NCBI RefSeq assembly: GCF_013122565.1 | Contig: NZ_CP053258.1 | Origin: Escherichia coli | Lineage (GTDB): Bacteria; Pseudomonadota; Gammaproteobacteria; Enterobacterales; Enterobacteriaceae | Length of the DNA: 64,000 nucleotides | Strand: one strand, 5' to 3' | Part shown: positions 1 through 64,000 of the stretch, one piece after another | Layout of the letters: each line of letters starts with the position of its first letter | Numbering within the stretch: the stretch's first letter is position 1 | Notes under the pieces: generated by a model | The model's input: only the letters and a program-made list of their open reading frames with translations | Database searches by the model: none | Told to the model about the DNA's origin: nothing | Made by a program: the position numbers and the translations under genes

Positions 1-1
1 T

Positions 2-1261
2 GTGGCGATTGCTGATCCAACCGCGTGGATTGCTGAAGGTAGCAAGCTGGACAAAGCCGCGAAAATTCGCGCATTCACCAACTATCTGCCTGGCTTCAAC
101 ATCCCTATGCTGCCTCGCGAGCTTTCTGACGATCTCTGCTCACTGCGCGCCAATGAAGTCCGCCCGGTACTGGCATGCCGCATGACACTCTCCGCTGATG
201 GCACCATTGAAGATAATATCGAATTCTTTGCCGCCACCATCGAATCCAAAGCGAAGCTGGTGTATGACCAGGTTTCTGACTGGCTGGAAAATACCGGTGA
301 CTGGCAGCCTGAAAGTGAAGCAATTGCCGAACAAGTCCGTTTGTTAGCGCAAATTTGCCAACGCCGCGGCGAGTGGCGTCATAACCACGCACTGGTGTTT
401 AAAGATCGCCCGGATTACCGCTTTATTCTCGGTGAAAAAGGTGAAGTGCTGGATATCGTCGCCGAGCCTCGTCGCATTGCCAACCGTATCGTCGAAGAAG
501 CGATGATTGCCGCTAATATTTGTGCGGCCCGCGTACTGCGCGATAAGCTCGGTTTTGGCATCTATAACGTGCATATGGGCTTTGATCCGGCGAATGCCGA
601 CGCGCTGGCAGCGTTGCTGAAAACGCACGGTCTGCATGTCGATGCCGAAGAAGTGCTTACGCTGGACGGTTTCTGTAAGCTGCGTCGTGAACTGGATGCG
701 CAACCAACTGGTTTCCTCGACAGCCGCATTCGTCGCTTCCAGTCATTTGCTGAAATTAGCACTGAACCCGGTCCTCACTTTGGCCTCGGTCTGGAAGCAT
801 ACGCCACCTGGACTTCGCCGATCCGTAAATATGGCGACATGATCAACCACCGTCTGCTGAAAGCGATTATCAAAGGCGAAACTGCGACGCGTCCACAGGA
901 TGAAATCACTGTCCAAATGGCCGAGCGTCGCCGTCTCAATCGGATGGCAGAACGTGATGTTGGTGACTGGTTATACGCACGCTTCCTGAAAGACAAAGCC
1001 GGGACCGACACCCGTTTCGCGGCGGAAATTGTCGATATCAGCCGTGGCGGCATGCGTGTTCGTTTGGTTGATAACGGCGCTATCGCCTTTATTCCTGCAC
1101 CTTTCTTACACGCTGTGCGCGATGAAATGGTTTGCAGCCAGGAAAACGGCACCGTACAAATTAAAGGTGAAACGGTTTATAAAGTAACTGACGTTATTGA
1201 CGTCACCATTGCCGAAGTCCGCATGGAAACCCGCAGCATTATTGCGCGCCCGGTCGCGTAA
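2..1261 (+). CDS. rnb: Exoribonuclease II, C-terminal 419 codons; 5' end lies outside the window
   Basis: ORF open from the window edge; translation recognised as the RNase II C-terminal region including the S1-like tail; followed by a hairpin terminator. Confidence 0.9.
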
Positions 1262-1270
1262 TCTCCTTTC

Positions 1271-1303
1271 ACGGCCCATTCCTTATGAATGGGCCGTTTA
1301 TTT
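1271..1303 (+). terminator. Intrinsic terminator after rnb
   Basis: Inverted repeat acggcccattc / gaatgggccgt with 5-nt loop followed by a T-rich run. Confidence 0.6.
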
Positions 1304-1494
1304 CCCCGCTCTACCTTCATCATGTCCCGGCAGTTTTTTAACTGACTTTCGTTTGAAAACTGGCGTTTTTCCAAAACTGGATTACAAATAAATATATAAA
1401 AAAACAATGCGTTTAGCCGCCGTTAATTTCATGTAAGTCATGTTGTTCCTTTTATTTAACCGCGGACTCCGCTGTTAACCGGAGGATATGCATC

Positions 1495-3480
1495 ATGAAA
1501 ACCGTTAGGGAGTCCACAACGTTGTACAACTTTCTCGGATCGCACAATTCATACTGGCGGTTGACGGAAAGCAGCGATGTTTTGCGCTTTTCTACCACCG
1601 AAACCACAGAACCTGAACGTATGTTGCAGTTATCTGCCGAACAGGCTGCTCGCATCAGGGAAATGACGGTCATCACCTCCAGCCTGATGATGAGTCTGAC
1701 CGTCGATGAAAGCGATCTTTCTGTGCATCTGGTAGGACGAAAAATCAATAAACGGGAATGGGCTGGCAACGCGTCTGCATGGCATGACACACCGGCGGTT
1801 GCTCGTGATTTATCACACGGGCTTTCCTTTGCTGAGCAGGTAGTTTCTGAAGCACATTCCGCAATAGTCATTCTCGACAGCCGGGGGAATATTCAACGCT
1901 TCAATCGGTTATGTGAAGATTACACAGGGTTGAAAGAACACGACGTCATTGGGCAAAGCGTGTTTAAACTGTTTATGAGCCGTCGTGAAGCTGCGGCATC
2001 CAGGCGCAATAACCGTGTATTTTTTCGAAGCGGCAATGCATATGAAGTCGAACTGTGGATACCAACACGTAAAGGCCAGCGGCTGTTTCTGTTTCGCAAT
2101 AAATTTGTCCACAGCGGCAGTGGCAAAAACGAGATTTTTTTAATCTGTTCAGGCACCGATATTACCGAAGAGCGCCGCGCTCAGGAGCGACTGCGTATTC
2201 TGGCAAATACCGACAGTATCACCGGACTGCCGAATCGTAACGCAATGCAGGAGTTAATCGATCACGCCATTAATCAGGCAGATAACAATAAAGTTGGGGT
2301 TGTGTATCTTGATTTGGATAATTTTAAAAAGGTCAATGACGCCTATGGGCATTTGTTTGGTGACCAGCTATTACGCGACGTGTCATTGGCTATTTTAAGC
2401 TGTCTCGAACATGACCAGGTGTTGGCGCGTCCAGGTGGCGATGAGTTTCTGGTACTCGCATCCAATACCTCACAAAGCGCGCTGGAAGCAATGGCATCAC
2501 GAATTTTGACTCGCTTACGGCTCCCCTTTCGTATTGGTTTAATTGAAGTTTATACCAGCTGTTCAGTAGGTATTTCGCTCTCTCCCGAACATGGTTCGGA
2601 CAGCGCGACTATTATTCGTCACGCCGACACAGCAATGTACACAGCGAAGGAAGGCGGACGAGGACAATTTTGCGTTTTTACTCCAGAAATGAATCAGCGG
2701 GTATTTGAATATCTCTGGCTGGATACCAACTTGCGTAAAGCACTGGAAAACGATCAGTTGGTTATTCACTATCAACCGAAAATCACCTGGCGTGGCGAAG
2801 TGCGCAGTCTGGAAGCACTAGTACGTTGGCAGTCACCTGAACGTGGGTTGATTCCACCGTTGGACTTCATTTCCTACGCCGAAGAGTCAGGGCTAATTGT
2901 GCCTTTAGGCCGTTGGGTGATTCTCGATGTCGTACGCCAGGTGGCAAAGTGGCGGGATAAAGGTATTAACCTGCGAGTGGCGGTAAATATTTCTGCACGT
3001 CAGCTCGCCGATCAAACCATTTTCACCGCCCTGAAACAGGTTCTTCAGGAACTCAATTTTGAATACTGCCCTATCGATGTTGAACTGACAGAGAGTTGTC
3101 TGATTGAGAATGATGAACTGGCACTGTCTGTTATTCAACAATTTAGCCAACTAGGTGCGCAAGTGCATCTGGACGATTTTGGTACCGGCTACTCTTCACT
3201 TTCGCAACTGGCGCGCTTTCCGATCGATGCCATCAAACTTGACCAGGTTTTTGTTCGAGATATTCACAAACAGCCTGTCTCGCAGTCACTGGTCCGGGCG
3301 ATCGTCGCTGTGGCCCAGGCATTGAATCTTCAGGTGATCGCCGAAGGTGTAGAGAGTGCAAAGGAAGATGCTTTTTTAACCAAGAACGGGATCAATGAGC
3401 GGCAAGGATTTTTGTTTGCCAAACCGATGCCCGCCGTCGCCTTCGAACGCTGGTATAAACGCTATCTGAAGCGCGCATAA
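1495..3480 (+). CDS. pdeR: Cyclic-di-GMP phosphodiesterase with PAS, GGDEF and EAL domains
   Basis: 661 aa ORF; GGDEF motif in ARPGGDEFLV and EAL motif in EALVRWQ visible in the translation. Confidence 0.92.
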   Translation: MKTVRESTTLYNFLGSHNSYWRLTESSDVLRFSTTETTEPERMLQLSAEQAARIREMTVITSSLMMSLTVDESDLSVHLVGRKINKREWAGNASAWHDTPAVARDLSHGLSFAEQVVSEAHSAIVILDSRGNIQRFNRLCEDYTGLKEHDVIGQSVFKLFMSRREAAASRRNNRVFFRSGNAYEVELWIPTRKGQRLFLFRNKFVHSGSGKNEIFLICSGTDITEERRAQERLRILANTDSITGLPNRNAMQELIDHAINQADNNKVGVVYLDLDNFKKVNDAYGHLFGDQLLRDVSLAILSCLEHDQVLARPGGDEFLVLASNTSQSALEAMASRILTRLRLPFRIGLIEVYTSCSVGISLSPEHGSDSATIIRHADTAMYTAKEGGRGQFCVFTPEMNQRVFEYLWLDTNLRKALENDQLVIHYQPKITWRGEVRSLEALVRWQSPERGLIPPLDFISYAEESGLIVPLGRWVILDVVRQVAKWRDKGINLRVAVNISARQLADQTIFTALKQVLQELNFEYCPIDVELTESCLIENDELALSVIQQFSQLGAQVHLDDFGTGYSSLSQLARFPIDAIKLDQVFVRDIHKQPVSQSLVRAIVAVAQALNLQVIAEGVESAKEDAFLTKNGINERQGFLFAKPMPAVAFERWYKRYLKRA

Positions 3481-3626
3481 GTAGATGAATATATATACCT
3501 AGCGCTATATCCCGTCATTATATATCGTATTCCTGGATGATAATTAGCCGTTGCTGTTAAACACTTCTCTTTTAGCGGCAATTTTTGCATTATTCATTTT
3601 CCACTTTTGCTATAAGGATGTCCTTG

Positions 3627-3800
3627 ATGTCTGAATTTGATGCCCAGCGCGTTGCCGAACGTATTGATATTGTGTTAGATATCCTTGTGGCAGGCGATTA
3701 CCACTCTGCGATCCATAATCTCGAGATTCTTAAAGCAGAACTCTTGCGCCAGGTTGCTGAATCTACGCCAGACATCCCGAAGGCACCGTGGGAGATTTAA
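3627..3800 (+). CDS. yciZ: Small UPF0509-family protein (57 aa)
   Basis: Internal ATG of the 71-aa ORF gives [16 protein letters not shown]..., matching the remembered YciZ; position between pdeR and yciT. Confidence 0.7.
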
Positions 3801-3890
3801 CAATCGTGCCTTCAGGTTTTCCTATTTGAGGATGCCCGGCGCGTCAGTATTTTTTTTATTTAGTATTATAACGTTATAAGAATTACAGCG

Positions 3891-4640
3891 ATGAATTCCC
3901 GACAACAAACTATTCTACAGATGGTCATTGACCAGGGTCAGGTTAGCGTAACCGATCTGGCAAAAGCCACTGGAGTTTCTGAAGTTACCATTCGCCAGGA
4001 TCTCAACACCCTCGAAAAACTGAATTACCTCCGCCGTGCACATGGTTTTGCAGTTTCGCTTGATAGTGATGACGTCGAAACCCGGATGATGAGCAACTAT
4101 ACGCTGAAGCGTGAACTCGCCGAGTTTGCCGCGTCACTGGTTCAACCGGGCGAAACCATCTTTATCGAAAATGGCAGCAGCAATGCCCTGCTCGCCCGGA
4201 CTCTTGGCGAACAGAAGAAAAATGTCACTATCATCACAGTCAGCAGCTACATTGCGCATTTGCTGAAAGACGCGCCTTGTGAAGTCATTTTGCTCGGTGG
4301 CGTGTACCAGAAAAAAAGCGAAAGTATGGTTGGCCCTTTGACACGCCAGTGCATCCAACAGGTGCATTTCAGCAAAGCATTTATTGGTATTGATGGCTGG
4401 CAACCTGAAACTGGATTTACCGGTCGCGATATGATGCGTACCGATGTGGTCAATGCCGTGCTGGAAAAAGAGTGCGAAGCGATAGTCCTGACTGACAGCT
4501 CGAAATTTGGTGCTGTACATTCATACTCCATCGGCCCCGTTGAGCGATTCAATCGCGTGATTACCGATTCGAAAATACGCGCCAGCGATTTGATGCATCT
4601 TGAGCACAGTAAACTCACCGTTCACGTCGTTGACATTTAA
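3891..4640 (+). CDS. yciT: DeoR-family transcriptional regulator
   Basis: 249 aa; N-terminal HTH ([21 protein letters not shown]) and sugar-binding-type C-terminal domain. Confidence 0.85.
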
Positions 4641-4908
4641 CCATTTCCCTTCTCTACGGATGATTTGCAGTTTGGCAAATCATCCGCTCTAAGATGATTC
4701 CTGGTTGATAATTAAGACTATTTACCTGTCATTAACATTCTCAAGATATAAAATTATTATCAGCGATATAACAGGAAGTCATTATCACCTGCGTGATATA
4801 ACCCTGCGCGCGAGCGGATTTCACGGAATAATTTCACCAGGCTTATTCTTAGCTATTATAGTTATAGAGAGCTTACTTCTGTGAATCATAAATTCAGGAG
4901 AGAGTATT

Positions 4909-5127
4909 ATGTTTGTAACGAGCAAAAAAATGACCGCGGCTGTTCTGGCAATTACCCTGGCAATGTCTCTGAGTGCCTGTTCTAACTGGTCTAAACGGGA
5001 TCGTAACACCGCAATCGGCGCTGGTGCAGGGGCATTAGGCGGTGCAGTACTGACCGATGGCAGTACGTTGGGTACATTAGGTGGTGCAGCTGTCGGTGGT
5101 GTTATTGGTCACCAGGTCGGTAAATAA
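4909..5127 (+). CDS. osmB: Osmotically inducible lipoprotein B
   Basis: 72 aa; signal peptide with lipobox LSAC, Gly-rich mature part; SD upstream of the ATG. Confidence 0.9.
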   Translation: MFVTSKKMTAAVLAITLAMSLSACSNWSKRDRNTAIGAGAGALGGAVLTDGSTLGTLGGAAVGGVIGHQVGK

Positions 5128-5221
5128 TCGTAAATAAATGTCGATTATCGACTCGCAATTATAATACGCTTGATTCTGTTCAGTACGAAATAACTGAATA
5201 ATACACACAGTAAAATATTCG

Positions 5222-5249
5222 AAAGCCACGGATATATCCGTGGCTTTTT
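5222..5249. terminator. Hairpin terminator between convergent osmB and yciH
   Basis: aaagccacgga-tata-tccgtggcttt followed by T-run. Confidence 0.6.
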
Positions 5250-5252
5250 ATG

Positions 5253-5579
5253 TTAACCGCCTGCGAGTTTTACCTTCATCCCTTTCGCTTCAAGCAGTGA
5301 TTTTAATAAATCACGCTTATCGCCCTGGATTTCAATAATTCCGTCTTTAACTGCTCCGCCGCAGCCGCATTTTTTCTTCAGTTCCGCTGCCAGTTTTGTC
5401 AGTTCGGCATCATCGAGATCGACACCGGTAATCAGGCAAACGCCCTTACCTTTACGTCCACTGGTCTGACGCTGAATACGCACCACTCCGTCGCCTTTAG
5501 GGCGTACAGGGGCCGCTTTGGGCTCATCAATACGCCCGGTTTCTGTTGAGTAGACCAGACGGCTGTTGGAATCACTCAT
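5253..5579 (-). CDS. yciH: SUI1/eIF1-like translation initiation factor homologue
   Basis: 108 aa [17 protein letters not shown]...; start overlaps the pyrF stop by 1 nt. Confidence 0.85.
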   Translation of the reverse strand: MSDSNSRLVYSTETGRIDEPKAAPVRPKGDGVVRIQRQTSGRKGKGVCLITGVDLDDAELTKLAAELKKKCGCGGAVKDGIIEIQGDKRDLLKSLLEAKGMKVKLAGG

Positions 5580-6316
5580 CATGCACTCCGCTGTAAAGAG
5601 GCGTTGATCGCTTTCAGCGTCTGCGCTGGATCTACCGATTGCGTTACCGGGCGACCAATCACCATATAATCAACACCAGCCGCCAACGCCTGTTCTGGCG
5701 TCATAATGCGGCGCTGGTCACCAGCATCACTCCCCTGCGGACGAATGCCCGGCGTAACCAGTTTGAACTCCTGACCGAATACCTGTTTGAAACGTACAGC
5801 TTCCTGAGCAGAACACACCACACCATCAAGGCCACATTTTTGCGTCAGTGCCGCCAGACGTTCTGCATAATCTGCAGGTGACAGTGTCACGCCAAGATCG
5901 GTCAGGTCGCTGGCTTCCATGCTGGTCAACACTGTCACAGCAATCAAAAGCGGTGCATCTTTGCCAAACGGAACAAGTGCCTCACGCGCTGCGGTCATCA
6001 TACGCGCCCCACCGGAGGCATGAACATTCACCATCCACACGCCTAAGTCAGCTGCAGCAGCGACAGCGTGTGCTGCAGTGTTGGGAATATCGTGGAATTT
6101 CAGGTCAAGAAAGATATCAAAACCACGCTGTTGAAGTTCGCGCACAAACTGTGGCCCAAACAATGTAAACATCTCTTTGCCGACCTTCAGACGACAATCG
6201 CGTGGGTCGATCTTGTCGACAAAGGCCAGCGCGTCATCACGATTATGATAATCAAGGGCAACAACCACAGGAGAATTCGTAACAGCGCGGGAAGAAGATG
6301 AAGCAGTTAACGTCAT
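5579..6316 (-). CDS. pyrF: Orotidine-5'-phosphate decarboxylase
   Basis: Start taken at internal Met giving 245 aa [23 protein letters not shown]...; the ORF track extends 20 codons further upstream. Confidence 0.93.
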
Positions 6317-6507
6317 GACCAGACCTTCTTGATGATGGGCACCGGAAGTGGCGCGAAACAGGTAAACGGCGAGCATTCTACCCGTGGAAATAAAAAATTA
6401 ACAGTTGCGATTTCTCCCCTGGCAGGCTTTTCTGCGCCGTCGTTGCCGGAGCACAATGGAACATCAATAATTAGTATGTTGTAACTAAAGTCGATTTTTT
6501 TTAAAAA

Positions 6508-7677
6508 TTACAGGCCATCAAGACCGCGAATCGGTTTAATGGTTGACCAGGCCCGACAAGACGGACAATGCCAGTAGAGGGTGTATGCGGTAAAACCACA
6601 TTTCTGGCAGCGATAACGAGGCTTACTACGTACCTTTTCACCAACCATGTCACGCAGCACCATCAGGCTCTCTTTGGCACGCCCTTCTTCCGCTTCATTT
6701 AAGTGGTAATCCATTAGCTTATGGAACACACGCATGGTCGGATGACGCTGAAGCTGGCGCGTAATATAGACCTGTGCGGCCTCACTACCGTCGCGCGCTT
6801 CGATGATATCCGCAAGCATCAATTCAGCATCGGCACCGGTGTTCTCTTCCACCGCGCGCTGTAGGAATTCTGCCCATTCGGCAGTTTTACCCAACTGCTG
6901 ATAGCAGGTTTGCAACATTTCCAGCGTTTCGCTGACCAGTTCTCTGTCCTGGGATATGACACGTTGCAGACTTTCGACGGCTTTGGCGTATTCTCCTTTC
7001 GCCATAAACACGCGTCCCATCATGATGGATACGCGGGCGCTGTTTTTATCTGCCGCCGCCCCTTTTTTTAGCAAGGTCATGGCACGATCGAGATCGTCGC
7101 TGGCCATATGCTGCAGGGCTAACTCACAGTAGAAATGGGCAATTTCGACGCGCTGTTTATCTTTACCCAGCTTCACCAGGCGTTCGGCAACATCAATTGC
7201 TTTCTGCCACTCGCTGGTAGCCTGGTAGATTTGTAGCAACTGTTGCAGAGCGCCAATGCGGAAGTCAGTTTCATCGGTCAGCTGATTGAACATGTCTTCC
7301 GCGCGGTCGTATAACCCGGCGGCCATGTAATCACGCCCCAGTTGTTGAATCGCCAACAGACGCTGTTCATAGGTCAGCGAGGCGCTTTCCATTAGGGTCT
7401 GATGGATGCGAATAGCGCGATCAACTTCGCCACGCGAACGGAACAGGTTTCCGAGCGTAAGGTGGGCTTCAACGGTGCCTGTATCCTCTTTAAGCATATC
7501 GAGAAACAGGTCTACCGCTTTATCCTGTTGATTACTAAGCAGGAAGTTAACCCCCGCTACGTAATCACGCGACAAGCGGTTGGCTTCATCTTGCTTGTTT
7601 TGTTGCGCACTTCTGCGGCCCATATACCAGCCATAGGCAGCGGCTACAGGCAAAAGCAGAAACAACAACTCCAGCAT
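6508..7677 (-). CDS. lapB: LPS assembly protein LapB (TPR repeats plus C-terminal rubredoxin-like metal site)
   Basis: 389 aa; N-terminal TM helix, TPR-like repeats, C-terminal CQKCGF...CPSC. Confidence 0.92.
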   Translation of the reverse strand: MLELLFLLLPVAAAYGWYMGRRSAQQNKQDEANRLSRDYVAGVNFLLSNQQDKAVDLFLDMLKEDTGTVEAHLTLGNLFRSRGEVDRAIRIHQTLMESASLTYEQRLLAIQQLGRDYMAAGLYDRAEDMFNQLTDETDFRIGALQQLLQIYQATSEWQKAIDVAERLVKLGKDKQRVEIAHFYCELALQHMASDDLDRAMTLLKKGAAADKNSARVSIMMGRVFMAKGEYAKAVESLQRVISQDRELVSETLEMLQTCYQQLGKTAEWAEFLQRAVEENTGADAELMLADIIEARDGSEAAQVYITRQLQRHPTMRVFHKLMDYHLNEAEEGRAKESLMVLRDMVGEKVRSKPRYRCQKCGFTAYTLYWHCPSCRAWSTIKPIRGLDGL

Positions 7678-7683
7678 AGAAAG

Positions 7684-7992
7684 TTATTCCTTCGCCGCTG
7701 ACGAGTGCGGCGCTACAGCCACGTCAGTCGCGGGTGAAAGCTGGTTTTCCAGTCGCTTTATTTTACGTTCAGCGCGCGCCAGGGAAACACGAACTCGCAG
7801 CCAGAACAGGCCACAAATCAACCAACCGATAGCAAACCCCGCAGCAAACAATACCGCCAGCAATGTGGAAATACGGTACTCCCCTTGCGCTAACAGATAA
7901 TTAAACGTCACCTGTTGATCGTTCTGCGCACCCAACGTGACCGAAATCACGAAGATCGCTAACACCAGTAAGAAAATGAGTAAATATTTCAC
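7684..7992 (-). CDS. lapA: LPS assembly protein LapA (small membrane protein)
   Basis: 102 aa, two hydrophobic helices; 6 bp upstream of lapB on the same strand. Confidence 0.85.
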   Translation of the reverse strand: MKYLLIFLLVLAIFVISVTLGAQNDQQVTFNYLLAQGEYRISTLLAVLFAAGFAIGWLICGLFWLRVRVSLARAERKIKRLENQLSPATDVAVAPHSSAAKE

Positions 7993-8140
7993 ATTACTTC
8001 CCGTTATGTGGTTAGAGCGAATAAATTATGGTCAACTTACCGCAATAGCCCTTTAAAGTACCATTTTCGCGCCGTCTGCGAAATGGCATCCACGCGCATT
8101 GTTGATGATTTAAGGGCTAAATTCGGAAAATCAACCAGCG

Positions 8141-8905
8141 TTAACTTTCTTGTTCTCGTTGCGCTATTTCGCGATTTTCTTCCGCAGGTGGTGTTAATGG
8201 CCCACAAATTCGTTGCGTAAGCCACGTTGCCACCGCCACCAGCGCCCACGAAATCAACGTAGCTACCACCAGATCGCGTGGCCAATGCATCCCGAGCAGC
8301 AGGCGGCTTCCCATGACTCCCGTTGCCCAGACCAGCAAGATAGCAATGGTTAACGTTCGCCGACGCGGCCACAGCAAACCAACGGCCAGCAGTGCCCAAC
8401 TGGCAGCAAACATCGTGTGACCGGAAGGAAAGGCAAACCCGGTCTCTTTCTGCCAGTGTGAACGCAAATATTGTGGGATATTTATCTCTTCAGCCAACTG
8501 TTCTTTCACTAGATTTCCGCGTTCTGCTCGCTTTAAAGTGTAGAACTCATCAACCGGAATATGATGTGTTTTTTCCAGCCAGATAACAAAAGGTCGTGGT
8601 TCCTGGACTTTGTCTTTGATCCAGGATTTAACGCCTTGTCCCACAAGGATTGCCGCCGCCAGAATGGCAAATAATACAAAGGCAGCCTTAATGCGAAAAC
8701 GCAGACACCAGAGAAACCAGCCGAATAAAATCAAATGTGTAATGACGCCCCAGGGCTGGGTGACAGTTTCAGTAACCCAAAAAGCCGCTTTTAGTAGCCA
8801 ACTTTGTTCTCCAGGTTGCCAACGCCAGCCAGAAATCCATACGGCTACTGGCATAACAAGCAATAGTGCAGCTCCCACTGCGGTACGTCGGGCAATCGAA
8901 CGCAT
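8141..8905 (-). CDS. pgpB: Phosphatidylglycerophosphatase B (PAP2 family)
   Basis: 254 aa polytopic membrane protein with PAP2 PSGH motif (FPSGHTMFA). Confidence 0.9.
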   Translation of the reverse strand: MRSIARRTAVGAALLLVMPVAVWISGWRWQPGEQSWLLKAAFWVTETVTQPWGVITHLILFGWFLWCLRFRIKAAFVLFAILAAAILVGQGVKSWIKDKVQEPRPFVIWLEKTHHIPVDEFYTLKRAERGNLVKEQLAEEINIPQYLRSHWQKETGFAFPSGHTMFAASWALLAVGLLWPRRRTLTIAILLVWATGVMGSRLLLGMHWPRDLVVATLISWALVAVATWLTQRICGPLTPPAEENREIAQREQES

Positions 8906-9074
8906 GGCCTCTCCTTTTTGATAAGTCCCACAATCATAACTGAAAATGCCAGTTCCAGGAAAAATTGACAGATTTGTGCCATTCCGTGAACGATCGACGC
9001 GTCGTGATTAGGTGAACCCCTTCTCGTTATGGCAAAATAAGCCAATACAGAACCAGCATTATCTGGAGAATTTC

Positions 9075-9665
9075 ATGCAGCTTAAACGTGTGGCAGAAGC
9101 CAAACTGCCAACCCCATGGGGCGATTTCCTGATGGTGGGATTTGAAGAACTGGCAACCGGACACGATCATGTCGCGCTAGTCTATGGCGATATTTCCGGG
9201 CATACCCCGGTACTTGCGCGCGTCCATTCCGAATGTCTGACCGGTGACGCTCTGTTCAGCTTGCGCTGCGATTGTGGCTTCCAGCTCGAAGCGGCATTGA
9301 CGCAAATTGCCGAGGAAGGCCGTGGTATTTTGCTGTATCACCGTCAGGAAGGTCGTAACATTGGTCTGCTGAATAAAATCCGCGCTTACGCACTGCAGGA
9401 TCAAGGTTACGATACTGTAGAGGCTAACCACCAGTTAGGCTTCGCCGCTGATGAGCGCGACTTCACTCTTTGCGCTGATATGTTCAAACTCCTTGGCGTC
9501 AATGAAGTCCGCTTGTTAACCAATAACCCGAAAAAAGTCGAAATTCTGACCGAAGCAGGGATTAATATTGTTGAACGCGTACCATTGATTGTAGGTCGTA
9601 ACCCCAATAACGAACATTATCTCGATACCAAAGCCGAGAAAATGGGCCATTTGCTGAACAAATAA
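9075..9665 (+). CDS. ribA: GTP cyclohydrolase II
   Basis: Start at internal ATG giving 196 aa [18 protein letters not shown]...; zinc Cys cluster [15 protein letters not shown]. Confidence 0.93.
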
Positions 9666-9687
9666 CCCTCTTGCATTGTGGAATTCA

Positions 9688-9722
9688 TTTGCTTGCCGGA
9701 AGCAAAATAACCGGCAAGCAAA
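9688..9722. terminator. Bidirectional hairpin between convergent ribA and acnA
   Basis: Perfect 12-bp inverted repeat tttgcttgccgg / ccggcaagcaaa flanking an 11-nt loop. Confidence 0.6.
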
Positions 9723-9728
9723 TACTTG

Positions 9729-12404
9729 TTACTTCAACATATTACGAATGACATAATGCAAAATGCCGTCGTTCTGGTAGTAGGTCAACTCCGTCGCGGT
9801 GTCGATACGACAACGGCAGAGTACGACTTCCTGGCTACCATCCGCGCGCGTAAGCGTCACCGGAACCGTCGCGCCGGGTTGTAGATTTTGCAGATCGCCA
9901 ATATCAATCTTCTCTTCCCCGGTTAGCCCTAACGTTTTACGCGTTACGCCTTGCGGAAATTCCAGCGGCAGGATGCCCATGCCAATTAAATTCGAACGGT
10001 GAATTCGTTCAAACGACTCGGCAATCACCACACGAATTCCAAGCAGACGAGGACCTTTTGCCGCCCAGTCACGGCTGGAGCCTGATCCATACTCTTTCCC
10101 GGCAATCACCGCCAGCGGCGTTTGCTCCTGCTTATAGCGCATCGCAGCATCATAAATAGAGACTACGTCGCTGTCAGGTAAATGCCGCGTCATCCCCCCT
10201 TCAACGCCAGGCACCATTTCATTACGGATGCGAATATTGGCGAAGGTGCCGCGCATCATCACTTCATGGTTACCACGCCGCGAACCGTAGGAGTTAAAGT
10301 CTTTTCGCTCAACACCCCGACCTTGTAGATATCGACCCGCTGGGCTGTCGGGCTTAATACTGCCCGCCGGAGAGATATGGTCAGTGGTGACTGAATCCCC
10401 CAGCATTGCGAGGATCCGCGCACCGTGAATATCTTCCACAGGTGCTGGTGTTGCCTGCATTTCATCAAAGAAAGGCGATAAGCGAATATAGGTTGAATCC
10501 TCCTGCCAACCGTAGGTATCGGATCGTGTGACGTTAATTTCCTTCCACTCTGCTGTGCCTTCAAAAACTTCTGCGTACTCTTTACGGAACATTTCTGTGG
10601 AGACTTGTTCTACCGCACGGGCAATTTCTTGTGCCGATGGCCAGATATCTTTCAGATAAACCGGGTCGCCTTTACGATCATGACCAATAGGCTCAGCAGC
10701 CAGGTTGATATTCATATTTCCCGCCAGCGCATAGGCAACCACCAGCGGCGGCGAGGCCAGCCAGTTGGTTTTAACCAGCGGATGGATACGGCCTTCAAAG
10801 TTACGGTTGCCGGACAGCACTGCACCGACGGTTAAATCGCCTTTTTTGATTGCCGTTTCGATAGGATCGGGCAGCGGCCCAGAGTTACCAATACAGGTGG
10901 TACAACCGTATCCCACAAGGTTAAACCCCAGTTCGTCGAGATACGGTGTCAATTTCGCTTTTGCCAGATAGTCAGAAACAACTTTCGAGCCTGGTGCCAG
11001 CGACGCTTTGACCCACGGTTGCCGCTTGAGGCCAAGAGTTACGGCTTTTTTCGCCAGCAAGCCTGCAGCCATCAGCACACTTGGGTTAGAGGTGTTGGTG
11101 CACGAGGTTATCGCAGCAATGACCACAGCGCCATCCGGTAACTGATACTGATGTCCGTTCATAACATAATCGACCGGCTGGCGATCTTTATGCGTGGCAT
11201 TCACTTCCAGTTCGTTACTGGCGGCAAATGCTTTTGGTACATCGGGCAGTGCAACGCGATCCTGTGGGCGTTTTGGCCCTGCCAGGCTCGCTTCAACGTC
11301 ATTCATATCCAGTTCTAACGTACTGGTAAAAATCGGTTCATCGCCCGGGTTACGCCACATGCCCTGCGCTTTGGCATATTTTTCGACCAACTCGACCTGA
11401 TCTTCGCTGCGCCCGCTTAAACGCATGTAATCGAGGGTTACAGCATCGATTGGGAAGAAGCCACAGGTGGCACCATATTCTGGCGACATATTGGCAATGG
11501 TGGCGCGATCCGCCAACGGTAGTGAATCCAGCCCATCACCATAAAATTCGACGAATTTCCCCACCACGCCATGTTTGCGCAGCATTTGGGTAACGGTGAG
11601 AACCAGGTCTGTGGCGGTAATACCTTCACGTAATTTTCCGGTAAGTTTAAAGCCCACTACGTCCGGGATAAGCATGGAAACCGGCTGGCCTAACATTGCG
11701 GCTTCTGCTTCGATCCCCCCCACGCCCCACCCCAGCACGCCAAGGCCGTTGATCATGGTGGTGTGCGAGTCAGTACCAACGAGTGTATCCGGATAAGCAA
11801 TCCATTCACCGTCCTGCAATTCGCTCCACACTGCTTTGCCGAGATATTCGAGGTTAACCTGATGGCAAATGCCTGTGCCTGGCGGCACGACGCTAAACCG
11901 ACTGAACGCCTGCTTTCCCCATTTCAGGAACACATAACGTTCGTGGTTGCGCTCCATTTCCAGGCGTACGTTTTCTTCAAATGCCTCATCATCACCAAAA
12001 CGATCGACGGTCACCGAGTGGTCAATGACCAGGTCGACCGGTGAGAGCGGATTAACCTTTGCAGTATCGCCACCGAGGCGTTTAACCGCTTCGCGCATTG
12101 CCGCCAGATCAACAACGGCAGGTACGCCGGTAAAGTCCTGCATCAGCACCCTTGCCGGGCGGTAGGCAATTTCACGGTCAGCATGGGCATTTTTCAGCCA
12201 TCCCGCCAGCGCGTGGATATCCTCTTCGGTAACCGAGTTACCATCCTGCCAGCGCAGCAGGTTTTCGAGCAAAACTTTGAGTGACTTGGGCAGACGGGTG
12301 ATATCGCCCAGTGATTTGGCAGCAAGCGGCAGGCTGTAGTAGTGGTAAGTTTTATCTTTGGCCTGCAACGTGTCCTTACTGGCTTCTCGTAGGGTTGACG
12401 ACAT
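9729..12404 (-). CDS. acnA: Aconitate hydratase A
   Basis: 891 aa; aconitase-family Fe-S protein recognised along the full length. Confidence 0.95.
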
Positions 12405-12776
12405 AGCTCCTCCTTAATGACAGGGTTGCGAAGCCCTGATTCTCTTCAGGGTGAGTATTAAAGATAACACAAACATCGCGTAACGATTTGATAACAACCC
12501 AAATTGATAAAAGAGGAGAAACCTTGTGGCAAAGCAAATGAAAACCCCGCCGCAGCGGGGTCAAGGATCAGTGAGTAATGATCCAGAGGAGTTCGGCCCA
12601 GAAGAGCATCGACAGAGAAAATGCACCCATCCAGGACCAATATTTCATATTTGTGTTGATCATAGGCTACACCTTTAACGGTTATTACTTTGTGTTGAGA
12701 TAACTCAACCTGTTATTGCTGTGGTGTATTAAAAGCCCTTTAATTCATTAAAAATGGGTAATAAGAATGATGATAA

Positions 12777-12965
12777 TTATTGTTTCGGCTGTTCATCTTC
12801 AGCAAACAGTTCTATAAAGGCTTGCTGCTGCGATGTTAGTTGCCAGTCGTCTGGAATAATGACGGAACATTCCCGTTTCGTTTCTGGTTCATTATCACTA
12901 TGCTGACATAATGGTGACGACTCCAGTTGCTCCTGACCGACCATAGTTATCCCCACACTTTCCAA
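12777..12965 (-). CDS. yciX: Small protein of unknown function
   Basis: 62-aa ORF in the acnA-cysB spacer, overlapping the 3' end of the ymiA ORF; recalled as a K-12 small gene, weak evidence. Confidence 0.45.
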   Translation of the reverse strand: MESVGITMVGQEQLESSPLCQHSDNEPETKRECSVIIPDDWQLTSQQQAFIELFAEDEQPKQ

Positions 12966-13075
12966 ATCAGCAGTGCGACAACCACCCAGAAAAGTGCAGA
13001 ACCAAGAAAAACCGCCAGCCAGGCTTTACGTTTTAATTCAGGATCGCGGCGGGGTTCCTGATTTCCAGAAGGCAT
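12947..13075 (-). CDS. ymiA: Small membrane protein (42 aa)
   Basis: Hand-translated minus-strand ORF MPSGNQEPRRDPELKRKAWLAVFLGSALFWVVVALLIWKVWG; single TM helix; below the ORF-track size cutoff. Confidence 0.5.
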   Translation of the reverse strand: MPSGNQEPRRDPELKRKAWLAVFLGSALFWVVVALLIWKVWG

Positions 13076-13403
13076 TGCTAACCTCATATAATCGCCATCA
13101 CTTATCAGCAAGACGTTGAACGATTGGTGTAATTAATCATACGATGAGACAAATCCTAAAGAAACTTTAGTCAAAAATCCAGCGAATTTACGAATCGTAT
13201 CCAGTGAATAATTCAATCTTTTGACCTGAAATAGATATTTGAAAACTGGAGTTTGCGAGGCGGGTAATTAGACACTACTTTACAGGTAATTTACCCTATA
13301 AATATGAGGGATAAAATATTGTGCACGATATACAAATAAGTAACAAAGAAAATATATTTCGGCACCTTCGCTACATAAAAGGTGCCGAAAATAACGCAAG
13401 AAA

Positions 13404-14402
<999 letters not shown>

Positions 14403-14534
14403 TCAGAACATCGTTTTTTCGTCACACCTGGCGGGTGACTAATACGATTTAATAATAAAAAAGGTGCTAACTATAACCACTATATCATTTATAGCCTTAG
14501 TGTATAGGTGTGAAGAAAAAATAATATGCAATAA

Positions 14535-14560
14535 AAAAGGGCCGCTTTCGCGACCCTTTG
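14535..14560 (-). terminator. Intrinsic terminator downstream of topA
   Basis: Minus-strand hairpin GGGTCGCG-AAAG-CGGCCC followed by a T6 run, about 28 nt after the topA stop. Confidence 0.5.
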
Positions 14561-14587
14561 TTTATAAAAACCTGACAAAATTAAAGG

Positions 14588-17185
14588 TTATTTTTTCCCT
14601 TCAACCCATTTGCCATCAACATAAAATGCTGACCAGCCAGTCGCCTTTCCGTCTTTTTCCGAAGAGACATATTGCTGTTTGGTTTTACGGCTAAAGCGAA
14701 CCATGGTCTTATTACCTTCCGGATCCTGCTGTGGCGCATCGGCCAGATAACGCAGTTTTTCCGGCAGACGGTCGCGGAAGCGATAAAGCTCTTCCACCAG
14801 TGGCGCACGTGTTTCACGCGATTTCGGGAAAGTGTTGGCAGCCAGGAACACACCGGCAGCACCGTCACGCAGCACGAAATAAGCATCTGATTTTTCGCAC
14901 GGCAGCTCCGGTAATGGCACCGGATCTTCTTTCGGTGGTGCCACTTCGCCGTTACGTAAAATCTTACGTGTGTTTTTACACTCTTCGTTGGTGCAGGCCA
15001 TGTATTTACCGAAACGCCCCATTTTCAGGTGCATTTCAGAGCCACATTTTTCACACTCAACGATCGGGCCGTCATAACCTTTAATGCGGAATTCGCCCTC
15101 TTCGATCTCGTAACCGTCGCAGGTTGGGTTATTACCACAGACATGCAACTTACGTTTCGGATCGATGAGATAGCTGTCCATCGCCGTGCCACATTTCGGG
15201 CAACGACGTTTTGCGCGCAGCGCGTTGGTTTCAGCGTCTTCGCCTTCCAGCACGTTCAGCACTTCGTTTTCCGGCACCAGGTTAATGGTGGTTTTGCAAC
15301 GCTCTTTCGGCGGCAGCGCATAACCAGAACAGCCAAGGAATACCCCAGTGCTCGCTGTGCGAATCCCCATTTTGCGACCACAAGTCGGGCAGTCAATGCT
15401 GGTCAGAACCATCTGGTTCGGGCGCATACCACCCTCTTCCGGATCTTTTTCAGCTTTATCTAACTGCTGGGTGAAATCCGAGAAGAAGTGATCCAGTACA
15501 GCTTTCCACTCTGCTTCGTGATTTGCCACCTGGTCAAGGCTGTTTTCCATCTGCGCGGTGAAGTCGTAGTTCATTAACTCGCGGAAATTTTCTTCAAGAC
15601 GATCGGTGACGATTTCGCCCATTTTTTCCGCATAGAAACGACGGTTTTCTACACGCACATAGCCACGATCCTGAATGGTCGAAATGATCGACGCATAGGT
15701 AGACGGACGACCGATACCGCGTTTTTCAAGCTCTTTAACCAGCGATGCTTCACTGAAACGGGCTGGCGGTTTGGTAAAGTGCTGGGCTGGTGTCAGTTCA
15801 ACGAGCGTCAGAGCATCGCCTTTATCGACTGCCGGTAAGATACGATCTTCATCGCCTTTACGCAGTGCAGGCATCACTTTTGTCCAGCCATCAAAGCGCA
15901 AAATACGACCGCGTGCTTTCAGGCGGAAATCGCCCGCACCAACGGTCAGCGTCGTGGAGTCATATTTCGCCGGGGTCATCTGGCAGGCAACGAACTGACG
16001 CCAGATTAACTGGTACAGTTTCTGCGCATCTGCTTCCATATCCTTCAACGATTCCGCCATCACATTGACGTCAGAAGGACGAATCGCTTCGTGCGCTTCC
16101 TGTGAGTTTTCTTTGCTGGCGTACTGATTCGGACTTTCCGGCAGATATTTCTTACCAAAATTATCGCTGATATAACCGCGAACCATATTTACCGCGTCCT
16201 GACTCAGGTTAGTAGAGTCGGTACGCATGTAAGTGATATAGCCTGCTTCATACAAACGCTGCGCCATCATCATGGTTTTTTTCACGCCAAATCCAAGACG
16301 GGTGCTGGCAGCTTGTTGCAGCGTAGAGGTAATAAAAGGAGCGCCAGGTTTACTGGTTGTCGGTTTGTCTTCACGTTCCAGCACGCTGTAGCGCGCTTTT
16401 TCCAGCAGACTTACCGCAGCCTGAGTTTGTTCTTTGTTGACCGGACGGAACGGTTTGTCGTTCTGATGAGTCACCTGTAACGCCAACGCTTCACCAGATG
16501 GCGTGGTCGTGCTGGCATCGACTTCCCAGAACTCTTCCGGCACGAACGCTTTAATTTCACGCTCACGCTCGACCACCAGGCGAACCGCCACCGACTGCAC
16601 ACGACCGGCAGACAGACCACGAGCGATCTTTTTCCATAGCAGCGGCGAAACCATATACCCCACCACGCGGTCCATAAAGCGACGCGCCTGCTGGGCATTA
16701 ACACGATCAATATTCAGCTCACCCGGTTTGTTAAATGCCTGGCGGATCGCGTTTTTAGTAATTTCGTTAAACACTACTCGGCTATAGCGCGCATCATCAC
16801 CACCAATCACTTCCCGCAGGTGCCATGCAATGGCTTCCCCTTCGCGGTCAAGGTCGGTTGCGAGATAGATGTGGTCGGCTTTTTCAGCCAGTTGTTTCAG
16901 TTCAGAGACGACCTTCTCTTTACCAGGCAACACTTCATAGTGCGCCTCCCAATTGTGCCACGGGTCAACCCCCATACGGTTGACGAGAGCGCCACGTTCA
17001 TCCTTTTTAGGCTTTTTAGCCGTCTTGGTGGAGGTAGAGTCGGCACTCTTTTTGGCAGCTGAGCCACTGGTCGGCAAATCGCGGATGTGACCGACGCTGG
17101 ATTTCACCACGTAGTCACTACCCAGATACTTGTTGATCGTTTTGGCTTTTGCCGGGGACTCAACGATGACAAGAGCTTTACCCAT
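14588..17185 (-). CDS. topA: DNA topoisomerase I
   Basis: Start at internal Met giving 865 aa [16 protein letters not shown]... (Toprim); C-terminal CxxC zinc-ribbon repeats. Confidence 0.95.
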
Positions 17186-17564
17186 ATTCACCTTACCTAA
17201 TTTGATTCTTCCAGGAATGCGTCGCACGTTGATAAACCTTCCACTGGCAACGAGTTACCGATATGGACTCGCTCTCTGCGGATATCAACCCCTTGTCGTG
17301 ACTCTGTTCACGAAAATTCAGGTGACTGAGTTAACAGGTCTTGGCCTACAGGCGCTATAGCACGACGGAATTTTGGTCGAATGTCAAGCAAATCTATTGC
17401 CAGATTGACGAAAGCGTCACACTGTACCTGATAAAATCCGATACGCAACTTTATTAGCATGCAAAATCCAAAGTTACCAGTAAGGCGCTCTTGCCAGCAG
17501 CGTGGTATATTTGTCTGCAAGCCATGCCTGGCGTAGACTAATGTCCTTGTTTAAGGAGTAAATA

Positions 17565-17816
17565 ATGAACAAAGAGACACAACCCATCGACCGCGAAACG
17601 CTGTTGAAAGAGGCCAACAAAATCATTCGTGAGCATGAGGATACGCTCGCAGGGATTGAAGCCACCGGCGTCACGCAGCGTAATGGCGTGCTGGTATTTA
17701 CCGGCGACTACTTTTTAGATGAACAAGGATTGCCAACAGCCAAAAGCACCGCGGTGTTTAATATGTTCAAACACCTGGCCCATGTGCTTTCAGAAAAATA
17801 TCATCTGGTTGATTAA
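17565..17816 (+). CDS. yciN: Small conserved protein YciN
   Basis: 83 aa ORF with SD; position between topA and sohB. Confidence 0.85.
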
Positions 17817-17851
17817 AGCAAAACGCGAGGTCTTAGCCTCGCGTTTGTCTT

Positions 17852-18901
17852 TTACATCAATGGCTTTTGACCCCGCTGCCACCAGCGTAGCAACAATCGA
17901 TCGGCGCTCTCTGCCGCGCTGCCGGTGAATCGGTCAATGAGTCGTTTACGCTGCATATAGCGTACATTGACCACTTCACGGCCTTCCATCAGGCTAAGAA
18001 TAACTTCATCACTGGTGTTGATTTCATCAACCAGGCCTTTCTCTACCGCCTGTTGTCCGTACCAGTGTTCACCCGTTGCCACCTGTTCAATATCCAGAGA
18101 AGGACGCATACGCTTCACAAAATCCTTAAATAACTGATGCGTTTCGTTCAACTCTTCGCGGAATTTCTCCCGCCCTTCTTCGGTATTTTCACCTAGCAAC
18201 GTCAGCGTGCGCTTATACTGCCCGGCAGTGTGCAGTTCAATATCAATATCTTTGCTTTTCAGGAAGCGGTTAAAGTTGGGCATTTGCGCCACCACGCCAA
18301 TGGAACCCACAATAGCAAACGGTGCGGAAACAATTTTGTCCGCCACACAGGCCATCATGTAACCGCCGCTGGCAGCAACTTTGTCTACCGTAACAGTTAA
18401 AGGAATGTTTTTATCACGCAGACGCTGCAGCTGCGAAGCCGCCAACCCGTAACCATGCACCATGCCACCAGGGCTTTCCAGACGGAGCACAACCTGATCC
18501 TGCGGTTTGAATGCTGCGAGTACCGCCGTTATCTCTTCACGTAGCGAGTTCACTTCATGGGCGTCCATGCTGCCTTTAAAATCCAGCACCCAGACGCGGG
18601 GTTTACTGTCAGTTGCCACCTCGCCCAGTTTGGCTTTCGCTTTTGCTGCTTTCGCTTCTTGCTTGTGCTTTTTCTTCTGCGCTTTGTGCCACTGTTTTTG
18701 CTGATGTGAGTCCATCAGCGCCGCGGCCAGTTCTTCTTTCATCTCCTTATACTGTTCGCTGAGATTGTTGACCCGTAACTCGCCACGCTGGCGTTTATTA
18801 CGTTGAGCAACATTGACAATAATGGCGGCAATCGCCGCAATCGCTAGCACAACGGTAACGATTTTCGCCAAAAACAAACCATATTCAGACAACAATTCCA
18901 C
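17852..18901 (-). CDS. sohB: S49-family periplasmic serine peptidase
   Basis: 349 aa; N-terminal TM, Lys-rich linker, ClpP/SppA-like fold. Confidence 0.9.
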   Translation of the reverse strand: MELLSEYGLFLAKIVTVVLAIAAIAAIIVNVAQRNKRQRGELRVNNLSEQYKEMKEELAAALMDSHQQKQWHKAQKKKHKQEAKAAKAKAKLGEVATDSKPRVWVLDFKGSMDAHEVNSLREEITAVLAAFKPQDQVVLRLESPGGMVHGYGLAASQLQRLRDKNIPLTVTVDKVAASGGYMMACVADKIVSAPFAIVGSIGVVAQMPNFNRFLKSKDIDIELHTAGQYKRTLTLLGENTEEGREKFREELNETHQLFKDFVKRMRPSLDIEQVATGEHWYGQQAVEKGLVDEINTSDEVILSLMEGREVVNVRYMQRKRLIDRFTGSAAESADRLLLRWWQRGQKPLM

Positions 18902-19120
18902 GAGTCCCCACCTTGGTTAAACAACGCTTTGGCTCACAGTTTACAACAGGCATGTTAAGCCGTCTCGCAGAGATGTTATTGCAGCGAAAGTATGACAAAG
19001 TATCCATTTTGCGGTGTTATCGCCCCAGGCTGATTGAAATGCCCTTCTGTTTCAGGCATAAAGCCCCAAAGTCATAAAGTACACTGGCAGCGCGACAGAC
19101 AACGTCGTTGAGGAGTAGCC

Positions 19121-19879
19121 ATGCATTACCAGCCAAAACAAGATTTACTCAATGATCGCATTATCCTGGTGACGGGAGCCAGTGATGGTATTGGTCGTGA
19201 AGCCGCGATGACGTATGCACGCTATGGTGCGACAGTGATTCTGTTGGGCCGTAATGAAGAAAAATTACGTCAGGTAGCCAGCCACATAAACGAAGAAACT
19301 GGGCGTCAGCCACAGTGGTTTATTCTCGATTTGCTGACCTGCAGGTCCGAAGATTGCCAACAACTGGCACAGCGCATTGCCGTTAATTATCCGCGTCTGG
19401 ATGGTGTTTTGCATAATGCCGGATTGCTCGGCGATGTTTGTCCAATGAGCGAACAAAATCCACAGGTCTGGCAGGACGTCATACAGGTCAACGTTAATGC
19501 CACCTTTATGCTCACCCAGGCACTGCTTCCTTTATTACTCAAATCGGACGCCGGTTCACTGGTCTTTACTTCATCAAGCGTTGGACGTCAGGGACGAGCC
19601 AACTGGGGCGCATATGCAGCGTCGAAATTTGCCACCGAAGGGATGATGCAGGTACTGGCCGATGAATATCAGCAGCGCCTGCGCGTCAACTGCATTAACC
19701 CAGGCGGTACGCGCACCGCAATGCGGGCCAGCGCCTTCCCGACCGAAGATCCACACAAACTTAAAACCCCCGCTGATATCATGCCGCTATACCTCTGGCT
19801 GATGGGCGATGACAGCCGCCGTAAAACCGGCATGACCTTTGACGCCCAACCGGGCCGTAAACCAGGAATTTCCCAATGA
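19121..19879 (+). CDS. yciK: Short-chain dehydrogenase/reductase family oxidoreductase
   Basis: 252 aa; Rossmann motif TGASDGIG; overlaps the btuR start by 4 nt. Confidence 0.88.
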   Translation: MHYQPKQDLLNDRIILVTGASDGIGREAAMTYARYGATVILLGRNEEKLRQVASHINEETGRQPQWFILDLLTCRSEDCQQLAQRIAVNYPRLDGVLHNAGLLGDVCPMSEQNPQVWQDVIQVNVNATFMLTQALLPLLLKSDAGSLVFTSSSVGRQGRANWGAYAASKFATEGMMQVLADEYQQRLRVNCINPGGTRTAMRASAFPTEDPHKLKTPADIMPLYLWLMGDDSRRKTGMTFDAQPGRKPGISQ

Positions 19880-20466
19880 GTGATGAACGCTACCAACAGC
19901 GTCAGCAGCGAGTGAAAGAAAAAGTAGATGCTCGTGTGGCCCAGGCCCAGGATGAACGCGGTATTATCATCGTCTTTACCGGCAATGGAAAAGGCAAAAC
20001 CACCGCGGCATTTGGTACGGCAACTCGTGCAGTAGGCCATGGCAAAAAAGTGGGTATCGTGCAGTTTATTAAAGGCACCTGGCCTAATGGCGAGCGCAAT
20101 CTACTGGAGCCACATGGCGTTGAGTTTCAGGTGATGGCAACGGGCTTTACCTGGGATACACAAAACCGCGAGTCTGATACCGCCGCCTGCCGCGAAGTCT
20201 GGCAACATGCAAAGCGGATGCTTGCTGATTCCTCACTGGATATGGTTTTGCTTGATGAGCTGACTTATATGGTGGCGTATGACTATTTGCCACTGGAAGA
20301 AGTGGTGCAGGCGTTAAATGAACGTCCACATCAACAGACGGTGATTATCACGGGTCGAGGCTGTCATCGGGATATTCTTGAACTGGCGGATACGGTGAGT
20401 GAATTGCGCCCCATCAAACATGCGTTTGATGCCGGTGTAAAAGCGCAGATAGGGATCGATTATTAA
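19876..20466 (+). CDS. btuR: Cob(I)alamin adenosyltransferase
   Basis: 196 aa; P-loop GNGKGKTT. Confidence 0.9.
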   Translation: MSDERYQQRQQRVKEKVDARVAQAQDERGIIIVFTGNGKGKTTAAFGTATRAVGHGKKVGIVQFIKGTWPNGERNLLEPHGVEFQVMATGFTWDTQNRESDTAACREVWQHAKRMLADSSLDMVLLDELTYMVAYDYLPLEEVVQALNERPHQQTVIITGRGCHRDILELADTVSELRPIKHAFDAGVKAQIGIDY

Positions 20467-20475
20467 TCTGTAAAA

Positions 20476-20503
20476 ATGCCGGATATGACGTCCGGCATAT
20501 TTT
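20476..20503. terminator. Bidirectional hairpin between convergent btuR and rluB
   Basis: atgccgga-tatgacg-tccggcat followed by T-rich run. Confidence 0.6.
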
Positions 20504-20505
20504 GA

Positions 20506-21378
20506 TTAACCGTTATTACGTCCGCCAGAACGACGACCGCCGCTCACCTGACTGTGACGTTTCACCGCACGACGAATCTGATTCGCCTTCATGCGACGAC
20601 GGTCTTTTTCTACAGCGACTTTAGAGCTGGTTTCTGGCGGTAGCTCCACCAGTTCGCGCAGATAGTTAGTCTGGGCGAGGTCCAGCTCCGTCCAGCCACC
20701 GCGTGGCAGACCTTTCGGCAGTGGGATATCACCGTAACGAACACGGATCAGGCGGCTGACCTGCACACCAACCGCTTCCCACAGACGACGAACTTCACGG
20801 TTACGGCCTTCGGTCAGAGTAACGTTGTACCACTGGTTGATCCCTTCGCCGCCGCTGAACTTGATGGTTTTAAAAGCTGCCGGCCCATCTTCCAGCTGCA
20901 CGCCACGACTCAAATCACGCAGTTTCGCGTCGTCAACCTGACCAAATACGCGCACGGCATATTCACGTTCAACTTCACGGCTTGGATGCATTAAACGGTT
21001 TGCCAGTTCACCGTCGGTAGTGAACAGCAACAGACCACAGGTGTTAACGTCCAGACGACCTACAGCAATCCAACGTGCGCCACGCAATTTTGGCAGACGG
21101 TCAAACACCGTTGGACGTCCTTCCGGATCGTTACGGGTACACAACTCACCTTCCGGTTTGTAATAGGCCAGAACGCGACAAATTTGTTCAGCGGACTCAC
21201 GTACCGAAATCAGATGACCATCGATACGAATTTTCAGCCCAGGAGTAACTTCAACGCGATCGCCGAGTTTAGCAATTTTGCCATCAACACTCACTCGACC
21301 GGCTTCAATAATAGATTCGATTTCACGGCGAGAACCGTGGCCGGCACGCGCCAGCACTTTCTGTAGCTTTTCGCTCAT
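20506..21378 (-). CDS. rluB: 23S rRNA pseudouridine synthase B
   Basis: Start at internal Met giving 291 aa [21 protein letters not shown]... (S4 domain); Arg/Gly-rich C-terminal tail. Confidence 0.92.
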
Positions 21379-21478
21379 AGAGCTTCCTTTTGGTGTCGCC
21401 TTCACAGGCGTCGAACAGGAGAATCAATGGCGCCGTATAGCGCCATTTTAAGGCCGCGTAGTATACAGAGTTACGCAC

Positions 21479-22099
21479 TTATAAGAAAGGCTTCACATCA
21501 CCTACGCCTTCACGCAATACGACTGGCGTATCATCGGTAAGATCAATAACCGTTGTTGGTTTCTGCCCGAGATAGCCGCCGTGAATGATCAAATCTACCT
21601 GTTTTTCCAGACGGTCTTTAATTTCTTCCGGATCGGATTCGGTAAATTCGCTGCCTGGCAGCATTAGCGAAGTGGAAAGCATCGGTTCGCCCAGTGCTTC
21701 AAGCAAAGCCTGCGCAATCGGGTTAGAAGGCACACGCATACCGATGGTTTTGCGTTTTTCCTGCAACAGACGGCGTGGCACCTCCTTCGTCCCCTTCAGG
21801 ATGAAGGTATAGTTGCCCGGCGTGTTGTTTTTCATTAAACGAAACGCAACGTTATCGACAAATGAATAGGTCGAGAGTTCAGAAAGATCGCGACACATCA
21901 GGGTAAAGTTGTGACCGTCCGGCAGCTGGCGAATACGACAAATACGCTCCATGGCGTTTTTATCTTCAATTTTACAGCCGAGCGCATAGCCGGAATCAGT
22001 TGGATAAACAATCACCCCGCCTTTACGCACGATCTCCACCGCCTGGTTGATCAGACGTTGCTGCGGGTTATCAGGATGAATATAAAAAAACTGGCTCAT
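21479..22099 (-). CDS. yciO: Sua5/YrdC/YciO-family dsRNA-binding protein
   Basis: Start at internal Met giving 206 aa MSQFFYIHPDNPQQ...; ATG overlaps the trpH stop by 4 nt. Confidence 0.88.
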   Translation of the reverse strand: MSQFFYIHPDNPQQRLINQAVEIVRKGGVIVYPTDSGYALGCKIEDKNAMERICRIRQLPDGHNFTLMCRDLSELSTYSFVDNVAFRLMKNNTPGNYTFILKGTKEVPRRLLQEKRKTIGMRVPSNPIAQALLEALGEPMLSTSLMLPGSEFTESDPEEIKDRLEKQVDLIIHGGYLGQKPTTVIDLTDDTPVVLREGVGDVKPFL

Positions 22100-22977
22100 A
22101 ATTCCCTCTCTGTGGTGTTCTGCGGCTGTTCCCATAGCTGCCAGACGCCTTCAACGCCTGCAGGCAGCCAGAGTTTACGACCCAGTTCGATCCACGGGCA
22201 TGGCTGATGAAAATCAGATCCTTGTGATGCCCATAAATGATGCTGACGCGCAAGGGTCGCCAGCTGGGTACGTTCATTGGGCGATTGCTGGCACTGCGCG
22301 ACTTCCATCGCGTCGCCGTGGTGTTCGGCAAAATGCGCAACCAATCTTTTCAGCCATTTAGCACTAAGATTGTACCGCCCAGGATGAGCTAGCACCGCCT
22401 TACCGCCAGAATGATGAATGACATCAATAGCTTGTTCTATTGTACACCACTGTGGCGGAACGTATCCGGTTTTCCCGCGCGCCAGATACTTTTTAAAGAC
22501 ATCCGCCATTGAACTGGCTTTGCCGCACTCCACAAGGAAACGCGCAAAATGACCGCGCGTCACCGCGCCGCCCTGAGCCAGTCGTTGCGCGCCTTCCAGC
22601 GCCCCAGATATTTGCGCTTTTTCAAGTCTTTCGGCAATGAGCTGCGCCCGCTGATTGCGCCGTTCTGTTTGCTGCGCGAGGAACTCACACATTAGCGGAT
22701 GAGTAATATCAATATTCAGCCCGACAATATGAATTTCATGATTTTCCCAGACCGTGGAAATTTCCACGCCGGGAATAAGATTCAGCGCCAGTCCCGAACG
22801 TGAAATTTCCTCTCTTGCTGGCGCGATTGCAGCTGTGGTGTCATGGTCGGTGATCGCCAGGGTGCCGACGCGCATCTCGACTGCACGGTGCACCAATGCT
22901 TCTGGCGTCAGGCAGCCATCGGAAGCTGTGGTATGGCTGTGCAGGTCGTAAATCACTGCGTAATTCGTGTCGCTCAA
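22096..22977 (-). CDS. trpH: PHP-domain phosphoesterase (RNase AM)
   Basis: 293 aa; PHP His/Asp motifs (YDLHSHTTASDG, ITDHDT). Confidence 0.9.
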   Translation of the reverse strand: MSDTNYAVIYDLHSHTTASDGCLTPEALVHRAVEMRVGTLAITDHDTTAAIAPAREEISRSGLALNLIPGVEISTVWENHEIHIVGLNIDITHPLMCEFLAQQTERRNQRAQLIAERLEKAQISGALEGAQRLAQGGAVTRGHFARFLVECGKASSMADVFKKYLARGKTGYVPPQWCTIEQAIDVIHHSGGKAVLAHPGRYNLSAKWLKRLVAHFAEHHGDAMEVAQCQQSPNERTQLATLARQHHLWASQGSDFHQPCPWIELGRKLWLPAGVEGVWQLWEQPQNTTEREL

Positions 22978-23052
22978 GGCGCACTCCCGTTCTGGATAAT
23001 GTTTTTTGCGCCGACATCATAACGGTTCTGGCAAATATTCTGAAATGAGCTG

Positions 23053-23087
23053 TTGACAATTAATCATCGAACTAGTTAACTAGTACG
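23053..23087 (+). promoter_or_regulatory. trp promoter with overlapping TrpR operator
   Basis: TTGACA at 23053-23058, 17-bp spacer, TTAACT at 23076-23081; palindromic operator cgaactagttaactagtacg spans the -10. Confidence 0.85.
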
Positions 23088-23114
23088 CAAGTTCACGTAA
23101 AAAGGGTATCGACA

Positions 23115-23159
23115 ATGAAAGCAATTTTCGTACTGAAAGGTTGGTGGCGCACTTCCTGA
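23115..23159 (+). CDS. trpL: trp operon leader peptide (14 aa)
   Basis: ATG AAA GCA ATT TTC GTA CTG AAA GGT TGG TGG CGC ACT TCC TGA = [14 protein letters not shown], with tandem Trp codons. Confidence 0.9.
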
Positions 23160-23200
23160 AACGGGCAGTGTATTCACCTTGCGTAAAGCAATCAGATACC

Positions 23201-23229
23201 CAGCCCGCCTAATGAGCGGGCTTTTTTTT
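23201..23229 (+). terminator. trp attenuator (3:4 terminator hairpin)
   Basis: cagcccgcc-taatga-gcgggc followed by T8, about 20 nt upstream of trpE. Confidence 0.85.
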
Positions 23230-23250
23230 GAACAAAATTAGAGAATAACA

Positions 23251-24813
23251 ATGCAAACACAAAAACCGACTCTCGAACTGCTAACCTGCGAAGGCGCTTA
23301 TCGCGACAATCCCACCGCGCTTTTTCACCAGTTGTGTGGGGATCGTCCGGCAACGCTGCTGCTGGAATCCGCAGATATCGACAGCAAAGATGATTTAAAA
23401 AGCCTGCTGCTGGTAGACAGTGCGCTGCGCATCACAGCTTTAGGTGACACTGTCACAATCCAGGCGCTTTCCGGCAATGGTGAAGCCCTGCTGACACTAC
23501 TGGATAACGCCCTGCCTGCGGGTGTGGAAAATGAACAATCACCAAACTGCCGTGTGCTGCGCTTCCCCCCTGTCAGTCCACTGCTGGATGAAGACGCTCG
23601 CTTATGCTCCCTTTCGGTTTTTGACGCTTTCCGCTTATTGCAGAATCTGTTGAATGTACCGAAGGAAGAACGAGAAGCAATGTTCTTCGGCGGCCTGTTC
23701 TCTTATGACCTTGTGGCGGGGTTTGAAGATTTACCGCAACTGTCAGCGGAAAATAACTGCCCTGATTTCTGTTTTTATCTCGCTGAAACGCTGATGGTGA
23801 TTGACCATCAGAAAAAAAGCACCCGCATTCAGGCCAGTCTGTTTGCTCCGAATGAAGAAGAAAAACAACGTCTCACTGCTCGCCTGAACGATCTTCGCCA
23901 GCAACTGACCGAAACCGCGCCACCGCTGCCGGTGGTTTCCGTGCCGCATATGCGTTGTGAATGTAACCAGAGCGATGAAGAGTTCGGTGGCGTAGTGCGT
24001 TTGTTGCAAAAAGCGATTCGCGCCGGAGAAATTTTCCAGGTGGTGCCATCTCGCCGTTTCTCTCTGCCCTGTCCGTCACCGCTGGCGGCCTATTACGTGC
24101 TGAAAAAGAGTAATCCCAGCCCGTACATGTTTTTTATGCAGGATAATGATTTCACCCTGTTTGGCGCGTCGCCGGAAAGTTCGCTCAAGTATGATGCCAC
24201 CAGCCGCCAGATTGAGATCTACCCGATTGCCGGAACACGTCCACGCGGTCGTCGTGCCGATGGTTCACTGGACAGAGACCTCGACAGCCGCATCGAACTG
24301 GAAATGCGTACCGATCATAAAGAGCTTTCTGAACATCTGATGCTGGTGGATCTCGCCCGTAATGATCTGGCACGCATTTGCACCCCCGGCAGCCGCTACG
24401 TCGCCGATCTTACCAAAGTTGACCGTTACTCTTACGTGATGCACCTGGTCTCCCGCGTGGTCGGTGAGCTGCGCCACGATCTCGACGCCCTGCACGCTTA
24501 CCGCGCCTGTATGAATATGGGGACGTTAAGCGGTGCGCCGAAAGTACGCGCTATGCAGTTAATTGCCGAGGCGGAAGGTCGTTGCCGCGGCAGCTACGGC
24601 GGCGCGGTAGGTTATTTCACCGCGCATGGCGATCTCGACACCTGCATTGTGATCCGCTCGGCGCTGGTGGAAAACGGTATCGCCACCGTGCAAGCCGGTG
24701 CTGGCGTAGTCCTTGATTCTGTTCCGCAGTCGGAAGCCGACGAAACCCGTAATAAAGCCCGCGCTGTACTGCGCGCTATTGCCACCGCGCATCATGCACA
24801 GGAGACGTTCTGA
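23251..24813 (+). CDS. trpE: Anthranilate synthase component I
   Basis: 520 aa chorismate-binding enzyme; stop overlaps trpD start. Confidence 0.97.
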
Positions 24814-26408
24814 TGGCTGACATTCTGCTGCTCGATAATATCGACTCTTTTACTTACAACCTGGCAGATCAGTTGCGCAGCAATGGTCATAACGTGGTGA
24901 TTTACCGCAACCATATTCCGGCGCAGACCTTAATTGAACGCCTGGCGACGATGAGCAATCCGGTGCTGATGCTTTCTCCTGGCCCCGGTGTGCCAAGCGA
25001 AGCCGGTTGTATGCCGGAACTTCTCACCCGCCTGCGCGGCAAGCTGCCAATTATTGGTATTTGCCTCGGACATCAGGCGATTGTCGAAGCTTACGGGGGC
25101 TATGTCGGTCAGGCGGGCGAAATTCTACACGGTAAAGCCTCCAGCATTGAACACGACGGTCAGGCGATGTTTGCCGGATTAACAAACCCATTGCCGGTGG
25201 CGCGTTATCACTCGCTGGTTGGCAGTAATATTCCGGCCGGTTTAACCATCAACGCCCATTTTAATGGCATGGTGATGGCGGTGCGTCATGATGCGGATCG
25301 CGTTTGCGGACTCCAGTTCCACCCGGAATCCATTCTTACTACCCAGGGCGCTCGCCTGCTGGAACAAACGCTGGCCTGGGCGCAGCAGAAACTTGAGCCA
25401 ACCAACACGCTGCAACCGATTCTGGAAAAACTGTATCAGGCACAGACGCTTAGCCAACAAGAAAGCCACCAGCTGTTTTCAGCGGTGGTGCGTGGTGAAC
25501 TGAAGCCGGAACAACTGGCGGCGGCGCTGGTGAGCATGAAAATTCGCGGCGAGCACCCGAACGAGATCGCCGGGGCAGCAACCGCACTACTGGAAAATGC
25601 CGCGCCGTTCCCGCGCCCGGATTATCTGTTTGCTGATATCGTCGGGACTGGCGGTGACGGCAGCAACAGCATCAATATTTCCACCGCCAGTGCGTTTGTC
25701 GCCGCGGCCTGTGGGCTGAAAGTGGCGAAACACGGCAACCGTAGCGTCTCCAGTAAATCTGGCTCGTCGGATCTGCTGGCGGCGTTCGGTATTAATCTTG
25801 ATATGAACGCCGATAAATCGCGCCAGGCGCTGGATGAGTTAGGTGTATGTTTCCTCTTTGCACCGAAATATCACACCGGATTTCGCCATGCAATGCCGGT
25901 TCGCCAGCAACTAAAAACCCGCACCCTGTTCAATGTGCTGGGGCCATTGATTAACCCGGCGCATCCGCCGCTGGCGTTAATTGGTGTTTATAGTCCGGAA
26001 CTGGTGCTGCCGATTGCCGAAACCTTGCGCGTGCTGGGGTATCAACGCGCGGCGGTGGTGCACAGCGGCGGGATGGATGAAGTTTCATTACACGCGCCGA
26101 CAATCGTTGCCGAGCTGCATGACGGCGAAATTAAGAGCTATCAATTGACCGCTGAAGATTTTGGCCTGACACCCTACCACCAGGAGCAACTGGCAGGCGG
26201 AACACCGGAAGAAAACCGTGACATTTTAACACGTTTGTTACAAGGTAAAGGCGACGCCGCCCATGAAGCAGCCGTCGCTGCGAACGTCGCCATGTTAATG
26301 CGCCTGCATGGCCATGAAGATCTGCAAGCCAATGCGCAAACCGTTCTTGAGGTACTGCGCAGTGGTTCCGCTTACGACAGAGTCACCGCACTGGCGGCAC
26401 GAGGGTAA
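24813..26408 (+). CDS. trpD: Anthranilate synthase component II / anthranilate phosphoribosyltransferase
   Basis: 531 aa; N-terminal glutamine amidotransferase (catalytic Cys in GICLGHQ) fused to PRT domain. Confidence 0.97.
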
Positions 26409-27770
26409 ATGATGCAAACCGTTTTAGCGAAAATCGTCGCAGACAAGGCGATTTGGGTAGAAGCCCGCAAACAGCAGCAACCGCTGGCCAGTTTTCAGAA
26501 TGAGGTTCAGCCGAGCACGCGACATTTTTATGATGCGCTACAGGGTGCGCGCACGACGTTTATTCTGGAGTGCAAGAAAGCGTCGCCGTCAAAAGGCGTG
26601 ATCCGTGATGATTTCGATCCGGCACGCATTGCTACCGTCTACAGAAATTACGCTTCGGCAATTTCGGTGCTGACTGATGAGAAATATTTTCAGGGGAGCT
26701 TTGATTTCCTCCCCATCGTCAGTCAAATCGCCCCACAGCCGATTTTATGTAAAGACTTCATTATCGACCCTTACCAGATCTATCTGGCGCGCTATTACCA
26801 GGCCGATGCCTGCTTATTAATGCTTTCAGTACTGGATGACGAACAATATCGCCAGCTTGCCGCCGTCGCCCACCGTCTGGAGATGGGTGTGCTGACCGAA
26901 GTCAGTAATGAAGAGGAACTGGAGCGCGCCATTGCATTGGGGGCAAAGGTCGTTGGCATCAACAACCGCGATCTGCGTGATTTGTCGATTGATCTCAACC
27001 GTACCCGCGAGCTTGCGCCGAAACTGGGGCACAACGTGACGGTAATCAGCGAATCCGGCATCAATACTTACGCTCAGGTGCGCGAGTTAAGCCACTTCGC
27101 TAACGGTTTTCTGATTGGTTCGGCGTTGATGGCCCATGACGATTTGCACGCCGCCGTGCGCCGGGTGTTGCTGGGTGAGAATAAAGTATGTGGCCTGACG
27201 CGTGGGCAAGATGCTAAAGCAGCTTATGACGCGGGCGCGATTTACGGTGGGTTGATTTTTGTTGCGACATCACCGCGTTGCGTCAACGTTGAACAGGCGC
27301 AGGAAGTGATGGCTGCGGCACCGTTGCATTATGTTGGCGTGTTCCGCAATCACGATATTGCCGATGTGGTGGACAAAGCTAAGGTGTTATCGCTGGCGGC
27401 AGTGCAACTGCATGGTAATGAAGAACAGCTGTATATCGATACGCTGCGTGAAGCTCTGCCAGCACACGTTGCCATCTGGAAAGCATTAAGCGTCGGTGAA
27501 ACCCTGCCCGCCCGCGAGCTTCAGCACGTTGATAAATATGTTTTAGACAACGGCCAGGGTGGAAGCGGGCAACGTTTCGACTGGTCACTGTTAAACGGTC
27601 AATCGCTTGGCAACGTTCTGCTGGCGGGGGGATTAGGCGCAGATAACTGCGTGGAAGCGGCACAAACCGGCTGCGCCGGACTTGATTTTAATTCTGCTGT
27701 AGAGTCGCAACCGGGCATCAAAGACGCACGTCTTTTGGCCTCGGTTTTCCAGACGCTGCGCGCATATTAA
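26409..27770 (+). CDS. trpC: Bifunctional indole-3-glycerol-phosphate synthase / phosphoribosylanthranilate isomerase
   Basis: 453-codon ORF starting immediately after the trpD stop; two TIM-barrel halves. Confidence 0.97.
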
Positions 27771-27781
27771 GGAAAGGAACA

Positions 27782-28975
27782 ATGACAACATTACTTAACC
27801 CCTATTTTGGTGAGTTTGGCGGCATGTACGTGCCACAAATCCTGATGCCTGCTCTGCGCCAGCTGGAAGAAGCTTTTGTCAGTGCGCAAAAAGATCCTGA
27901 ATTTCAGGCTCAGTTCAACGACCTGCTGAAAAACTATGCCGGGCGTCCAACCGCGCTGACCAAATGCCAGAACATTACGGCTGGCACGAACACCACGCTG
28001 TATCTGAAGCGCGAAGATTTGCTGCACGGCGGCGCGCATAAAACTAACCAGGTGCTGGGCCAGGCTTTACTGGCGAAGCGAATGGGTAAAACTGAAATTA
28101 TTGCCGAAACCGGAGCCGGTCAGCATGGCGTGGCGTCGGCCCTTGCCAGCGCCCTGCTCGGCCTGAAATGCCGTATTTATATGGGGGCCAAAGACGTTGA
28201 ACGCCAGTCGCCTAACGTTTTTCGTATGCGTTTAATGGGTGCGGAAGTGATCCCGGTGCATAGCGGTTCCGCGACGCTGAAAGATGCCTGTAACGAGGCG
28301 CTGCGCGACTGGTCCGGCAGTTATGAAACCGCGCACTATATGCTGGGCACCGCAGCTGGCCCACATCCTTATCCGACCATTGTCCGTGAGTTTCAGCGGA
28401 TGATTGGCGAAGAAACCAAAGCACAGATTCTGGAAAGAGAAGGTCGCCTGCCGGATGCCGTTATCGCCTGTGTTGGCGGCGGTTCGAATGCCATCGGCAT
28501 GTTTGCAGATTTCATCAACGAAACCAACGTCGGCCTGATTGGTGTGGAGCCTGGCGGTCACGGTATTGAAACTGGCGAGCACGGCGCACCGCTAAAACAT
28601 GGTCGCGTGGGCATCTATTTCGGTATGAAAGCGCCGATGATGCAAACCGAAGACGGGCAGATTGAAGAATCTTACTCCATCTCCGCCGGACTGGATTTCC
28701 CGTCCGTCGGCCCGCAACACGCGTATCTTAACAGCACTGGACGCGCTGATTATGTATCAATTACCGATGATGAAGCACTGGACGCCTTCAAAACGCTGTG
28801 CCTGCATGAAGGGATTATCCCGGCGCTGGAATCCTCCCACGCGCTGGCCCATGCGCTGAAAATGATGCGCGAAAACCCGGAAAAAGAGCAGCTACTGGTG
28901 GTTAACCTTTCCGGTCGCGGCGATAAAGACATCTTCACCGTTCACGATATTTTGAAAGCACGAGGGGAAATCTGA
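27782..28975 (+). CDS. trpB: Tryptophan synthase beta chain
   Basis: 397 aa; PLP-lysine region HGGAHKTN. Confidence 0.97.
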
Positions 28976-29781
28976 TGGAACGCTACGAATCTCTGTTTGC
29001 CCAGTTGAAGGAGCGCAAAGAAGGCGCATTCGTTCCTTTCGTCACGCTCGGTGATCCGGGCATTGAGCAGTCGCTGAAAATTATCGATGCGCTAATTGAA
29101 GCCGGTGCTGACGCGCTTGAGTTAGGCATCCCCTTCTCCGACCCACTGGCAGATGGCCCGACGATTCAAAACGCCACACTGCGTGCCTTTGCGGCAGGTG
29201 TGACCCCGGCTCAGTGCTTTGAGATGCTGGCACTCATTCGCCAGAAACACCCTACCATTCCCATTGGCCTGCTGATGTATGCCAACCTGGTGTTTAACAA
29301 AGGCATTGATGAGTTTTATGCCGCGTGCGAGAAAGTCGGCGTCGATTCGGTGCTGGTTGCCGATGTGCCAGTAGAAGAATCCGCGCCTTTCCGTCAGGCC
29401 GCGTTGCGTCATAATGTCGCACCTATCTTCATCTGCCCGCCAAATGCCGATGACGACCTGCTGCGCCAGATAGCCTCTTATGGTCGTGGTTACACCTATT
29501 TATTGTCGCGTGCGGGCGTGACCGGCGCAGAAAACCGCGCCGCGTTACCCCTCAATCATCTGGTTGCGAAGCTGAAAGAGTACAACGCTGCACCTCCATT
29601 GCAGGGATTTGGTATTTCCGCCCCGGATCAGGTAAAAGCAGCGATTGACGCAGGAGCTGCGGGCGCGATTTCTGGTTCAGCCATTGTTAAAATCATCGAG
29701 CAACATATTAATGAGCCAGAGAAAATGCTGGCGGCACTGAAAGTTTTTGTACAACCGATGAAAGCAGCGACGCGCAGTTAA
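28975..29781 (+). CDS. trpA: Tryptophan synthase alpha chain
   Basis: 268 aa; ATG overlaps the trpB stop (TGATGG). Confidence 0.97.
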
Positions 29782-29786
29782 TCCCC

Positions 29787-29815
29787 CAGCCGCCAGTTCC
29801 GCTGGCGGCATTTTA
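29787..29815 (+). terminator. trp operon terminator
   Basis: gccgccag-ttcc-gctggcggc followed by ATTTT, immediately after the trpA stop. Confidence 0.75.
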
Positions 29816-30161
29816 ACTTTCTTTAACGAAGCCGGAAAAATCCTAAATTCATTTATTATTTATTTTTTTACCGTTTCGCTTACCCCTGTCGAACGTCAAC
29901 TTACGTCATTTTTCCGCCCAACAGTAATATAATCAAACAAATTAGTCCCGCAACATAACACCAGTAAAATCAATAATTTTCTCTAAGTCACTTATTCTTC
30001 AGACAATTGTTAATATATCAAGAAGGTTCCTCATAATATATTTTCCCACTTTCTTCTCGTTACGCTTAATTTGACTAATTTTCATTAGCGACTAATTTTA
30101 ATGAGTGTCGACACACAACACTCATATTAATGAAACAATGCAACGCAACGGGAGAAATAAC

Positions 30162-30341
30162 ATGACCGAACATCGTGGTGGTTCAGGAAATTTCGCCGAA
30201 GACCGTGAGAAGGCATCCGACGCAGGCCGTAAAGGCGGTCAGCATAGCGGCGGTAATTTTAAAAATGATCCGCAACGCGCATCTGAAGCGGGTAAAAAAG
30301 GCGGTCAACAAAGCGGTGGTAATAAATCAGGCAAGTCCTGA
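30162..30341 (+). CDS. yciG: Small Gly/Lys-rich stress-type protein (59 aa)
   Basis: Internal ATG with SD ggagaaataac gives MTEHRGGSGNFAEDREKASDAGRKGGQHSGGN...; repeated KGGQxSGGN units. Confidence 0.85.
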   Translation: MTEHRGGSGNFAEDREKASDAGRKGGQHSGGNFKNDPQRASEAGKKGGQQSGGNKSGKS

Positions 30342-30426
30342 TTCACCGTTAATTATTAATATCAGCTGATAAAGATAATTGCATCTGCGGGCCGTATGGC
30401 TCGCAGTGATTTCATTGGAGAAAAAT

Positions 30427-30927
30427 ATGAATATGAAGACCATTGAAGATGTATTTATTCACCTGCTTTCAGATACCTACAGCGCAGAAAAACAATTAAC
30501 CCGTGCACTGGCAAAACTCGCTAGAGCAACATCAAACGAAAAATTAAGTCAGGCTTTTCATGCGCACCTCGAGGAAACTCATGGACAGATTGAACGAATT
30601 GATCAAGTTGTGGAATCTGAATCGAACCTGAAAATTAAGCGCATGAAATGTGTGGCAATGGAAGGTCTCATTGAAGAAGCTAATGAGGTCATCGAAAGCA
30701 CCGAGAAAAACGAAGTGCGTGATGCCGCACTGATTGCCGCTGCACAGAAAGTCGAGCACTATGAGATCGCCAGTTACGGGACCTTAGCGACGCTGGCTGA
30801 ACAATTAGGTTACCGTAAAGCAGCTAAACTTCTGAAAGAAACTCTTGAAGAAGAAAAGGCTACCGACATCAAACTGACTGATCTGGCCCTTAATAACGTA
30901 AATAAGAAAGCCGAAAATAAAGCCTGA
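30427..30927 (+). CDS. yciF: Ferritin-like DUF892-family stress protein
   Basis: Start at MNMKTIEDV (166 aa); helical ferritin-like sequence; first of the yciF-yciE pair. Confidence 0.88.
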   Translation: MNMKTIEDVFIHLLSDTYSAEKQLTRALAKLARATSNEKLSQAFHAHLEETHGQIERIDQVVESESNLKIKRMKCVAMEGLIEEANEVIESTEKNEVRDAALIAAAQKVEHYEIASYGTLATLAEQLGYRKAAKLLKETLEEEKATDIKLTDLALNNVNKKAENKA

Positions 30928-30972
30928 AATATGAACTTTAACTTTTAGTCATTTTATAAAGAGGACATTTTC

Positions 30973-31479
30973 ATGAATCGTATTGAACATTATCATGACT
31001 GGTTACGTGACGCCCACGCAATGGAAAAGCAAGCCGAATCAATGCTTGAATCCATGGCCAGCCGTATAGATAATTATCCTGAACTACGCGCTCGTATCGA
31101 ACAACATCTTAGTGAAACCAAAAACCAGATTGTTCAACTGGAAACTATTCTTGATCGTAATGACATTTCACGTTCAGTCATTAAAGATTCCATGAGTAAA
31201 ATGGCTGCGCTTGGGCAGTCAATCGGTGGTATCTTCCCTTCTGATGAAATAGTTAAAGGCTCTATTAGCGGATATGTCTTCGAGCAATTTGAAATCGCCT
31301 GTTACACCTCACTATTAGCAGCAGCAAAAAATGCCGGTGATACAGCTTCAATTCCAACCATCGAAGCGATTTTAAATGAGGAAAAGCAAATGGCCGACTG
31401 GCTGATTCAGCATATTCCGCAAACAACTGAGAAATTTTTAATTCGCTCTGAAACTGAAGGCGTAGAAGCGAAGAAATAA
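30973..31479 (+). CDS. yciE: Ferritin-like DUF892-family stress protein
   Basis: 168 aa, paralogous in character to yciF. Confidence 0.88.
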   Translation: MNRIEHYHDWLRDAHAMEKQAESMLESMASRIDNYPELRARIEQHLSETKNQIVQLETILDRNDISRSVIKDSMSKMAALGQSIGGIFPSDEIVKGSISGYVFEQFEIACYTSLLAAAKNAGDTASIPTIEAILNEEKQMADWLIQHIPQTTEKFLIRSETEGVEAKK

Positions 31480-31503
31480 TACCCTTTATGCCATGTCCTT
31501 ATT

Positions 31504-31530
31504 GACCCCGTATATTACGGGGTCGTTTTT
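31504..31530 (+). terminator. Intrinsic terminator after yciE
   Basis: gaccccgta-tat-tacggggtc followed by GTTTTT. Confidence 0.65.
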
Positions 31531-31538
31531 GTGCGGAA

Positions 31539-32177
31539 TTAAAAACGATATCCTGCTGAGAACATAAACACCCACGGATCGAGGCGTACGCTATCATGTT
31601 GCTGTGCACCGCCCAGCTTATAATTGGCGGTGGTATCGATATCCATGTACCAGACTGACATGTTAACCAACCAGTCACGGTTAATCAGATAATCAACCCC
31701 CACCTGCCCGGCAGCTCCCCAGGAATCTTTCAGACTGAGATCGGAAAGCCCCGCCTCTTTGCCATGATCGTTAAATCCATTATCAAAGAAGGTGGTGTAG
31801 TTAATACCTGCCCCAACGTAAGGACGGAATTTGCTGCTGGCATCACCAAAATACCACTGCGCCATCAGTGTTGGCGGCAGATGATGAACGGTTGCAATAT
31901 CGCCGGTCGCCCGGGTGCCGATTTTATGGCGGAACGGCGTCGCTGCCAGTAATTCCACACCAATGTTGTCGGTCGCCATATAAGTAAACGTCAAGCCCAG
32001 TTGCGTGTTATTGGTCACGCTGAATCCACCCAGACTTCCTAACGTACCACCAGCACCTTCTGTTGGACGTACGGTTGCAGACCCTGCACGCATAAAAAAT
32101 TCGCCTGCTTCATGCGCATAGGCACTGCCAGAGAGAAGAGTTGTTACTGCCAAAGCCGCCACTGTTAACTTTTTCAT
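31539..32177 (-). CDS. ompW: Outer-membrane protein W
   Basis: 212 aa; signal peptide ending AYA, beta-barrel alternation, C-terminal aromatic residue. Confidence 0.93.
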   Translation of the reverse strand: MKKLTVAALAVTTLLSGSAYAHEAGEFFMRAGSATVRPTEGAGGTLGSLGGFSVTNNTQLGLTFTYMATDNIGVELLAATPFRHKIGTRATGDIATVHHLPPTLMAQWYFGDASSKFRPYVGAGINYTTFFDNGFNDHGKEAGLSDLSLKDSWGAAGQVGVDYLINRDWLVNMSVWYMDIDTTANYKLGGAQQHDSVRLDPWVFMFSAGYRF

Positions 32178-32533
32178 ATCCGCTCCGTCGTTATGGTTAT
32201 AAAAACGTGACGAATATACCTACATTGGAGTAACAAATGATCCTACATAGATCACATTACATATGATAATTCACCCTTTATTGATCTGGATTAATTTAGA
32301 AGTTGTATTGAAAATCCTGGTTAATGTGATTTAAATCAATTTTTAAATATTTTCGCTACGCAAATATTAACTCGCTCGCCACTTGCCGCGGTTCGCCCAC
32401 GCCTGAAGGCCAGCAATTACCTCCGCTTTACAAAGATATGCTTTTCCATACAAGACCTGATGCTGCCACCCGAGGCTTAACCAGGGTACAATTGCCCGCT
32501 AATTAACACCTGCATAAAACTCAAGGAGAGTGC

Positions 32534-33277
32534 ATGTCTATCACGGCGCAGTCCGTATACCGTGACACCGGAAATTTCTTCCGTAATCAATTTATGACCA
32601 TTCTGTTGGTATCGTTGCTATGTGCGTTTATCACAGTGGTGTTAGGGCATGTTTTCTCACCCAGTGATGCACAGCTTGCGCAGCTCAATGACGGCGTGCC
32701 CGTTAGCGGCAGTAGTGGGTTGTTCGACCTGGTTCAGAATATGTCACCGGAACAGCAACAAATTTTGCTGCAGGCTTCAGCGGCGTCCACTTTTTCAGGA
32801 TTAATCGGTAACGCCATTCTCGCCGGAGGCGTAATATTAATTATCCAGCTGGTGTCTGCGGGTCAGAGAGTCAGTGCGCTGCGAGCTATTGGTGCCAGTG
32901 CGCCGATATTGCCAAAGTTATTTATTCTGATTTTTCTGACTACCCTTTTAGTACAGATTGGCATCATGCTGGTGGTCGTTCCGGGAATTATCATGGCCAT
33001 TTTACTGGCTCTGGCACCGGTGATGTTGGTACAGGACAAAATGGGCATTTTTGCCTCGATGCGTAGCAGTATGCGACTGACATGGGCGAATATGCGTCTG
33101 GTGGCGCCCGCAGTACTGAGCTGGTTGCTGGCAAAAACACTGTTGCTGCTTTTTGCCTCTTCTTTTGCCGCATTAACCCCGGAAATTGGTGCCGTACTGG
33201 CGAACACCTTGAGCAACCTGATCTCAGCCGTATTGCTCATCTATCTGTTCCGTCTGTATATGTTGATTCGCCAATAA
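32534..33277 (+). CDS. yciC: UPF0259-family inner-membrane protein
   Basis: 247 aa polytopic membrane protein. Confidence 0.85.
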
Positions 33278-33306
33278 CCTTAAGCATTTGATTACGGAAT
33301 CGTAAA

Positions 33307-33846
33307 ATGAAGCAGTTTCTTGATTTTTTACCGCTGGTTGTCTTTTTCGCGTTTTACAAAATTTATGACATCTATGCGGCTACTGCGGCGCTGATCGTCG
33401 CCACGGCGATTGTGCTTATCTATAGCTGGGTTCGCTTTCGTAAGGTTGAGAAGATGGCCCTGATCACTTTTGTTCTGGTGGTCGTCTTCGGTGGCTTGAC
33501 GCTGTTCTTCCACAATGATGAGTTTATTAAATGGAAGGTTACAGTCATTTATGCTCTGTTTGCGGGAGCCCTGTTAGTCAGCCAATGGGTGATGAAAAAG
33601 CCGCTAATTCAGCGGATGCTGGGTAAAGAACTCACGCTGCCGCAACCGGTATGGTCGAAGCTAAATCTGGCCTGGGCTGTTTTCTTTATCCTTTGCGGTC
33701 TGGCAAACATCTACATCGCATTCTGGCTGCCGCAAAATATTTGGGTCAACTTTAAAGTCTTTGGCCTGACCGCCCTTACCTTAATCTTCACATTGTTAAG
33801 CGGTATCTATATCTACCGCCACATGCCGCAGGAAGATAAATCCTAA
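33307..33846 (+). CDS. yciB: Inner-membrane protein YciB (intracellular septation protein family)
   Basis: 179 aa, five predicted TM helices. Confidence 0.88.
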
Positions 33847-33950
33847 CCAGACTGCCAGTCCTTCGGGGCTGGCGCTGTATCTCCTCTGTTCTCCTCAGGA
33901 AAATCATAGTAGCATCGCGCCTGTGATTTTCCTTTTAAGTCGGTTTTACC

Positions 33951-34349
33951 ATGTCTACAACACATAACGTCCCTCAGGGCGATCTTGTTTTACGTACTTT
34001 AGCCATGCCCGCCGATACCAATGCCAATGGTGACATCTTTGGTGGTTGGTTAATGTCACAAATGGATATTGGCGGCGCTATTCTGGCGAAAGAAATTGCC
34101 CACGGTCGCGTAGTGACTGTGCGGGTTGAAGGAATGACTTTCTTACGGCCGGTTGCGGTCGGCGATGTGGTGTGCTGCTATGCACGCTGTGTCCAGAAAG
34201 GGACGACATCGGTCAGCATTAATATTGAAGTGTGGGTGAAAAAAGTAGCGTCTGAACCAATCGGGCAACGCTATAAAGCGACAGAAGCATTATTTAAGTA
34301 TGTCGCGGTTGATCCTGAAGGAAAACCTCGCGCCTTACCTGTTGAGTAA
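33951..34349 (+). CDS. yciA: Acyl-CoA thioesterase (hotdog fold)
   Basis: 132 aa. Confidence 0.88.
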   Translation: MSTTHNVPQGDLVLRTLAMPADTNANGDIFGGWLMSQMDIGGAILAKEIAHGRVVTVRVEGMTFLRPVAVGDVVCCYARCVQKGTTSVSINIEVWVKKVASEPIGQRYKATEALFKYVAVDPEGKPRALPVE

Positions 34350-34354
34350 TAATC

Positions 34355-34378
34355 AAAAGCCTCCGGTCGGAGGCTTTT
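34355..34378. terminator. Bidirectional hairpin between convergent yciA and tonB
   Basis: aaaagcctcc-ggtc-ggaggctttt, perfect 10-bp stem. Confidence 0.65.
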
Positions 34379-34388
34379 GACTTTCTGC

Positions 34389-35108
34389 TTACTGAATTTC
34401 GGTGGTGCCGTTAATTTTAAACAGGATATTCACCACAATCCCACTGCCTGGCTTACCCGGCTCATAACGCCATCTGCGCATCGCATTTTTCACCTCACGC
34501 TCAAACATGTTCGCAGGCTTGGCTGAGAGGATTTGCACGTTATCCACGCGACCATCCGGCGTGACATCAAATTTAACTTTAACCTGCCCTTCAATGCGCA
34601 ATGCCTGTGCTCGTGCCGGATACTGCGGCTGATTACGGCTTAATGCGCGTGGTCCTGAAGCCACACTGGTAACCGGCTTGCTGGTTGCAGCCGTTGCCGT
34701 ACTTGATGTAGGGCGCGCGGGTGCCGTATTTTCAAACGGTGATGCCGGACGCGACTCTACGGGTTTGACATCGCGTTTTGGCTGCTCCTGTACCTTTTTC
34801 ACCGGCTTCGGTTTTGGCTTAGGTTTCGGCTTCGGCTTTTCAATGACCACCGGTGCTTCTTTTGGCGGTTCAGGAATCGGCTCAGGTTCCGGTTCTGGCT
34901 CTACCACCGGCTCCGGTGGCGGCTGAACGGCTTGTGGCGGTTCGAGATCAGCAGGCGCAACCATCGTAACAGAAATCGGCTGCGCAGGCGCAGGTAGTTC
35001 AATAACCTGATGTACCGAGGTATAGAGCAGACCCGCCACAACAGCACCATGAATGCAGACCGAAAGTAACGTCGGCCAGGGGAAGCGGCGAGGTAAATCA
35101 AGGGTCAT
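34389..35108 (-). CDS. tonB: Energy transducer TonB
   Basis: Start at internal Met giving 239 aa [11 protein letters not shown]...; (EP)n and (KP)n proline-rich spacer; C-terminal TonB domain. Confidence 0.93.
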
Positions 35109-35331
35109 TGAAGTCATAATCATTTCAGCAGAAAAACCAGGCCTCGATTTTAAATGCAAATAGCAATCATATTCAATAAGGCAAGACGATCAGGATCAGT
35201 GAAAATGTCATTTTTGGCGTAATTGACCTTACTTTATGCATGGTCTTAACAAAGACATCATCTTTCCGTTGCAGATCTTCGCCCTTTCAAATAACGTACT
35301 TTACAACTTTCCCGAACAAGGAGTTGTGCCC

Positions 35332-35628
35332 GTGTTGTATGTTATTTACGCTCAAGACAAAGCTGATAGCCTCGAAAAACGCCTTTCCGTTCGTCCGGCA
35401 CATTTAGCACGTTTACAGTTACTGCATGATGAAGGTCGTTTGTTGACAGCTGGTCCAATGCCAGCGGTAGACAGTAACGATCCAGGGGCTGCGGGATTTA
35501 CTGGCTCAACCGTTATTGCTGAATTTGAATCGCTGGAAGCAGCTCAGGCCTGGGCCGATGCTGACCCGTACGTAGCGGCAGGTGTCTATGAACACGTTTC
35601 AGTGAAACCATTTAAGAAAGTGTTCTGA
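35332..35628 (+). CDS. yciI: YciI-like small protein (98 aa)
   Basis: GTG start preceded by SD aaggag gives (M)[17 protein letters not shown]...; the ORF track extends further upstream. Confidence 0.85.
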
Positions 35629-35927
35629 GTAGAGATCCAATATTTAAGGGCACGGTTTTTGCAACCGTGTTCTTGTTTGGCCTTTCCTTATAGCCGGTCA
35701 GTGCATTCACCACCACAAGCAGATAATAACTTTATCTGTATTTCTTTATATGATGTGAGCATATTCAGGAAAAATGACCTTTCCTGAGGTACAGTTGCTC
35801 GCTCAAAACCTTTGATTACTGCGGATAAAGTCATCTACTATTGTTTAACACATTCACGCGCTGCATGTATGTTCGGAAAATGTGCACGCTAAGATAATTA
35901 AACAAAATTGTGGTTACAGAGGTATCA

Positions 35928-37181
35928 GTGAGTCACTGGGCTACATTCAAACAAACAGCAACAAATTTATGGGTGACCCTACGGCACGACATGCTCGCGC
36001 TGGCCGTCTTTTTAAATGGATTGCTTATTTTTAAAACAATCTATGGTATGTCGGTCAATTTGCTTGATATTTTCCATATTAAAGCATTTTCAGAGCTGGA
36101 TCTCTCCTTGCTGGCAAACGCCCCACTATTTATGCTCGGCGTATTTCTTGTCCTGAACTCCATTGGCTTACTGTTCCGGGCAAAGCTCGCATGGGCAATC
36201 AGTATCATTTTGTTGTTGATAGCGCTAATTTACACCCTGCATTTTTATCCGTGGCTGAAATTCAGTATTGGATTTTGCATTTTTACGCTGGTGTTTTTGC
36301 TGATACTGCGCAAAGACTTCTCCCACAGTAGCGCCGCAGCCGGGACAATTTTCGCATTTATTAGTTTCACGACGTTACTGTTTTACTCCACCTACGGTGC
36401 GCTTTATTTAAGCGAAGGTTTTAATCCGCGAATAGAAAGTTTGATGACCGCGTTCTATTTTTCAATAGAAACCATGTCAACCGTCGGCTATGGCGATATT
36501 GTCCCTGTTTCTGAGTCAGCACGATTGTTCACTATTTCGGTCATTATTTCCGGCATTACCGTTTTTGCCACCTCTATGACCTCAATTTTTGGTCCGCTTA
36601 TCCGCGGGGGATTCAACAAACTTGTAAAAGGAAACAATCATACAATGCATCGTAAAGATCATTTTATTGTTTGCGGGCATTCGATTCTCGCCATCAATAC
36701 GATTCTGCAACTGAATCAACGCGGACAAAACGTAACGGTTATCAGCAACTTGCCTGAAGATGATATCAAGCAACTTGAGCAACGCTTAGGCGATAACGCT
36801 GATGTTATCCCCGGTGACAGTAATGACAGTTCAGTATTAAAGAAAGCGGGAATCGATCGTTGCCGGGCCATTCTGGCGCTGAGTGATAACGATGCAGATA
36901 ACGCGTTTGTTGTACTCTCGGCAAAAGATATGAGCAGTGATGTTAAAACAGTTCTCGCCGTCAGTGATAGCAAAAACCTGAATAAGATTAAGATGGTACA
37001 TCCGGATATCATTCTCTCACCGCAACTGTTTGGCAGCGAAATTCTGGCGCGAGTTTTAAATGGTGAAGAGATTAATAATGATATGCTCGTTTCAATGTTG
37101 TTGAACTCCGGTCATGGCATTTTCAGCGATAACGATGAACAAGAAACGAAAGCTGACAGTAAAGAATCGGCGCAAAAATAG
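35928..37181 (+). CDS. kch: Six-TM K+ channel homologue with cytoplasmic RCK domain
   Basis: GTG start giving (M)SHWATFKQT... (417 aa); selectivity filter TVGYGD in TMSTVGYGDIVP; C-terminal Rossmann-type RCK domain (HFIVCGHS...). Confidence 0.9.
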   Translation: MSHWATFKQTATNLWVTLRHDMLALAVFLNGLLIFKTIYGMSVNLLDIFHIKAFSELDLSLLANAPLFMLGVFLVLNSIGLLFRAKLAWAISIILLLIALIYTLHFYPWLKFSIGFCIFTLVFLLILRKDFSHSSAAAGTIFAFISFTTLLFYSTYGALYLSEGFNPRIESLMTAFYFSIETMSTVGYGDIVPVSESARLFTISVIISGITVFATSMTSIFGPLIRGGFNKLVKGNNHTMHRKDHFIVCGHSILAINTILQLNQRGQNVTVISNLPEDDIKQLEQRLGDNADVIPGDSNDSSVLKKAGIDRCRAILALSDNDADNAFVVLSAKDMSSDVKTVLAVSDSKNLNKIKMVHPDIILSPQLFGSEILARVLNGEEINNDMLVSMLLNSGHGIFSDNDEQETKADSKESAQK

Positions 37182-37235
37182 AGTTTAAAGACGGAAGAGT
37201 AAACTTATTGGGCACCGCAATGGTGCCCAGTACAT

Positions 37236-37409
37236 TTAGATATTGTAGATCGCAAACAATAACGAGTTACGCTGTTTGTTTAGAATGCACTTCCTGATGC
37301 TGTGGATACGCATATTTCGGCGCGATTGCCCCTCAAGCCAACGCGATTTACGTCGGCTAGCCTGACGCTGCATGCGCCAGCGCCCCACTTCCGTTCTACT
37401 CCGCTTCAT
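37236..37409 (-). CDS. yciY: Small Arg-rich protein (57 aa)
   Basis: Internal Met of the 94-aa ORF gives MKRSRTEVGRWRMQRQASRRKSRWLEGQSRRNMRIHSIRK...; assignment from memory of a small gene between kch and cls. Confidence 0.5.
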   Translation of the reverse strand: MKRSRTEVGRWRMQRQASRRKSRWLEGQSRRNMRIHSIRKCILNKQRNSLLFAIYNI

Positions 37410-37551
37410 GTTAACTACTCTATGCAATAACAGAATGGTCATTATACCCCCGCCCCCGACGCTGACCAGTGCTTTTCCCGCGTTTTTATTTGCCAGATGA
37501 ATCCATATGCGTAAACTCATAACAATGCGCTTTCAAAAGGATTTCTAATCT

Positions 37552-39376
<1,825 letters not shown>

Positions 39377-39387
39377 CGCTTGCAATC

Positions 39388-39413
39388 GGATGTGACGCAG
39401 CTGCGTCACATCC
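39388..39413. terminator. Perfect 26-bp palindrome between convergent yciU and the channel ORF
   Basis: ggatgtgacgcag / ctgcgtcacatcc, exact reverse complements; starts 12 nt after the yciU stop and contains the TGA stop of the minus-strand channel ORF; no T-run on either side, so terminator function is inferred. Confidence 0.5.
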
Positions 39414-40275
39414 GCTCTTCATTTTCCACATCTACCTTTTCCCTCCCCAGTTCATTGCCACAAATACGACAATACTTCGCATCCTGTGCATGATTTTGGG
39501 TATTGCATTTAGGACAACAGAGAAGTTTTTTAGTCTGTTCAAGTTCGCTGGTGAGTTGCGCAGTAATAATCCCCGTCGGAATTGCAATGACTGAGTAGCC
39601 AATTAAGATTAATACTGAGGCCACCATCCTTCCTGCCTCTGTATGCGGCGTAATATCCCCATATCCAACGGTAGTCACAGTCACTATCGCCCAGTAAACC
39701 GCTGTACCCAACGAGTTAAATCCGTTTGATGCGCCTTCTATAGCGTACATTAACGCCCCAGCGACGATCATCACAATTGCAATAAATGCATAAAAAAGAA
39801 TCAACTGATGTCGGGCATTTTTTATCGCCCGCCATAAACTGTTTAAGGCAGGCATAAAGCGAAGCAGGCGCAAAATTCGCAACGCGCGAATAGCTCTCAT
39901 CGCTCGCCAGGCAAATAAATAAGTAAAACCAATTTCAGGCCATAGCCACATAACATACAGCGGCAAAATGGTGGTCAGATCGATAATTCCCCAAAAGCTA
40001 AAAACATAACTTACCGGATTCGGCCAGCTTAATATCCGCAGGAAATACTCGATGGTGAAAATTAAGGTAAAGAAGAGTTCCACCCAGACAAAGATATGCC
40101 ATTCGTCGTAGGTTAACTGAAATTGCGATCCAATACCGGATTCTATGAAAACAACGCCAACACTTAACAATGCGAGAAAACCAAACAGCGCCTCGCATCG
40201 TCTACCGGTTTTTGTATGCCGATCAAAAAGAAAATGATAAAACCGCTGACGATAGCCTGAAAGTTGTCCTGTCAC
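39406..40275 (-). CDS. Kv-type voltage-gated K+ channel homologue (6 TM, charged S4, TVGYGD filter) with C-terminal Cys4 zinc-ribbon tail
   Basis: 289 aa; GTG start 5 nt after SD GGGAGG; S4 segment RAMRAIRALRILRLLRF with Arg at every third position; acidic countercharges in S2 and S3; pore AIVTVTTVGYGDITP; tail CCPKC...CRIC; not remembered at this position in K-12. Confidence 0.8.
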   Translation of the reverse strand: MTGQLSGYRQRFYHFLFDRHTKTGRRCEALFGFLALLSVGVVFIESGIGSQFQLTYDEWHIFVWVELFFTLIFTIEYFLRILSWPNPVSYVFSFWGIIDLTTILPLYVMWLWPEIGFTYLFAWRAMRAIRALRILRLLRFMPALNSLWRAIKNARHQLILFYAFIAIVMIVAGALMYAIEGASNGFNSLGTAVYWAIVTVTTVGYGDITPHTEAGRMVASVLILIGYSVIAIPTGIITAQLTSELEQTKKLLCCPKCNTQNHAQDAKYCRICGNELGREKVDVENEERM

Positions 40276-40286
40276 CTGCGCCTCCC

Positions 40287-40317
40287 ATGAAAAAGGGCCG
40301 GCAATTGACCAGCCCTT
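40287..40317 (-). terminator. Intrinsic terminator after oppF
   Basis: Minus-strand hairpin AAGGGCTGG-TCAATTG-CCGGCCCTT followed by TTTTT, 8 nt after the oppF stop and directly abutting the SD of the channel ORF. Confidence 0.6.
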
Positions 40318-40324
40318 AACCGCT

Positions 40325-41329
40325 TTATAACGGATCGACTTTCAGGCAAGAAACGGCGTGTCTGAAACTCCCCTCCAGCACAGGACGTGTTTTGGCACAC
40401 TCCGGACCGGCAATCGGGCAACGGGTACGGAAAACACAACCGGAAGGCGGGTTGATCGGCGACGGTAATTCCCCTTCCAGTAACTGGATGGTTTTGTTCT
40501 TCTCCAGATCCGGATCAGGTATGGGGACTGCCGACATCAATGCCCGGGTGTAAGGATGTAGTGGATTGTGGTAGACCTCATCATAGGTCCCCAGTTCTAC
40601 CGCATGGCCGAGATACATCACTAACACACGATCGGAAATGTGTTTTACCACGGCCAGGTCGTGAGCGATAAAAATTAATGACAATCCCATCTCACGTTGC
40701 AACTGCTGGAGCAGGTTGACCACCTGCGCCTGAATTGACACGTCCAGCGCCGACACCGGCTCATCACAGATAATCAGCTTCGGTTCAAGAATAAGAGCAC
40801 GAGCAATCCCGATACGCTGGCACTGCCCACCGGAAAATTCATGCGGATAGCGGTTAATCAGGTTAGGCAATAACCCGACTTTCAGCATCATCGCCTTCAC
40901 GCGCTCGCGAACTTCCTGGCGTGACATTTTCGGATGATAGGTACGCAGCGGTTCAGCGATAATCTCACCGATGGTCATACGCGGGTTTAGTGATGCTAAC
41001 GGATCCTGGAAAATCATCTGAATATCACTGCGAACGGCACGCCATTCATCGGGCTTCATGCCCAGCAACTCTTTACCTAACCAAGCAACATGACCGTCGG
41101 TCGCCTTGACCAAACCGATGATGGCGCGAGCAAAGGTGGACTTACCGCATCCCGATTCCCCTACCACACCTAATGTTTCCCCTTCATACAGGCGAAGAGT
41201 GACACCATCGACGGCTTTGAGCGTTTTCGGCGGTTGCCAGAACCACTGCTTGCCATCTTTGATTTCAAAGTGCACTTTTAGATCGGCGATTTCGAGGAGG
41301 ACTTTTCTTCCTTCGGTTACAGCATTCAT
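40325..41329 (-). CDS. oppF: Oligopeptide ABC transporter ATP-binding protein
   Basis: 334 aa; Walker A GESGCGKST; ABC signature and C-terminal oligopeptide-type extension. Confidence 0.95.
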   Translation of the reverse strand: MNAVTEGRKVLLEIADLKVHFEIKDGKQWFWQPPKTLKAVDGVTLRLYEGETLGVVGESGCGKSTFARAIIGLVKATDGHVAWLGKELLGMKPDEWRAVRSDIQMIFQDPLASLNPRMTIGEIIAEPLRTYHPKMSRQEVRERVKAMMLKVGLLPNLINRYPHEFSGGQCQRIGIARALILEPKLIICDEPVSALDVSIQAQVVNLLQQLQREMGLSLIFIAHDLAVVKHISDRVLVMYLGHAVELGTYDEVYHNPLHPYTRALMSAVPIPDPDLEKNKTIQLLEGELPSPINPPSGCVFRTRCPIAGPECAKTRPVLEGSFRHAVSCLKVDPL

Positions 41330-42339
41330 AACAGTTCCTCCACCGGTTTAAAGCAAGCACGCAGACGGCCAGGCGTAAACTCTTCCAGTGGCGGTGCGCT
41401 ACTACAAATTTCCATCGCATGTGGACAACGTGGCTGGAACGGGCAACCTTTCGGTAATCGCAGCAAGTTTGGTGGATTACCCGGGATGGTCAACATTGTT
41501 TCACCTTCCGCATCGAGACGCGGCACCGCGTTGAGCAAACCGATAGAATAAGGATGAACGGGTTGATAAAAGACATCGCGCGCGTTGCCATATTCCATCG
41601 TGCGCCCGGCATACATTACCAGCACTTTGTCGCAGATCCCCGCCACCACGCCAAGATCGTGGGTGATCATTATGATGGCGGTATTAAATTCCCGCTTCAG
41701 TTCATTCAATAGCGTCATGATCTGCGCCTGTACGGTGACGTCCAGCGCAGTAGTGGGTTCATCCGCAATCAGCAGCTTAGGTCGACATAGCAATGCCATC
41801 GCAATCATGACTCGCTGACGCATGCCGCCAGAAAATTCGTGCGGGTACATTTTCATGCGTTTACGCGCTTCCGGCATTTTTACCGCATCGAGCATCCGCA
41901 CCGACTCTTCAAACGCCTCAGCTTTGCTCATGTTCTTATGCAGCATCAGCACTTCCATTAACTGCTCACCGACACGCATATAGGGATTCAACGAAGTCAT
42001 TGGGTCCTGAAAAATCATTGAGATTTGTTCAGCGCGCAGTTTATTGAGTTCATGCTCTGGCAAATTGAGGATTTCACGCCCATTGAAGGTTGCCGAACCG
42101 CCAATACGTCCGTTGGCAGCCAACAGGCCCATCAACGCAAATGCAGTTTGCGATTTACCCGAACCAGACTCACCTACAATGCCCAACGTTTCTCCGGCTC
42201 GTAGGGAAAAATTCAAATCATTGACCGCCGTGACGTCGCCGTCCGGGGTACTAAAGGTGACACGCAAATCTTTCACGTTCAGCAGTGCGTCAGCCTGTTG
42301 TTGTGCGAGCGGCACAGTTGCAGTTTCAATTACGCTCAT
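41326..42339 (-). CDS. oppD: Oligopeptide ABC transporter ATP-binding protein
   Basis: 337 aa; Walker A GESGSGKSQT; overlaps oppF start by 4 nt. Confidence 0.95.
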   Translation of the reverse strand: MSVIETATVPLAQQQADALLNVKDLRVTFSTPDGDVTAVNDLNFSLRAGETLGIVGESGSGKSQTAFALMGLLAANGRIGGSATFNGREILNLPEHELNKLRAEQISMIFQDPMTSLNPYMRVGEQLMEVLMLHKNMSKAEAFEESVRMLDAVKMPEARKRMKMYPHEFSGGMRQRVMIAMALLCRPKLLIADEPTTALDVTVQAQIMTLLNELKREFNTAIIMITHDLGVVAGICDKVLVMYAGRTMEYGNARDVFYQPVHPYSIGLLNAVPRLDAEGETMLTIPGNPPNLLRLPKGCPFQPRCPHAMEICSSAPPLEEFTPGRLRACFKPVEELL

Positions 42340-42350
42340 GGCTGCACTCC

Positions 42351-43259
42351 TTAACGATCTTTCGGGTCGAGGGCATCACGCAAGCCATCGCCGATAAAGT
42401 TGAAACAAAACAGCGTCACCACGAGGAATCCCGCTGGGAACAACAGTAACCATGGAGAGACTTCCATCGAGTTCGCGCCATCACTCAGCAATGCACCCCA
42501 GCTGCTTAACGGCTCTTGCGTACCCAACCCCAGAAAGCTAAGGAAAGATTCAAAGAGGATCATGCTGGGCACCAGAAGTGATGCGTAGACCACCACCACA
42601 CCGAGTACATTCGGCACAATGTGGCGAATAACAATGCCCGACGTCGATACACCGCCAACTTGTGCCGCCTCAATAAACTCTTTGCGCTTCAGACTCAGGG
42701 TTTGCCCACGCACAATACGAGCCATATCCAGCCAGGAAACCATGCCTATCGCCACGAAAATCAGCAGGATGTTTTGACCGAAAAAGGTCACCAGCAAAAT
42801 GACGAAGAACATGAATGGGAAGGAGTTGAGGATTTCCAGCAGACGCATCATTACCGAATCCACTTTACCGCCCAGATAACCGGAAAGCGAACCATAAAGT
42901 GTCCCGACGACCACTGCCACCAGTGCCGCAGCAACACCAACCATGAGTGAGATACGCCCGCCAATCGCAACGCGCACAAGCAGGTCGCGACCGGATGAGT
43001 CAGTACCAAAGTAGTGACCGGACTCCATATCCGGGGCGCTGGACATCATCGCCCAGTCAGTATCATCATAGGCAAACTGCGAAAGCATCGGTGCCAGGAT
43101 TACAAATAACGCGATCAGCACCAGCACTATCAGACTGGCAACGGCCGCACGGTTATGCATAAAACGTCGACGTGCGTCCTGCCACAAGCTGCGCCCTTCG
43201 ACCTCCAGCTTTTCACTGAAATTTTCCAGCGTCTCGCTGTTTTTCTTACTTAACATCAT
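42351..43259 (-). CDS. oppC: Oligopeptide ABC transporter permease
   Basis: 302 aa polytopic permease. Confidence 0.95.
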   Translation of the reverse strand: MMLSKKNSETLENFSEKLEVEGRSLWQDARRRFMHNRAAVASLIVLVLIALFVILAPMLSQFAYDDTDWAMMSSAPDMESGHYFGTDSSGRDLLVRVAIGGRISLMVGVAAALVAVVVGTLYGSLSGYLGGKVDSVMMRLLEILNSFPFMFFVILLVTFFGQNILLIFVAIGMVSWLDMARIVRGQTLSLKRKEFIEAAQVGGVSTSGIVIRHIVPNVLGVVVVYASLLVPSMILFESFLSFLGLGTQEPLSSWGALLSDGANSMEVSPWLLLFPAGFLVVTLFCFNFIGDGLRDALDPKDR

Positions 43260-43273
43260 CGCGAGCTCCAGTA

Positions 43274-44194
43274 TCAGTAACGGATTTTCGGGTCGATAAC
43301 CGCATATAGCACATCGACAATGGCATTAAACAAAATGGTTAACGCGCCAACCAGAATGGTCAGACTTAACACTAAGGAATAGTCACGGTTCAATGCGCCA
43401 TTAACGAACAATTGTCCAATCCCCGGCAAACCATAAATGGTTTCGATGACCATAGAACCGGTAATAATGCCGACAAATGCGGGGCCCATATAGGAGAGCA
43501 CGGGTAACAGAGCAGGTTTTAAAGCGTGGCGTAAAATGATCCGCCGCATAGGTAACCCTTTCGCCCGGGCAGTGCGAATAAAGTTGGAGTGCAATACTTC
43601 AATCATAGAGCCACGGGTAATACGCGCAATACTGGCGATATAGGCGAGTGACAACGCCACCATTGGCAGTATCATGAATTTAAGCGCACCACCATTCCAG
43701 CCACCGCCCGGCAGCCAATGCAAAATGATCGCAAATATCATGACTAATAATGGCGCAACCACAAAACTGGGGATAACAACCCCGGTCATTGCCAGCCCCA
43801 TCACGGTATAGTCCCATTTGGTGTTTTGTTTTAATGCGGCAATAACGCCAGCACTAACACCCAGTATTACCGCAAGGAAAAATGCTGCGGCTCCCAGTTT
43901 GGCAGAAACGGGAAAACTGGATGCAACCAGGTCATTGACCGAATAATCTTTATATTTAAACGATGGACCGAAATCGCCATGCGCCAGTTGTTTCAGGTAG
44001 CTGAAATACTGTGTCATGATCGGATCATTAAGATGATATTTCGCTTCGATATTGGCCATTACTTCCGGTGGTAAAGTACGTTCGCCGGTAAAAGGGCTTC
44101 CCGGCGCGAGGCGCATCATAAAGAACGAAATAGTAATAAGAATAAATAGCGTCGGAATCGCTTCCAGACAGCGACGTAGAATAAATTTTAACAT
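43274..44194 (-). CDS. oppB: Oligopeptide ABC transporter permease
   Basis: 306 aa polytopic permease. Confidence 0.95.
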   Translation of the reverse strand: MLKFILRRCLEAIPTLFILITISFFMMRLAPGSPFTGERTLPPEVMANIEAKYHLNDPIMTQYFSYLKQLAHGDFGPSFKYKDYSVNDLVASSFPVSAKLGAAAFFLAVILGVSAGVIAALKQNTKWDYTVMGLAMTGVVIPSFVVAPLLVMIFAIILHWLPGGGWNGGALKFMILPMVALSLAYIASIARITRGSMIEVLHSNFIRTARAKGLPMRRIILRHALKPALLPVLSYMGPAFVGIITGSMVIETIYGLPGIGQLFVNGALNRDYSLVLSLTILVGALTILFNAIVDVLYAVIDPKIRY

Positions 44195-44279
44195 TGCCCT
44201 ACCTTCTGGCCTGTGCCTTCTGTAATGCGATAAAAATCAGACACCGTGGAGCAGGACACTCCTGCCCCACGTATTGCCA

Positions 44280-45911
44280 TTAGTGCTTCACAATGTACAT
44301 ATTCCGGGTGTAGGTATTATCCAGCGGATCTTTGCCGGTATAGCCACCAACCCACGGTTTCACCAGACGCGCATTCACGTAGTAATAAACAGGAACAATG
44401 GCCGAATCCTTATCCAGCTGTTGTTCTGCTTTAGTGTACAGAGCTGTGCGCTGCGCCTCGTCAGTCACTTTCAGCGTTTCCGCCATAATGCTGTCAAAGG
44501 CCGGGCTCTTATAATGCGCGGTATTCATCGAGCTGTTCGACAGCATGGTGTTCAGGAAGGAAGTTGGTTCGTTATAGTCTGCACACCAGCCTGCACGGGC
44601 CACATCAAAAGTGCCCTGATGACGGGTGTCGAGGAACGTTTTCCACTCCTGGTTAACCAGTTTGACGTTTACACCAATGTTTTTCTTCCACAATGAAGAG
44701 GCAGCAATCGCCAGCTTTTTATGCAGATCGGAGGTGTTATACAACAGGTTGATGGTCAACGGTTTGTCTGCGGTATAACCCGCTTCAGCCAGCAGTTTTT
44801 TTGCTTCTTCGTTACGTTTTTCCTGGCTCCAGCCAAACCATTCCGGCTGAGTCAATTTTGCGCCATCAGTATACGGTGGAGTGTAACCATAGGCGGGCAT
44901 GTCGCCCTGTGCTTTCACTTTATTAACAATGATATCGCGGTCCATACCCAGTTTCAGTGCGGTACGCACACGCACATCGTTGAATGGCGGTTTCTGGTTG
45001 TTAATTTCGTAATAGTAAGTGCACAGGTATGGATCAACGTGAACTTCGTCCGGGATCTCTTTTTTCAGCTTCTGGAACAATTCGATCGGCATATTGTTAT
45101 ACGTCATGTCGATTTCACCACTACGGTAGCGGTTGACATCAGTAACTTCAGAAGCAATAGGCAAATAGGTTACCTGGTTAATAACGGTTTTCGCGTTGTT
45201 CCAGTAGGTCGGGCTGCGTTCAAGAACGATTCGTTCGTTTACGACCCAATCTTTTAAGGTATAGGCACCGTTGGTGACGATATTACCAGGCTGGGTCCAT
45301 TTTTCGCCGAATTTCTCGATAGCGGCTTTTGGCACCGGTGAAGTTGATGGGTGAACAAGTAATTTATAGAAGTACGGAACGGGTTCACTTAAGGTGACTT
45401 CTAATGTGTGATCATCAATAGCTTTCACGCCGAGATCGGTAATCGGTTTTTTCCCTTCAAGAATTTCATCAATACCGGCGATATGCCCATATTGCAGATA
45501 ACTGGCATACGGAGAAGCGGTGTTTGGATCAACAGAACGTTGCCAGCTATACACAAAGTCTTGTGCTGTGACTGGCGTGCCATCAGACCATTTCGCATCT
45601 TTACGCAAATGGAAGGTCCAGACTTTCGCGTCTTTATTATCCCAGGATTCAGCGACGCCAGGTGCCGGATGACCGTCAAGGTCGCTGACCAGTAAGCCTT
45701 CAAACAGGTCCCGGCTGATATTAGACTCCGGCACACCTTCAATTTTGTGCGGATCTAATGACTGAACTTCTGAACCATTGTTACGTACCAGCGTTTGTTT
45801 TTCCGCCAGTGTGACGCCTGCGGGTACATCAGCTGCCAGCGCGACATTCCCTGCCATTAGCGCAGCCAGAACGCCAGCTGCTACTAAACTTCTCTTGGTG
45901 ATGTTGGTCAT
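44280..45911 (-). CDS. oppA: Periplasmic oligopeptide-binding protein
   Basis: Start at internal Met giving 543 aa MTNITKRSLVAAGVLAALMAGNVALA... (signal peptide); family 5 solute-binding protein. Confidence 0.95.
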   Translation of the reverse strand: MTNITKRSLVAAGVLAALMAGNVALAADVPAGVTLAEKQTLVRNNGSEVQSLDPHKIEGVPESNISRDLFEGLLVSDLDGHPAPGVAESWDNKDAKVWTFHLRKDAKWSDGTPVTAQDFVYSWQRSVDPNTASPYASYLQYGHIAGIDEILEGKKPITDLGVKAIDDHTLEVTLSEPVPYFYKLLVHPSTSPVPKAAIEKFGEKWTQPGNIVTNGAYTLKDWVVNERIVLERSPTYWNNAKTVINQVTYLPIASEVTDVNRYRSGEIDMTYNNMPIELFQKLKKEIPDEVHVDPYLCTYYYEINNQKPPFNDVRVRTALKLGMDRDIIVNKVKAQGDMPAYGYTPPYTDGAKLTQPEWFGWSQEKRNEEAKKLLAEAGYTADKPLTINLLYNTSDLHKKLAIAASSLWKKNIGVNVKLVNQEWKTFLDTRHQGTFDVARAGWCADYNEPTSFLNTMLSNSSMNTAHYKSPAFDSIMAETLKVTDEAQRTALYTKAEQQLDKDSAIVPVYYYVNARLVKPWVGGYTGKDPLDNTYTRNMYIVKH

Positions 45912-46647
45912 TGTTTTTTGGACTCCCTCATTATAATTACTGGTAGTAACCAGCATGTGTAATCCCGGATTGGGACCCTGTACAGGCTCGGAGACTTTCT
46001 GCTGTCAGGTTACTTTATCGTTACGGATTGCTATCACCGACTTTATTTATTCTGGTGATTCAGACGATCACCTTATGTCGATTCGTACTGTGTCTCCCCT
46101 GTCGAGACACATTATTCTTTCGCGACGCTCTTTAATTGTTAATTATTCTCATTACCAATAAAAATCGTCTGGCGGTTGCCCGGAAAGTACCAAATGCGCT
46201 TCTTGCTCGCCAATACATTTTGCAAAATTGTTAAGCAATTCTCTTTTATTGACCGCAGCAGAATCTATAGCTTGCATCCATGTCTTAACAAACATCTTTC
46301 AATTCAATCAAATAGAGATTGGTTAAGCATGTCTATCTTTTCTGATTACAGTTCCCGTAGTGAAATGCACAATAATTTAACAATTGATTATTATTTAGCA
46401 CTTTCCTCTGCCAAAGGCAGTGGAATTACTAATATCATTTCAATTATTCTTCAGCAAGCCCAGGATTATGATGTGGTGAAAATAACATGATGGTGAGGAG
46501 AAGCAGTTAAGGAAATCCTTATAACTAACTGTAATTTGAGAAGAATATTTTTACCTATTCCTTTTGCTTTTGATAACTGCGTAGGAACAAAGTAAAAATA
46601 ATGACGAAGTAAACGGAGCATGGCGGCTCCGTTTCATTTGAAAGGAA

Positions 46648-47295
46648 TTAATTAAGCAGGCCGGGGAAAATCCCCTTAATACCAGTAACGATAAATTCAA
46701 TCCCCAATGCCATCAGCAATAGCCCCATAATACGCGTAATCACGTTGATGCCGGTCTGGCGTAAAACCCGTACCAGCCACGGTGCCATGCGGAACAATCC
46801 CCAGCAACATAAAGCGAACAACGCAATAGCCACAAAGAAACCAAACAGATAGCTAATGCTGTGATAACGCGTACCCCAGACGATGGTAGAACTGATCGCC
46901 CCTGGCCCCGCCATCAACGGCAACGCCAATGGCACCACACCAATGCTTTCACGTACCGCGGTTTCTGATTTTTCTTGCTTGTTCTGTTTATCCTCACCAA
47001 GCTTGCCGCTGATCATCGACATCGCTATTGTCACCACCAGGATGCCACCGGCGATACGGAATGAATCAATTGATATACCAAAAAGTTGTAGAATCGTGTC
47101 GCCGAGAAAAAGCGAGATCCACAAGATAATGGCCACAGACAGGTTGGCTGTAAGGTTAGTTTTGTTTCGCGCTGCCGCTGTCTGATAACTGGTCATGCTG
47201 ATAAAGACGGGAATAATCCCTACCGGGTTGACCAGCGCAAATAACCCGATGAAAAATTTGAAGTAAACGGGAAAATCAAAAAGGGTCTGAATCAC
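46648..47295 (-). CDS. ychE: MarC-family inner-membrane protein
   Basis: 215 aa, six predicted TM helices. Confidence 0.88.
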   Translation of the reverse strand: MIQTLFDFPVYFKFFIGLFALVNPVGIIPVFISMTSYQTAAARNKTNLTANLSVAIILWISLFLGDTILQLFGISIDSFRIAGGILVVTIAMSMISGKLGEDKQNKQEKSETAVRESIGVVPLALPLMAGPGAISSTIVWGTRYHSISYLFGFFVAIALFALCCWGLFRMAPWLVRVLRQTGINVITRIMGLLLMALGIEFIVTGIKGIFPGLLN

Positions 47296-47772
47296 GGTTA
47301 GCTCCGAAGCAAAAGCCGGATAATGTTAGCCATAAATAAGGTTGAAAAGACGCGCTGACAATACGCCTTTTGACGGCATTTTTCACCTCCTAACTACTTA
47401 AAATTGCTATCATTCGTTATTGTTATCTGGTTGTGCAAAACATGCTAATGTAGCCACCAAATCATACTACAATTTATTAACTGTTAGCTATAATGGCGAA
47501 AAGCGATGCTGAAAGGTGTCAGCTTTGCAAAAATTTGATTTGGATCACGTAATAAGTACCCAGAAGTGAGTAATCTTGCTTACGCCACCAGGAAGTGACG
47601 CATTAGAGATAAATAGCTCTAATGTTTAAACTCTTTTAGTAAATCACAGCGAGTGTGAGCGCGAGTAAGCTTTTGATTTTCATTGGTTAAGCAAATCATC
47701 ACCGCACTGACTATACTCTCGTATTCGAGCAGATGATTTACTAAAAAAGTTTAACATTATCAGGAGAGCATT

Positions 47773-50448
47773 ATGGCTGTTACTAATGTCGCTGAACTTA
47801 ACGCACTCGTAGAGCGTGTAAAAAAAGCCCAGCGTGAATATGCCAGTTTCACTCAAGAGCAAGTAGACAAAATCTTCCGCGCCGCCGCTCTGGCTGCTGC
47901 AGATGCTCGAATCCCACTCGCGAAAATGGCCGTTGCCGAATCCGGCATGGGTATCGTCGAAGATAAAGTGATCAAAAACCACTTTGCTTCTGAATATATC
48001 TACAACGCCTATAAAGATGAAAAAACCTGTGGTGTTCTGTCTGAAGACGACACTTTTGGTACCATCACTATCGCTGAACCAATCGGTATTATTTGCGGTA
48101 TCGTTCCGACCACTAACCCGACTTCAACTGCTATCTTCAAATCGCTGATCAGCCTGAAGACCCGTAACGCCATTATCTTCTCCCCGCACCCGCGTGCAAA
48201 AGATGCAACCAACAAAGCGGCTGATATCGTTCTGCAGGCTGCTATCGCTGCCGGTGCTCCGAAAGATCTGATCGGCTGGATCGATCAACCTTCTGTTGAA
48301 CTGTCTAACGCACTGATGCACCACCCAGACATCAACCTGATCCTCGCGACTGGTGGTCCGGGCATGGTTAAAGCCGCATACAGCTCCGGTAAACCAGCTA
48401 TCGGCGTAGGCGCGGGTAACACTCCGGTTGTTATCGATGAAACTGCTGATATCAAACGTGCAGTTGCATCTGTACTGATGTCCAAAACCTTCGACAACGG
48501 CGTAATCTGTGCTTCTGAACAGTCTGTTGTTGTTGTTGACTCTGTTTATGACGCAGTACGTGAACGTTTTGCAACCCACGGCGGCTATCTGTTGCAGGGT
48601 AAAGAGCTGAAAGCTGTTCAGGATGTTATCCTGAAAAACGGTGCGCTGAACGCGGCTATCGTTGGTCAGCCAGCCTATAAAATTGCTGAACTGGCAGGCT
48701 TCTCTGTACCAGAAAACACCAAGATTCTGATCGGTGAAGTGACCGTTGTTGATGAAAGCGAACCGTTCGCACATGAAAAACTGTCCCCGACTCTGGCAAT
48801 GTACCGTGCTAAAGATTTCGAAGACGCGGTAGAAAAAGCAGAGAAACTGGTTGCTATGGGTGGTATCGGTCATACCTCTTGCCTGTACACTGACCAGGAT
48901 AACCAACCGGCTCGCGTTTCTTACTTCGGTCAGAAAATGAAAACGGCTCGTATCCTGATTAACACCCCGGCTTCTCAGGGTGGTATCGGTGACCTGTATA
49001 ACTTCAAACTCGCACCTTCCCTGACTCTGGGTTGTGGTTCTTGGGGTGGTAACTCCATCTCTGAAAACGTTGGTCCGAAACACCTGATCAACAAGAAAAC
49101 CGTTGCTAAGCGAGCTGAAAACATGTTGTGGCACAAACTTCCGAAATCTATCTACTTCCGCCGTGGCTCCCTGCCAATCGCGCTGGATGAAGTGATTACT
49201 GATGGCCACAAACGTGCGCTCATCGTGACTGACCGCTTCCTGTTCAACAATGGTTATGCTGATCAGATCACTTCCGTACTGAAAGCAGCAGGCGTTGAAA
49301 CTGAAGTCTTCTTCGAAGTAGAAGCGGACCCGACCCTGAGCATCGTTCGTAAAGGTGCAGAACTGGCAAACTCCTTCAAACCAGACGTGATTATCGCGCT
49401 GGGTGGTGGTTCCCCGATGGACGCCGCGAAGATCATGTGGGTTATGTACGAACATCCGGAAACTCACTTCGAAGAGCTGGCGCTGCGCTTTATGGATATC
49501 CGTAAACGTATCTACAAGTTCCCGAAAATGGGCGTGAAAGCGAAAATGATCGCTGTCACCACCACTTCTGGTACAGGTTCTGAAGTCACTCCGTTTGCGG
49601 TTGTAACTGACGACGCTACTGGTCAGAAATATCCGCTGGCAGACTATGCGCTGACTCCGGATATGGCGATTGTCGACGCCAACCTGGTTATGGACATGCC
49701 GAAGTCCCTGTGTGCTTTCGGTGGTCTGGACGCAGTAACTCACGCCATGGAAGCTTATGTTTCTGTACTGGCATCTGAGTTCTCTGATGGTCAGGCTCTG
49801 CAGGCACTGAAACTGCTGAAAGAATATCTGCCAGCGTCCTACCACGAAGGGTCTAAAAATCCGGTAGCGCGTGAACGTGTTCACAGTGCAGCGACTATCG
49901 CGGGTATCGCGTTTGCGAACGCCTTCCTGGGTGTATGTCACTCAATGGCGCACAAACTGGGTTCCCAGTTCCATATTCCGCACGGTCTGGCAAACGCCCT
50001 GCTGATTTGTAACGTTATTCGCTACAACGCGAACGACAACCCGACCAAGCAGACTGCATTCAGCCAGTATGACCGTCCGCAGGCTCGCCGTCGTTATGCT
50101 GAAATTGCTGACCACCTGGGTCTGAGCGCACCGGGCGACCGTACTGCTGCTAAGATCGAGAAACTGCTGGCATGGCTGGAAACGCTGAAAGCTGAACTGG
50201 GTATTCCGAAATCTATCCGTGAAGCTGGCGTTCAGGAAGCAGACTTCCTGGCGAATGTGGATAAACTGTCTGAAGATGCATTCGATGACCAGTGCACTGG
50301 CGCTAACCCGCGTTACCCGCTGATCTCCGAGCTGAAACAGATTCTGCTGGATACCTACTACGGTCGTGATTATGTAGAAGGCGAAACTGCAGCGAAGAAA
50401 GAAGCTGCTCCGGCTAAAGCTGAGAAAAAAGCGAAAAAATCCGCTTAA
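47773..50448 (+). CDS. adhE: Bifunctional acetaldehyde-CoA / alcohol dehydrogenase
   Basis: 891 aa; N-terminal aldehyde dehydrogenase half, C-terminal Fe-alcohol dehydrogenase half, Lys/Ala-rich tail. Confidence 0.97.
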
Positions 50449-50571
50449 TCAGTAACGCTGTCTGGCAACATAAACGGCCACTTCTGGGCAATGCCGATCA
50501 GTTAAGGATTAGTTGACCGATCCTTAAACTGCGGCACTATAACGGCTTCCACAACAGGGAGCCGTTTTCTT

Positions 50572-51468
50572 ATGCCACTTCTCAATGATCTGCTCGATTT
50601 CAGTGACCATCCGCTTATGCCTCCGCCCTCTGCACAACTGTTTGCAGAACACCTTCCCACCGAGTGGATACAACACTGCCTGACGCTTTCTGCTCATGCG
50701 ACCGTTCGCCGCCGTCGTTTACCGGGGGACATGGTTATCTGGATGGTGGTGCAATGAGCCAATTACCGATGTTGTTCGCCGTCTGAACCTGAGCGCGGAT
50801 GGCGAAGCGGGGATGAACCTGCTGGTCCGCAGCGCTGTCACCCAGGCGCGTCAGCGCGTGGGGGCCGCCCCGGTGGAATGGCTCTTCCGCCAGACCGCAC
50901 AGACAGGGGCGCGGAACGTTACCTGAAGGATGACTGGCACGGCCTGCAACTTTTTGCCATTGATGGCGCACAGTTCAGGACACCTGATGAACCCGAGCTG
51001 CGTGAATATTATGGGTCTGCCAACACATCCACTAAGCGGCAGAGCGCCTACCCGGTTATGCGTCTGGTGGCCTTAATGAACCTGGGAAGTCACATTCTGC
51101 TGAATGCCGTGACCGCACCTTACCGGCAGAGCGAAACTGTGCTGGCCCACTCCATGCTCGCCACCATCCCGGATAACTCTATTACGTTGTTTGATAAGCT
51201 TTTTTACAGCGAAGACCTGCTGCTGACGCTGAACCAGAAGGGTTGTAACCGCCACTGGCTACTGCCTGCGTGGAAGAATATCGCATCAGAAATGATAGTG
51301 CTGGGAAACACGGCGTCACCAGGGACCATCCCGAAACGACTGGAGCATCTTCGGGGTGCTCTGGAAGTGGTGTTCATAACAAAACGCCCCCGACCATCAA
51401 GGCCGAGGGCGGTTAAGATATCAAAAACCCGTTATCCTGTGAAACATAGTGCCGCTCCTCTTAAGTGA
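50572..51468 (+). pseudogene. insZ: Degraded IS4-family transposase remnant (insZ-like)
   Basis: Three consecutive plus-strand ORFs of 61, 76 and 196 aa in different frames read as one interrupted transposase-like sequence; no flanking inverted repeats noticed. Confidence 0.65.
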
Positions 51469-51747
51469 ACGGCATTGCCCTTCTGGGACCGTTTTTTGTT
51501 TACCCAAAGCAACTTTTCCATAAACCGACAGCATTAGCCTTCATCATATTTGCGACGATGTATAACGCCTACACACAGCGATATTGTACTTTACAGGTCA
51601 CAAGTCAATGTCGGTGTATAAGCGCTCTGGGAGGCGTATAGCGGCGTTAAAAAACTGCCGAGAAGGGTGTATAGCCCGGAAGAAGTGCGTAAAACGAACT
51701 GACAGGATAAAAGCGCCCTGCTCACCCTGTCAGTAAAAAAATTCTTA

Positions 51748-52365
51748 TTAATCGTGGCGATGCCTTTCCTGAATAGCCGTTAATGAGCCGACTTCTAACG
51801 CCTCTTTATAGTGTTTACGGCATACAGAAACGTAGCGTTCATTACCACCAATAACCACCTGCTCACCTTCGTTATAAGGTCTGCCTGCTTGATCAAGACG
51901 CAGCACCATGCTTGCTTTACGGCCACAAAAACAGATGGTTTTTAATTCAACCAGTTTGTCGGACCATGCCAGTAAGTATTGGCTGCCAATAAATAATTCA
52001 CCTCGAAAATCGGTACGTAAACCATAACAAAGTACGGGTATATCGAGTTGATCGACAACCTCCGATAATTCATATACTTGTTGTCTGGTTAAAAACTGGC
52101 ATTCATCAACCAGTACGCAATGAATTGCCTGCTGTTCATGTTCCGCACGAATCTCATCAAATAATGATGAATTTTGGTTAAATAATTTTGCAGGCGATGA
52201 CAAACCTATACGCGAGCTGACTTTCCCGGCACCAAAGCGATCATCAATTTCTGCCGTATATACGACAGTGCTCATGCCGCGTTCCTGGTAATTGTATGAA
52301 GATTGCAACAATGCTGTAGACTTACCCGCATTCATTGCGGAATAGTAGAAATATAGCTGTGCCAT
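51748..52365 (-). CDS. tdk: Thymidine kinase
   Basis: 205 aa; P-loop [10 protein letters not shown]; C-terminal zinc-binding Cys pairs. Confidence 0.93.
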
Positions 52366-52968
52366 CAGCCACAGGCCCTCAATGATATGAAATAAAGTTG
52401 GCTGGAGTTTATCATAATTCGTCAGTTTTTCAGCTCAACAGTATGCACAGAAGTGGTATATGCGTTCTCCCTTACGAAGCCTTGCATAATCCTTCTGAGC
52501 TATCATTACAACTGCCTCGCTTGTTATAAGCGGGTAAATGACTGCTGGTAACTATTCACAATCTTTAACCTGTTGCGCAAGTAATAGCCCTCTGTTGATC
52601 TCCAGGAGATAGTGCAATACTAAGTCCCTGCTCTTATTGCGACTGTTCTACTTTTCATCATTCGCTTAATAGGGAATTCTCGTAAACACGACTAATACAG
52701 AAGACTGAAAGGTCGTCAGTCTACGATAATCTCCCCATAAAATGTGACATGAATCAGGAAGTTTTAACCTCACGAGCTGCGAAATCATCGGTGCAAATAG
52801 GGCTATATGCCGCGTCTTTTCTGGCTAATTTTATGAAAAGATATTTATTGGCGGCACAAAATAAAGAACAATTTTGAATTCCTTACATTCCTGGCTATTG
52901 CACAACTGAATTTAAGGCTCTATTATTACCTCAACAAACCACCCCAATATAAGTTTGAGATTACTACA

Positions 52969-53382
52969 ATGAGCGAAGCACTTAAAATTCTGAACAACAT
53001 CCGTACTCTTCGTGCGCAGGCAAGAGAATGTACACTTGAAACGCTGGAAGAAATGCTGGAAAAATTAGAAGTTGTTGTTAACGAACGTCGCGAAGAAGAA
53101 AGCGCGGCTGCTGCTGAAGTTGAAGAGCGCACTCGTAAACTGCAGCAATATCGCGAAATGCTGATCGCTGACGGTATTGACCCGAACGAACTGCTGAATA
53201 GCCTTGCTGCCGTTAAATCTGGCACCAAAGCTAAACGTGCTCAGCGTCCGGCAAAATATAGCTACGTTGACGAAAACGGCGAAACTAAAACCTGGACTGG
53301 CCAGGGCCGTACTCCAGCTGTAATCAAAAAAGCAATGGATGAGCAAGGTAAATCCCTCGACGATTTCCTGATCAAGCAATAA
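52969..53382 (+). CDS. hns: Nucleoid-associated protein H-NS
   Basis: 137 aa [41 protein letters not shown]...; C-terminal DNA-binding motif TWTGQGRTP. Confidence 0.97.
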
Positions 53383-53406
53383 TCTTTTGTAGATTGCACT
53401 TGCTTA

Positions 53407-53432
53407 AAATCCCGCCATCGGCGGGATTTTTT
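53407..53432 (+). terminator. Intrinsic terminator after hns
   Basis: aaatcccgcc-atc-ggcgggattt followed by TTT. Confidence 0.7.
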
Positions 53433-53474
53433 ATTGTCCGGTTTAAGACAATTTAATAAGAATAAGCTATAAAA

Positions 53475-53502
53475 AAACGGCGTCGATTGCTCAACGCCGT
53501 TT
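53475..53502 (-). terminator. Intrinsic terminator after galU
   Basis: Inverted repeat aaacggcgt / acgccgttt with 10-nt loop; T-run on the minus strand. Confidence 0.6.
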
Positions 53503-53525
53503 CGTGGATAACACCGATATGGATG

Positions 53526-54434
53526 TTACTTCTTAATGCCCATCTCTTCTTCAAGCCAGGCTTTAAATTCCGTGCCAAGGGTGTTATGACGAATACCGTA
53601 TTCAACGAAGGCCTGCATGTAACCTAATTTATTACCGCAGTCATGGCTCTTCCCTTTCATATGATAGGCTTCAACCGTTTCTTTTTCGATCAGCATATCA
53701 ATTGCGTCGGTGAGCTGAATTTCATCACCAGCTCCCGGAGGTGTTTTTGCCAGCAACGGCCAAATATCCGCGCTAAGTACGTAACGACCCACGATAGCGA
53801 GATTAGACGGCGCAACATCCGCTTTTGGTTTTTCAACCACGCCAACCATAGGTACGCTTTCACCCGGCGCTAATTCAACGCCTTTGCAATCCACAACGCC
53901 ATATGCGGTCACATCAGCAACCGGTTCAACCATGATCTGGCTATGACCCGTTTCATCAAAGCGGCGGATCATCTCTGCCAGGTTATCCTGTGACAAATCG
54001 GATTCATATTCATCCAGAATAACGTCAGGCAAAATAACAGCCACAGGTTCATCACCCACTACCGGGTGAGCACACAATACCGCGTGTCCCAGGCCTTTCG
54101 CCAGCCCCTGACGAACTTGCATAATAGTCACGTGCGGCGGACAAATAGACTGCACTTCATCAAGCAGTTGACGTTTTACACGTTTTTCCAGCATTGCTTC
54201 CAGTTCAAAACTGGTATCAAAGTGGTTTTCAATCGAGTTTTTAGATGAGTGCGTAACCAGCACAATTTCAGTAATGCCAGCCGCAATACATTCATTCACG
54301 ACGTATTGAATTAATGGCTTATCGACAAGTGGCAGCATCTCTTTCGGGATGGCTTTCGTCGCCGGCAACATCCTGGTTCCTAATCCCGCAACGGGGATAA
54401 CGGCTTTTTTGACTTTCGTATTAATGGCAGCCAT
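53526..54434 (-). CDS. galU: UTP-glucose-1-phosphate uridylyltransferase
   Basis: 302 aa; N-terminal nucleotidyltransferase motif [22 protein letters not shown]. Confidence 0.95.
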
Positions 54435-54635
54435 TTAAATTCTCCTGGACTGTTCGTGTTTTGAACGTGTTCATATTTCTGTATCGCATCCCAGTATATC
54501 AGCACCCCGAAGGGGCTAAGTTCTGAAAAGGATGCGAGTTAGCATAATTAAGACAATTACTTATACGAATGGCGACGATAGTACCACCAGCCGACATTAG
54601 CAGGTAATGCAAATTTAGCCCGCGTTATCGTTTGC

Positions 54636-55649
54636 TCATTCTGCAGACAACATCAAGCGCAGCCGACCACCGGTTCCCCATATTTGGCATTGCCAGGCAT
54701 CGCATCGCTGGCTAAATTGATTCAAATAAGCGTTACCTAAAGTGCCTAACGGAACACCATTACTGATTTGCACCTGGTGTTCGCCGGTATTTAACGTCGC
54801 ATTCAGACCCGCAGAAACCAGAATGAGATTTTTCAGTTCGCGATGATAATAGCCAACTAATAGCGGAAACTGCCCCGGCAGATTGGCCTGACGGAGTAAA
54901 TGGTTTACCTGCTTCAATAACGCGCCCAACTCTGGCAACCGTTGATTTTGGTGTGCAAGCTGTTCCTGTAATAATCCGTTAAACAATGCGCGTAATAACA
55001 AGGCAGCAAGTACGCCATTATGTCCAGCTCGGGTGACATCAAGGCAATAAAATGCCAGATCGTTTTCCGAAAGTGCGGCAATATCAAGCACCAGGCCGGG
55101 TTTGTCCGCGGCAACCAATTGACGATAATTAACCCGGCAATGGGAAATCACCTGCTGAACCGGCGGTTGTAGTTCCTGTAATAATTTCGCCGCTGCGGCA
55201 GGGTTATCAACCATTGCATCCCAGTCGCGAAAAAGTCTTTCCTCTTCCTCAACGCGGGAATTAAACATACTGGGATAGAGACAGGCAAAAACCATCTCGC
55301 GCAAGCGATTCAGATCTTTAACTGGTTTCAGCAAAACATCTTCAACGCCCAGACGTAACGCTTTGGCAATATCTGCCATATTTTCGGTGGCAGATATCAC
55401 CAGAACCGGTGTCTGGTCACCTCTGTTGCGTATATGTTCCAGCAGTTTAAGCCCGTTCATTCGTGGCATCGCGATATCACATATCATCAGGTCTGGAGTG
55501 AAACCTCCCAGCAACTCAAGGGCATCCACCCCATCAGCCGCCAGTACCGTTGTCGCTCCCAATGAGGAAAACCACGAATCCAGAAGCGAGCGAAATACCT
55601 GCTCATCTTCAACAATGAGAATCTGTTTTCCGACCAATGGCTGCGTCAT
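54636..55649 (-). CDS. rssB: RpoS-degradation adaptor response regulator
   Basis: 337 aa; N-terminal receiver domain with PP2C-like C-terminal domain. Confidence 0.93.
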   Translation of the reverse strand: MTQPLVGKQILIVEDEQVFRSLLDSWFSSLGATTVLAADGVDALELLGGFTPDLMICDIAMPRMNGLKLLEHIRNRGDQTPVLVISATENMADIAKALRLGVEDVLLKPVKDLNRLREMVFACLYPSMFNSRVEEEERLFRDWDAMVDNPAAAAKLLQELQPPVQQVISHCRVNYRQLVAADKPGLVLDIAALSENDLAFYCLDVTRAGHNGVLAALLLRALFNGLLQEQLAHQNQRLPELGALLKQVNHLLRQANLPGQFPLLVGYYHRELKNLILVSAGLNATLNTGEHQVQISNGVPLGTLGNAYLNQFSQRCDAWQCQIWGTGGRLRLMLSAE

Positions 55650-55740
55650 GTTCTCTCCCCTGACTGGCTTTACTCAATAGTGGCATGCTATTGCCACCTG
55701 CGCCTGTCAGAATTAACTTAAGTGTAGATAAAAATTCTGG

Positions 55741-56646
55741 TCAAATGTTGGTGCGTACCAACGGCAAAAGTTCGTCTATTTTCTTTTCCACTGCCAGCTG
55801 CCCGGCCGCAATGGCAGCGTGCGCGCGATGGAAATCAAGCGTAGATATTTGCGGGCAAACAGGTTGAATCAGAATATCGGGCGGATCACCTGCCATGCGG
55901 TTCCTTTTAAGGCGGTTCTCCAGCACCTGGATAGAAGTGGTCATAATCTCTGTTGCCGTTGGCGCTGTCACCGCCCGACGTGTTGTTATGCTGCCTAACC
56001 TTTCTTTCAGACGCGCATGCCACGGCAAAGATTCACCATTCTCGCTATTTTCTTCACTGACATTAAAGGAGAGCAAATCTTGTTGCATCAAATGAGCATC
56101 GTGCTGCAGGTCGACCGCTATCACAATATCAGCCCCCAATGCACGCGTGAGGGAAATAGGAATTGGGTTAACTACTGCTCCATCAACCAGCCAGTAGCCG
56201 TTATGTGCAACAGGTGCCATGAGTCCTGGAATACTGCATGATGCGCGAATAGCAAGATGGAGATCGCCTTCAGTAAACCATAATTCACGTCCCGTACTTA
56301 AATTGGTGGCAACAGCCGCAAAGCGACGGGAACAATTTTCGATCTCTGTTTCCGGCATTATTTCGCGGTATTGATTGAAGACACGCTCGCCGCGCAGTAA
56401 CCCACCGCGCTGCCAGGAGAGATCCATCAGGCGTAAAACATCCCAATAACTGAAAGAGGTCACCCAATCTTCCAGCGCAGATAATCGATCGCATGCATAG
56501 GCAGCGCCCACCAGCGAACCAATTGAACATCCTGCAACGATATCAATTTCAATACCCACTTTTTTTAGCGCATTAATAACGCCAATATGCGACCAACCTC
56601 TTGCCGCGCCAGATCCCAGCGCCAGCCCTATTTTTATCTTTCTCAT
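55741..56646 (-). CDS. rssA: Patatin-like phospholipase
   Basis: Start at internal Met giving 301 aa MRKIKIGLALGSGAARGWSH...; GxSxG nucleophile motif in AGCSIGSLVGA. Confidence 0.88.
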   Translation of the reverse strand: MRKIKIGLALGSGAARGWSHIGVINALKKVGIEIDIVAGCSIGSLVGAAYACDRLSALEDWVTSFSYWDVLRLMDLSWQRGGLLRGERVFNQYREIMPETEIENCSRRFAAVATNLSTGRELWFTEGDLHLAIRASCSIPGLMAPVAHNGYWLVDGAVVNPIPISLTRALGADIVIAVDLQHDAHLMQQDLLSFNVSEENSENGESLPWHARLKERLGSITTRRAVTAPTATEIMTTSIQVLENRLKRNRMAGDPPDILIQPVCPQISTLDFHRAHAAIAAGQLAVEKKIDELLPLVRTNI

Positions 56647-56758
56647 TATTCCCGCAAGATTCCCCTGGAATGCAATCGTAGCCACATCGCTACTGCTCGG
56701 TTAACATAGTGCTACTCAGGCGGTTAATACGCCGTTATTGTTTCCAGGGAGATTATTT

Positions 56759-57217
56759 GTGTCTCAGCTTTGTCCCTGTGGTAGTGCTGTCGAGTATAGC
56801 CTATGTTGCCACCCTTATGTGTCTGGTGAAAAGGTTGCACCTGATCCAGAACATCTCATGCGTTCGCGTTACTGCGCTTTTGTGATGCAAGACGCAGATT
56901 ATTTAATAAAGACCTGGCATCCATCTTGTGGAGCAGCGGCGTTACGTGCCGAATTGATTGCCGGATTTGCGCATACTGAATGGTTGGGATTGACCGTATT
57001 TGAACATTGTTGGCAGGACGCCGACAATATCGGATTTGTCAGTTTTGTTGCTCGATTTACCGAAGGTGGCAAAACAGGTGCAATAATTGAACGTTCGCGA
57101 TTTTTGAAAGAAAACGGTCAATGGTACTATATTGACGGTACACGTCCGCAGTTTGGCCGCAACGATCCCTGCCCTTGTGGTTCAGGTAAAAAATTTAAAA
57201 AGTGCTGCGGCCAATAA
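56759..57217 (+). CDS. ychJ: SEC-C motif protein (UPF0225 family)
   Basis: GTG start after SD agggaga giving (M)SQLCPCGS... (152 aa); N- and C-terminal CPCGSG metal motifs. Confidence 0.85.
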
Positions 57218-57266
57218 TGGTTGACGGTACGGTTTAGCAAACACTCTCAACAAGGTTTTTCCAGCA

Positions 57267-58109
57267 ATGCATTCACTCCAACGTAAAGTTCTGCGTACTA
57301 TTTGTCCGGACCAAAAAGGTCTGATCGCACGTATTACCAATATTTGCTACAAGCACGAGTTAAATATCGTACAGAACAATGAATTTGTTGATCACCGTAC
57401 CGGGCGCTTTTTTATGCGCACGGAACTGGAAGGGATTTTTAATGATTCCACCCTGCTGGCGGATCTCGATAGCGCATTGCCAGAAGGCTCCGTGCGTGAG
57501 CTGAATCCTGCCGGTCGTCGCCGGATAGTGATTCTGGTCACTAAAGAAGCGCATTGCCTTGGCGATTTGTTGATGAAAGCCAATTATGGCGGCCTGGATG
57601 TCGAAATCGCGGCAGTGATTGGTAACCACGATACTTTACGTTCTCTGGTTGAGCGTTTTGATATACCGTTTGAGCTGGTAAGCCATGAAGGGTTAAGCCG
57701 CAACGAGCACGATCAAAAGATGGCGGATGCCATTGATGCTTATCAACCTGACTACGTGGTGCTGGCGAAGTATATGCGGGTATTAACACCGGAATTTGTG
57801 TCACGCTTCCCGAATAAAATCATCAATATTCACCATTCCTTCCTGCCAGCGTTTATCGGCGCACGTCCTTATCACCAGGCCTATGAACGTGGCGTGAAGA
57901 TTATTGGCGCAACCGCTCACTATGTGAATGACAATCTGGACGAAGGCCCAATCATCATGCAGGACGTTATTCATGTCGATCATACCTACACAGCTGAAGA
58001 TATGATGCGCGCAGGTCGTGACGTCGAGAAAAACGTCTTAAGTCGTGCGCTTTACAAAGTACTGGCGCAGCGCGTCTTTGTTTACGGTAATCGCACGATT
58101 ATTCTTTAA
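57267..58109 (+). CDS. purU: Formyltetrahydrofolate deformylase
   Basis: 280 aa; N-terminal ACT domain and C-terminal formyltransferase fold. Confidence 0.95.
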   Translation: MHSLQRKVLRTICPDQKGLIARITNICYKHELNIVQNNEFVDHRTGRFFMRTELEGIFNDSTLLADLDSALPEGSVRELNPAGRRRIVILVTKEAHCLGDLLMKANYGGLDVEIAAVIGNHDTLRSLVERFDIPFELVSHEGLSRNEHDQKMADAIDAYQPDYVVLAKYMRVLTPEFVSRFPNKIINIHHSFLPAFIGARPYHQAYERGVKIIGATAHYVNDNLDEGPIIMQDVIHVDHTYTAEDMMRAGRDVEKNVLSRALYKVLAQRVFVYGNRTIIL

Positions 58110-58190
58110 TCACCAGCAAAAATAACTGGTTACCTTTAATCCGTTACGGCTGAAAATTACGCAACCAGTTCATTTTTCTCAACGTAACAC

Positions 58191-58218
58191 TTTACAGCGG
58201 CGCGTCATTTGATATGAT
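58191..58218 (+). promoter_or_regulatory. tRNA-Tyr promoter with GC-rich discriminator
   Basis: TTTACA at 58191-58196, 16-bp spacer, TATGAT at 58213-58218, then cgccccgcttcc; about 41 nt upstream of the mature tRNA 5' end. Confidence 0.7.
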
Positions 58219-58268
58219 GCGCCCCGCTTCCCGATAAGGGAGCAGGCCAGTAAAAAGCATTACCCCGT

Positions 58269-58353
<85 letters not shown>

Positions 58354-58531
58354 TCACTTTCAAAAGTTCCTGAACTCTCAAGCGAATCCGCAATTAAATA
58401 TTCTGCCCAAGCGGTGAAGGATGAGAAGATTCGACCAAGGTTCGACTCGAGCGTCAGCGAGAGAGCGTTGCCGCAGGCAACGACCCGAAGGGCGAAGCGC
58501 GCAGCGCTAGTAATCCTTCCCCCACCACCAT
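58354..58531 (+). repeat. tRNA-distal repeat unit ending in a copy of the last 19 nt of tRNA-Tyr
   Basis: aatccttcccccaccacca recurs at 58512-58530, about 177 nt after the tRNA 3' end; partial similarity continues after it; resembles the 178-bp repeats of the K-12 tyrT operon. Confidence 0.6.
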
Positions 58532-58668
58532 TACTTCCTGAAATACTCAAACCCTGTTACTCCGAGCTAATTCTGCCCGATGGCACCGCGTTTACCGGAC
58601 CTAAAATATCCTCCCCTGAAGTTCGGATAAGCGAAGCGCATCCGACAACTCACCCCGCACCGTGCCCA

Positions 58669-58693
58669 TAAAAAAACCCCGCCGAAGCAGGGT
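58669..58693 (-). terminator. Intrinsic terminator after narI
   Basis: Minus-strand RNA CCCUGC-UUCG-GCGGGG (one G-U pair, UUCG tetraloop) followed by U7, about 20 nt after the narI stop. Confidence 0.6.
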
Positions 58694-58713
58694 CTATGTG
58701 AACTAAAATTCGC

Positions 58714-59391
58714 TTAGTGACGGGCGCGCACCAGCTGATACTTACGTGTCAGATACTCCACCGGGACGCTCCAGATGTGCACCAGACGCGAGAACGGGAA
58801 CAGCAGGAATAACGTCATCCCCAGCACCAGGTGCAGACGGAAGATAAACGCCACGCCATCAAGATGTTGAGAAGCACCACCGTGGAAGGTCACTACCGAC
58901 TGCGCCCAGCCAACCAGTTTCATCATCTCGCTACCGTCCATATGTTGGGCGGAGAACGGAATGGTCAACAGGCCCAGCGCGCACTGGATAACGAGCAGCG
59001 ACAGGATCAGGATATCCGCTCCGGTAGTGGTTGCACGCACGCGTGGGCTGAACAGACGACGCTTCAGCAACAGCACGCCGCCAATCAGACACAGCACACC
59101 GCTGGCACCACCAGCAAACATCGCCATTTTCTGTTTCACTTCAATCGGCAGCCAGGCTTCATACATCCAGTGCGGCGTCAGCATACCGAAGAAGTGACCA
59201 ACAAAAATCCCCAGAATCCCGATATGGAACAGGTTCGACGCCAGGTTCATCCCTTTGCGATCCAGCATCTGGCTGGACGCCGCGCGCCAGGTGTACTGCC
59301 CGTAGTCATAACGCAGCCAGCTACCAATCAGGAAGACCGCTCCGGCTATGTACGGGTAGATATCAAAGAAGAACATATTCAGGAATTGCAT
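58714..59391 (-). CDS. narI: Respiratory nitrate reductase gamma subunit (cytochrome b)
   Basis: 225 aa, five TM helices with conserved His. Confidence 0.95.
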
Positions 59392-60101
59392 TAGTGCTGT
59401 CCTCCGGTGGTGATATTCAGATATTGCGGCGCGACGGCACCGGCAAAGCGACGCTGATGAGCAGTGATTGCTGAATCACCGCAGCCTTTGTCAGCAAAGA
59501 ATTTAACCTGCTCTTCTTCCCAGACGGCATCCAGCGCCTGCGGCGTATCGTCGCGTGCTTCGTCGGCAATTTTTTCCGCCACTTTGTCGCTGTCGATAGC
59601 GGTATTCGCCAGTTTCAGCAGCAGATCAAACAGCACGGCATAACGGCTTTCACGCTGTTGCAGACGCGCACTCAGCAATGCCAGAATCGGCGCAATATCT
59701 TTCAAACCCTCCACGGCTTCGCTTTGCGGCAGCTGCGCCAGGTACTCCAGATACAGCGGCAGATGGTCCGGCAATTCGCGGCTGTTTAACTGCAAGCCGT
59801 GCTGCTCATACTGCGCCAGCAGGTCCACCATCGCCTGACCGCGGTCGCGGGATTCGCCGTGCACATGTTCAAACAGCAACAACGACGTGGCGCGGCCACG
59901 GTCGAACAGTTCGCTGTACTGCGCCTGGGCATCGAGCGGATCCATCGTCGTTAAATCGCGCAGGAAAATGCCCAGCGCATGGGCATCCTCTTTTGGCAGA
60001 TTTTTCGACGCGGCAATCGCCTCAAACATCTCTTGTTGATGCTGCCATAAGGCAGCATCCGGATATTCAAGGAGACGCGATACAATCACGAGTTCGATCA
60101 T
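59391..60101 (-). CDS. narJ: Nitrate reductase assembly chaperone
   Basis: 236 aa; overlaps the narI start by 1 nt. Confidence 0.93.
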
Positions 60102-61636
60102 GGATGCGGCTCCGTTTTGCTGGTCACATCGATGGCATCGATACGACGGCTGTTGAACAGATTGAATTTGGTATCTGAACCGTGGCAGCCATCACCAAAG
60201 GTAAAGCCGCAGCCATTTTTCTCCGGGAAGGCTTCCCGTGCCAGTTCACGATGACTACTCGGCACCACAAAGCGATCTTCGTAGTTAGCAATCGCCAGAT
60301 AACGGTACATCTCCTGTGCCTGGGCTTCGGTCAGACCGACCTCTTCCAGCGCACGGGTATCAACTTTACCGTCAACGGTTTCAGCACGTTTGTAATGACG
60401 CATCGCCAGCATACGTTTCAGCGCGCGCAGTACCGGTTTGGTATCACCGGCGGTCAGCAGATTCGCCAGATACTGTACCGGAATACGCAGGCTTTCGACG
60501 TCTGGCAGAATGCCGTTGCTGCCCAGCTCACCCGCATCTGCTGCAGACTGAATCGGAGACAGAGGCGGCACGTACCAGACCATCGGCAGTGTGCGATATT
60601 CTGGATGCAGCGGCAGCGCCAGTTTCCATTCCATTGCCATTTTATAAACCGGCGACTGCTGTGCGGCTTCAATAACGCTCAGCGGAATACCGTCTTTAAT
60701 CGCCTGCTCGATGACTTTCGGATCGTTCGGATCGAGGAACACGTCCAGCTGACGCTGGTAAAGATCTTTCTCGTTCTCGGTGCTGGCTGCACGTTCAATC
60801 GCGTCGGCATCGTATAACAGCACGCCGAGATAACGGATACGACCGACACAGGTTTCTGAGCACACGGTCGGCTGACCCGCTTCAATACGCGGATAGCAGA
60901 AGATGCACTTCTCAGACTTACCGCTCTTCCAGTTGAAGTAGATTTTTTTGTACGGGCATCCAGTGATGCACATACGCCAGCCACGGCATTTATCCTGGTC
61001 GATCAGGACGATGCCATCTTCTTCACGCTTGTAAATCGCACCGCTCGGGCAGGTCGCCACACATGCCGGGTTCAGGCAGTGTTCGCACAGGCGCGGCAAA
61101 TACATCATGAAGGTGTTTTCGAACTGGCTATACATCGCCTTCTGGATGTTGTCGAAGTTCTTGTCTTTCGCCAGTTTGTCAAACTCACCGCCCAGGTCAT
61201 CTTCCCAGTTCGGCCCTTTTTCGATTTTTGCCATCCGTTCGCCGGTAATCAGCGAACGCGGACGGGCAATCGGCTGCGCTTTGCTGCCTTCCGGCGCGGT
61301 ATGCAGGTTCTGATAATCAAAATCGAACGGCTCGTAATAATCGTCGATCCCCGGCAGATGCGGGTTAGCAAAGATTTTACCCAGCAGCATGGCTCGGTTA
61401 CCCATGCGCGGTTGCAGTTTGCCATTGATTTTACGGATCCAGCCGCCTTTGTATTTTTCCTGGTTTTCCCAGTCAGTCGGGAAGCCCTGGCCCGGCTTGG
61501 TTTCCACGTTGTTGAACCACGCGTATTCCACGCCTTCACGGCTGGTCCAGACGTTTTTACAGGTAACTGAACAGGTGTGGCAGCCGATGCACTTATCGAG
61601 ATTCAGCACCATGCCGACTTGTGAACGAATTTTCAT
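60098..61636 (-). CDS. narH: Respiratory nitrate reductase beta subunit (Fe-S)
   Basis: 512 aa; multiple ferredoxin-type Cys clusters (CIGCHTCSVTC, CEHCLNPACVATCP, CRGWRMCITGCP). Confidence 0.95.
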   Translation of the reverse strand: MKIRSQVGMVLNLDKCIGCHTCSVTCKNVWTSREGVEYAWFNNVETKPGQGFPTDWENQEKYKGGWIRKINGKLQPRMGNRAMLLGKIFANPHLPGIDDYYEPFDFDYQNLHTAPEGSKAQPIARPRSLITGERMAKIEKGPNWEDDLGGEFDKLAKDKNFDNIQKAMYSQFENTFMMYLPRLCEHCLNPACVATCPSGAIYKREEDGIVLIDQDKCRGWRMCITGCPYKKIYFNWKSGKSEKCIFCYPRIEAGQPTVCSETCVGRIRYLGVLLYDADAIERAASTENEKDLYQRQLDVFLDPNDPKVIEQAIKDGIPLSVIEAAQQSPVYKMAMEWKLALPLHPEYRTLPMVWYVPPLSPIQSAADAGELGSNGILPDVESLRIPVQYLANLLTAGDTKPVLRALKRMLAMRHYKRAETVDGKVDTRALEEVGLTEAQAQEMYRYLAIANYEDRFVVPSSHRELAREAFPEKNGCGFTFGDGCHGSDTKFNLFNSRRIDAIDVTSKTEPHP

Positions 61637-64000
61637 TTTACGCTCTCCTGTACCTGGTCATTGCCTTCGCCATCTAACCAGTCAATGTTCTTCATCTTAC
61701 GCACTACAACAAACTCATCGCGGTTAGAACCTACGGTGCCGTAGTAGTTAAAGCCGTATGCCAGATGGGCATAGCCGCCGATCATATGCGTCGGTTTCGG
61801 CGTGATACGGGTGACCGAGTTATGGATACCACCACGCTGTTGGGTAATTTCCGAACCAGGCAGGTTAACGATACGTTCCTGCGCGTGGTACATCATGGTC
61901 ATCCCTGCCGGAACACGCTGGCTGACAACCGCACGGGCAGTCAGAGCACCGTTGCTGTTGAATACTTCAATCCAGTCGTTATCGGCGATACCCAGATCTT
62001 TGGCATCGGCTTCACTCAACCAGACCACCGGACCACCGCGACCTAAAGTTAGCATCAGCAGGTTGTCGCTGTAGGTGGAGTGGATACCCCACTTCTGGTG
62101 CGGCGTCAGGAAGTTGAGCGCTTTTTCCGGGTTGCCGTTGGATTTCTGGCCCATCACTTCTTTCACCGAACGGGTGTCGATCGGCGGACGATAAACCAGC
62201 AAGCTTTCACCGAAATCACGCATCCACTGGTGATCCTGATACAGTTGCTGACGGCCCGAGAGCGTACGCCACGGGATCAGCTCGTGAACGTTGGTGTAAC
62301 CGGCGTTGTAAGAAACGTGTTCATCTTCAAGGCCAGACCAGGTCGGGCTGGAGATAATTTTGCGCGGCTGTGCCTGAATATCGCGGAAGCGAATCTTCTC
62401 GTCTTCTTTATTCAGCGCCAGATGCGTATGGTCACGACCGGTAAACTCGCTCAGGGCAGCCCAGGCTTTCACGGCTACCTGACCGTTGGTTTCCGGTGCC
62501 AGCGTCAGGATCATGTCTGCCGCATCAATTGCGGTGTTCAGCATGGGCTGGCCTTTTGCCGGACCTTCCGCTTTGGTGTAGTTGAGCTTACGCAGCAGAT
62601 CCATCTCGCTCTGGGTGTTCCAGGCAATCCCTTTACCGCCATTACCTATTTTCTCCATCAGCGGGCCGATAGAGGTAAAGCGTTCGTAAGTCGCCGGATA
62701 ATCGCGCTCTACGACCATAATGTGTGGCGCGGTTTTACCTGGGATCAGGTCGCACTCGCCTTTTTTCCAGTCTTTCACATCCAGCGGCTGCGCCAGTTCA
62801 GCGGCAGAGTCGTGCTGGATAGGCAGCGTGACGATGTCGGTTTCTTTACCCAGATGACCGACGCACACTTCGGAGAATTTCCTGGCAATGGCTTTGTAGA
62901 TTTCCCAGTCGCTTTTCGCTTCCCAGGCCGGATCGACCGCCGCAGACAGCGGGTGAATAAACGGATGCATATCCGAAGTATTCATGTCGTCTTTTTCGTA
63001 CCAGGTCGCCGTCGGCAAAATGATGTCGGAATAGAGACAGGTGCTCGACAGACGGAAGTCCAGCGTCACCACCAGATCCAGCTTGCCTTCCAAACCATTG
63101 TCCTGCCAGTCCACTTCTTCCGGCTTCACGCCGCCCTGCTGCCCCAGATCTTTACCCTGGATACCGTGCTCCGTCCCCAGCAGGTACTTGAGCATAAACT
63201 CATGACCTTTACCGGAAGAACCGAGCAGGTTAGAACGCCAGATGAACAGGTTGCGCGGGTGGTTTTTACCGTTTTCTGGTTGTTCTGCCGCAAAACGGAT
63301 GGAACCCTCTTTCAGGGATTTCACCGTATAGTCCACCGGATTCATCCCGGCTTTTTCCGCTTCTCCAGCGATAGTCAGCGGGTTAGTGCCTAACTGCGGT
63401 GCAGACGGCAGCCAGCCCATGCGTTCTGCACGGACGTTAAAGTCGATCAGGTGTCCGGTATAACGGGATTTATCCGCCATCGGCGACAGCAACTCTTCCG
63501 CAGTCACGGTTTCATAACGCCACTGGCTGGAGTGGTTATAGAAATAAGAAGTGCTGTTCATGTGACGCGCCGGACGCTGCCAGTCAAGGGCAAACGCCAG
63601 CGGCTGCCAGCCGGTTTGCGGACGCAGTTTTTCCTGACCTACATAGTGCGCCCAGCCGCCCCCGCTCTGACCGACACAGCCGCAGAAAATCAGCATGTTG
63701 ATCAGACCACGATAGTTCATATCGAGGTGATACCAGTGGTTCAGCCCCGCACCGACGATAATCATCGAACGACCGTGCGTTTTATCAGCGTTATCGGCAA
63801 ATTCACGGGCGATGCGAATAATCTGGCTGCGAGAAACGCCGGTAATCTGCTCGGCCCAGGCCGGGGTATAAGCTTTCACATCGTCATAGCTGGTTGCACA
63901 GTTAACGTCGTTCAGGCCACGTTCCAGACCATAGTTTGCCAGCGTCAGATCATAAACGGTGGTCACCAGGGCGGTGCTGCCATCAGCCAGTTGCAGGCGT
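61633..64000 (-). CDS. narG: Respiratory nitrate reductase alpha subunit, C-terminal part; 5' end lies beyond the window
   Basis: Minus-strand reading frame open to the window edge; molybdopterin-oxidoreductase sequence; overlaps narH start by 4 nt. Confidence 0.95.
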   Translation of the reverse strand, partial: RLQLADGSTALVTTVYDLTLANYGLERGLNDVNCATSYDDVKAYTPAWAEQITGVSRSQIIRIAREFADNADKTHGRSMIIVGAGLNHWYHLDMNYRGLINMLIFCGCVGQSGGGWAHYVGQEKLRPQTGWQPLAFALDWQRPARHMNSTSYFYNHSSQWRYETVTAEELLSPMADKSRYTGHLIDFNVRAERMGWLPSAPQLGTNPLTIAGEAEKAGMNPVDYTVKSLKEGSIRFAAEQPENGKNHPRNLFIWRSNLLGSSGKGHEFMLKYLLGTEHGIQGKDLGQQGGVKPEEVDWQDNGLEGKLDLVVTLDFRLSSTCLYSDIILPTATWYEKDDMNTSDMHPFIHPLSAAVDPAWEAKSDWEIYKAIARKFSEVCVGHLGKETDIVTLPIQHDSAAELAQPLDVKDWKKGECDLIPGKTAPHIMVVERDYPATYERFTSIGPLMEKIGNGGKGIAWNTQSEMDLLRKLNYTKAEGPAKGQPMLNTAIDAADMILTLAPETNGQVAVKAWAALSEFTGRDHTHLALNKEDEKIRFRDIQAQPRKIISSPTWSGLEDEHVSYNAGYTNVHELIPWRTLSGRQQLYQDHQWMRDFGESLLVYRPPIDTRSVKEVMGQKSNGNPEKALNFLTPHQKWGIHSTYSDNLLMLTLGRGGPVVWLSEADAKDLGIADNDWIEVFNSNGALTARAVVSQRVPAGMTMMYHAQERIVNLPGSEITQQRGGIHNSVTRITPKPTHMIGGYAHLAYGFNYYGTVGSNRDEFVVVRKMKNIDWLDGEGNDQVQESVK

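Follow-up and report, generated by a model that had tools for sequence, protein, structure and literature searches.

A predicted C-terminal zinc ribbon marks a widely distributed clade of bacterial voltage-gated K+ channels and may act at their gate

KvAP, MVP, KvLm and the cores of the eukaryotic Kv1-4 and Kv7 channels share a six-transmembrane (TM) Ion_trans domain, a TVGYGD selectivity filter, a ladder of arginines in S4, a charge-transfer centre made of F, E and D, and a P-T-G hinge in S6. The channel analysed here has all these features and, unlike them, ends in a zinc ribbon. Domains of the Zn_Ribbon_1/DZR type are often found on the cytosolic ends of membrane proteins (PMC3355149, PMC11237479). 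Among the closest described cases are the cytosolic zinc ribbons (ZnR) of ZitP and GltJ, two-hairpin Cys4 domains with a structural zinc that work as partner-docking or switch modules, the partners being PopZ for the former and MglB or an internal linker for the latter (PMC5182065, PMC11135422).

A Kv channel with a four-cysteine tail

The window, a stretch of 64,000 nucleotides from Escherichia coli, encodes on its minus strand a protein of 289 residues that is an exact match to WP_171459460.1, 'ion transporter [Escherichia coli]' (exact-sequence look-up). Its sequence strongly supports the view that this is a bona fide Kv-type channel. Pfam gives Ion_trans (PF00520, E=1.2e-31, residues 30-247) and Ion_trans_2 (PF07885, E=4.9e-18) on the whole protein, and the closest sequence relatives in the PDB are the TM cores of Kv4.2, Kv1.2-2.1 and Kv2.1 (E about 1e-23). 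The filter residues T202, V203, G204, G206 and D207 are invariant in an alignment of 109 sequences. R124, R127, R130 and R133 of S4, which also holds R137, are invariant or nearly so among homologues, as are F73, E76 and D99 of the charge-transfer centre. The P-T-G hinge is present in S6. Some 28 residues precede S1, and the one cysteine among them, C27, is not conserved.

39406-40275, minus strand: coding sequence of the six-TM voltage-gated K+ channel, 289 residues, GTG start at 40275, TGA stop at 39406-39408 (open reading frame and translation)
39865-39906, minus strand: S4 voltage sensor, R124-R137, with an Arg every three residues (RAMRAIRALRILRLLR motif)
39655-39675, minus strand: K+ selectivity filter, T201-D207 (TTVGYGD), from the sequence
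39517-39552, minus strand: linker from the conserved end of S6 to the first knuckle, residues 242-253, TSELEQTKKLLC
39448-39516, minus strand: zinc-ribbon core, residues C254-L276, CPKCNTQNHAQDAKYCRICGNEL, C254-x2-C257-x11-C269-x2-C272
39514-39516, 39505-39507, 39469-39471 and 39460-39462, minus strand: codons of the putative Zn ligands C254, C257, C269 and C272
39409-39447, minus strand: residues 277-289, GREKVDVENEERM, non-conserved, predicted disordered, outside the ribbon module

An earlier note on this DNA had described a channel with a Cys4 tail as its only cytoplasmic appendage and with no RCK, T1 or cyclic-nucleotide-binding domain. Pfam agrees: RCK, T1/BTB and CNB domains are absent, and the scan returns only Ion_trans, Ion_trans_2 and weak zinc-ribbon matches. 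No PDB chain reaches past residue 248 in the alignments of the sequence search. In NCBIfam, no curated model matches the channel above its cut-off, the nearest being the MVP-type channel, far below cut-off, and none covers the clade to which it belongs.

The last 37 residues, CCPKCNTQNHAQDAKYCRICGNELGREKVDVENEERM (translation of 39406-40275, minus strand), are exactly those that the note had given. Its span of 39409-39520 is one base too long, since the 37 codons end at 39519 and base 39520 is part of the codon of Leu252. The gap between CPKC and CRIC is likewise 11 residues long instead of the 13 claimed. The tail holds five cysteines, of which the extra one, C253, is not conserved, and five of the six cysteines of the channel fall within 20 residues, a clustering beyond what chance would give. 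The linker that precedes the ribbon is polar and basic. Its sequence is poorly conserved (0.5-1.0 bit per column, versus >2.5 bits for residues 230-238) and its length is nearly constant. What had been read as an acidic tail belonging to the module is of mixed charge (5 acidic and 3 basic residues in GREKVDVENEERM), and its residues 279-289 have an AlphaFold2 (AF2) pLDDT <50. The tails beyond the ribbon vary among the closest homologues, and 98 of the 119 proteins of a distant branch of the family stop four residues after the fourth cysteine. Residues 284-289 are owed to a single base: position 39426 is C in the window, giving GAA (Glu), and A in strain PT62, giving a TAA stop, the 151 aligned bases being otherwise identical. 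The end of the tail is partly a read-through into the terminator of yciU, whose palindrome overlaps the stop codon and the last two codons of the channel.

39387-39414, no strand: perfect palindrome of 28 nt, terminator hairpin of yciU (-22.4 kcal/mol, z = -5.4), followed by a T-rich tract on the plus strand
40281-40319, minus strand: spacer between oppF and the channel gene (fold of the minus strand)

The gene lies between oppF and yciU in Escherichia and Kluyvera and is syntenic in E. albertii and Kluyvera. It is found in only 3 of 5,426 complete E. coli genomes. The gene is ancestral to the enterobacteria, nearly all lineages of E. coli have deleted it, and in this species it is a relic. 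In the spacer, a hairpin followed by U5 (40293-40319) precedes a GGGAGG Shine-Dalgarno sequence (40281-40286), itself 5 nt before the GTG. E. coli 042 has no channel gene but keeps this hairpin. A search of 39300-40450 revealed no sigma-70-like promoter. The RCK channel Kch is encoded 2.2 kb away in the same window.

Identity, predicted fold and spread of the ribbon

The isolated tail matches Zn_Ribbon_1 (PF13240, E=1.7e-5, 24.9 bits) and DZR (E=5.8e-4). Among 61 tails of the family, 25 match DZR and 18 match PF13240 (E<=1e-3), and some members also match Zn_ribbon_3. AF2 models the ribbon as a two-hairpin knuckle of four short strands, with a beta-hairpin at both knuckles and a pLDDT of ~75-78 whether the full protein or the isolated tail is folded. 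It models residues 213-251 as a single continuous helix. The solved folds nearest to the ribbon model are the RanBP2/NZF zinc fingers. A PDB search with the tail profile returned only weak generic matches (RPA12, the N-terminus of RNF213, DZANK1) and no homologous solved domain.

For the conservation of the cysteines we rely only on sets of homologues that were not selected on the motif, because alignments A1, A2 and A3 were picked by it and their invariant cysteines are thus circular. The earlier note had named non-conservation of the cysteines as a finding that would refute its proposal, and in these sets the proposal stands unrefuted. The four ligand cysteines are present in all of the 120 best unselected homologues, which are enterobacterial relatives, and in 119 out of 119 homologues of the distant, Bacteroidota-centred branch. 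Among 108 eligible representatives of clusters at 50% identity, 86 have the ribbon and another 5 have it on a longer linker (91 in total). The tail could alternatively be a fortuitous or decaying cluster of cysteines on a disordered segment that binds no metal. The weakness of the Pfam match on the whole protein (E=0.0014) and the fact that most database entries have no zinc-ribbon annotation would fit this. However, Proteobacteria, Bacteroidota and other phyla share the cysteines, their spacing and the flanking G, A, aromatic and L residues at an overall identity of 31-40%, and this conservation effectively refutes the explanation. AF2 also predicts an ordered fold. In summary, sequence and model make it very probable that the last folded element of the channel is a genuine, autonomous and conserved zinc-ribbon domain of the kind the note had suspected. 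The four cysteines would bind a metal, and the ribbon is, as far as its sequence can be recognised, the sole cytoplasmic domain.

Other features of the ribbon are also kept. Of 216 sequences, 198 have exactly 11 residues in the loop between the second and third cysteines, as does the whole distant branch (119/119). Its histidine is found in 64 of 84 sequences and again in 119/119 of that branch. Most members have an acidic loop (EGHDxDA; consensus (E)-G-H-(D)-x-D-A); the window protein has NTQNHAQDA and does not keep the E and D. The distance from the filter to the first cysteine peaks at 51-53 residues, both in the cluster representatives and in the distant branch, and a few members bear the ribbon on low-complexity linkers of 90-110 residues. 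The ribbon is normally the extreme C-terminus, and when 27 longer variants were scanned with Pfam, nothing recurred besides Ion_trans and zinc ribbons. There are also close relatives without ribbon that have the same core and the same N-terminal pre-S1 motif (I-I-F-x-x-D-T-x-x-G-x-x-F-D). We discarded this motif as a signal of co-occurrence with the ribbon: its regular expression matched only 39 of the 72 ribbon-bearing representatives.

We confirmed the ribbon in the enterics Enterobacter, Citrobacter, Cronobacter, Klebsiella aerogenes and Raoultella, as well as in Bacteroidota and further environmental phyla. Vibrio and Shewanella have matches by fold and same length only, which suggest a wider spread. 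The sequences strongly support the ribbon as a conserved signature of a large and widely distributed clade of bacterial Kv channels with hundreds of members. Members of this clade are already in the databases, mostly with Ion_trans domains only and the generic name 'ion transporter'; we found neither a paper on them nor a curated family or a solved structure. No publication on a fusion between a zinc ribbon and a Kv channel was found in the literature on zinc ribbons or fingers in prokaryotic or voltage-gated K+ channels, and that on cytosolic zinc ribbons of membrane proteins yielded only precedents. The note had called the combination unfamiliar. This stands in the sense that we found no solved or described Kv channel with a ribbon in the PDB or the literature, but the combination is not rare, since it defines a large clade. 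Routine annotation does not see the fusion. What we describe is a widespread and apparently unstudied Kv clade marked by a C-terminal zinc ribbon.

What the ribbon may do at the gate

We propose, with a probability of about 0.5 for the proposal as a whole, function included, that these proteins are zinc-ribbon Kv channels in which the ribbon is a structural-zinc interaction module tethered to the gate. The regulatory interaction at the gate is, by itself, an even bet at best. Each subunit would contribute one ribbon, attached to the S6 gate helix by a polar linker of ~12 residues. Because this linker is short, the four ribbons would sit close under the cytoplasmic mouth of the pore, a placement derived from linker length only. 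The zinc would be structural. Reversible contacts of the ribbons, with each other, with the cytoplasmic face of the channel or with a soluble partner, could bias the opening or closing of S6 or couple the channel to the physiology of the cell. The best candidate for a contact or sensor surface would be the family loop between the knuckles. The poor conservation of the linker and the few linkers of 90-110 residues argue against a rigid mechanical coupling. The docking and switch roles of the ZnR of ZitP and GltJ provide a precedent for an interaction module of this kind.

Among the roles that the earlier note had proposed, assembly of the tetramer has become the least favoured. Channels closely related to these, with an identical core and N-terminal motif, do without the ribbon, which suggests that it is not required for assembly, and building the tetramer would not need it. 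Another explanation is a passive cap that only serves biogenesis, by helping the C-terminus to fold fast, securing its cytoplasmic retention or topology, protecting it from proteases or stabilising the tetramer, with no regulation. We consider it quite unlikely. The domain is tiny and terminal, as such a cap might be, and the same Pfam families of zinc ribbons occur at the cytosolic ends of unrelated bacterial membrane proteins (PMC3355149, PMC11237479). On the other side, the exact 11-residue loop and the invariant His kept across phyla are more than a simple cap needs. The conserved non-cysteine positions (P, G, A, aromatic, G and L) are presumably generic, for the most part, to the Zn_Ribbon_1/DZR scaffold, which fits a cap. 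They may be purely structural, and so could the loop His. Against a cap, related channels that share the core lack the ribbon, and the prokaryotic Kv channels characterised so far are not known to need a domain of this sort for assembly.

What speaks against an interaction at the gate is that the genomic neighbourhood suggests no partner. We gave up this lead after comparing Escherichia, Kluyvera and two distant members, which share no conserved neighbour. The two distant members lie among unrelated genes, one set encoding a MacAB/TolC-like pump and a two-component system and the other Usp, GFA and MAPEG proteins.

Redox or metal sensing and partner docking, both raised in the earlier note, are possible functions of the ribbon. 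The former could make it a switch. In this case the zinc of the Cys4 site would be labile, and oxidants (H2O2, HOCl, electrophiles) or zinc limitation would release it, unfold the ribbon and alter gating. K+ flux or the membrane potential would then respond to oxidative or metal stress, on the model of zinc-thiolate switches of the Hsp33, RsrA or DksA type. Several bacterial Cys4 zinc sites are indeed redox sensors, and the K+ efflux systems KefB/C respond to electrophiles. Four invariant thiolate ligands are tethered to S6, ~12 residues beyond its conserved end, and the invariant His and conserved acids of the distant-branch loop (E-G-H-D-x-D) could form a second exchangeable site for metal or protons. 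Nevertheless, we find such a switch unlikely. Pfam and PDB searches gave no similarity between the tail and known redox-switch families (Hsp33, ZAS anti-sigma, DksA type), its nearest structural analogues, the RanBP2/NZF fingers, carry structural zinc, the loop E and D are absent from the window protein, and the neighbourhoods examined contain no linked genes of oxidative stress or zinc homeostasis. A wider form of the idea, which we hold to be improbable to a similar degree, would see in the ribbon a novel gating sensor of voltage-gated K+ channels, in the form of a minimal Zn(Cys)4 domain under the gate, conserved from Enterobacteriaceae to Bacteroidota. Channel opening would then be set by cytoplasmic redox state, free zinc or protons, sensed by the thiolates together with the invariant His and Asp of the loop, or else by a universal partner. 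If true, bacterial Kv channels would gain a physiological input that is missing so far, and no smaller regulatory domain would be known in a Kv channel.

The ribbon might also anchor its channel to RNA or DNA, given that nucleic acids are bound by some RanBP2 fingers and often by zinc ribbons (PMC3355149, PMC3581485). Many members have basic residues before C254. However, the acidic loop of most of the family, the lack of a conserved aromatic or basic RNA-binding signature and a genomic context with no tie to nucleic-acid functions make this very unlikely.

The structural-zinc module at the gate is the reading that we prefer. The purpose and control in vivo of bacterial voltage-gated K+ channels are still largely open, and the ribbon clade is common. 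A ribbon of ~25 residues next to the gate offers a handle on their regulation that is small, mutable and ready for pull-downs.

Comparison with known systems

The families closest to the tail are Zn_Ribbon_1 (PF13240), DZR (PF12773) and Zn_ribbon_3 (PF13248), with which it shares the CxxC...CxxCG knuckles, the pattern D-A-x-[FY]-C-x-x-C-G-x-x-L and significant HMM matches. It differs from them in that one ribbon alone stands at the C-terminus of an ion channel, its loop fixed at 11 residues and bearing a G-H specific to the family. The RanBP2/NZF fingers (TAB2, Npl4, Nup153, RBM5, MDM2) are eukaryotic and only 14-22% identical to the ribbon. Their signature, W-x-C-x(2,4)-C-x3-N-x6-C-x2-C, has a loop of 10 residues where the channels have 11. 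Its Trp and Asn are not conserved in the channels, which have no conserved Trp before the first cysteine and a consensus Gly at +4, Asn being found only in the window protein. PF00641 matches the tail with E=0.0052 and the whole protein with E=7.9, neither of them significant. We therefore rejected membership in this family and keep only the resemblance in fold.

The ZnR of ZitP and GltJ are N-terminal zinc_ribbon_5 domains (PF13719) with a beta-beta-alpha-beta-beta 'crab claw', carried on long flexible linkers by proteins that are not channels. Their cysteine pairs (C5, C8, C28, C31) are 19 residues apart, compared with 11 in the channel. Together with the absence of PF13719 and of the ZitP and GltJ structures among the Pfam and PDB matches, this spacing led us to reject membership in that type. 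The T1 tetramerisation domain of the eukaryotic Kv2, Kv3 and Kv4 channels reportedly has a Zn2+ site (Bixby et al. 1999). Like the proposed ribbon, it places a Cys-bound zinc in a cytoplasmic domain near the pore axis. The T1 site is an inter-subunit HX5CX20CC site in an N-terminal BTB fold, whereas the ribbon is intrasubunit and C-terminal, and the channel has no BTB/T1 match in Pfam, so we rejected an identity between the two. We found no characterised precedent for a zinc ribbon of ~25 residues after an inner gate helix. The arrangement itself, a cytoplasmic module directly after this helix, is shared with the helical bundle of KcsA, the coiled coil of BacNav, the RCK domains of Kch and MthK and the CNBD of MloK1 and SthK, which differ from the ribbon by their far larger size or by forming helical bundles whose roles in assembly or ligand gating are known.

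The channel and its Kv core

The gene lies on the minus strand and encodes a protein that belongs to the Kv/Ion_trans family. Pfam matches it to Ion_trans (E = 1.2e-31, residues 30-247) and Ion_trans_2 (E = 4.9e-18), and the defining features of the family are present.

39406-40275, minus strand: channel open reading frame, GTG start, 289 residues encoded (open reading frame and translation)
5 nt upstream of the GTG, minus strand: Shine-Dalgarno sequence GGGAGG
residues 201-207: selectivity filter TTVGYGD (protein sequence)
R124, R127, R130, R133: S4 arginine ladder (sequence and alignment)
F73, E76, D99: conserved charge-transfer centre (sequence and alignment)
residue 233 onward: S6 hinge P233-T-G (sequence)

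Among solved proteins, this one comes nearest in sequence to the transmembrane cores of Kv4.2, Kv1.2-2.1, Kv2.1, Shaker, and KCNQ (E ~1e-23 to 1e-14), and none of the solved relatives in the PDB sequence search aligns past residue 248. Pfam revealed no RCK, T1/BTB, or cyclic-nucleotide-binding domain in the protein, as the earlier note had claimed; the signature of the T1 zinc-site family was searched for and is absent. No NCBIfam model reached its cut-off. An identical protein is already public (WP_171459460.1 / QJU24431.1, "ion transporter [Escherichia coli]").

The C-terminal zinc ribbon

The channel joins a canonical Kv core to a conserved, autonomously folding C-terminal Cys4 ribbon. The last 37 residues, as first read from the DNA, match our translation exactly. 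Their start at 39409 is correct and their end was placed one base too far (39520; 37 codons span 39409-39519), while the 13 residues said to separate the cysteine pairs are in fact 11: the motif is C254-x2-C257-x11-C269-x2-C272. Five of the protein's six cysteines fall within one 20-residue stretch, and the fifth cysteine of the tail, C253, is not conserved. Zn_Ribbon_1 (PF13240) matches the whole protein weakly (residues 254-276, E = 0.0014) and the isolated tail significantly (E = 1.7e-5, with DZR at E = 5.8e-4). Scanned one by one at E ≤ 1e-3, the family tails matched DZR in 25 of 61 cases and PF13240 in 18 of 61. The tail belongs to the Zn_Ribbon_1/DZR clan and shows its defining features.

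We counted conservation only in sets that had not been chosen for the motif. The pattern CxxC-x(10-11)-CxxC is kept in all 120 best homologues of the protein (61-94% identity; Escherichia, E. albertii, Kluyvera, Cronobacter, Raoultella, Klebsiella aerogenes, Citrobacter, Enterobacter, Buttiauxella, and Pseudescherichia), and the ribbon is also kept in 119/119 homologues of P0142, a distant relative only 37% identical to our protein. Among the best 150 representatives of 50%-identity clusters drawn from 1.84 billion proteins, 108 were eligible (with one pore and enough length for a ribbon); 86 of these carry it 40-90 residues from the filter, and five more on longer linkers. The four cysteines, whose invariance the earlier note had proposed to check, thus held in every member of the first two sets. 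We consider it very probable that the ribbon is real and conserved. It would bind zinc, presumably in a structural role; that there is no metal site at all is the least credible reading of the tail.

The family consensus is C-P-x-C-[GS]-x-E-G-H-D-x-D-A-x-[YFH]-C-[KR]-x-C-G-x-x-[LM]. The loop between the cysteine pairs has 11 residues in 198/216 sequences (119/119 in the distant branch), and its histidine is found in 64/84 representatives and again throughout that branch (119/119). Our protein (C-P-K-C-N-T-Q-N-H-A-Q-D-A-K-Y-C-R-I-C-G-N-E-L) retains the H, D, A, aromatic, G, and L positions and has lost the loop E, G, and D. The loop E-G-H-D-x-D-A is nearly invariant in this distant, Bacteroidota-centred branch, where its clustered acidic side chains (E, D, D) and histidine may form a second site for a cation or proton; our protein keeps only the H and one D. 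The earlier note's proposal of redox or metal sensing, in the form of a labile redox or metal switch, seems unlikely.

In the AlphaFold2 model (109-sequence alignment, mean pLDDT 82), S6 is a single helix (213-251), the ribbon region has pLDDT ~74-78, and residues 279-289 fall below 50. The isolated 30-residue tail is modelled with four short strands (pLDDT 78). The "acidic tail" first described after the cysteines is predicted to be disordered and varies even among the closest relatives, which places it outside the module; in the distant branch, the protein ends four residues past the last Cys in 98/119 cases. Residues 284-289 exist only because base 39426 is C (GAA), so that the frame runs on to residue 289. 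In E. coli strain PT62, it is A (TAA) and the protein has 283 residues, with no other difference in 151 aligned bases.

Locus and distribution

The gene is flanked by oppF and yciU-cls, a synteny shared by E. albertii and Kluyvera.

39377-40324: yciU-oppF spacer, containing the channel gene
39387-39414: perfect 28-nt palindrome, the yciU terminator hairpin (-22 kcal/mol, z = -5.4)
40276-40324: 49-nt spacer from oppF stop to channel start, with a terminator-like hairpin plus U5 and a strong GGGAGG ribosome-binding site
35910-37181, plus strand: kch, encoding E. coli's RCK-domain K+ channel; distance to the zinc-ribbon channel 2.2 kb

The palindrome takes in the channel's stop and the two codons before it, and yciU is convergent. 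No sigma-70-like promoter was found in 39300-40450, and the oppF-channel spacer measures only 15 nt in Kluyvera; expression may come from oppABCDF read-through or from a promoter inside oppF. Two K+ channel genes flank cls-yciU in this strain, and in Kluyvera, the locus retains the zinc-ribbon channel and lacks kch at the corresponding place. No conserved partner gene adjoins the channel, since two distant members have unrelated neighbours.

Among 5,426 complete E. coli genomes, the gene occurs in just three: PT62 and LP5-1, from pigeons, and ET201, from a frog. Ordinary E. coli matches the adjoining oppCDF DNA at 97.6-98.5% identity, which identifies the window as E. coli proper. In E. coli 042, the spacer is 52 nt long (678-729 of that locus): the oppF-proximal hairpin is kept, and 18 unrelated bases stand where our sequence has the channel gene and yciU palindrome. 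Deletion of an ancestral enterobacterial gene from nearly every E. coli would be the simplest account.

We verified the ribbon in Enterobacteriaceae, Cytophagales, Flammeovirgaceae, Flavobacteriaceae, Thermoanaerobaculia, Oligoflexia, Calditrichota, and Desulfuromonas. Foldseek against AFDB50 points to possible further members, "ion transporters" matched on fold and length, in Vibrio, Photobacterium, Shewanella, Plesiomonas, Pantoea, Serratia, Paraburkholderia, Comamonas, and Capnocytophaga. Most homologues have precomputed Pfam matches to PF00520 and PF07885 only, and a minority add PF13248, PF24460, or PF24463. Family entries are mostly named 'ion transporter', some being mislabelled 'KcsA', 'MlotiK1', or 'cyclic nucleotide-gated'; whole-protein scans score the ribbon below threshold, and the clade has no NCBIfam model.

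Role at the gate and known systems

S6 is well conserved up to ~residue 241. The linker that follows (242-253) is polar and basic, with 0.5-1 bit per column and occasional indels, and the spacing between filter and first Cys nevertheless falls in a tight cluster of 51-53 residues. The ribbon thus forms a conserved unit of its own, joined to the end of the gate helix by a short tether of almost constant length and variable sequence. The tetramer would have four ribbons, held by the linkers near the cytoplasmic pore mouth, and the length constraint suggests that a binding partner could influence the gate. That the ribbon is a passive folding or stability cap seems slightly less likely even than a labile switch. 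Rigid coupling is not universal, because a few members (P0206, P0219, P0241, P0244) carry the ribbon after low-complexity, Pro/Ala/Ser-rich linkers of 90-110 residues, where ~12 is usual; these bear on the need for the ribbon to sit near the gate. A Pfam scan found no recurrent extra domain in the longer family members.

Of the roles first proposed, tetramer assembly is unlikely as an obligatory one: there are ribbon-less relatives that share the core and the N-terminal motif, and characterised prokaryotic Kv channels are not known to need one for assembly. Partner docking falls within the reading that we prefer, a regulatory interaction module at the gate, whose probability we put at about 0.45-0.5. 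Such a gate-tethered module would fit the conserved, family-specific G-H-(D)-x-D loop, which we take to exceed the generic Zn_Ribbon_1/DZR scaffold. Nucleic-acid binding is very improbable. The solved folds nearest to the modelled ribbon, NZF/RanBP2, are docking modules. The same is true of the two cytosolic ribbons that have been studied in bacterial membrane proteins: that of ZitP binds PopZ (PMC5182065), and that of GltJ acts as a switch, binding either an internal linker or MglB (PMC11135422). The signatures of the RanBP2/NZF family and of ZitP-type zinc_ribbon_5 were searched for in our ribbon and are absent; it may work like these domains.

The literature searched, with most subscription journals outside its coverage, gave no paper that describes a prokaryotic K+ channel carrying a zinc ribbon, in line with the earlier note, which recognised no such combination among characterised prokaryotic Kv channels. 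Zinc ribbons are promiscuous, and databases already contain these proteins, so the fusion is not an exotic one. The ribbon is a real and widespread accessory domain, as yet uncharacterised, of a well-known kind of channel, and it provides a concrete, testable handle on the regulation of bacterial Kv channels.

Follow-up and report, generated by a model that had tools for sequence, protein, structure and literature searches.

The window analysed here, a stretch of 64,000 nucleotides of Escherichia coli DNA (contig NZ_CP053258.1), contains the end of the oppABCDF operon and, directly behind it on the same strand, a gene for a putative potassium channel that converges with yciU. The genes and the elements at their borders are the following.

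40325..41329, minus strand: oppF, the last gene of oppABCDF, 334 amino acids
40324..40329, minus strand: TATAAA, a -10-like hexamer drawn from the last Leu codon, the TAA stop codon and the next base
40327-40325, minus strand: the oppF stop codon TAA, read from the sequence
Between this stop codon and the hairpin, minus strand: the spacer AGCGGTT
40293..40317, minus strand: a hairpin of AAGGGCTGG (40317-40309), the loop TCAATTG (40308-40302) and CCGGCCCTT (40301-40293), assigned as the oppF intrinsic terminator from its fold energy, compensatory changes in 28 orthologs and its retention in channel-less E. coli
40294-40290, minus strand: the T-run TTTTT, which has two T in common with the stem
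40287..40294, minus strand: TTTTTCAT, the T-rich tail that serves as the putative terminator U-tract, with T-rich tails also present in orthologs
40289-40287, minus strand: CAT, between the T-run and the Shine-Dalgarno sequence
40281..40286, minus strand: GGGAGG, the channel-gene Shine-Dalgarno sequence, 3 nt past the T-run, with GAGG kept in all orthologs
40280-40276, minus strand: CGCAG, the 5-nt spacer between the Shine-Dalgarno sequence and the start codon
40273..40275, minus strand: the GTG start codon of the channel gene
39406..40275, minus strand: the channel gene, encoding a Kv-like K+ channel of 289 amino acids with six transmembrane (TM) helices
39387..39414, no strand assigned: a 12-bp inverted repeat without mismatches, CGGATGTGACGC-AGCT-GCGTCACATCCG, lying between the channel gene and yciU, which converge there, and overlapping the channel stop codon

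The OppF protein encoded here is identical to that of ordinary E. coli, with an oppF DNA identity of 97.9%. The channel protein carries an S4 helix of the pattern RxxRxxRxxRxxR (RAMRAIRALRILRLLR) with an arginine at every third position, a TVGYGD selectivity filter, and a CxxC...CxxC zinc ribbon at the C-terminus. It matches the Pfam families Ion_trans (PF00520, 9.5e-32) and PF07885 (4.9e-18), and its best solved relatives are the eukaryotic channels Kv4, Kv1, and Kv2, at about 1e-23. By its six predicted TM helices and its Ion_trans domain, the product is a member of the voltage-gated K+ channel superfamily. It scores under the cut-offs of both NCBIfam K+ channel equivalog models that it matches, including NF007828/PRK10537, the model for the E. 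coli-type voltage-gated K+ channel, and the gene is distinct from kch, which lies in the same window past cls and yciU. The reading frame is intact, with all family-invariant residues present, and a stop-loss single-nucleotide change makes it longer by six codons in the window.

The preliminary description had given the order of elements on the minus strand as hairpin, TTTTT, CAT, GGGAGG, five nucleotides, and GTG, and every one of them is found at these positions. It had also reported no obvious sigma70 promoter pair in the gap. This holds as well, with only 3 nt from the T-run to the Shine-Dalgarno sequence and no such pair found by the promoter scan, which lists no sigma70-like site with 9 of 12 matches anywhere on the minus strand from 41329 to 40275. 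The GTG at 40275 is the earliest possible start of the 289-residue open reading frame (40275..39406), and the PGAP annotation of strain PT62, which is 99.9% identical in this region, uses the same start codon.

The hairpin folds with -17.4 kcal/mol, compared with -7.6 +/- 2.4 kcal/mol for shuffled sequences (z = -4.0), and only 0.15% of the shuffles fold equally well. Its core stem comprises 7 bp and can be extended to 9-10 bp; together with the loop of 5-7 nt, it corresponds to the GC-rich stem-loop of an intrinsic terminator, and TTTTTCAT, having six T in eight nucleotides, corresponds to the U-rich tract. A simple consensus terminator scan did not list the hairpin, as the maximal stem swallows two T of the run; this is a limitation of the scan and has no bearing on the reality of the hairpin. 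A repeated, REP-like element was ruled out, the core motif occurring a single time within the 64-kb window. No Rfam family matches the gap, the sole match being a sub-threshold hit to K_chan_RES inside the channel coding region.

In an alignment of 28 orthologs, 97.6% of the stem cells are paired, compared with 32-49% for slid controls, four of the nine pairs are changed on both sides, and none of 500 shuffles matches the covariation score. Stem variants such as GGGCTGAC/GTCAGCCC, GGGCTGGC/GCCAGCCC, and GGCCGGC/GCTGGCC are found among the orthologs. The substitutions indicate that it is the structure rather than the sequence of the putative terminator stem that is conserved in the relatives. 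The T-run (five U, then CAU) and the stem of -17 kcal/mol look like a reasonably good terminator, and read-through could be very low.

Two further pairings were considered. A candidate outer helix that would mask the Shine-Dalgarno sequence, formed by CCCGY of oppF with RYGAGG and proposed by RNAalifold, agrees with the sequences and plays no part in our reading: it is 94% paired with zero pairs changed on both sides, swapping cognate for non-cognate partners changes the energy by only 0.8 kcal/mol in favour of the cognate one, and the pairing register differs between species. A putative long duplex (-22.9 kcal/mol, z = -3.7), in which the last oppF codons would pair with the start region of the channel gene, is specific to the window; it is partly kept in Escherichia sp. 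E1130 and absent in other genera and in the consensus fold.

Ordinary E. coli has the flanks of this locus without the channel gene. The flanks could be matched in 5,422 of 5,426 complete E. coli genomes and the gene is present in only three, the strains PT62, LP5-1, and ET201, whose sources are pigeons and a frog and which show 99.9% identity over the 1.15 kb that were compared (window 39300-40450). The junction in ordinary E. coli reads ...TAAACACAATAAGGGCTGACAGTTGTCAGCCCTTTTTCACGCCGAAAGCGATTA(yciU stop), where the homologous hairpin and TTTTTCA are intact and stand directly before yciU. The deletion starts right after the T-run and ends within the hairpin at the 3' end of the channel gene, at a short TCA microhomology as we read the two sequences. 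The hairpin is retained where no channel gene follows and is therefore the terminator of oppF, working without that gene. The channel gene is ancestral and was lost in ordinary E. coli. As the oppF and yciU flanks are uniformly E. coli-like, the lineage of the window has retained the channel gene rather than imported it.

The channel gene is widespread in Enterobacteriaceae. Its place is always the same: the order is oppD-oppF-channel, and yciU and cls lie on the opposite strand. We found the locus in E. albertii, Escherichia sp. E1130, Salmonella, Citrobacter, Enterobacter, Klebsiella aerogenes, Raoultella, Kluyvera, Cronobacter, Buttiauxella, Pseudescherichia, and Superficieibacter. The search of genome contigs yielded at least eight enterobacterial channel loci and was supplemented by exact-protein look-ups and by a DNA-pattern scan of metagenomes, which was keyed on the last oppF codons and added about 100 further oppF ends, some followed by the channel gene and others not.

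The module was compared in 40 lineage representatives with less than 95% mutual identity. The gap between oppF and the channel gene measures 44-52 nt, the stem begins 0-9 nt (median 4) after the oppF stop codon, and the hairpins fold with about -18 kcal/mol and are followed by a T-rich tail. From the end of the stem to GAGG there are 7-12 nt in nearly all representatives (0-12 as measured, the low values, including that of the window, arising where the fold took bases of the T-run into the stem). GAGG lies 5-8 nt before the start codon, which is GTG in 40 of 40. Since the stem ends so close to GAGG in nearly all lineages, a promoter would not fit between them. The channel gene is already saturated in its synonymous divergence between the window and E. 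albertii (dS = 1.7), and its pS to Salmonella is 0.77. As dS between genera is saturated, the conservation of the module reflects selection and not recent common ancestry.

The protein itself is conserved as well. For the channel gene, the comparison with Escherichia sp. E1130 gives a dN/dS of 0.11 and that with E. albertii 0.08, within an overall range of 0.06-0.11. This purifying selection and the presence of all invariant residues suggest that the gene is expressed and used.

Some loci depart from the usual spacing. In two metagenomic ones (L131 and L208), 150-330 bp are inserted between oppF and the channel gene, and the module of hairpin, T-run, GAGG, and GTG still stands directly 5' of the channel gene. 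The hairpin may thus have a further role in the channel mRNA itself, for example by stabilising its 5' end. In two distant relatives (L108 and L149), about 75-115 nt lie between the oppF terminator and the channel gene, which is space enough for a promoter, and the likely channel start of L149 is an ATG with GGAGG in front.

Transcript data are available for the Salmonella ortholog. For SL1672 (STM1741) of S. Typhimurium 4/74, a primary transcription start site (TSS) at 1792737 and a secondary one at 1792708 are listed (PMC4643027, S1 Table). Both fall within oppF (1792476-1793480, minus strand), at distances of 261 and 232 nt upstream from its last base (PMC4643027), and a further oppF-internal TSS is located at 1793232 (PMC4643027, S1 Table). 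An RNase E study takes 1792375-1792737 as the 5' UTR of SL1672 (PMC5222698). The same table contains no TSS in the gap between oppF and the channel gene, including the hexamer over the oppF stop codon (PMC4643027; very short terminated transcripts would escape such libraries). A TSS in the gap, which would have contradicted the preliminary description, is thus not seen in Salmonella, the only relative for which there are data. The channel ortholog does not appear in a second TSS list for Salmonella, and we found no oppF entry in published supplementary tables of TSSs and 3' ends for K. pneumoniae and E. coli or of E. coli Term-seq. The SL1344 and LT2 annotations start the ortholog 54 nt too far downstream, giving 783 nt instead of 837 nt.

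The abundance of the Salmonella channel mRNA is 0.29 times that of oppF, ranging from 0.20 to 0.52 over 17 conditions, a ratio in which read-through and mRNA stability are not separable (data from PMC6333337). Over these conditions, the two mRNAs track each other on a log scale (Pearson r = 0.91), with a Spearman coefficient of 0.42 that is not significant. The RNase E data set gives channel/oppF ratios of 0.02-0.16 (PMC5222698). In the two data sets, Salmonella mRNA thus drops to 0.02-0.5 times its level across the terminator site, an indirect sign of termination there. Salmonella oppF mRNA is about 3.4 times as abundant as oppD mRNA, so that extra transcripts do arise inside oppF.

Together with the two Salmonella TSSs at -261 and -232 from the oppF end, this excess could mean that channel mRNA comes mainly from promoters in the 3' third of oppF, with the opp promoters contributing little. 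The counterparts of the two Salmonella -10 boxes in the window are the following.

40594..40599, minus strand: TAGAAC, the weakened counterpart of the primary-TSS -10 box TAGAAT, with the TSS equivalent at 40586
40565..40570, minus strand: CACAAT, the weakened counterpart of the secondary-TSS -10 box CATAAT, with the TSS equivalent at 40557

Both differ from Salmonella at synonymous bases, the synonymous bases of the boxes are not specifically conserved among channel-bearing lineages, and the oppF of the window contains no promoter-like site, so that we place a predominance of these promoters on the unlikely side. It would in any case be a variant of expression by read-through, which is needed either way, as transcripts from oppF-internal starts must also cross the hairpin. 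Since the oppF-internal boxes are weaker here and not conserved, read-through from the opp promoters is the more general route.

The preliminary description had concluded that expression of the channel gene would require either transcripts reading through from oppABCDF or a promoter located within oppF. This is supported by the short distance from stem to GAGG across the 40 lineages, by the position of the Salmonella TSSs, by an ortholog mRNA that follows oppF at a fraction of its level, and by the purifying selection on the gene, which implies that it is expressed.

The preliminary description missed the -10-like TATAAA at 40329-40324, which overlaps the oppF stop codon. The perfect hexamer TATAAT occurs at this place in 38 of 44 channel-bearing sequence clusters compared with 3 of 25 channel-less ones, and channel-less E. 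coli has CTTTAAA instead. Channel-bearing oppF genes end in (C/T)TA TAA T, where the first base of the codon flips between C and T and the motif stays intact. The last oppF Leu codon ends in A in 40 of the 44 clusters, compared with 9.3% for other Leu codons within the same 140 codons, and conservation specific to channel-bearing lineages extends to further synonymous positions (GTT, GTA, GAC) among the last ten codons. In half of the lineages, a C stands at -13, giving CTATAAT, as is typical of -10 boxes for sigma-S and sigma-70.

These patterns could reflect a dedicated promoter with the hexamer as its -10 box. Transcription would then start some 7 nt further downstream, either where the hairpin begins or within its 5' arm, and the stem-loop at the start of the channel mRNA would be shortened or 5'-terminal. 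The match to a -35 box is poor, however, with TTTCCT or TTCCTG agreeing at two to three of six positions, and the Salmonella table shows no TSS there (PMC4643027). A transcript starting at this point would retain a 7-bp GC stem and the U-tract and should also terminate. Furthermore, the Escherichia versions that keep the channel gene have one defect each, TATAAA in the window and TATAAC and TGTAAT in the others, yet the gene is under purifying selection in these lineages. The hexamer of the window lacks a T at position 6, which would be the critical -7 T of a sigma70 -10 box, and the site is absent from the promoter scan. We therefore regard a dedicated promoter as improbable.

The conserved TATAAT of other genera nevertheless hints at an additional element that read-through does not explain. 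A wider reading, that the hexamer, kept at synonymous and non-coding positions only in front of a channel gene, is a dedicated control element of that gene, is in our view unlikely; such an element could be a -10 box firing into its own terminator or a sigma70-dependent pause site, at which RNA polymerase would wait for the oppF ribosome to reach the stop codon and block the hairpin. If it existed, channel synthesis would be gated by oppF translation and would not be a passive leak. A signal acting at the level of the RNA is an alternative to a -10 box.

The degraded hexamer of the window, the two weakened oppF-internal boxes, the stop-loss change that adds six codons, and the absence of the gene from 5,419 of the 5,422 region-matching complete E. 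coli genomes could also be taken to mean that the gene is effectively silent in this lineage, a decaying remnant behind an efficient terminator and heading for deletion. An open reading frame that keeps every invariant residue of the family, the low dN/dS against Escherichia sp. E1130 and E. albertii, and an intact Shine-Dalgarno sequence, spacing, and start codon make this very improbable.

The reading that we favor, as the probable one, is that the hairpin and T-run form a partial Rho-independent terminator of oppABCDF and that opp transcription carries the channel gene along as a distal passenger at an attenuated level. As the layout is conserved across enteric bacteria, low-level synthesis of the channel from transcripts that escape the terminator is the most likely outcome, and we take the region between oppF and this Kv-like gene of low expression to be a partial intrinsic terminator that has been conserved. 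Most transcripts, whether begun at the opp promoters or perhaps at weak oppF-internal starts, would end at the T-run. The minority that read through would immediately carry a strong Shine-Dalgarno sequence (GGGAGG at 5-nt spacing) and a weak GTG start, so that channel output would be low and coupled to opp transcription.

The geometry of the stop codon and the stem probably adds to the leakiness of the terminator. Only 7 nt separate the oppF stop codon TAA from AAGGG of the stem in the window, which brings the 5' arm within the footprint of the ribosome, and a ribosome terminating on oppF would cover part of this arm while RNA polymerase is on the T-run. In experiments with tR2, an intrinsic terminator a few base pairs past a stop codon was almost fully repressed by the translating ribosome, and full termination efficiency was reached only beyond about 30 bp from the stop codon (PMC4824070). 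For the window strain, both the read-through and the effect of the ribosome are inferred.

An enterobacterial Kv-like channel that is hard-wired behind the terminator of the oligopeptide permease, with an invariant GTG start, is predicted to be expressed at a very low level tied to opp. Channel expression could be raised or abolished by simple means, through the hairpin, the placement of the stop codon, or the GTG. To our knowledge, almost nothing is known about the physiology of bacterial Kv-like channels. The deletion, lying exactly at the terminator in nearly all E. coli, explains why work on E. coli K-12 never met the gene, and the locus furthermore corrects the channel start codon in the SL1344 and LT2 coordinates behind the Salmonella data sets.

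One close comparison is the Salmonella ortholog itself (STM1741/SL1344_1672), which has the same synteny and the same module of TATAAT, hairpin, CTTTTAGGT, GAGG, TTACC, and GTG. It differs from the gene of the window in its length of 278 amino acids and in its better oppF-internal -10 boxes.

A second use of the same place in the same operon is described for Vibrio cholerae, where OppZ, a small RNA from the oppF 3' UTR, is a 52-nt RNase E product whose seed pairs with the oppB ribosome-binding site (PMC7398697). As with OppZ, the RNA between the oppF stop codon and the terminator would be put to a second use here, whereas the stop codon and the stem are a mere 7 nt apart. A small RNA of the OppZ type was rejected for the window, as the oppF tail pairs with the starts of oppA, oppB, oppC, oppD, and oppF no better than shuffled sequences (z = 0.1 to 1.1). 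No OppZ-type seed is apparent in the duplex with the oppB start region, which has -10.6 kcal/mol compared with -11.1 +/- 2.8 kcal/mol for shuffles.

Terminators between co-directional genes are familiar from rpsU-T1-dnaG-rpoD and the rplL-rpoB attenuator, where a Rho-independent terminator holds the distal gene to a fraction of the proximal level, and dnaG is also held low by weak translation signals. The arrangement of oppF and the channel gene, two co-directional genes with a predicted Rho-independent terminator between them, is of this kind. In contrast to dnaG and rplL-rpoB, the channel Shine-Dalgarno sequence is strong, the weak part is the GTG, and only 3 nt separate the terminator tail from the Shine-Dalgarno sequence. 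Unlike the distal genes of these operons, the channel gene has no obvious functional link to the operon that it follows.

The position of the stop codon recalls the rph-pyrE attenuator and the pyrBI leader, where an upstream open reading frame stops a few nucleotides before an intrinsic terminator, the downstream gene needs read-through, and a ribosome at the stop codon interferes with the formation of the hairpin. At rph-pyrE, read-through is tuned by UTP-sensitive pausing of RNA polymerase. Here too, the oppF stop codon lies a few nucleotides before the terminator, and past it follows a gene without a promoter of its own. In contrast to rph-pyrE, no sensor is evident, the Salmonella channel/oppF ratio varying only between 0.20 and 0.52 over 17 conditions, and the upstream open reading frame is a full-length transporter gene that ends a five-gene operon. 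The layout of oppF and the channel gene is thus not new as a regulatory principle and belongs to a well-known operon architecture.

In the window strain, cls and yciU lie between two genes for K+ channels, kch on one side and the Kv-like gene downstream of oppF on the other:

35910-37181, plus strand: kch, K+ channel gene
39406-40275, minus strand: Kv-like gene, K+ channel gene

The Salmonella gene table contains the Kv-like gene and has no entry for kch in the interval from tonB/yciI to cls, whereas ordinary E. coli shows the opposite arrangement, with kch present and the Kv-like gene absent. Among 5,426 complete E. coli genomes, the Kv-like channel gene (window 39400-40290) is found in only three, PT62, LP5-1, and ET201, and is cleanly deleted in the remainder. 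The deletion endpoints lie immediately past the T-run of the oppF terminator and within the hairpin at the channel gene's 3' end, and a short TCA microhomology can be read from the sequences at the junction. The flanks of the channel gene in the window are those of ordinary E. coli (97.9% identity), for which reason the gene looks, on sequence grounds, like an ancestral one that was kept by a rare E. coli lineage.

The 3' end of the channel gene carries the following element:

39387-39414: perfect 12-bp inverted repeat, CGGATGTGACGC AGCT GCGTCACATCCG, between the channel gene and yciU, which converge

The repeat overlaps the channel stop codon, has a T-rich tail on the yciU side only, and is represented in channel-less E. 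coli by a remnant, its 3' arm. A stop-loss SNP is located at window position 39426, with a minus-strand G here versus T in PT62. The channel protein of PT62 and its relatives has 283 residues and the C-terminus KVDV, while the change from TAA to GAA in the window extends the ORF by six codons (ENEERM) to a TGA inside the 3' hairpin.

Within the channel coding region, the Rfam family K_chan_RES, an RNA-editing signal of eukaryotic Kv genes, gives a subthreshold match (39555-39669, minus strand; 23.4 bits, with the gathering score at 51, and E = 0.59), which may simply reflect coding similarity to the Kv genes underlying the Rfam family.

At the 5' end, CTGAAAGT in the oppF codons (40345-40338, minus strand) is the perfect complement of ACTTTCAG, which lies within codons 4 to 6 of the channel gene (40264-40257, minus strand). 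The predicted duplex containing this pair (-22.9 kcal/mol, z = -3.7) surrounds the terminator, with the GTG start paired to UAU in the oppF stop region. Escherichia sp. E1130 retains this duplex in part, and other genera do not retain it. In two metagenome contigs (L131 and L208), an insertion of 150 to 330 bp separates oppF from the channel gene, with two or three copies of the GGGCTGG...CCAGCCC hairpin, where the channel-proximal copy retains the T-run, GAGG, and GTG and the oppF-proximal copy has lost its T-run.

The Salmonella ortholog, SL1344_1672 or STM1741 (3075-3911 of the Salmonella comparison locus L095), is a conserved ORF of 837 nt (278 aa). In the SL1344/LT2 annotation the gene is 783 nt long, with its start placed 54 nt downstream from the GTG, which is conserved in all 40 lineages with GAGG before it. 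The same locus (Salmonella enterica GCA_025552235.1) encodes at 1501-3027 one 508-aa OppD-OppF fusion with two ABC_tran domains instead of the expected separate 337-aa and 334-aa genes, and appears to have undergone an in-frame deletion joining both ATPase genes.

In Salmonella 4/74 RNA-seq, oppF mRNA is about 3.4-fold more abundant than oppD (PMC6333337), and up to about 15-fold in the Salmonella RNase E data set (PMC5222698). Three transcription start sites lie inside 4/74 oppF (1792476-1793480; window equivalent about 40325-40600) (PMC4643027). Taken together, the mRNA excess and the internal starts suggest that an abundant RNA may run from within oppF to its terminator in Salmonella. We found no name for this candidate RNA, which would resemble the small RNAs that derive from 3' ends with their own promoter.

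Follow-up and report, generated by a model that had tools for sequence, protein, structure and literature searches.

The ychE–oppA interval of an Escherichia coli genome as regulatory region and long 5′ leader of oppA

Described oppA leaders and the present locus

The promoter region and 5′-UTR of oppA have been characterized in detail in E. coli K-12 (Igarashi et al. 1997, via other papers; Carrier, Lalaouna and Masse 2023, PMC9988348). Primer extension identified two start sites there, P1 (+1) and P2 (+246), and a third apparent start, published as P3 (+341), was shown with rne3071 and XRN-1 to be an RNase E processing site (PMC9988348). In the same strain, oppA is repressed both by GcvB, at the ribosome-binding site, and by Hfq, a short way upstream of the Shine-Dalgarno sequence (SD), and MicF pairs with nucleotides +372 to +393, as seen by lead-acetate protection and as reported from compensatory MicF/oppA mutants; without nucleotides 399–413, OppA-LacZ fell by 46% and MicF no longer had an effect (PMC9988348). 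Polyamines stabilise a bulged helix close to the AUG and thereby raise OppA synthesis roughly five-fold (PMC4951125), and the leader has been called a polyamine riboswitch (PMC9988348). The oppA leader is a published case of one mRNA that integrates two opposing small RNAs together with Hfq, RNase E and polyamines. The protein itself takes up peptides, including toxic ones, and has been implicated in aminoglycoside resistance; its gene is a member of the polyamine modulon.

It is informative to set this leader beside three related systems. According to the summary of Matera et al. 2022 given in PMC9988348, Salmonella OppX exists in forms of 410, 190 and 109 nt and is a sponge for MicF. The E. 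coli and Salmonella studies disagree on whether the leader is a MicF target or the MicF sponge OppX (PMC9988348); in the accessible accounts of the Salmonella work (PMC10703908, PMC9988348) the role of OppX is that of a trans-acting sponge, whereas in K-12 the effect is activation of oppA in cis. The Salmonella OppX leader is orthologous to the one considered here; GTCGGTGATAGCA, the core of the MicF site, is identical or almost identical in both, as are the P1 and P2 blocks and the RNase E motif. A second group consists of ABC-transporter leaders such as that of dppA, which are reportedly repressed by GcvB (work said to be that of Urbanowski in 2000, Sharma in 2007 and Pulvermacher in 2008). 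Leaders of the dppA type have a CA-rich target at the ribosome-binding site that pairs with the GU-rich R1 region of GcvB; oppA would be alike in this respect, and it adds a distal MicF site, two promoters and RNase E processing. Finally, oppA of Yersinia pseudotuberculosis has an RNA thermometer (cited in PMC11342760), likewise a matter of leader RNA structure, in another genus that lies outside the 80 loci compared below.

The window, by which we mean the whole 64,000-nucleotide stretch of E. coli DNA that was analysed, contains the same locus as K-12 with the same order of features. The interval between ychE and oppA is real and functional and is already known in detail from K-12; we put at roughly 0.9 the probability that it is the cis-regulatory region plus the long 5′-untranslated leader of oppABCDF, transcribed from the minus strand. 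In annotation, it is best described as regulatory region and 5′-UTR of oppA. Start sites and RNA–RNA and RNA–protein interactions were measured in K-12 or Salmonella and are carried over to the window by sequence. Read in this way, transcription would begin at P1 (46421) and P2 (46176), and the P1 transcript, with its leader of about 510 nt, would be cut by RNase E at 46082 to leave a leader of 171 nt. GcvB lying over the start codon and Hfq bound just upstream of the SD would repress translation of oppA; MicF, paired some 120 nt ahead of the AUG, would expose the adjacent AU-rich enhancer and raise translation, as would polyamines acting on the bulged helix near the AUG. At the DNA level, Lrp would repress and leucine would release this repression, ArcA would act on two boxes and Fur on a box downstream of P2, and H-NS is reported to bind the AT-rich spacer. 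The features on which this reading rests are collected in Table 1.

Table 1. Features of the ychE–oppA interval and its flanking genes, in window coordinates
Feature	Position	Strand	Details
ychE	46648-47295	-	stop codon TAA 46650-46648
ychE–oppA spacer	45912-46647		736 bp; minus-strand genes on both sides
Hairpin AAACGGAGC-CGCCAU-GCUCCGUUU	46611..46634	-	right after ychE stop codon; read from sequence
Conserved upstream element, family consensus TGTTATTTTACTCACATCAT	46464..46487	-	about -66 to -43 of P1; resembles a CRP site
Promoter P1 (apparent hexamers)	46421..46457	-	-35 TTGCTG 46457-46452; 17-bp spacer; TG 46437-46436; -10 TATTAG 46434-46429; start A46421
Conserved block GCAGAGGAAAGTGCTAAATAATAATCAA	46384..46410	-	P1 +12 to +38; contains the CTAA IS5 target of MG1655
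ArcA box 1 TTGTTAAATTATTGTGCATTT	46363..46383	-	P1 +39 to +59; site oppA1 of PMC3798270
Poorly conserved AT-rich stretch between P1 and P2	46250..46362	-	identity to window base mostly <50% (78 species)
ArcA box 2 ATTTTGCAAAATTGTTAAGCA	46217..46237	+	P2 -41 to -61; site oppA2 of PMC3798270
Promoter P2 (apparent hexamers)	46176..46213	-	-35 TTGGCG 46213-46208; 18-bp spacer; TG 46192-46191; -10 TACTTT 46189-46184; start A46176
104-aa open reading frame, TTG start	46176..46490	+	antisense to leader; 98 aa from ATG 46194
Fur box TGTTAATTATTCTCA	46137..46151	+	P2 +26 to +40; 12/14 matches to TGATAAT-N-ATTATCA
Second plus-strand open reading frame, 68 aa	45955-46161	+	from the open reading frame list
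Hairpin H1 GUGUCUC-GACAGGG-GAGACAC	46090..46110	-	7 pairs, 6 changed on both sides; 90.7% of cells paired (80 sequences)
RNase E region, single-stranded AAUCGACAUAAGG	46072..46084	-	cut 5′ of A46082 (+341) in K-12 (PMC9988348)
Hairpin H2 GGUGAU-CGUCUGA-AUCACC	46054..46072	-	6 pairs, 5 with compensatory changes; 96.1% paired
MicF pairing site AAUAAAUAAAGUCGGUGAUAGC	46030..46051	-	K-12 +372 to +393
AU-rich stretch, proposed translation enhancer	46010..46024	-	K-12 +399 to +413, mapped from +341 = 46082
Hairpin H3 CCUGACAG...CUGU[A]CAGG	45977..46009	-	A45981 bulged; 8 pairs, 6 with compensatory changes; 93.1% paired
Hairpin H5 CUGGU-UACU-ACCAG	45940..45953	-	5 pairs, 3 with compensatory changes; 98.3% paired; adjoins SD region
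Initiation region	45897..45929	-	SD GAGGGAG 45929-45923; AUG 45911-45909; predicted CA-rich GcvB R1 target 45921-45897
oppA	44280-45911	-	ATG 45911-45909

The spacer, its conservation and its open reading frames

An earlier note on this DNA had described about 730 AT-rich base pairs between ychE and the oppA start, which agrees with the exact figures of 736 bp and a GC content of 37.6%; the window as a whole has 49.6%, and the lowest value in the spacer, 0.32, falls at 46200–46400. A crude open reading frame map of the window has about 52 gaps with a median of 80 bp, and only two of them are larger than this one. Around it lie oppB, oppA, ychE and the small gene ychT on the minus strand and adhE, diverging, on the plus strand; the identities of oppA and ychE follow the RefSeq annotation of near-identical E. 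coli loci. The mechanical list of open reading frames begins oppA farther upstream, with the in-frame ATG 45956; the position of the SD, the pattern of conservation and the RefSeq annotation all place the start at 45911 instead. The hairpin that follows ychE is probably the terminator of that gene, to judge by its position; it is moderately conserved among 78 species, and a simple terminator scan did not flag it on the minus strand.

Within E. coli, the spacer is present in 5423 of 5426 complete genomes at 95–99% identity. The best match among these genomes does not exceed 98.1%, so that the window would stem from an Escherichia lineage absent from that set. It differs from the IS5-free K-12 spacer at about 20 of 736 positions, with every primer-defined landmark kept, and the window locus is 95.5% identical to that of Escherichia sp. 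MOD1-EC7003 over 7.6 kb. For comparison at greater distance, we used 80 loci with close OppA relatives, taken from species-representative genomes of many Enterobacteriaceae genera. In 77 of these, ychE lies upstream on the same strand at a distance of 713–878 bp, and the remaining three loci end short upstream of oppA; because both the synteny and the length are kept in 77 of 80, the long spacer is an old and maintained feature. Conservation is blockwise, with about half of the spacer in blocks conserved at 90% or more. These blocks are 46487–46464, the P1 core, P1 +12 to +59, 46248–46181, the Fur box, the loop of H1, the motif AATCGAC, the MicF site, and the region from H5 through the SD to the first codons; poorly conserved are 46490–46610, 46250–46362 and, the Fur box excepted, 46105–46175. 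The conserved blocks coincide with P1, P2, the ArcA and Fur boxes, the RNase E site, the MicF site and the SD and AUG. A search of Rfam 15 over 45500–47800 at permissive E-values returned just three chance-level matches (E 0.16–0.8), all far below gathering.

Two readings that would deprive the interval of its role as a leader deserve consideration here, and both have some observations in their favor. One is that the plus-strand open reading frame of 98 or 104 codons is a real, lineage-restricted protein gene, in which case the untranslated interval would be far shorter than 736 bp. Its 98-aa version is the PGAP hypothetical protein WP_001211521.1, called in many E. coli genomes, and its length is unusual: when the spacer was shuffled 1000 times with its dinucleotides kept, an open reading frame of at least 104 codons arose in only 3% of cases (mean 64). 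The earlier note had dismissed this frame as a hydrophobic, low-complexity, statistical product of AT-rich sequence, and in these respects it was mistaken, since the GRAVY value is -0.11, the highest 19-aa hydropathy window 1.34 and the Shannon entropy 4.03 bits, and since AT-richness disfavours long open reading frames and so does not explain this one as a by-product. Its statement that there is no other open reading frame in the interval is correct at a threshold of 100 aa, although not for the shorter 68-aa frame of Table 1. Yet a protein gene is very improbable. The frame carries 2–11 in-frame stops in 77 of 77 other species, among them the three closest Escherichia species of the comparison (89–96% DNA identity over the locus); a Pfam search of the 104-aa product found no family (best E-value 0.14, below the curated cut-off); IS5 in MG1655 and IS1 in strain J2 interrupt the frame with no known consequence; and some PGAP annotations omit it. 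It runs antisense to the mapped promoters, with one end exactly at the P2 start and the other 69 bp upstream of P1, over the least conserved DNA of the spacer. From its broken frame in all 77 other species, the open reading frame is almost certainly non-coding, as had been supposed, and the PGAP hypothetical protein is very likely spurious.

The other reading takes the spacer for AT-rich filler, or for a horizontally acquired or IS-scarred remnant silenced by H-NS, in which only a short promoter next to oppA is functional. The low GC content fits such an origin, as do the H-NS flag in the spacer, the poor conservation of 46250–46362 and 46490–46610, and the insertions that recur in E. coli spacers, namely IS5, IS2 and IS1: in sequenced MG1655 (NC_000913.3 junctions), IS5 splits the spacer between P1 and P2 at a CTAA target corresponding to 46399–46396, and in strain J2 an IS1 lies at about 46293–46305, with the spacer of the window itself free of IS elements. 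Nonetheless, filler would hardly be expected to keep its length and gene order across 77 species of many genera, to hold about half of its sequence in blocks at least 90% conserved, or to encode hairpins that covary; in addition, starts are mapped 265 and 510 nt upstream of oppA, and published P1, P2 and delta-399 fusions change oppA expression. We regard this reading as scarcely credible and return to the interval as the regulatory region and leader of oppA.

Promoters and protein-binding sites

The K-12 numbering was placed on the window by way of the primers in PMC9988348. The T7-oppA primer begins ATCGACATAAGG, so that +341 is 46082; 46421 is the end of the reverse primer for the P1 promoter and 46418 the first base of the P2-only forward primer, and the placement was corrected for a single indel, the window having one nucleotide fewer than K-12 at 46163. 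This anchoring is supported by the published MicF site, which falls on 46051–46030 in agreement with an independent duplex scan, by the published Fur coordinate of -233, which is the best Fur match of the window, and by the ArcA boxes, which are found verbatim. On this scale, the AUG is K-12 +512; transcripts from P1 would have a leader of about 510 nt and those from P2 one of 265 nt, and processing would leave 171 nt.

As judged from sequence, the cores of both promoters are present in the window at about -510 and -265 from the ATG, and the hexamers of Table 1 are our likely assignments. The earlier note had set against its own view the case of a start next to the ATG and an interval free of regulatory sites; the K-12 starts lie 510 and 265 nt upstream. 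The P1 core block, GCTTGCTG...GAAATGATATTAGTAAT, is at least 95% conserved and the P2 region 46248–46181, which takes in ArcA box 2, at least 90% (78 species each). The presumed P1 -10 element ends in G in the window (46429, TATTAG) and in T in K-12 (TATTAT). The G is the family consensus, and 4772 of 5420 E. coli genomes share the 51-nt P1 core of the window without a difference; by this sequence count, the K-12-like T is a minority allele, present in at most 12% of E. coli genomes. A suggestion that every functional position is atypical in K-12 thus held only in part, the K-12-like version being in the minority at the P1 -10 element and in the majority (about 86%) in the stretch around the MicF site.

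Genomic SELEX gave a peak of sigma-70 holoenzyme in the ychE–oppA spacer (PMC3946193). A simple promoter scan missed both P1 and P2. It proposed TTGGCA-16-AATAAT at 46414–46387 and TTAACA-17-AAGAAT at 46142–46114 on the minus strand, the latter also in Shimada 2014; both were set aside because they disagree with the mapped starts.

Control of oppA by nucleoid proteins, proposed earlier from the length of the leader, is supported by published binding data. Lrp gives two ChIP peaks at oppA and represses it, and leucine, isoleucine and valine abolish the peaks with de-repression of oppA (PMC10127797), and H-NS has been flagged in the ychE–oppA spacer in a genomic SELEX paper (PMC3946193). Park et al. 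report that oppA is directly activated by ArcA and co-regulated by FNR (PMC3798270). Of the two ArcA sites in the supplement of that paper, oppA1 (U00096.2 1298733-1298753, 15.1 bits) lies under a K-12 ChIP peak, and oppA2 is at 1298879-1298899 with 16 bits; both sequences occur verbatim in the window, and each is conserved across the family. Box 2 holds the perfect palindrome ATTTTGCAAAAT, which reads AATTTGCAAATT in other genera with the dyad symmetry kept. By their positions, box 2 would suit an activator of P2, and box 1 would suit a roadblock for P1.

Nowhere in the 64 kb of the window is the Fur 7-1-7 consensus matched better than at the Fur box, which has 2 mismatches and is conserved across species as ATGAGAATnATTTTCA. 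Its centre at 46144 coincides with a Fur cluster of 21.5 bits that was published at -233 relative to the oppA ATG (PMC2189734). Chen et al. found that Fur shifts this site in gel assays, and they note that repression of oppA by Fur was not seen in microarrays (PMC2189734).

Two further conserved blocks flank P1, and no published function or site for either 46487–46464 or 46410–46384 was found in the accessible literature. The upstream one is at least 90% conserved at TGTTATTT and at ACAT (78 species). It contains TGTTA-N6-CCACA in the window, centred at -58.5 of P1, where TGTTA-N6-TCACA is the conserved family consensus. This center is about 3 bp off the standard class I CRP position. Against TGTGA-N6-TCACA the element has 2 mismatches, which is chance level (29 such matches in the window, 28 expected). 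Claims of a CRP site and of an FNR site were both dropped, because consensus scans matched in the spacer at chance frequency. We offer tentatively, at somewhat less than even odds, that the two blocks may be operators for a regulator new to opp, such as a CRP-family protein, or nucleation sites of the two Lrp peaks, with the second perhaps acting instead as RNA, at the start of the P1 transcript, and, as a related suggestion, that the lineage of the window, which has the family-consensus bases in the P1 -10 element and the MicF site, may make an OppX-type MicF sponge that is absent from K-12.

The leader RNA and the question of a MicF sponge

That so long a leader implies extensive post-transcriptional control was the main suggestion of the earlier note, and it has proved well founded: RNase E, MicF, GcvB, Hfq and polyamines are all documented at the K-12 leader, and the corresponding sites map to the window. 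At the RNase E site, AATCGAC is at least 95% conserved (78 species), and the cleavage motif AAU↓CGAC is present in the window. Small-RNA targets in the leader were predicted by sliding 40-nt pieces along seed regions, after full-length RNAduplex runs of the leader against whole MicF or GcvB had given meaningless duplexes spanning hundreds of nucleotides. With MicF nucleotides 1–33, the best duplex of the spacer is at 46052–46029 (dG -22.6 kcal/mol), a value equalled by 2 of 100 shuffles. Across 80 species, the GTCGGTGATAGC of this site, which precedes the AUG by some 120 nt, hardly varies. The base at 46030 is C in the window, giving the family consensus GATAGC, where K-12 has T, so that the pair with G1 of MicF is G-C rather than G-U; at 46026 the window has C and K-12 has A. 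Over the 59 nt around the site, the window version is identical in 742 of 5399 E. coli genomes (14%), the K-12-like version accounting for about 86%. The sequence equivalent to the proposed enhancer (46010–46024) is weakly conserved. For GcvB R1, the most stable duplex of the spacer spans the start codon (45921–45897, dG -23.1), an energy matched by 30 of 100 shuffles, so that its position alone is informative; the initiation region (45897–45929) is itself a conserved block.

The leader hairpins of Table 1 were examined by aligning the ~240 nt at the 3′ end of the leader across the 80 species. Taken as a whole, the tested structure, including a further hairpin H4 (45975–45963), has 90.6% of cells paired, vs 30–42% when partners are slid by 1–3 columns. 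It contains 288 compensatory cells, vs 91 in shuffles, and its covariation score was reached by 0 of 500 shuffles. H4 had no covariation support in this 80-species alignment, probably because of alignment gaps. Folding of the single sequence was just modestly better than that of shuffles (z -1.15 and -1.82). The arrangement of H1, H2, H3 and H5 suggests that they keep the linkers between them, with the RNase E site, the MicF site and the SD, single-stranded. H3, with its bulged A, and H5 lie within 30–100 nt of the AUG; either might be the published polyamine-responsive 19-mer, and H5 may belong to the structure described there (PMC4951125).

The conflicting Salmonella work invites the question of whether the main product of the interval could instead be a stable, leader-derived small RNA of the OppX type that titrates MicF and de-represses ompF, a role that does not exclude control in cis. 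Besides the sponge forms of 410, 190 and 109 nt in the Salmonella account summarised in PMC9988348, a distance measured here is compatible with this: in the Salmonella locus of our set (L072), the MicF core ends 404 nt after the P1-equivalent start, a length in keeping with a 410-nt OppX-L that begins at P1. An Hfq-dependent ychE–oppA RNA without a terminator has been reported from E. coli RNA-seq, and the MicF site of the window has the family-consensus GATAGC with its G-C pair to MicF G1. We nonetheless consider such a product unlikely to be the principal one. Northern blots in K-12 showed no stable leader fragment, and in that strain MicF raised OppA-LacZ by direct pairing (PMC9988348); furthermore, no intrinsic terminator was predicted past the MicF site on the minus strand. 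The preferred reading thus continues to be that the leader acts chiefly in cis on oppA.

Two minor points of leader structure may be added. It was considered whether AUCACC (46059–46054) switches between two copies of GGUGAU, one of them inside the MicF site; this was rejected since in most genera no pairing is possible with the invariant MicF-site copy, and AUCACC, as the 3′ arm of H2, covaries with the upstream one. RNAalifold also pairs AUCGAC (46082–46077) with GUCGGU (46040–35), both sides of which are invariant, so that covariation is uninformative for this helix. As to the published reagents, the oppA compensatory-mutant oligonucleotides in Table S3 of PMC9988348 map beside the SD, not to +372 to +393.

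The -10 element of P1 and the lineage of the spacer

At 46429, the minus-strand base is G in the window whereas it is T in K-12, and the presumed -10 element of the oppA promoter P1 accordingly reads TATTAG in the former and TATTAT in the latter. TATTAG is the consensus across 78 Enterobacteriaceae species, and 4772 E. coli genomes, out of 5420, match the window's 51-nt P1 core base for base. The K-12 element, the one that has been studied, is thus among the minority. A G at the final -10 position is unusual for sigma-70 promoters; hence, P1 may differ in strength between K-12 and most strains.

Position 46429 is one of several, with 46410 and 46030, at which the window agrees with the Enterobacteriaceae consensus and K-12 departs from it; among E. 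coli, the window allele is rare at 46410 and 46030 and in the majority at 46429. The best match to the spacer between ychE and oppA among complete RefSeq E. coli genomes reaches at most 98.1%. Together, this ceiling and these consensus bases suggest that the window represents a deep-branching Escherichia lineage. Escherichia sp. MOD1-EC7003 is 95.5% identical to the window over 7.6 kb.

Insertion sequences around the oppA promoters

Independent IS insertions in E. coli are grouped at or between P1 and P2, the second oppA promoter (46293-46430 in the window; see the table for two of them). A table of genome differences between MG1655 and W3110 places an IS2 insertion at U00096.2 coordinate 1298687, which by coordinate conversion falls at about 46429, within the P1 -10 element. 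More large insertions beside the MG1655 IS5 were described in a study of avibactam resistance, and a contiguous copy of the spacer is absent in about 83 of 5423 genomes.

Reading frames and the oppA leader

In the RefSeq/PGAP annotation of many E. coli genomes, 46176-46490 (plus strand) is assigned a 98-aa hypothetical protein, WP_001211521.1, and in that of others nothing is annotated there; the cross-species frame test indicates that it is a spurious call. On the minus strand, an in-frame ATG lies 45 nt 5′ of the oppA start (45912-45956), just 5′ of the conserved leader hairpin H5, and because no stop intervenes, ORF finders give OppA as 558 aa rather than 543 aa. By its position, the 17-codon ORF (see table) matches YchT, a small protein annotated in K-12 (b4771).

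Table S3 of PMC9988348 gives oligos EM4466 and EM4467 for the compensatory oppA(UCG) mutant. Placed on the window, they change AGT to TCG at 45924-45922, adjoining the Shine-Dalgarno sequence, and leave unaltered the AGC at the distal pairing site for the small RNA MicF, which the text of that paper names as the functional one. Either that table or the construct as read here is incomplete.

Fur and FNR consensus matches elsewhere

Allowing up to three mismatches, matches to the Fur consensus are enriched in the 64-kb window, with 10 against 2.7 expected; none of 100 shuffles reached 10. Among these 10 are the two overlapping matches listed in the table.

Features located in and around the spacer and elsewhere in the window
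Feature	Position	Strand	Context
Fur consensus, two overlapping matches	12768-12785		inside the 999-bp gap between long ORFs, 12405-13403
IS1 insertion point in strain J2	~46293-46305		
IS5 insertion point in sequenced MG1655	CTAA, 46399-46396		P1 +23 to +26
17-codon ORF MPSKGVLSARLFNLIYG	47326-47379	-	GGAGG in front; just upstream of ychE
FNR-like site, one mismatch	47535-47548		adhE-ychE divergent spacer
FNR consensus, perfect match TTGATGCTTATCAA	57733-57746

Follow-up and report, generated by a model that had tools for sequence, protein, structure and literature searches.

The interrupted transposase-like sequence between adhE and tdk in the analysed DNA of E. coli (one stretch of 64,000 nucleotides, hereafter the window) is the already-annotated ISZ'/insZ pseudogene of this species and as such a known and ordinary feature. 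According to the account preferred here, to which a probability of about 0.95 is assigned, a 1430-bp insertion sequence (IS) of the IS4 subgroup would have been placed at the apex of the adhE terminator by a single transposition event, in a strain ancestral to part of today's E. coli, with a staggered cut of 10 bp positioned symmetrically about the dyad of the hairpin AAACGGCCCC-TTCT-GGGGCCGTTTTTTT. Subsequently, two small losses from the inserted copy, of 17 bp and 1 bp, would each have shifted the reading frame, and a third, of 423 bp, would have occurred in frame between short direct repeats and taken away the YREK motif along with the catalytic glutamate. The outcome would be the 989-bp element ISZ' with the insZ pseudogene, which retains both terminal inverted repeats and encodes no active transposase, and which would since have been passed down as a fixed marker on the chromosome.

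ISZ' is flanked in the window by adhE (47773-50448, plus strand) and tdk (51748-52365, minus strand). The insZ pseudogene (50572-51468, plus strand) comprises three open reading frames (ORFs) on the same strand, of which ORF1 (50572-50757) matches positions 4-43 of the Pfam model Nterm_IS4 (E = 3.7e-11), ORF2 (50696-50926) positions 48-95 of the same model (E = 1.6e-11), and ORF3 (50878-51468) positions 2-116 of the 200 positions of DDE_Tnp_1 (E = 1.6e-8). These matches are collinear and represent successive parts of a single protein, and the IS4-family model transpos_IS4_1 of NCBIfam agrees with them. When joined, the ORFs match an intact IS4-family transposase of E. coli with 445 amino acids (P0001) with an E value of 1.4e-175 and an identity of 93%. 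An interrupted transposase between adhE and tdk, as proposed in the preliminary description of this DNA, is thus confirmed by the domain matches as well as by the similarity of the joined fragments to an intact transposase. The ORFs had also been described as lying in different frames. This is correct insofar as the gene is frameshifted, after 50750 by a 17-bp deletion and after 50905 by a 1-bp deletion, but only two reading frames are used, with ORF1 and ORF3 in a common frame because the two deletions sum to 18 bp. Across its full length (1-64000), the window runs collinear with the E. coli chromosome (acnA, topA, trp, opp, adhE, tdk, hns, galU, rssB, and narGH). The most similar of 5426 complete genomes of this species reach only 98.5-98.8% identity, so that close relatives of the source lineage are not represented in that collection.

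At the orthologous position, the genome of K-12 MG1655 contains a mobile element annotated as 'ISZ' (1294426..1295405) and the pseudogene insZ (b4573, formerly ychG), whose 897 bp equal the length of window positions 50572-51468. ISZ'/insZ is listed among the IS elements of K-12 (PMC3032704), and the 1.3-kb adhE-tdk spacer also matches other E. coli chromosomes that carry the annotation 'IS4 family transposase; frameshifted; internal stop; incomplete'. The elements of the window and of K-12 align over 989 of 989 nucleotides with nine mismatches and no gaps (99.1% identity) and therefore share a common insertion and common lesions, namely two frameshifts and the 423-bp deletion. By both its site and its lesions, the window element is orthologous to ISZ'/insZ of K-12. 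Besides these nine point differences, single substitutions in the window affect the left copy of the target-site duplication (TSD) and a position just past the right copy. For five of six differences that were checked by reading the alignment by eye, the window has the base of the intact parent element and K-12 the changed one. The spacer to the right of the element (51478-51747) is 94.9% identical to K-12 (12 mismatches in 270 nucleotides), compared to 99.0-99.4% for adhE, the IS, and tdk, and K-12 is the outlier at most of the differing spacer positions according to a by-eye reading of the four-way alignment described below.

The boundaries of ISZ' were determined by aligning the window with K-12, LI60C3, and Nissle 1917, where LI60C3 with its uninterrupted adhE-tdk spacer of 302 bp served as the empty-site reference. 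This four-way alignment places the whole element at window positions 50489-51477 (plus strand, 989 bp). The left terminal inverted repeat (IRL; 50489-50506, plus strand) reads CAATGCCGATCAGTTAAG and the right one (IRR; 51460-51477, minus strand) reads CAATGCCGTTCACTTAAG in reverse complement. Both are part of the longest inverted repeat of the region, the top pair (I1) reported by the repeat finder, and match each other at 16 of 18 positions, with both mismatches also occurring in the intact parent. The first 21 nucleotides of ISZ' are identical to the parent (L005:2918 onward), and IRR is identical to the right end of the parent. With AATG at positions 2-5 and TTA at positions 14-16, the terminal repeats carry the end signature of the IS4 subgroup, -AATR--------WTW (De Palmenaer et al., 2008; PMC2266710). 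A subterminal palindrome located just inside IRL (50503-50528, plus strand) is recognizable in the sequences of both window and parent and folds as a hairpin; it is perfect in the parent (TTAAGGATCGGT-TG-ACCGATCCTTAA) and has two mismatches in the window. The stop codon of insZ falls within IRR. It is at this stop codon that the 'ISZ' feature of K-12 (L004:1927-2906, corresponding to NC_000913.3 1294426..1295405) ends, so that the annotated feature omits the last 9 bp of IRR and its true end would be 1294417.

The element is bordered by a 10-bp TSD, whose left copy (50479-50488, CACTTCTGGG) and right copy (51478-51487, CCCTTCTGGG) agree at nine of 10 positions in the window, whereas K-12 has CCCTTCTGGG on both sides (10/10). 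The mismatch in the window is a single C>A substitution at position 50480 relative to K-12. The preliminary description had reported neither terminal inverted repeats nor TSDs. Both exist, the 18-bp repeats being well preserved, and the search for residual inverted repeats by alignment with the parent, which it had suggested as a check, recovered both ends in a form identical to those of the parent. Its characterization of the region as an old immobile remnant is appropriate for an IS4-family frameshifted pseudogene without autonomous transposition, but not in the sense of a ragged fragment, as both ends are in place. Likewise, the locus is more than a former insertion site, since the whole element is still there with both ends kept and is inactivated by three internal deletions. 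The record for the window is hence corrected from an end-less scrap to an element with complete ends, inverted repeats, and a TSD.

The intact parent (L005:2918-4347, 1430 bp) lies between gnd and ugd and has inverted repeats as in ISZ' and an 11-bp TSD. In a global alignment, ISZ' and the parent share 94.5% nucleotide identity over the common 986 nucleotides and have exactly three length differences, all of which are deletions in ISZ': the 17-bp and 1-bp deletions mentioned above, and a 423-bp deletion after about position 51278. The junction of this in-frame deletion, as located by the alignment with the parent, spans 51265-51292 (plus strand), and the deleted segment is flanked in the parent by the imperfect direct repeats TATCGCGGCAGAAA and TATCGCGACAGAAA. 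An exact-pattern scan of the GTDB representative genomes for the junction gave no matches. The deletion is the main inactivating lesion of ISZ' and had been overlooked in the earlier reading. It takes out parent residues ~246-386. The parental transposase P0001 contains complete Nterm_IS4 and DDE_Tnp_1 domains, the catalytic triad D137, D214, and E318, and at residues 311-325 the YREK motif YHSRWEIEVGFRNLK, the family motif being Y-(2)-R-(3)-E-(6)-K (PMC2266710). E318 and the YREK motif are thus lost from insZ, and D137 and D214 are kept in its repaired frame. Putting back 18 parent bases yields a single open frame of 304 codons with 94.7% identity to the parent. Of the 5426 complete E. coli genomes, 162 contain full-length copies of the parent, many of these copies being plasmid-borne. 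A database label for a frameshifted Salmonella relative (P0025) reads 'ISCro3 transposase' (one source).

The intact 1430-bp element (transposase P0001, WP_029488891-like) resembles ISZ' in its terminal inverted repeats, its subterminal palindrome, and a hairpin that sequesters the Shine-Dalgarno (SD) sequence, and its TSDs of 10-11 bp lie at hairpin apexes. Unlike ISZ', which lacks 17 + 1 + 423 bp, it has one open ORF of 445 codons. Elements of the IS4 subgroup have direct repeats of 10-13 bp, a size of 1400-1650 bp, and a marked target-arm specificity (PMC2266710). The ORF domains of insZ, and in full those of P0001, identify a single-ORF DDE transposase of this subgroup with both domains. 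The complete DDE triad with YREK is present in P0001 and deleted from the window copy, so the lineage has these hallmarks and the window copy is a dead derivative. The TSD is also within the range of the subgroup (10 bp here and 10-11 bp in the other copies of the lineage), and the size is within it for the parent but not for ISZ', which measures 989 bp after its internal deletions. With two frameshifts, the loss of the catalytic glutamate, and one site for the deleted form, ISZ' does not qualify as an active autonomous IS.

One could ask whether the interrupted frame is nevertheless functional, either because programmed frameshifting allows its expression or because a truncated product has been domesticated, for example a DNA-binding N-terminal fragment that serves as a regulator or inhibits transposition. 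Indeed, insZ still has the Nterm_IS4 region and both catalytic aspartates, and the allele is kept in 35% of the E. coli genomes. However, the changes of frame are plain deletions of 17 bp and 1 bp without slippery-site signals, the intact relatives have one uninterrupted ORF, and the absence of frameshifting is a defining property of the IS4 family (PMC2266710). Moreover, about five of the 7-8 differences between the ORFs of the window and K-12 are non-synonymous and thus give no sign of purifying selection, although this by-eye count is a very small sample. Programmed frameshifting and domestication of insZ were rejected based on the plain deletions and the single-ORF relatives, and a functional frame is regarded as extremely improbable.

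As judged from its sequence, ISZ' is incapable of autonomous transposition. The identity of IRL and IRR with the ends of the intact element, together with the presence of full-length copies with an open 445-aa ORF on plasmids and chromosomes of E. coli in 162/5426 genomes, could suggest that it is a non-autonomous MITE-like element that a full-length copy of its IS mobilizes in trans. However, the junction of the 423-bp deletion occurs in exactly 1883 of 5426 genomes, which is the number of genomes with the adhE-ISZ'-tdk arrangement. ISZ' is present as a single copy per genome, and neither a second nor a plasmid-borne copy of the junction was found among the matches inspected (a sample of rows). 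The deleted form thus gives no indication of ever having transposed, its intact ends notwithstanding. In addition, a preference for action in cis is established for IS4-family transposases such as those of IS10 and IS50. Mobilization in trans is consequently considered very unlikely, and inheritance of ISZ' at a fixed chromosomal position remains the favoured explanation.

The target of the insertion can be reconstructed from the empty site, where the sequence AAACGGCCCC-TTCT-GGGGCCGTTTTTTT directly follows the adhE stop codon and folds into a hairpin with a 10-bp GC-rich stem, followed by U7. By this arrangement and position, the structure is the intrinsic terminator of adhE. The TSD of ISZ' is centred on the apex of this hairpin, and the insertion has split the terminator, as revealed by the empty-site and K-12 alignment, the flanking sequences, and folding. 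The left half, including the left TSD copy, is located at 50472-50488 (plus strand), and the right TSD copy followed by the right half of the stem and the T-run at 51478-51498 (plus strand). According to the predicted folds, no stable hairpin is left at either ISZ' junction in the window. About 50 nucleotides inside the element, a terminator-like hairpin was detected by a terminator scan (about 50541-50575, plus strand; fold z = -5.9). It consists of a 10-bp stem (AACGGCUUCC/GGGAGCCGUU; 50541-50566) followed by UUUUCUU, and in the predicted fold it reaches the ATG of the transposase gene and sequesters the SD sequence GGGAG. We infer that this hairpin may guard the IS against transcription from outside, and that transcripts reading through from adhE now probably end at this structure (50541-50573). 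An RNA gene at this position was considered and rejected, as the match to the Rfam model ctRNA_p42d reached 33.4 bits where the gathering score is 50, which reflects a generic likeness to terminator hairpins; the Rfam scan of 50300-51900 yielded nothing beyond this sub-threshold match. The right end of the element contains another strong, inward-facing hairpin on the minus strand (51385-51411; 11 pairs, nine of them GC) followed by a T-run, which could stop transcripts arriving from the direction of tdk or may simply be a chance feature of the coding sequence.

The adhE-tdk site occurs in three allelic states among the 5426 complete genomes. It is empty in 2180 genomes (40%), contains ISZ' in 1883 (35%), and contains a deleted copy of IS4 proper in 1033 (19%); no allele was assigned to the remaining about 330 genomes. 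The deleted IS4 is found in Nissle 1917 (L002:2874-4018) and in the type strain ATCC 11775 (L022:1436-2580), at the ISZ' site and in the same orientation as ISZ'. It is 97-98% identical to insG and was shortened from 1426 to 1145 bp by a 281-bp internal deletion. Its 12-bp TSD (CCCCTTCTGGGG) is perfect in ATCC 11775. In the sublineage of Nissle 1917 (about 194 records), by contrast, the left copy reads CCCCAGAAGGGG and the right copy CCCCTTCTGGGG (L002:2862-2873 compared to L002:4019-4030), the 4-nt hairpin loop being inverted to AGAA. The idea that the empty site originally had AGAA as its loop was rejected as the cause of this mismatch: AGAA is absent from all 2180 empty sites, and the TSD of ATCC 11775 is perfect, which therefore points to a secondary 4-nt inversion of the loop of a palindrome in the sublineage.

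Sequence comparison indicates that the deleted IS4 at adhE-tdk is an insertion event independent of ISZ'. IS4 proper (insG, 1426 bp), the prototype of the family, belongs to the same subgroup as the ISZ' lineage, shares its A-tract/GC-palindrome/T-tract targets, and has similar ends (TAATGCC.ATCAGTTAAGG in IS4, CAATGCCGATCAGTTAAGG in ISZ'), but its transposase is only 38% identical to that of the lineage (InsG compared to P0001), and its TSD has 12 bp instead of 10-11 bp. That the two occupants are instead diverged forms of one ancient insertion might be argued from their identical site and orientation, the similarity of their left ends over the first ~35 nucleotides, and the internal deletions that both have in the YREK region. 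This reading is effectively refuted by the contrast between 38% identity of the transposases and about 99% identity of the flanking genes. It is also at odds with the 97-98% identity of the second element to IS4 proper, the different TSD lengths (10 bp and 12 bp), and the 2180 genomes in which the site is still empty. Its probability is accordingly put close to nil. Both occupants of the site have an internal deletion, which in ISZ' comprises 423 bp including the YREK/glutamate region and in IS4 281 bp; a by-eye reading of the alignment suggests that the latter likewise removes the YREK motif. These parallel losses may be a coincidence or reflect a common route of decay. Another degraded copy of the ISZ' lineage, about 95% identical, was found at an unrelated locus in E. 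coli O157:H7 strains (near nanM in NE1127, L021:1520-2215), where it is annotated as 'transposase domain-containing protein, frameshifted'. The adhE-tdk site of O157:H7 is empty.

To place the adhE terminator among other targets of the subgroup, four more independent sites of the ISZ lineage were reconstructed (gnd-ugd, a T6SS plasmid, the leading region of the F plasmid, and ypjA-ssrA), as were two sites of intact IS4 proper (within fiu and at the crr-pdxK terminator). Together with the deleted IS4 at adhE-tdk in ATCC 11775 as the third IS4-proper site, this amounts to five ISZ-lineage and three IS4-proper sites. At all of them, the TSD (10-12 bp) lies symmetrically about a GC-rich palindrome, mostly with an A-run on one side and a T-run on the other. 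Relative to length-matched random windows, five of seven centred reconstructed sites ranked in the lowest 2% of folding energies. Two of the five ISZ-lineage targets are weak hairpins (MFE percentiles of 0.07 and 0.23 relative to random windows). IS4 itself was reportedly observed in the pheST attenuator, in work attributed to Klaer et al. in 1981 and Mayaux et al. in 1984, with AAA-N20-TTT said to be its consensus. The adhE terminator was presumably picked because transposases of the IS4 subgroup favour targets with an A-tract, a GC-rich palindrome, and a T-tract.

With ISZ'/insZ having been part of the K-12 annotation for two decades, the element is of little importance in itself, and for K-12 the analysis adds that the annotated 'ISZ' feature leaves off the final 9 bp of the right inverted repeat. 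Of most interest among the by-products is that the adhE terminator has been hit at its apex more than once, by two different elements of the IS4 subgroup. The chances are about even that this terminator is a natural hot spot of the IS4 subgroup, whose transposases would recognize a geometry like that of bidirectional terminators (A-tract, GC-rich palindrome, T-tract) and cut symmetrically at the apex, and that the 3' ends of adhE transcripts may differ by phylogroup. If true, both occupied alleles would destroy the native adhE terminator, and in ISZ' the SD-sequestering hairpin would be placed to replace it. The alleles of the adhE-tdk site furthermore offer a convenient three-state phylogenetic marker, and ISZ' and IS4 at the adhE terminator represent a natural case for studying how terminator-like palindromes are chosen as targets and how the 3' end of adhE is formed.
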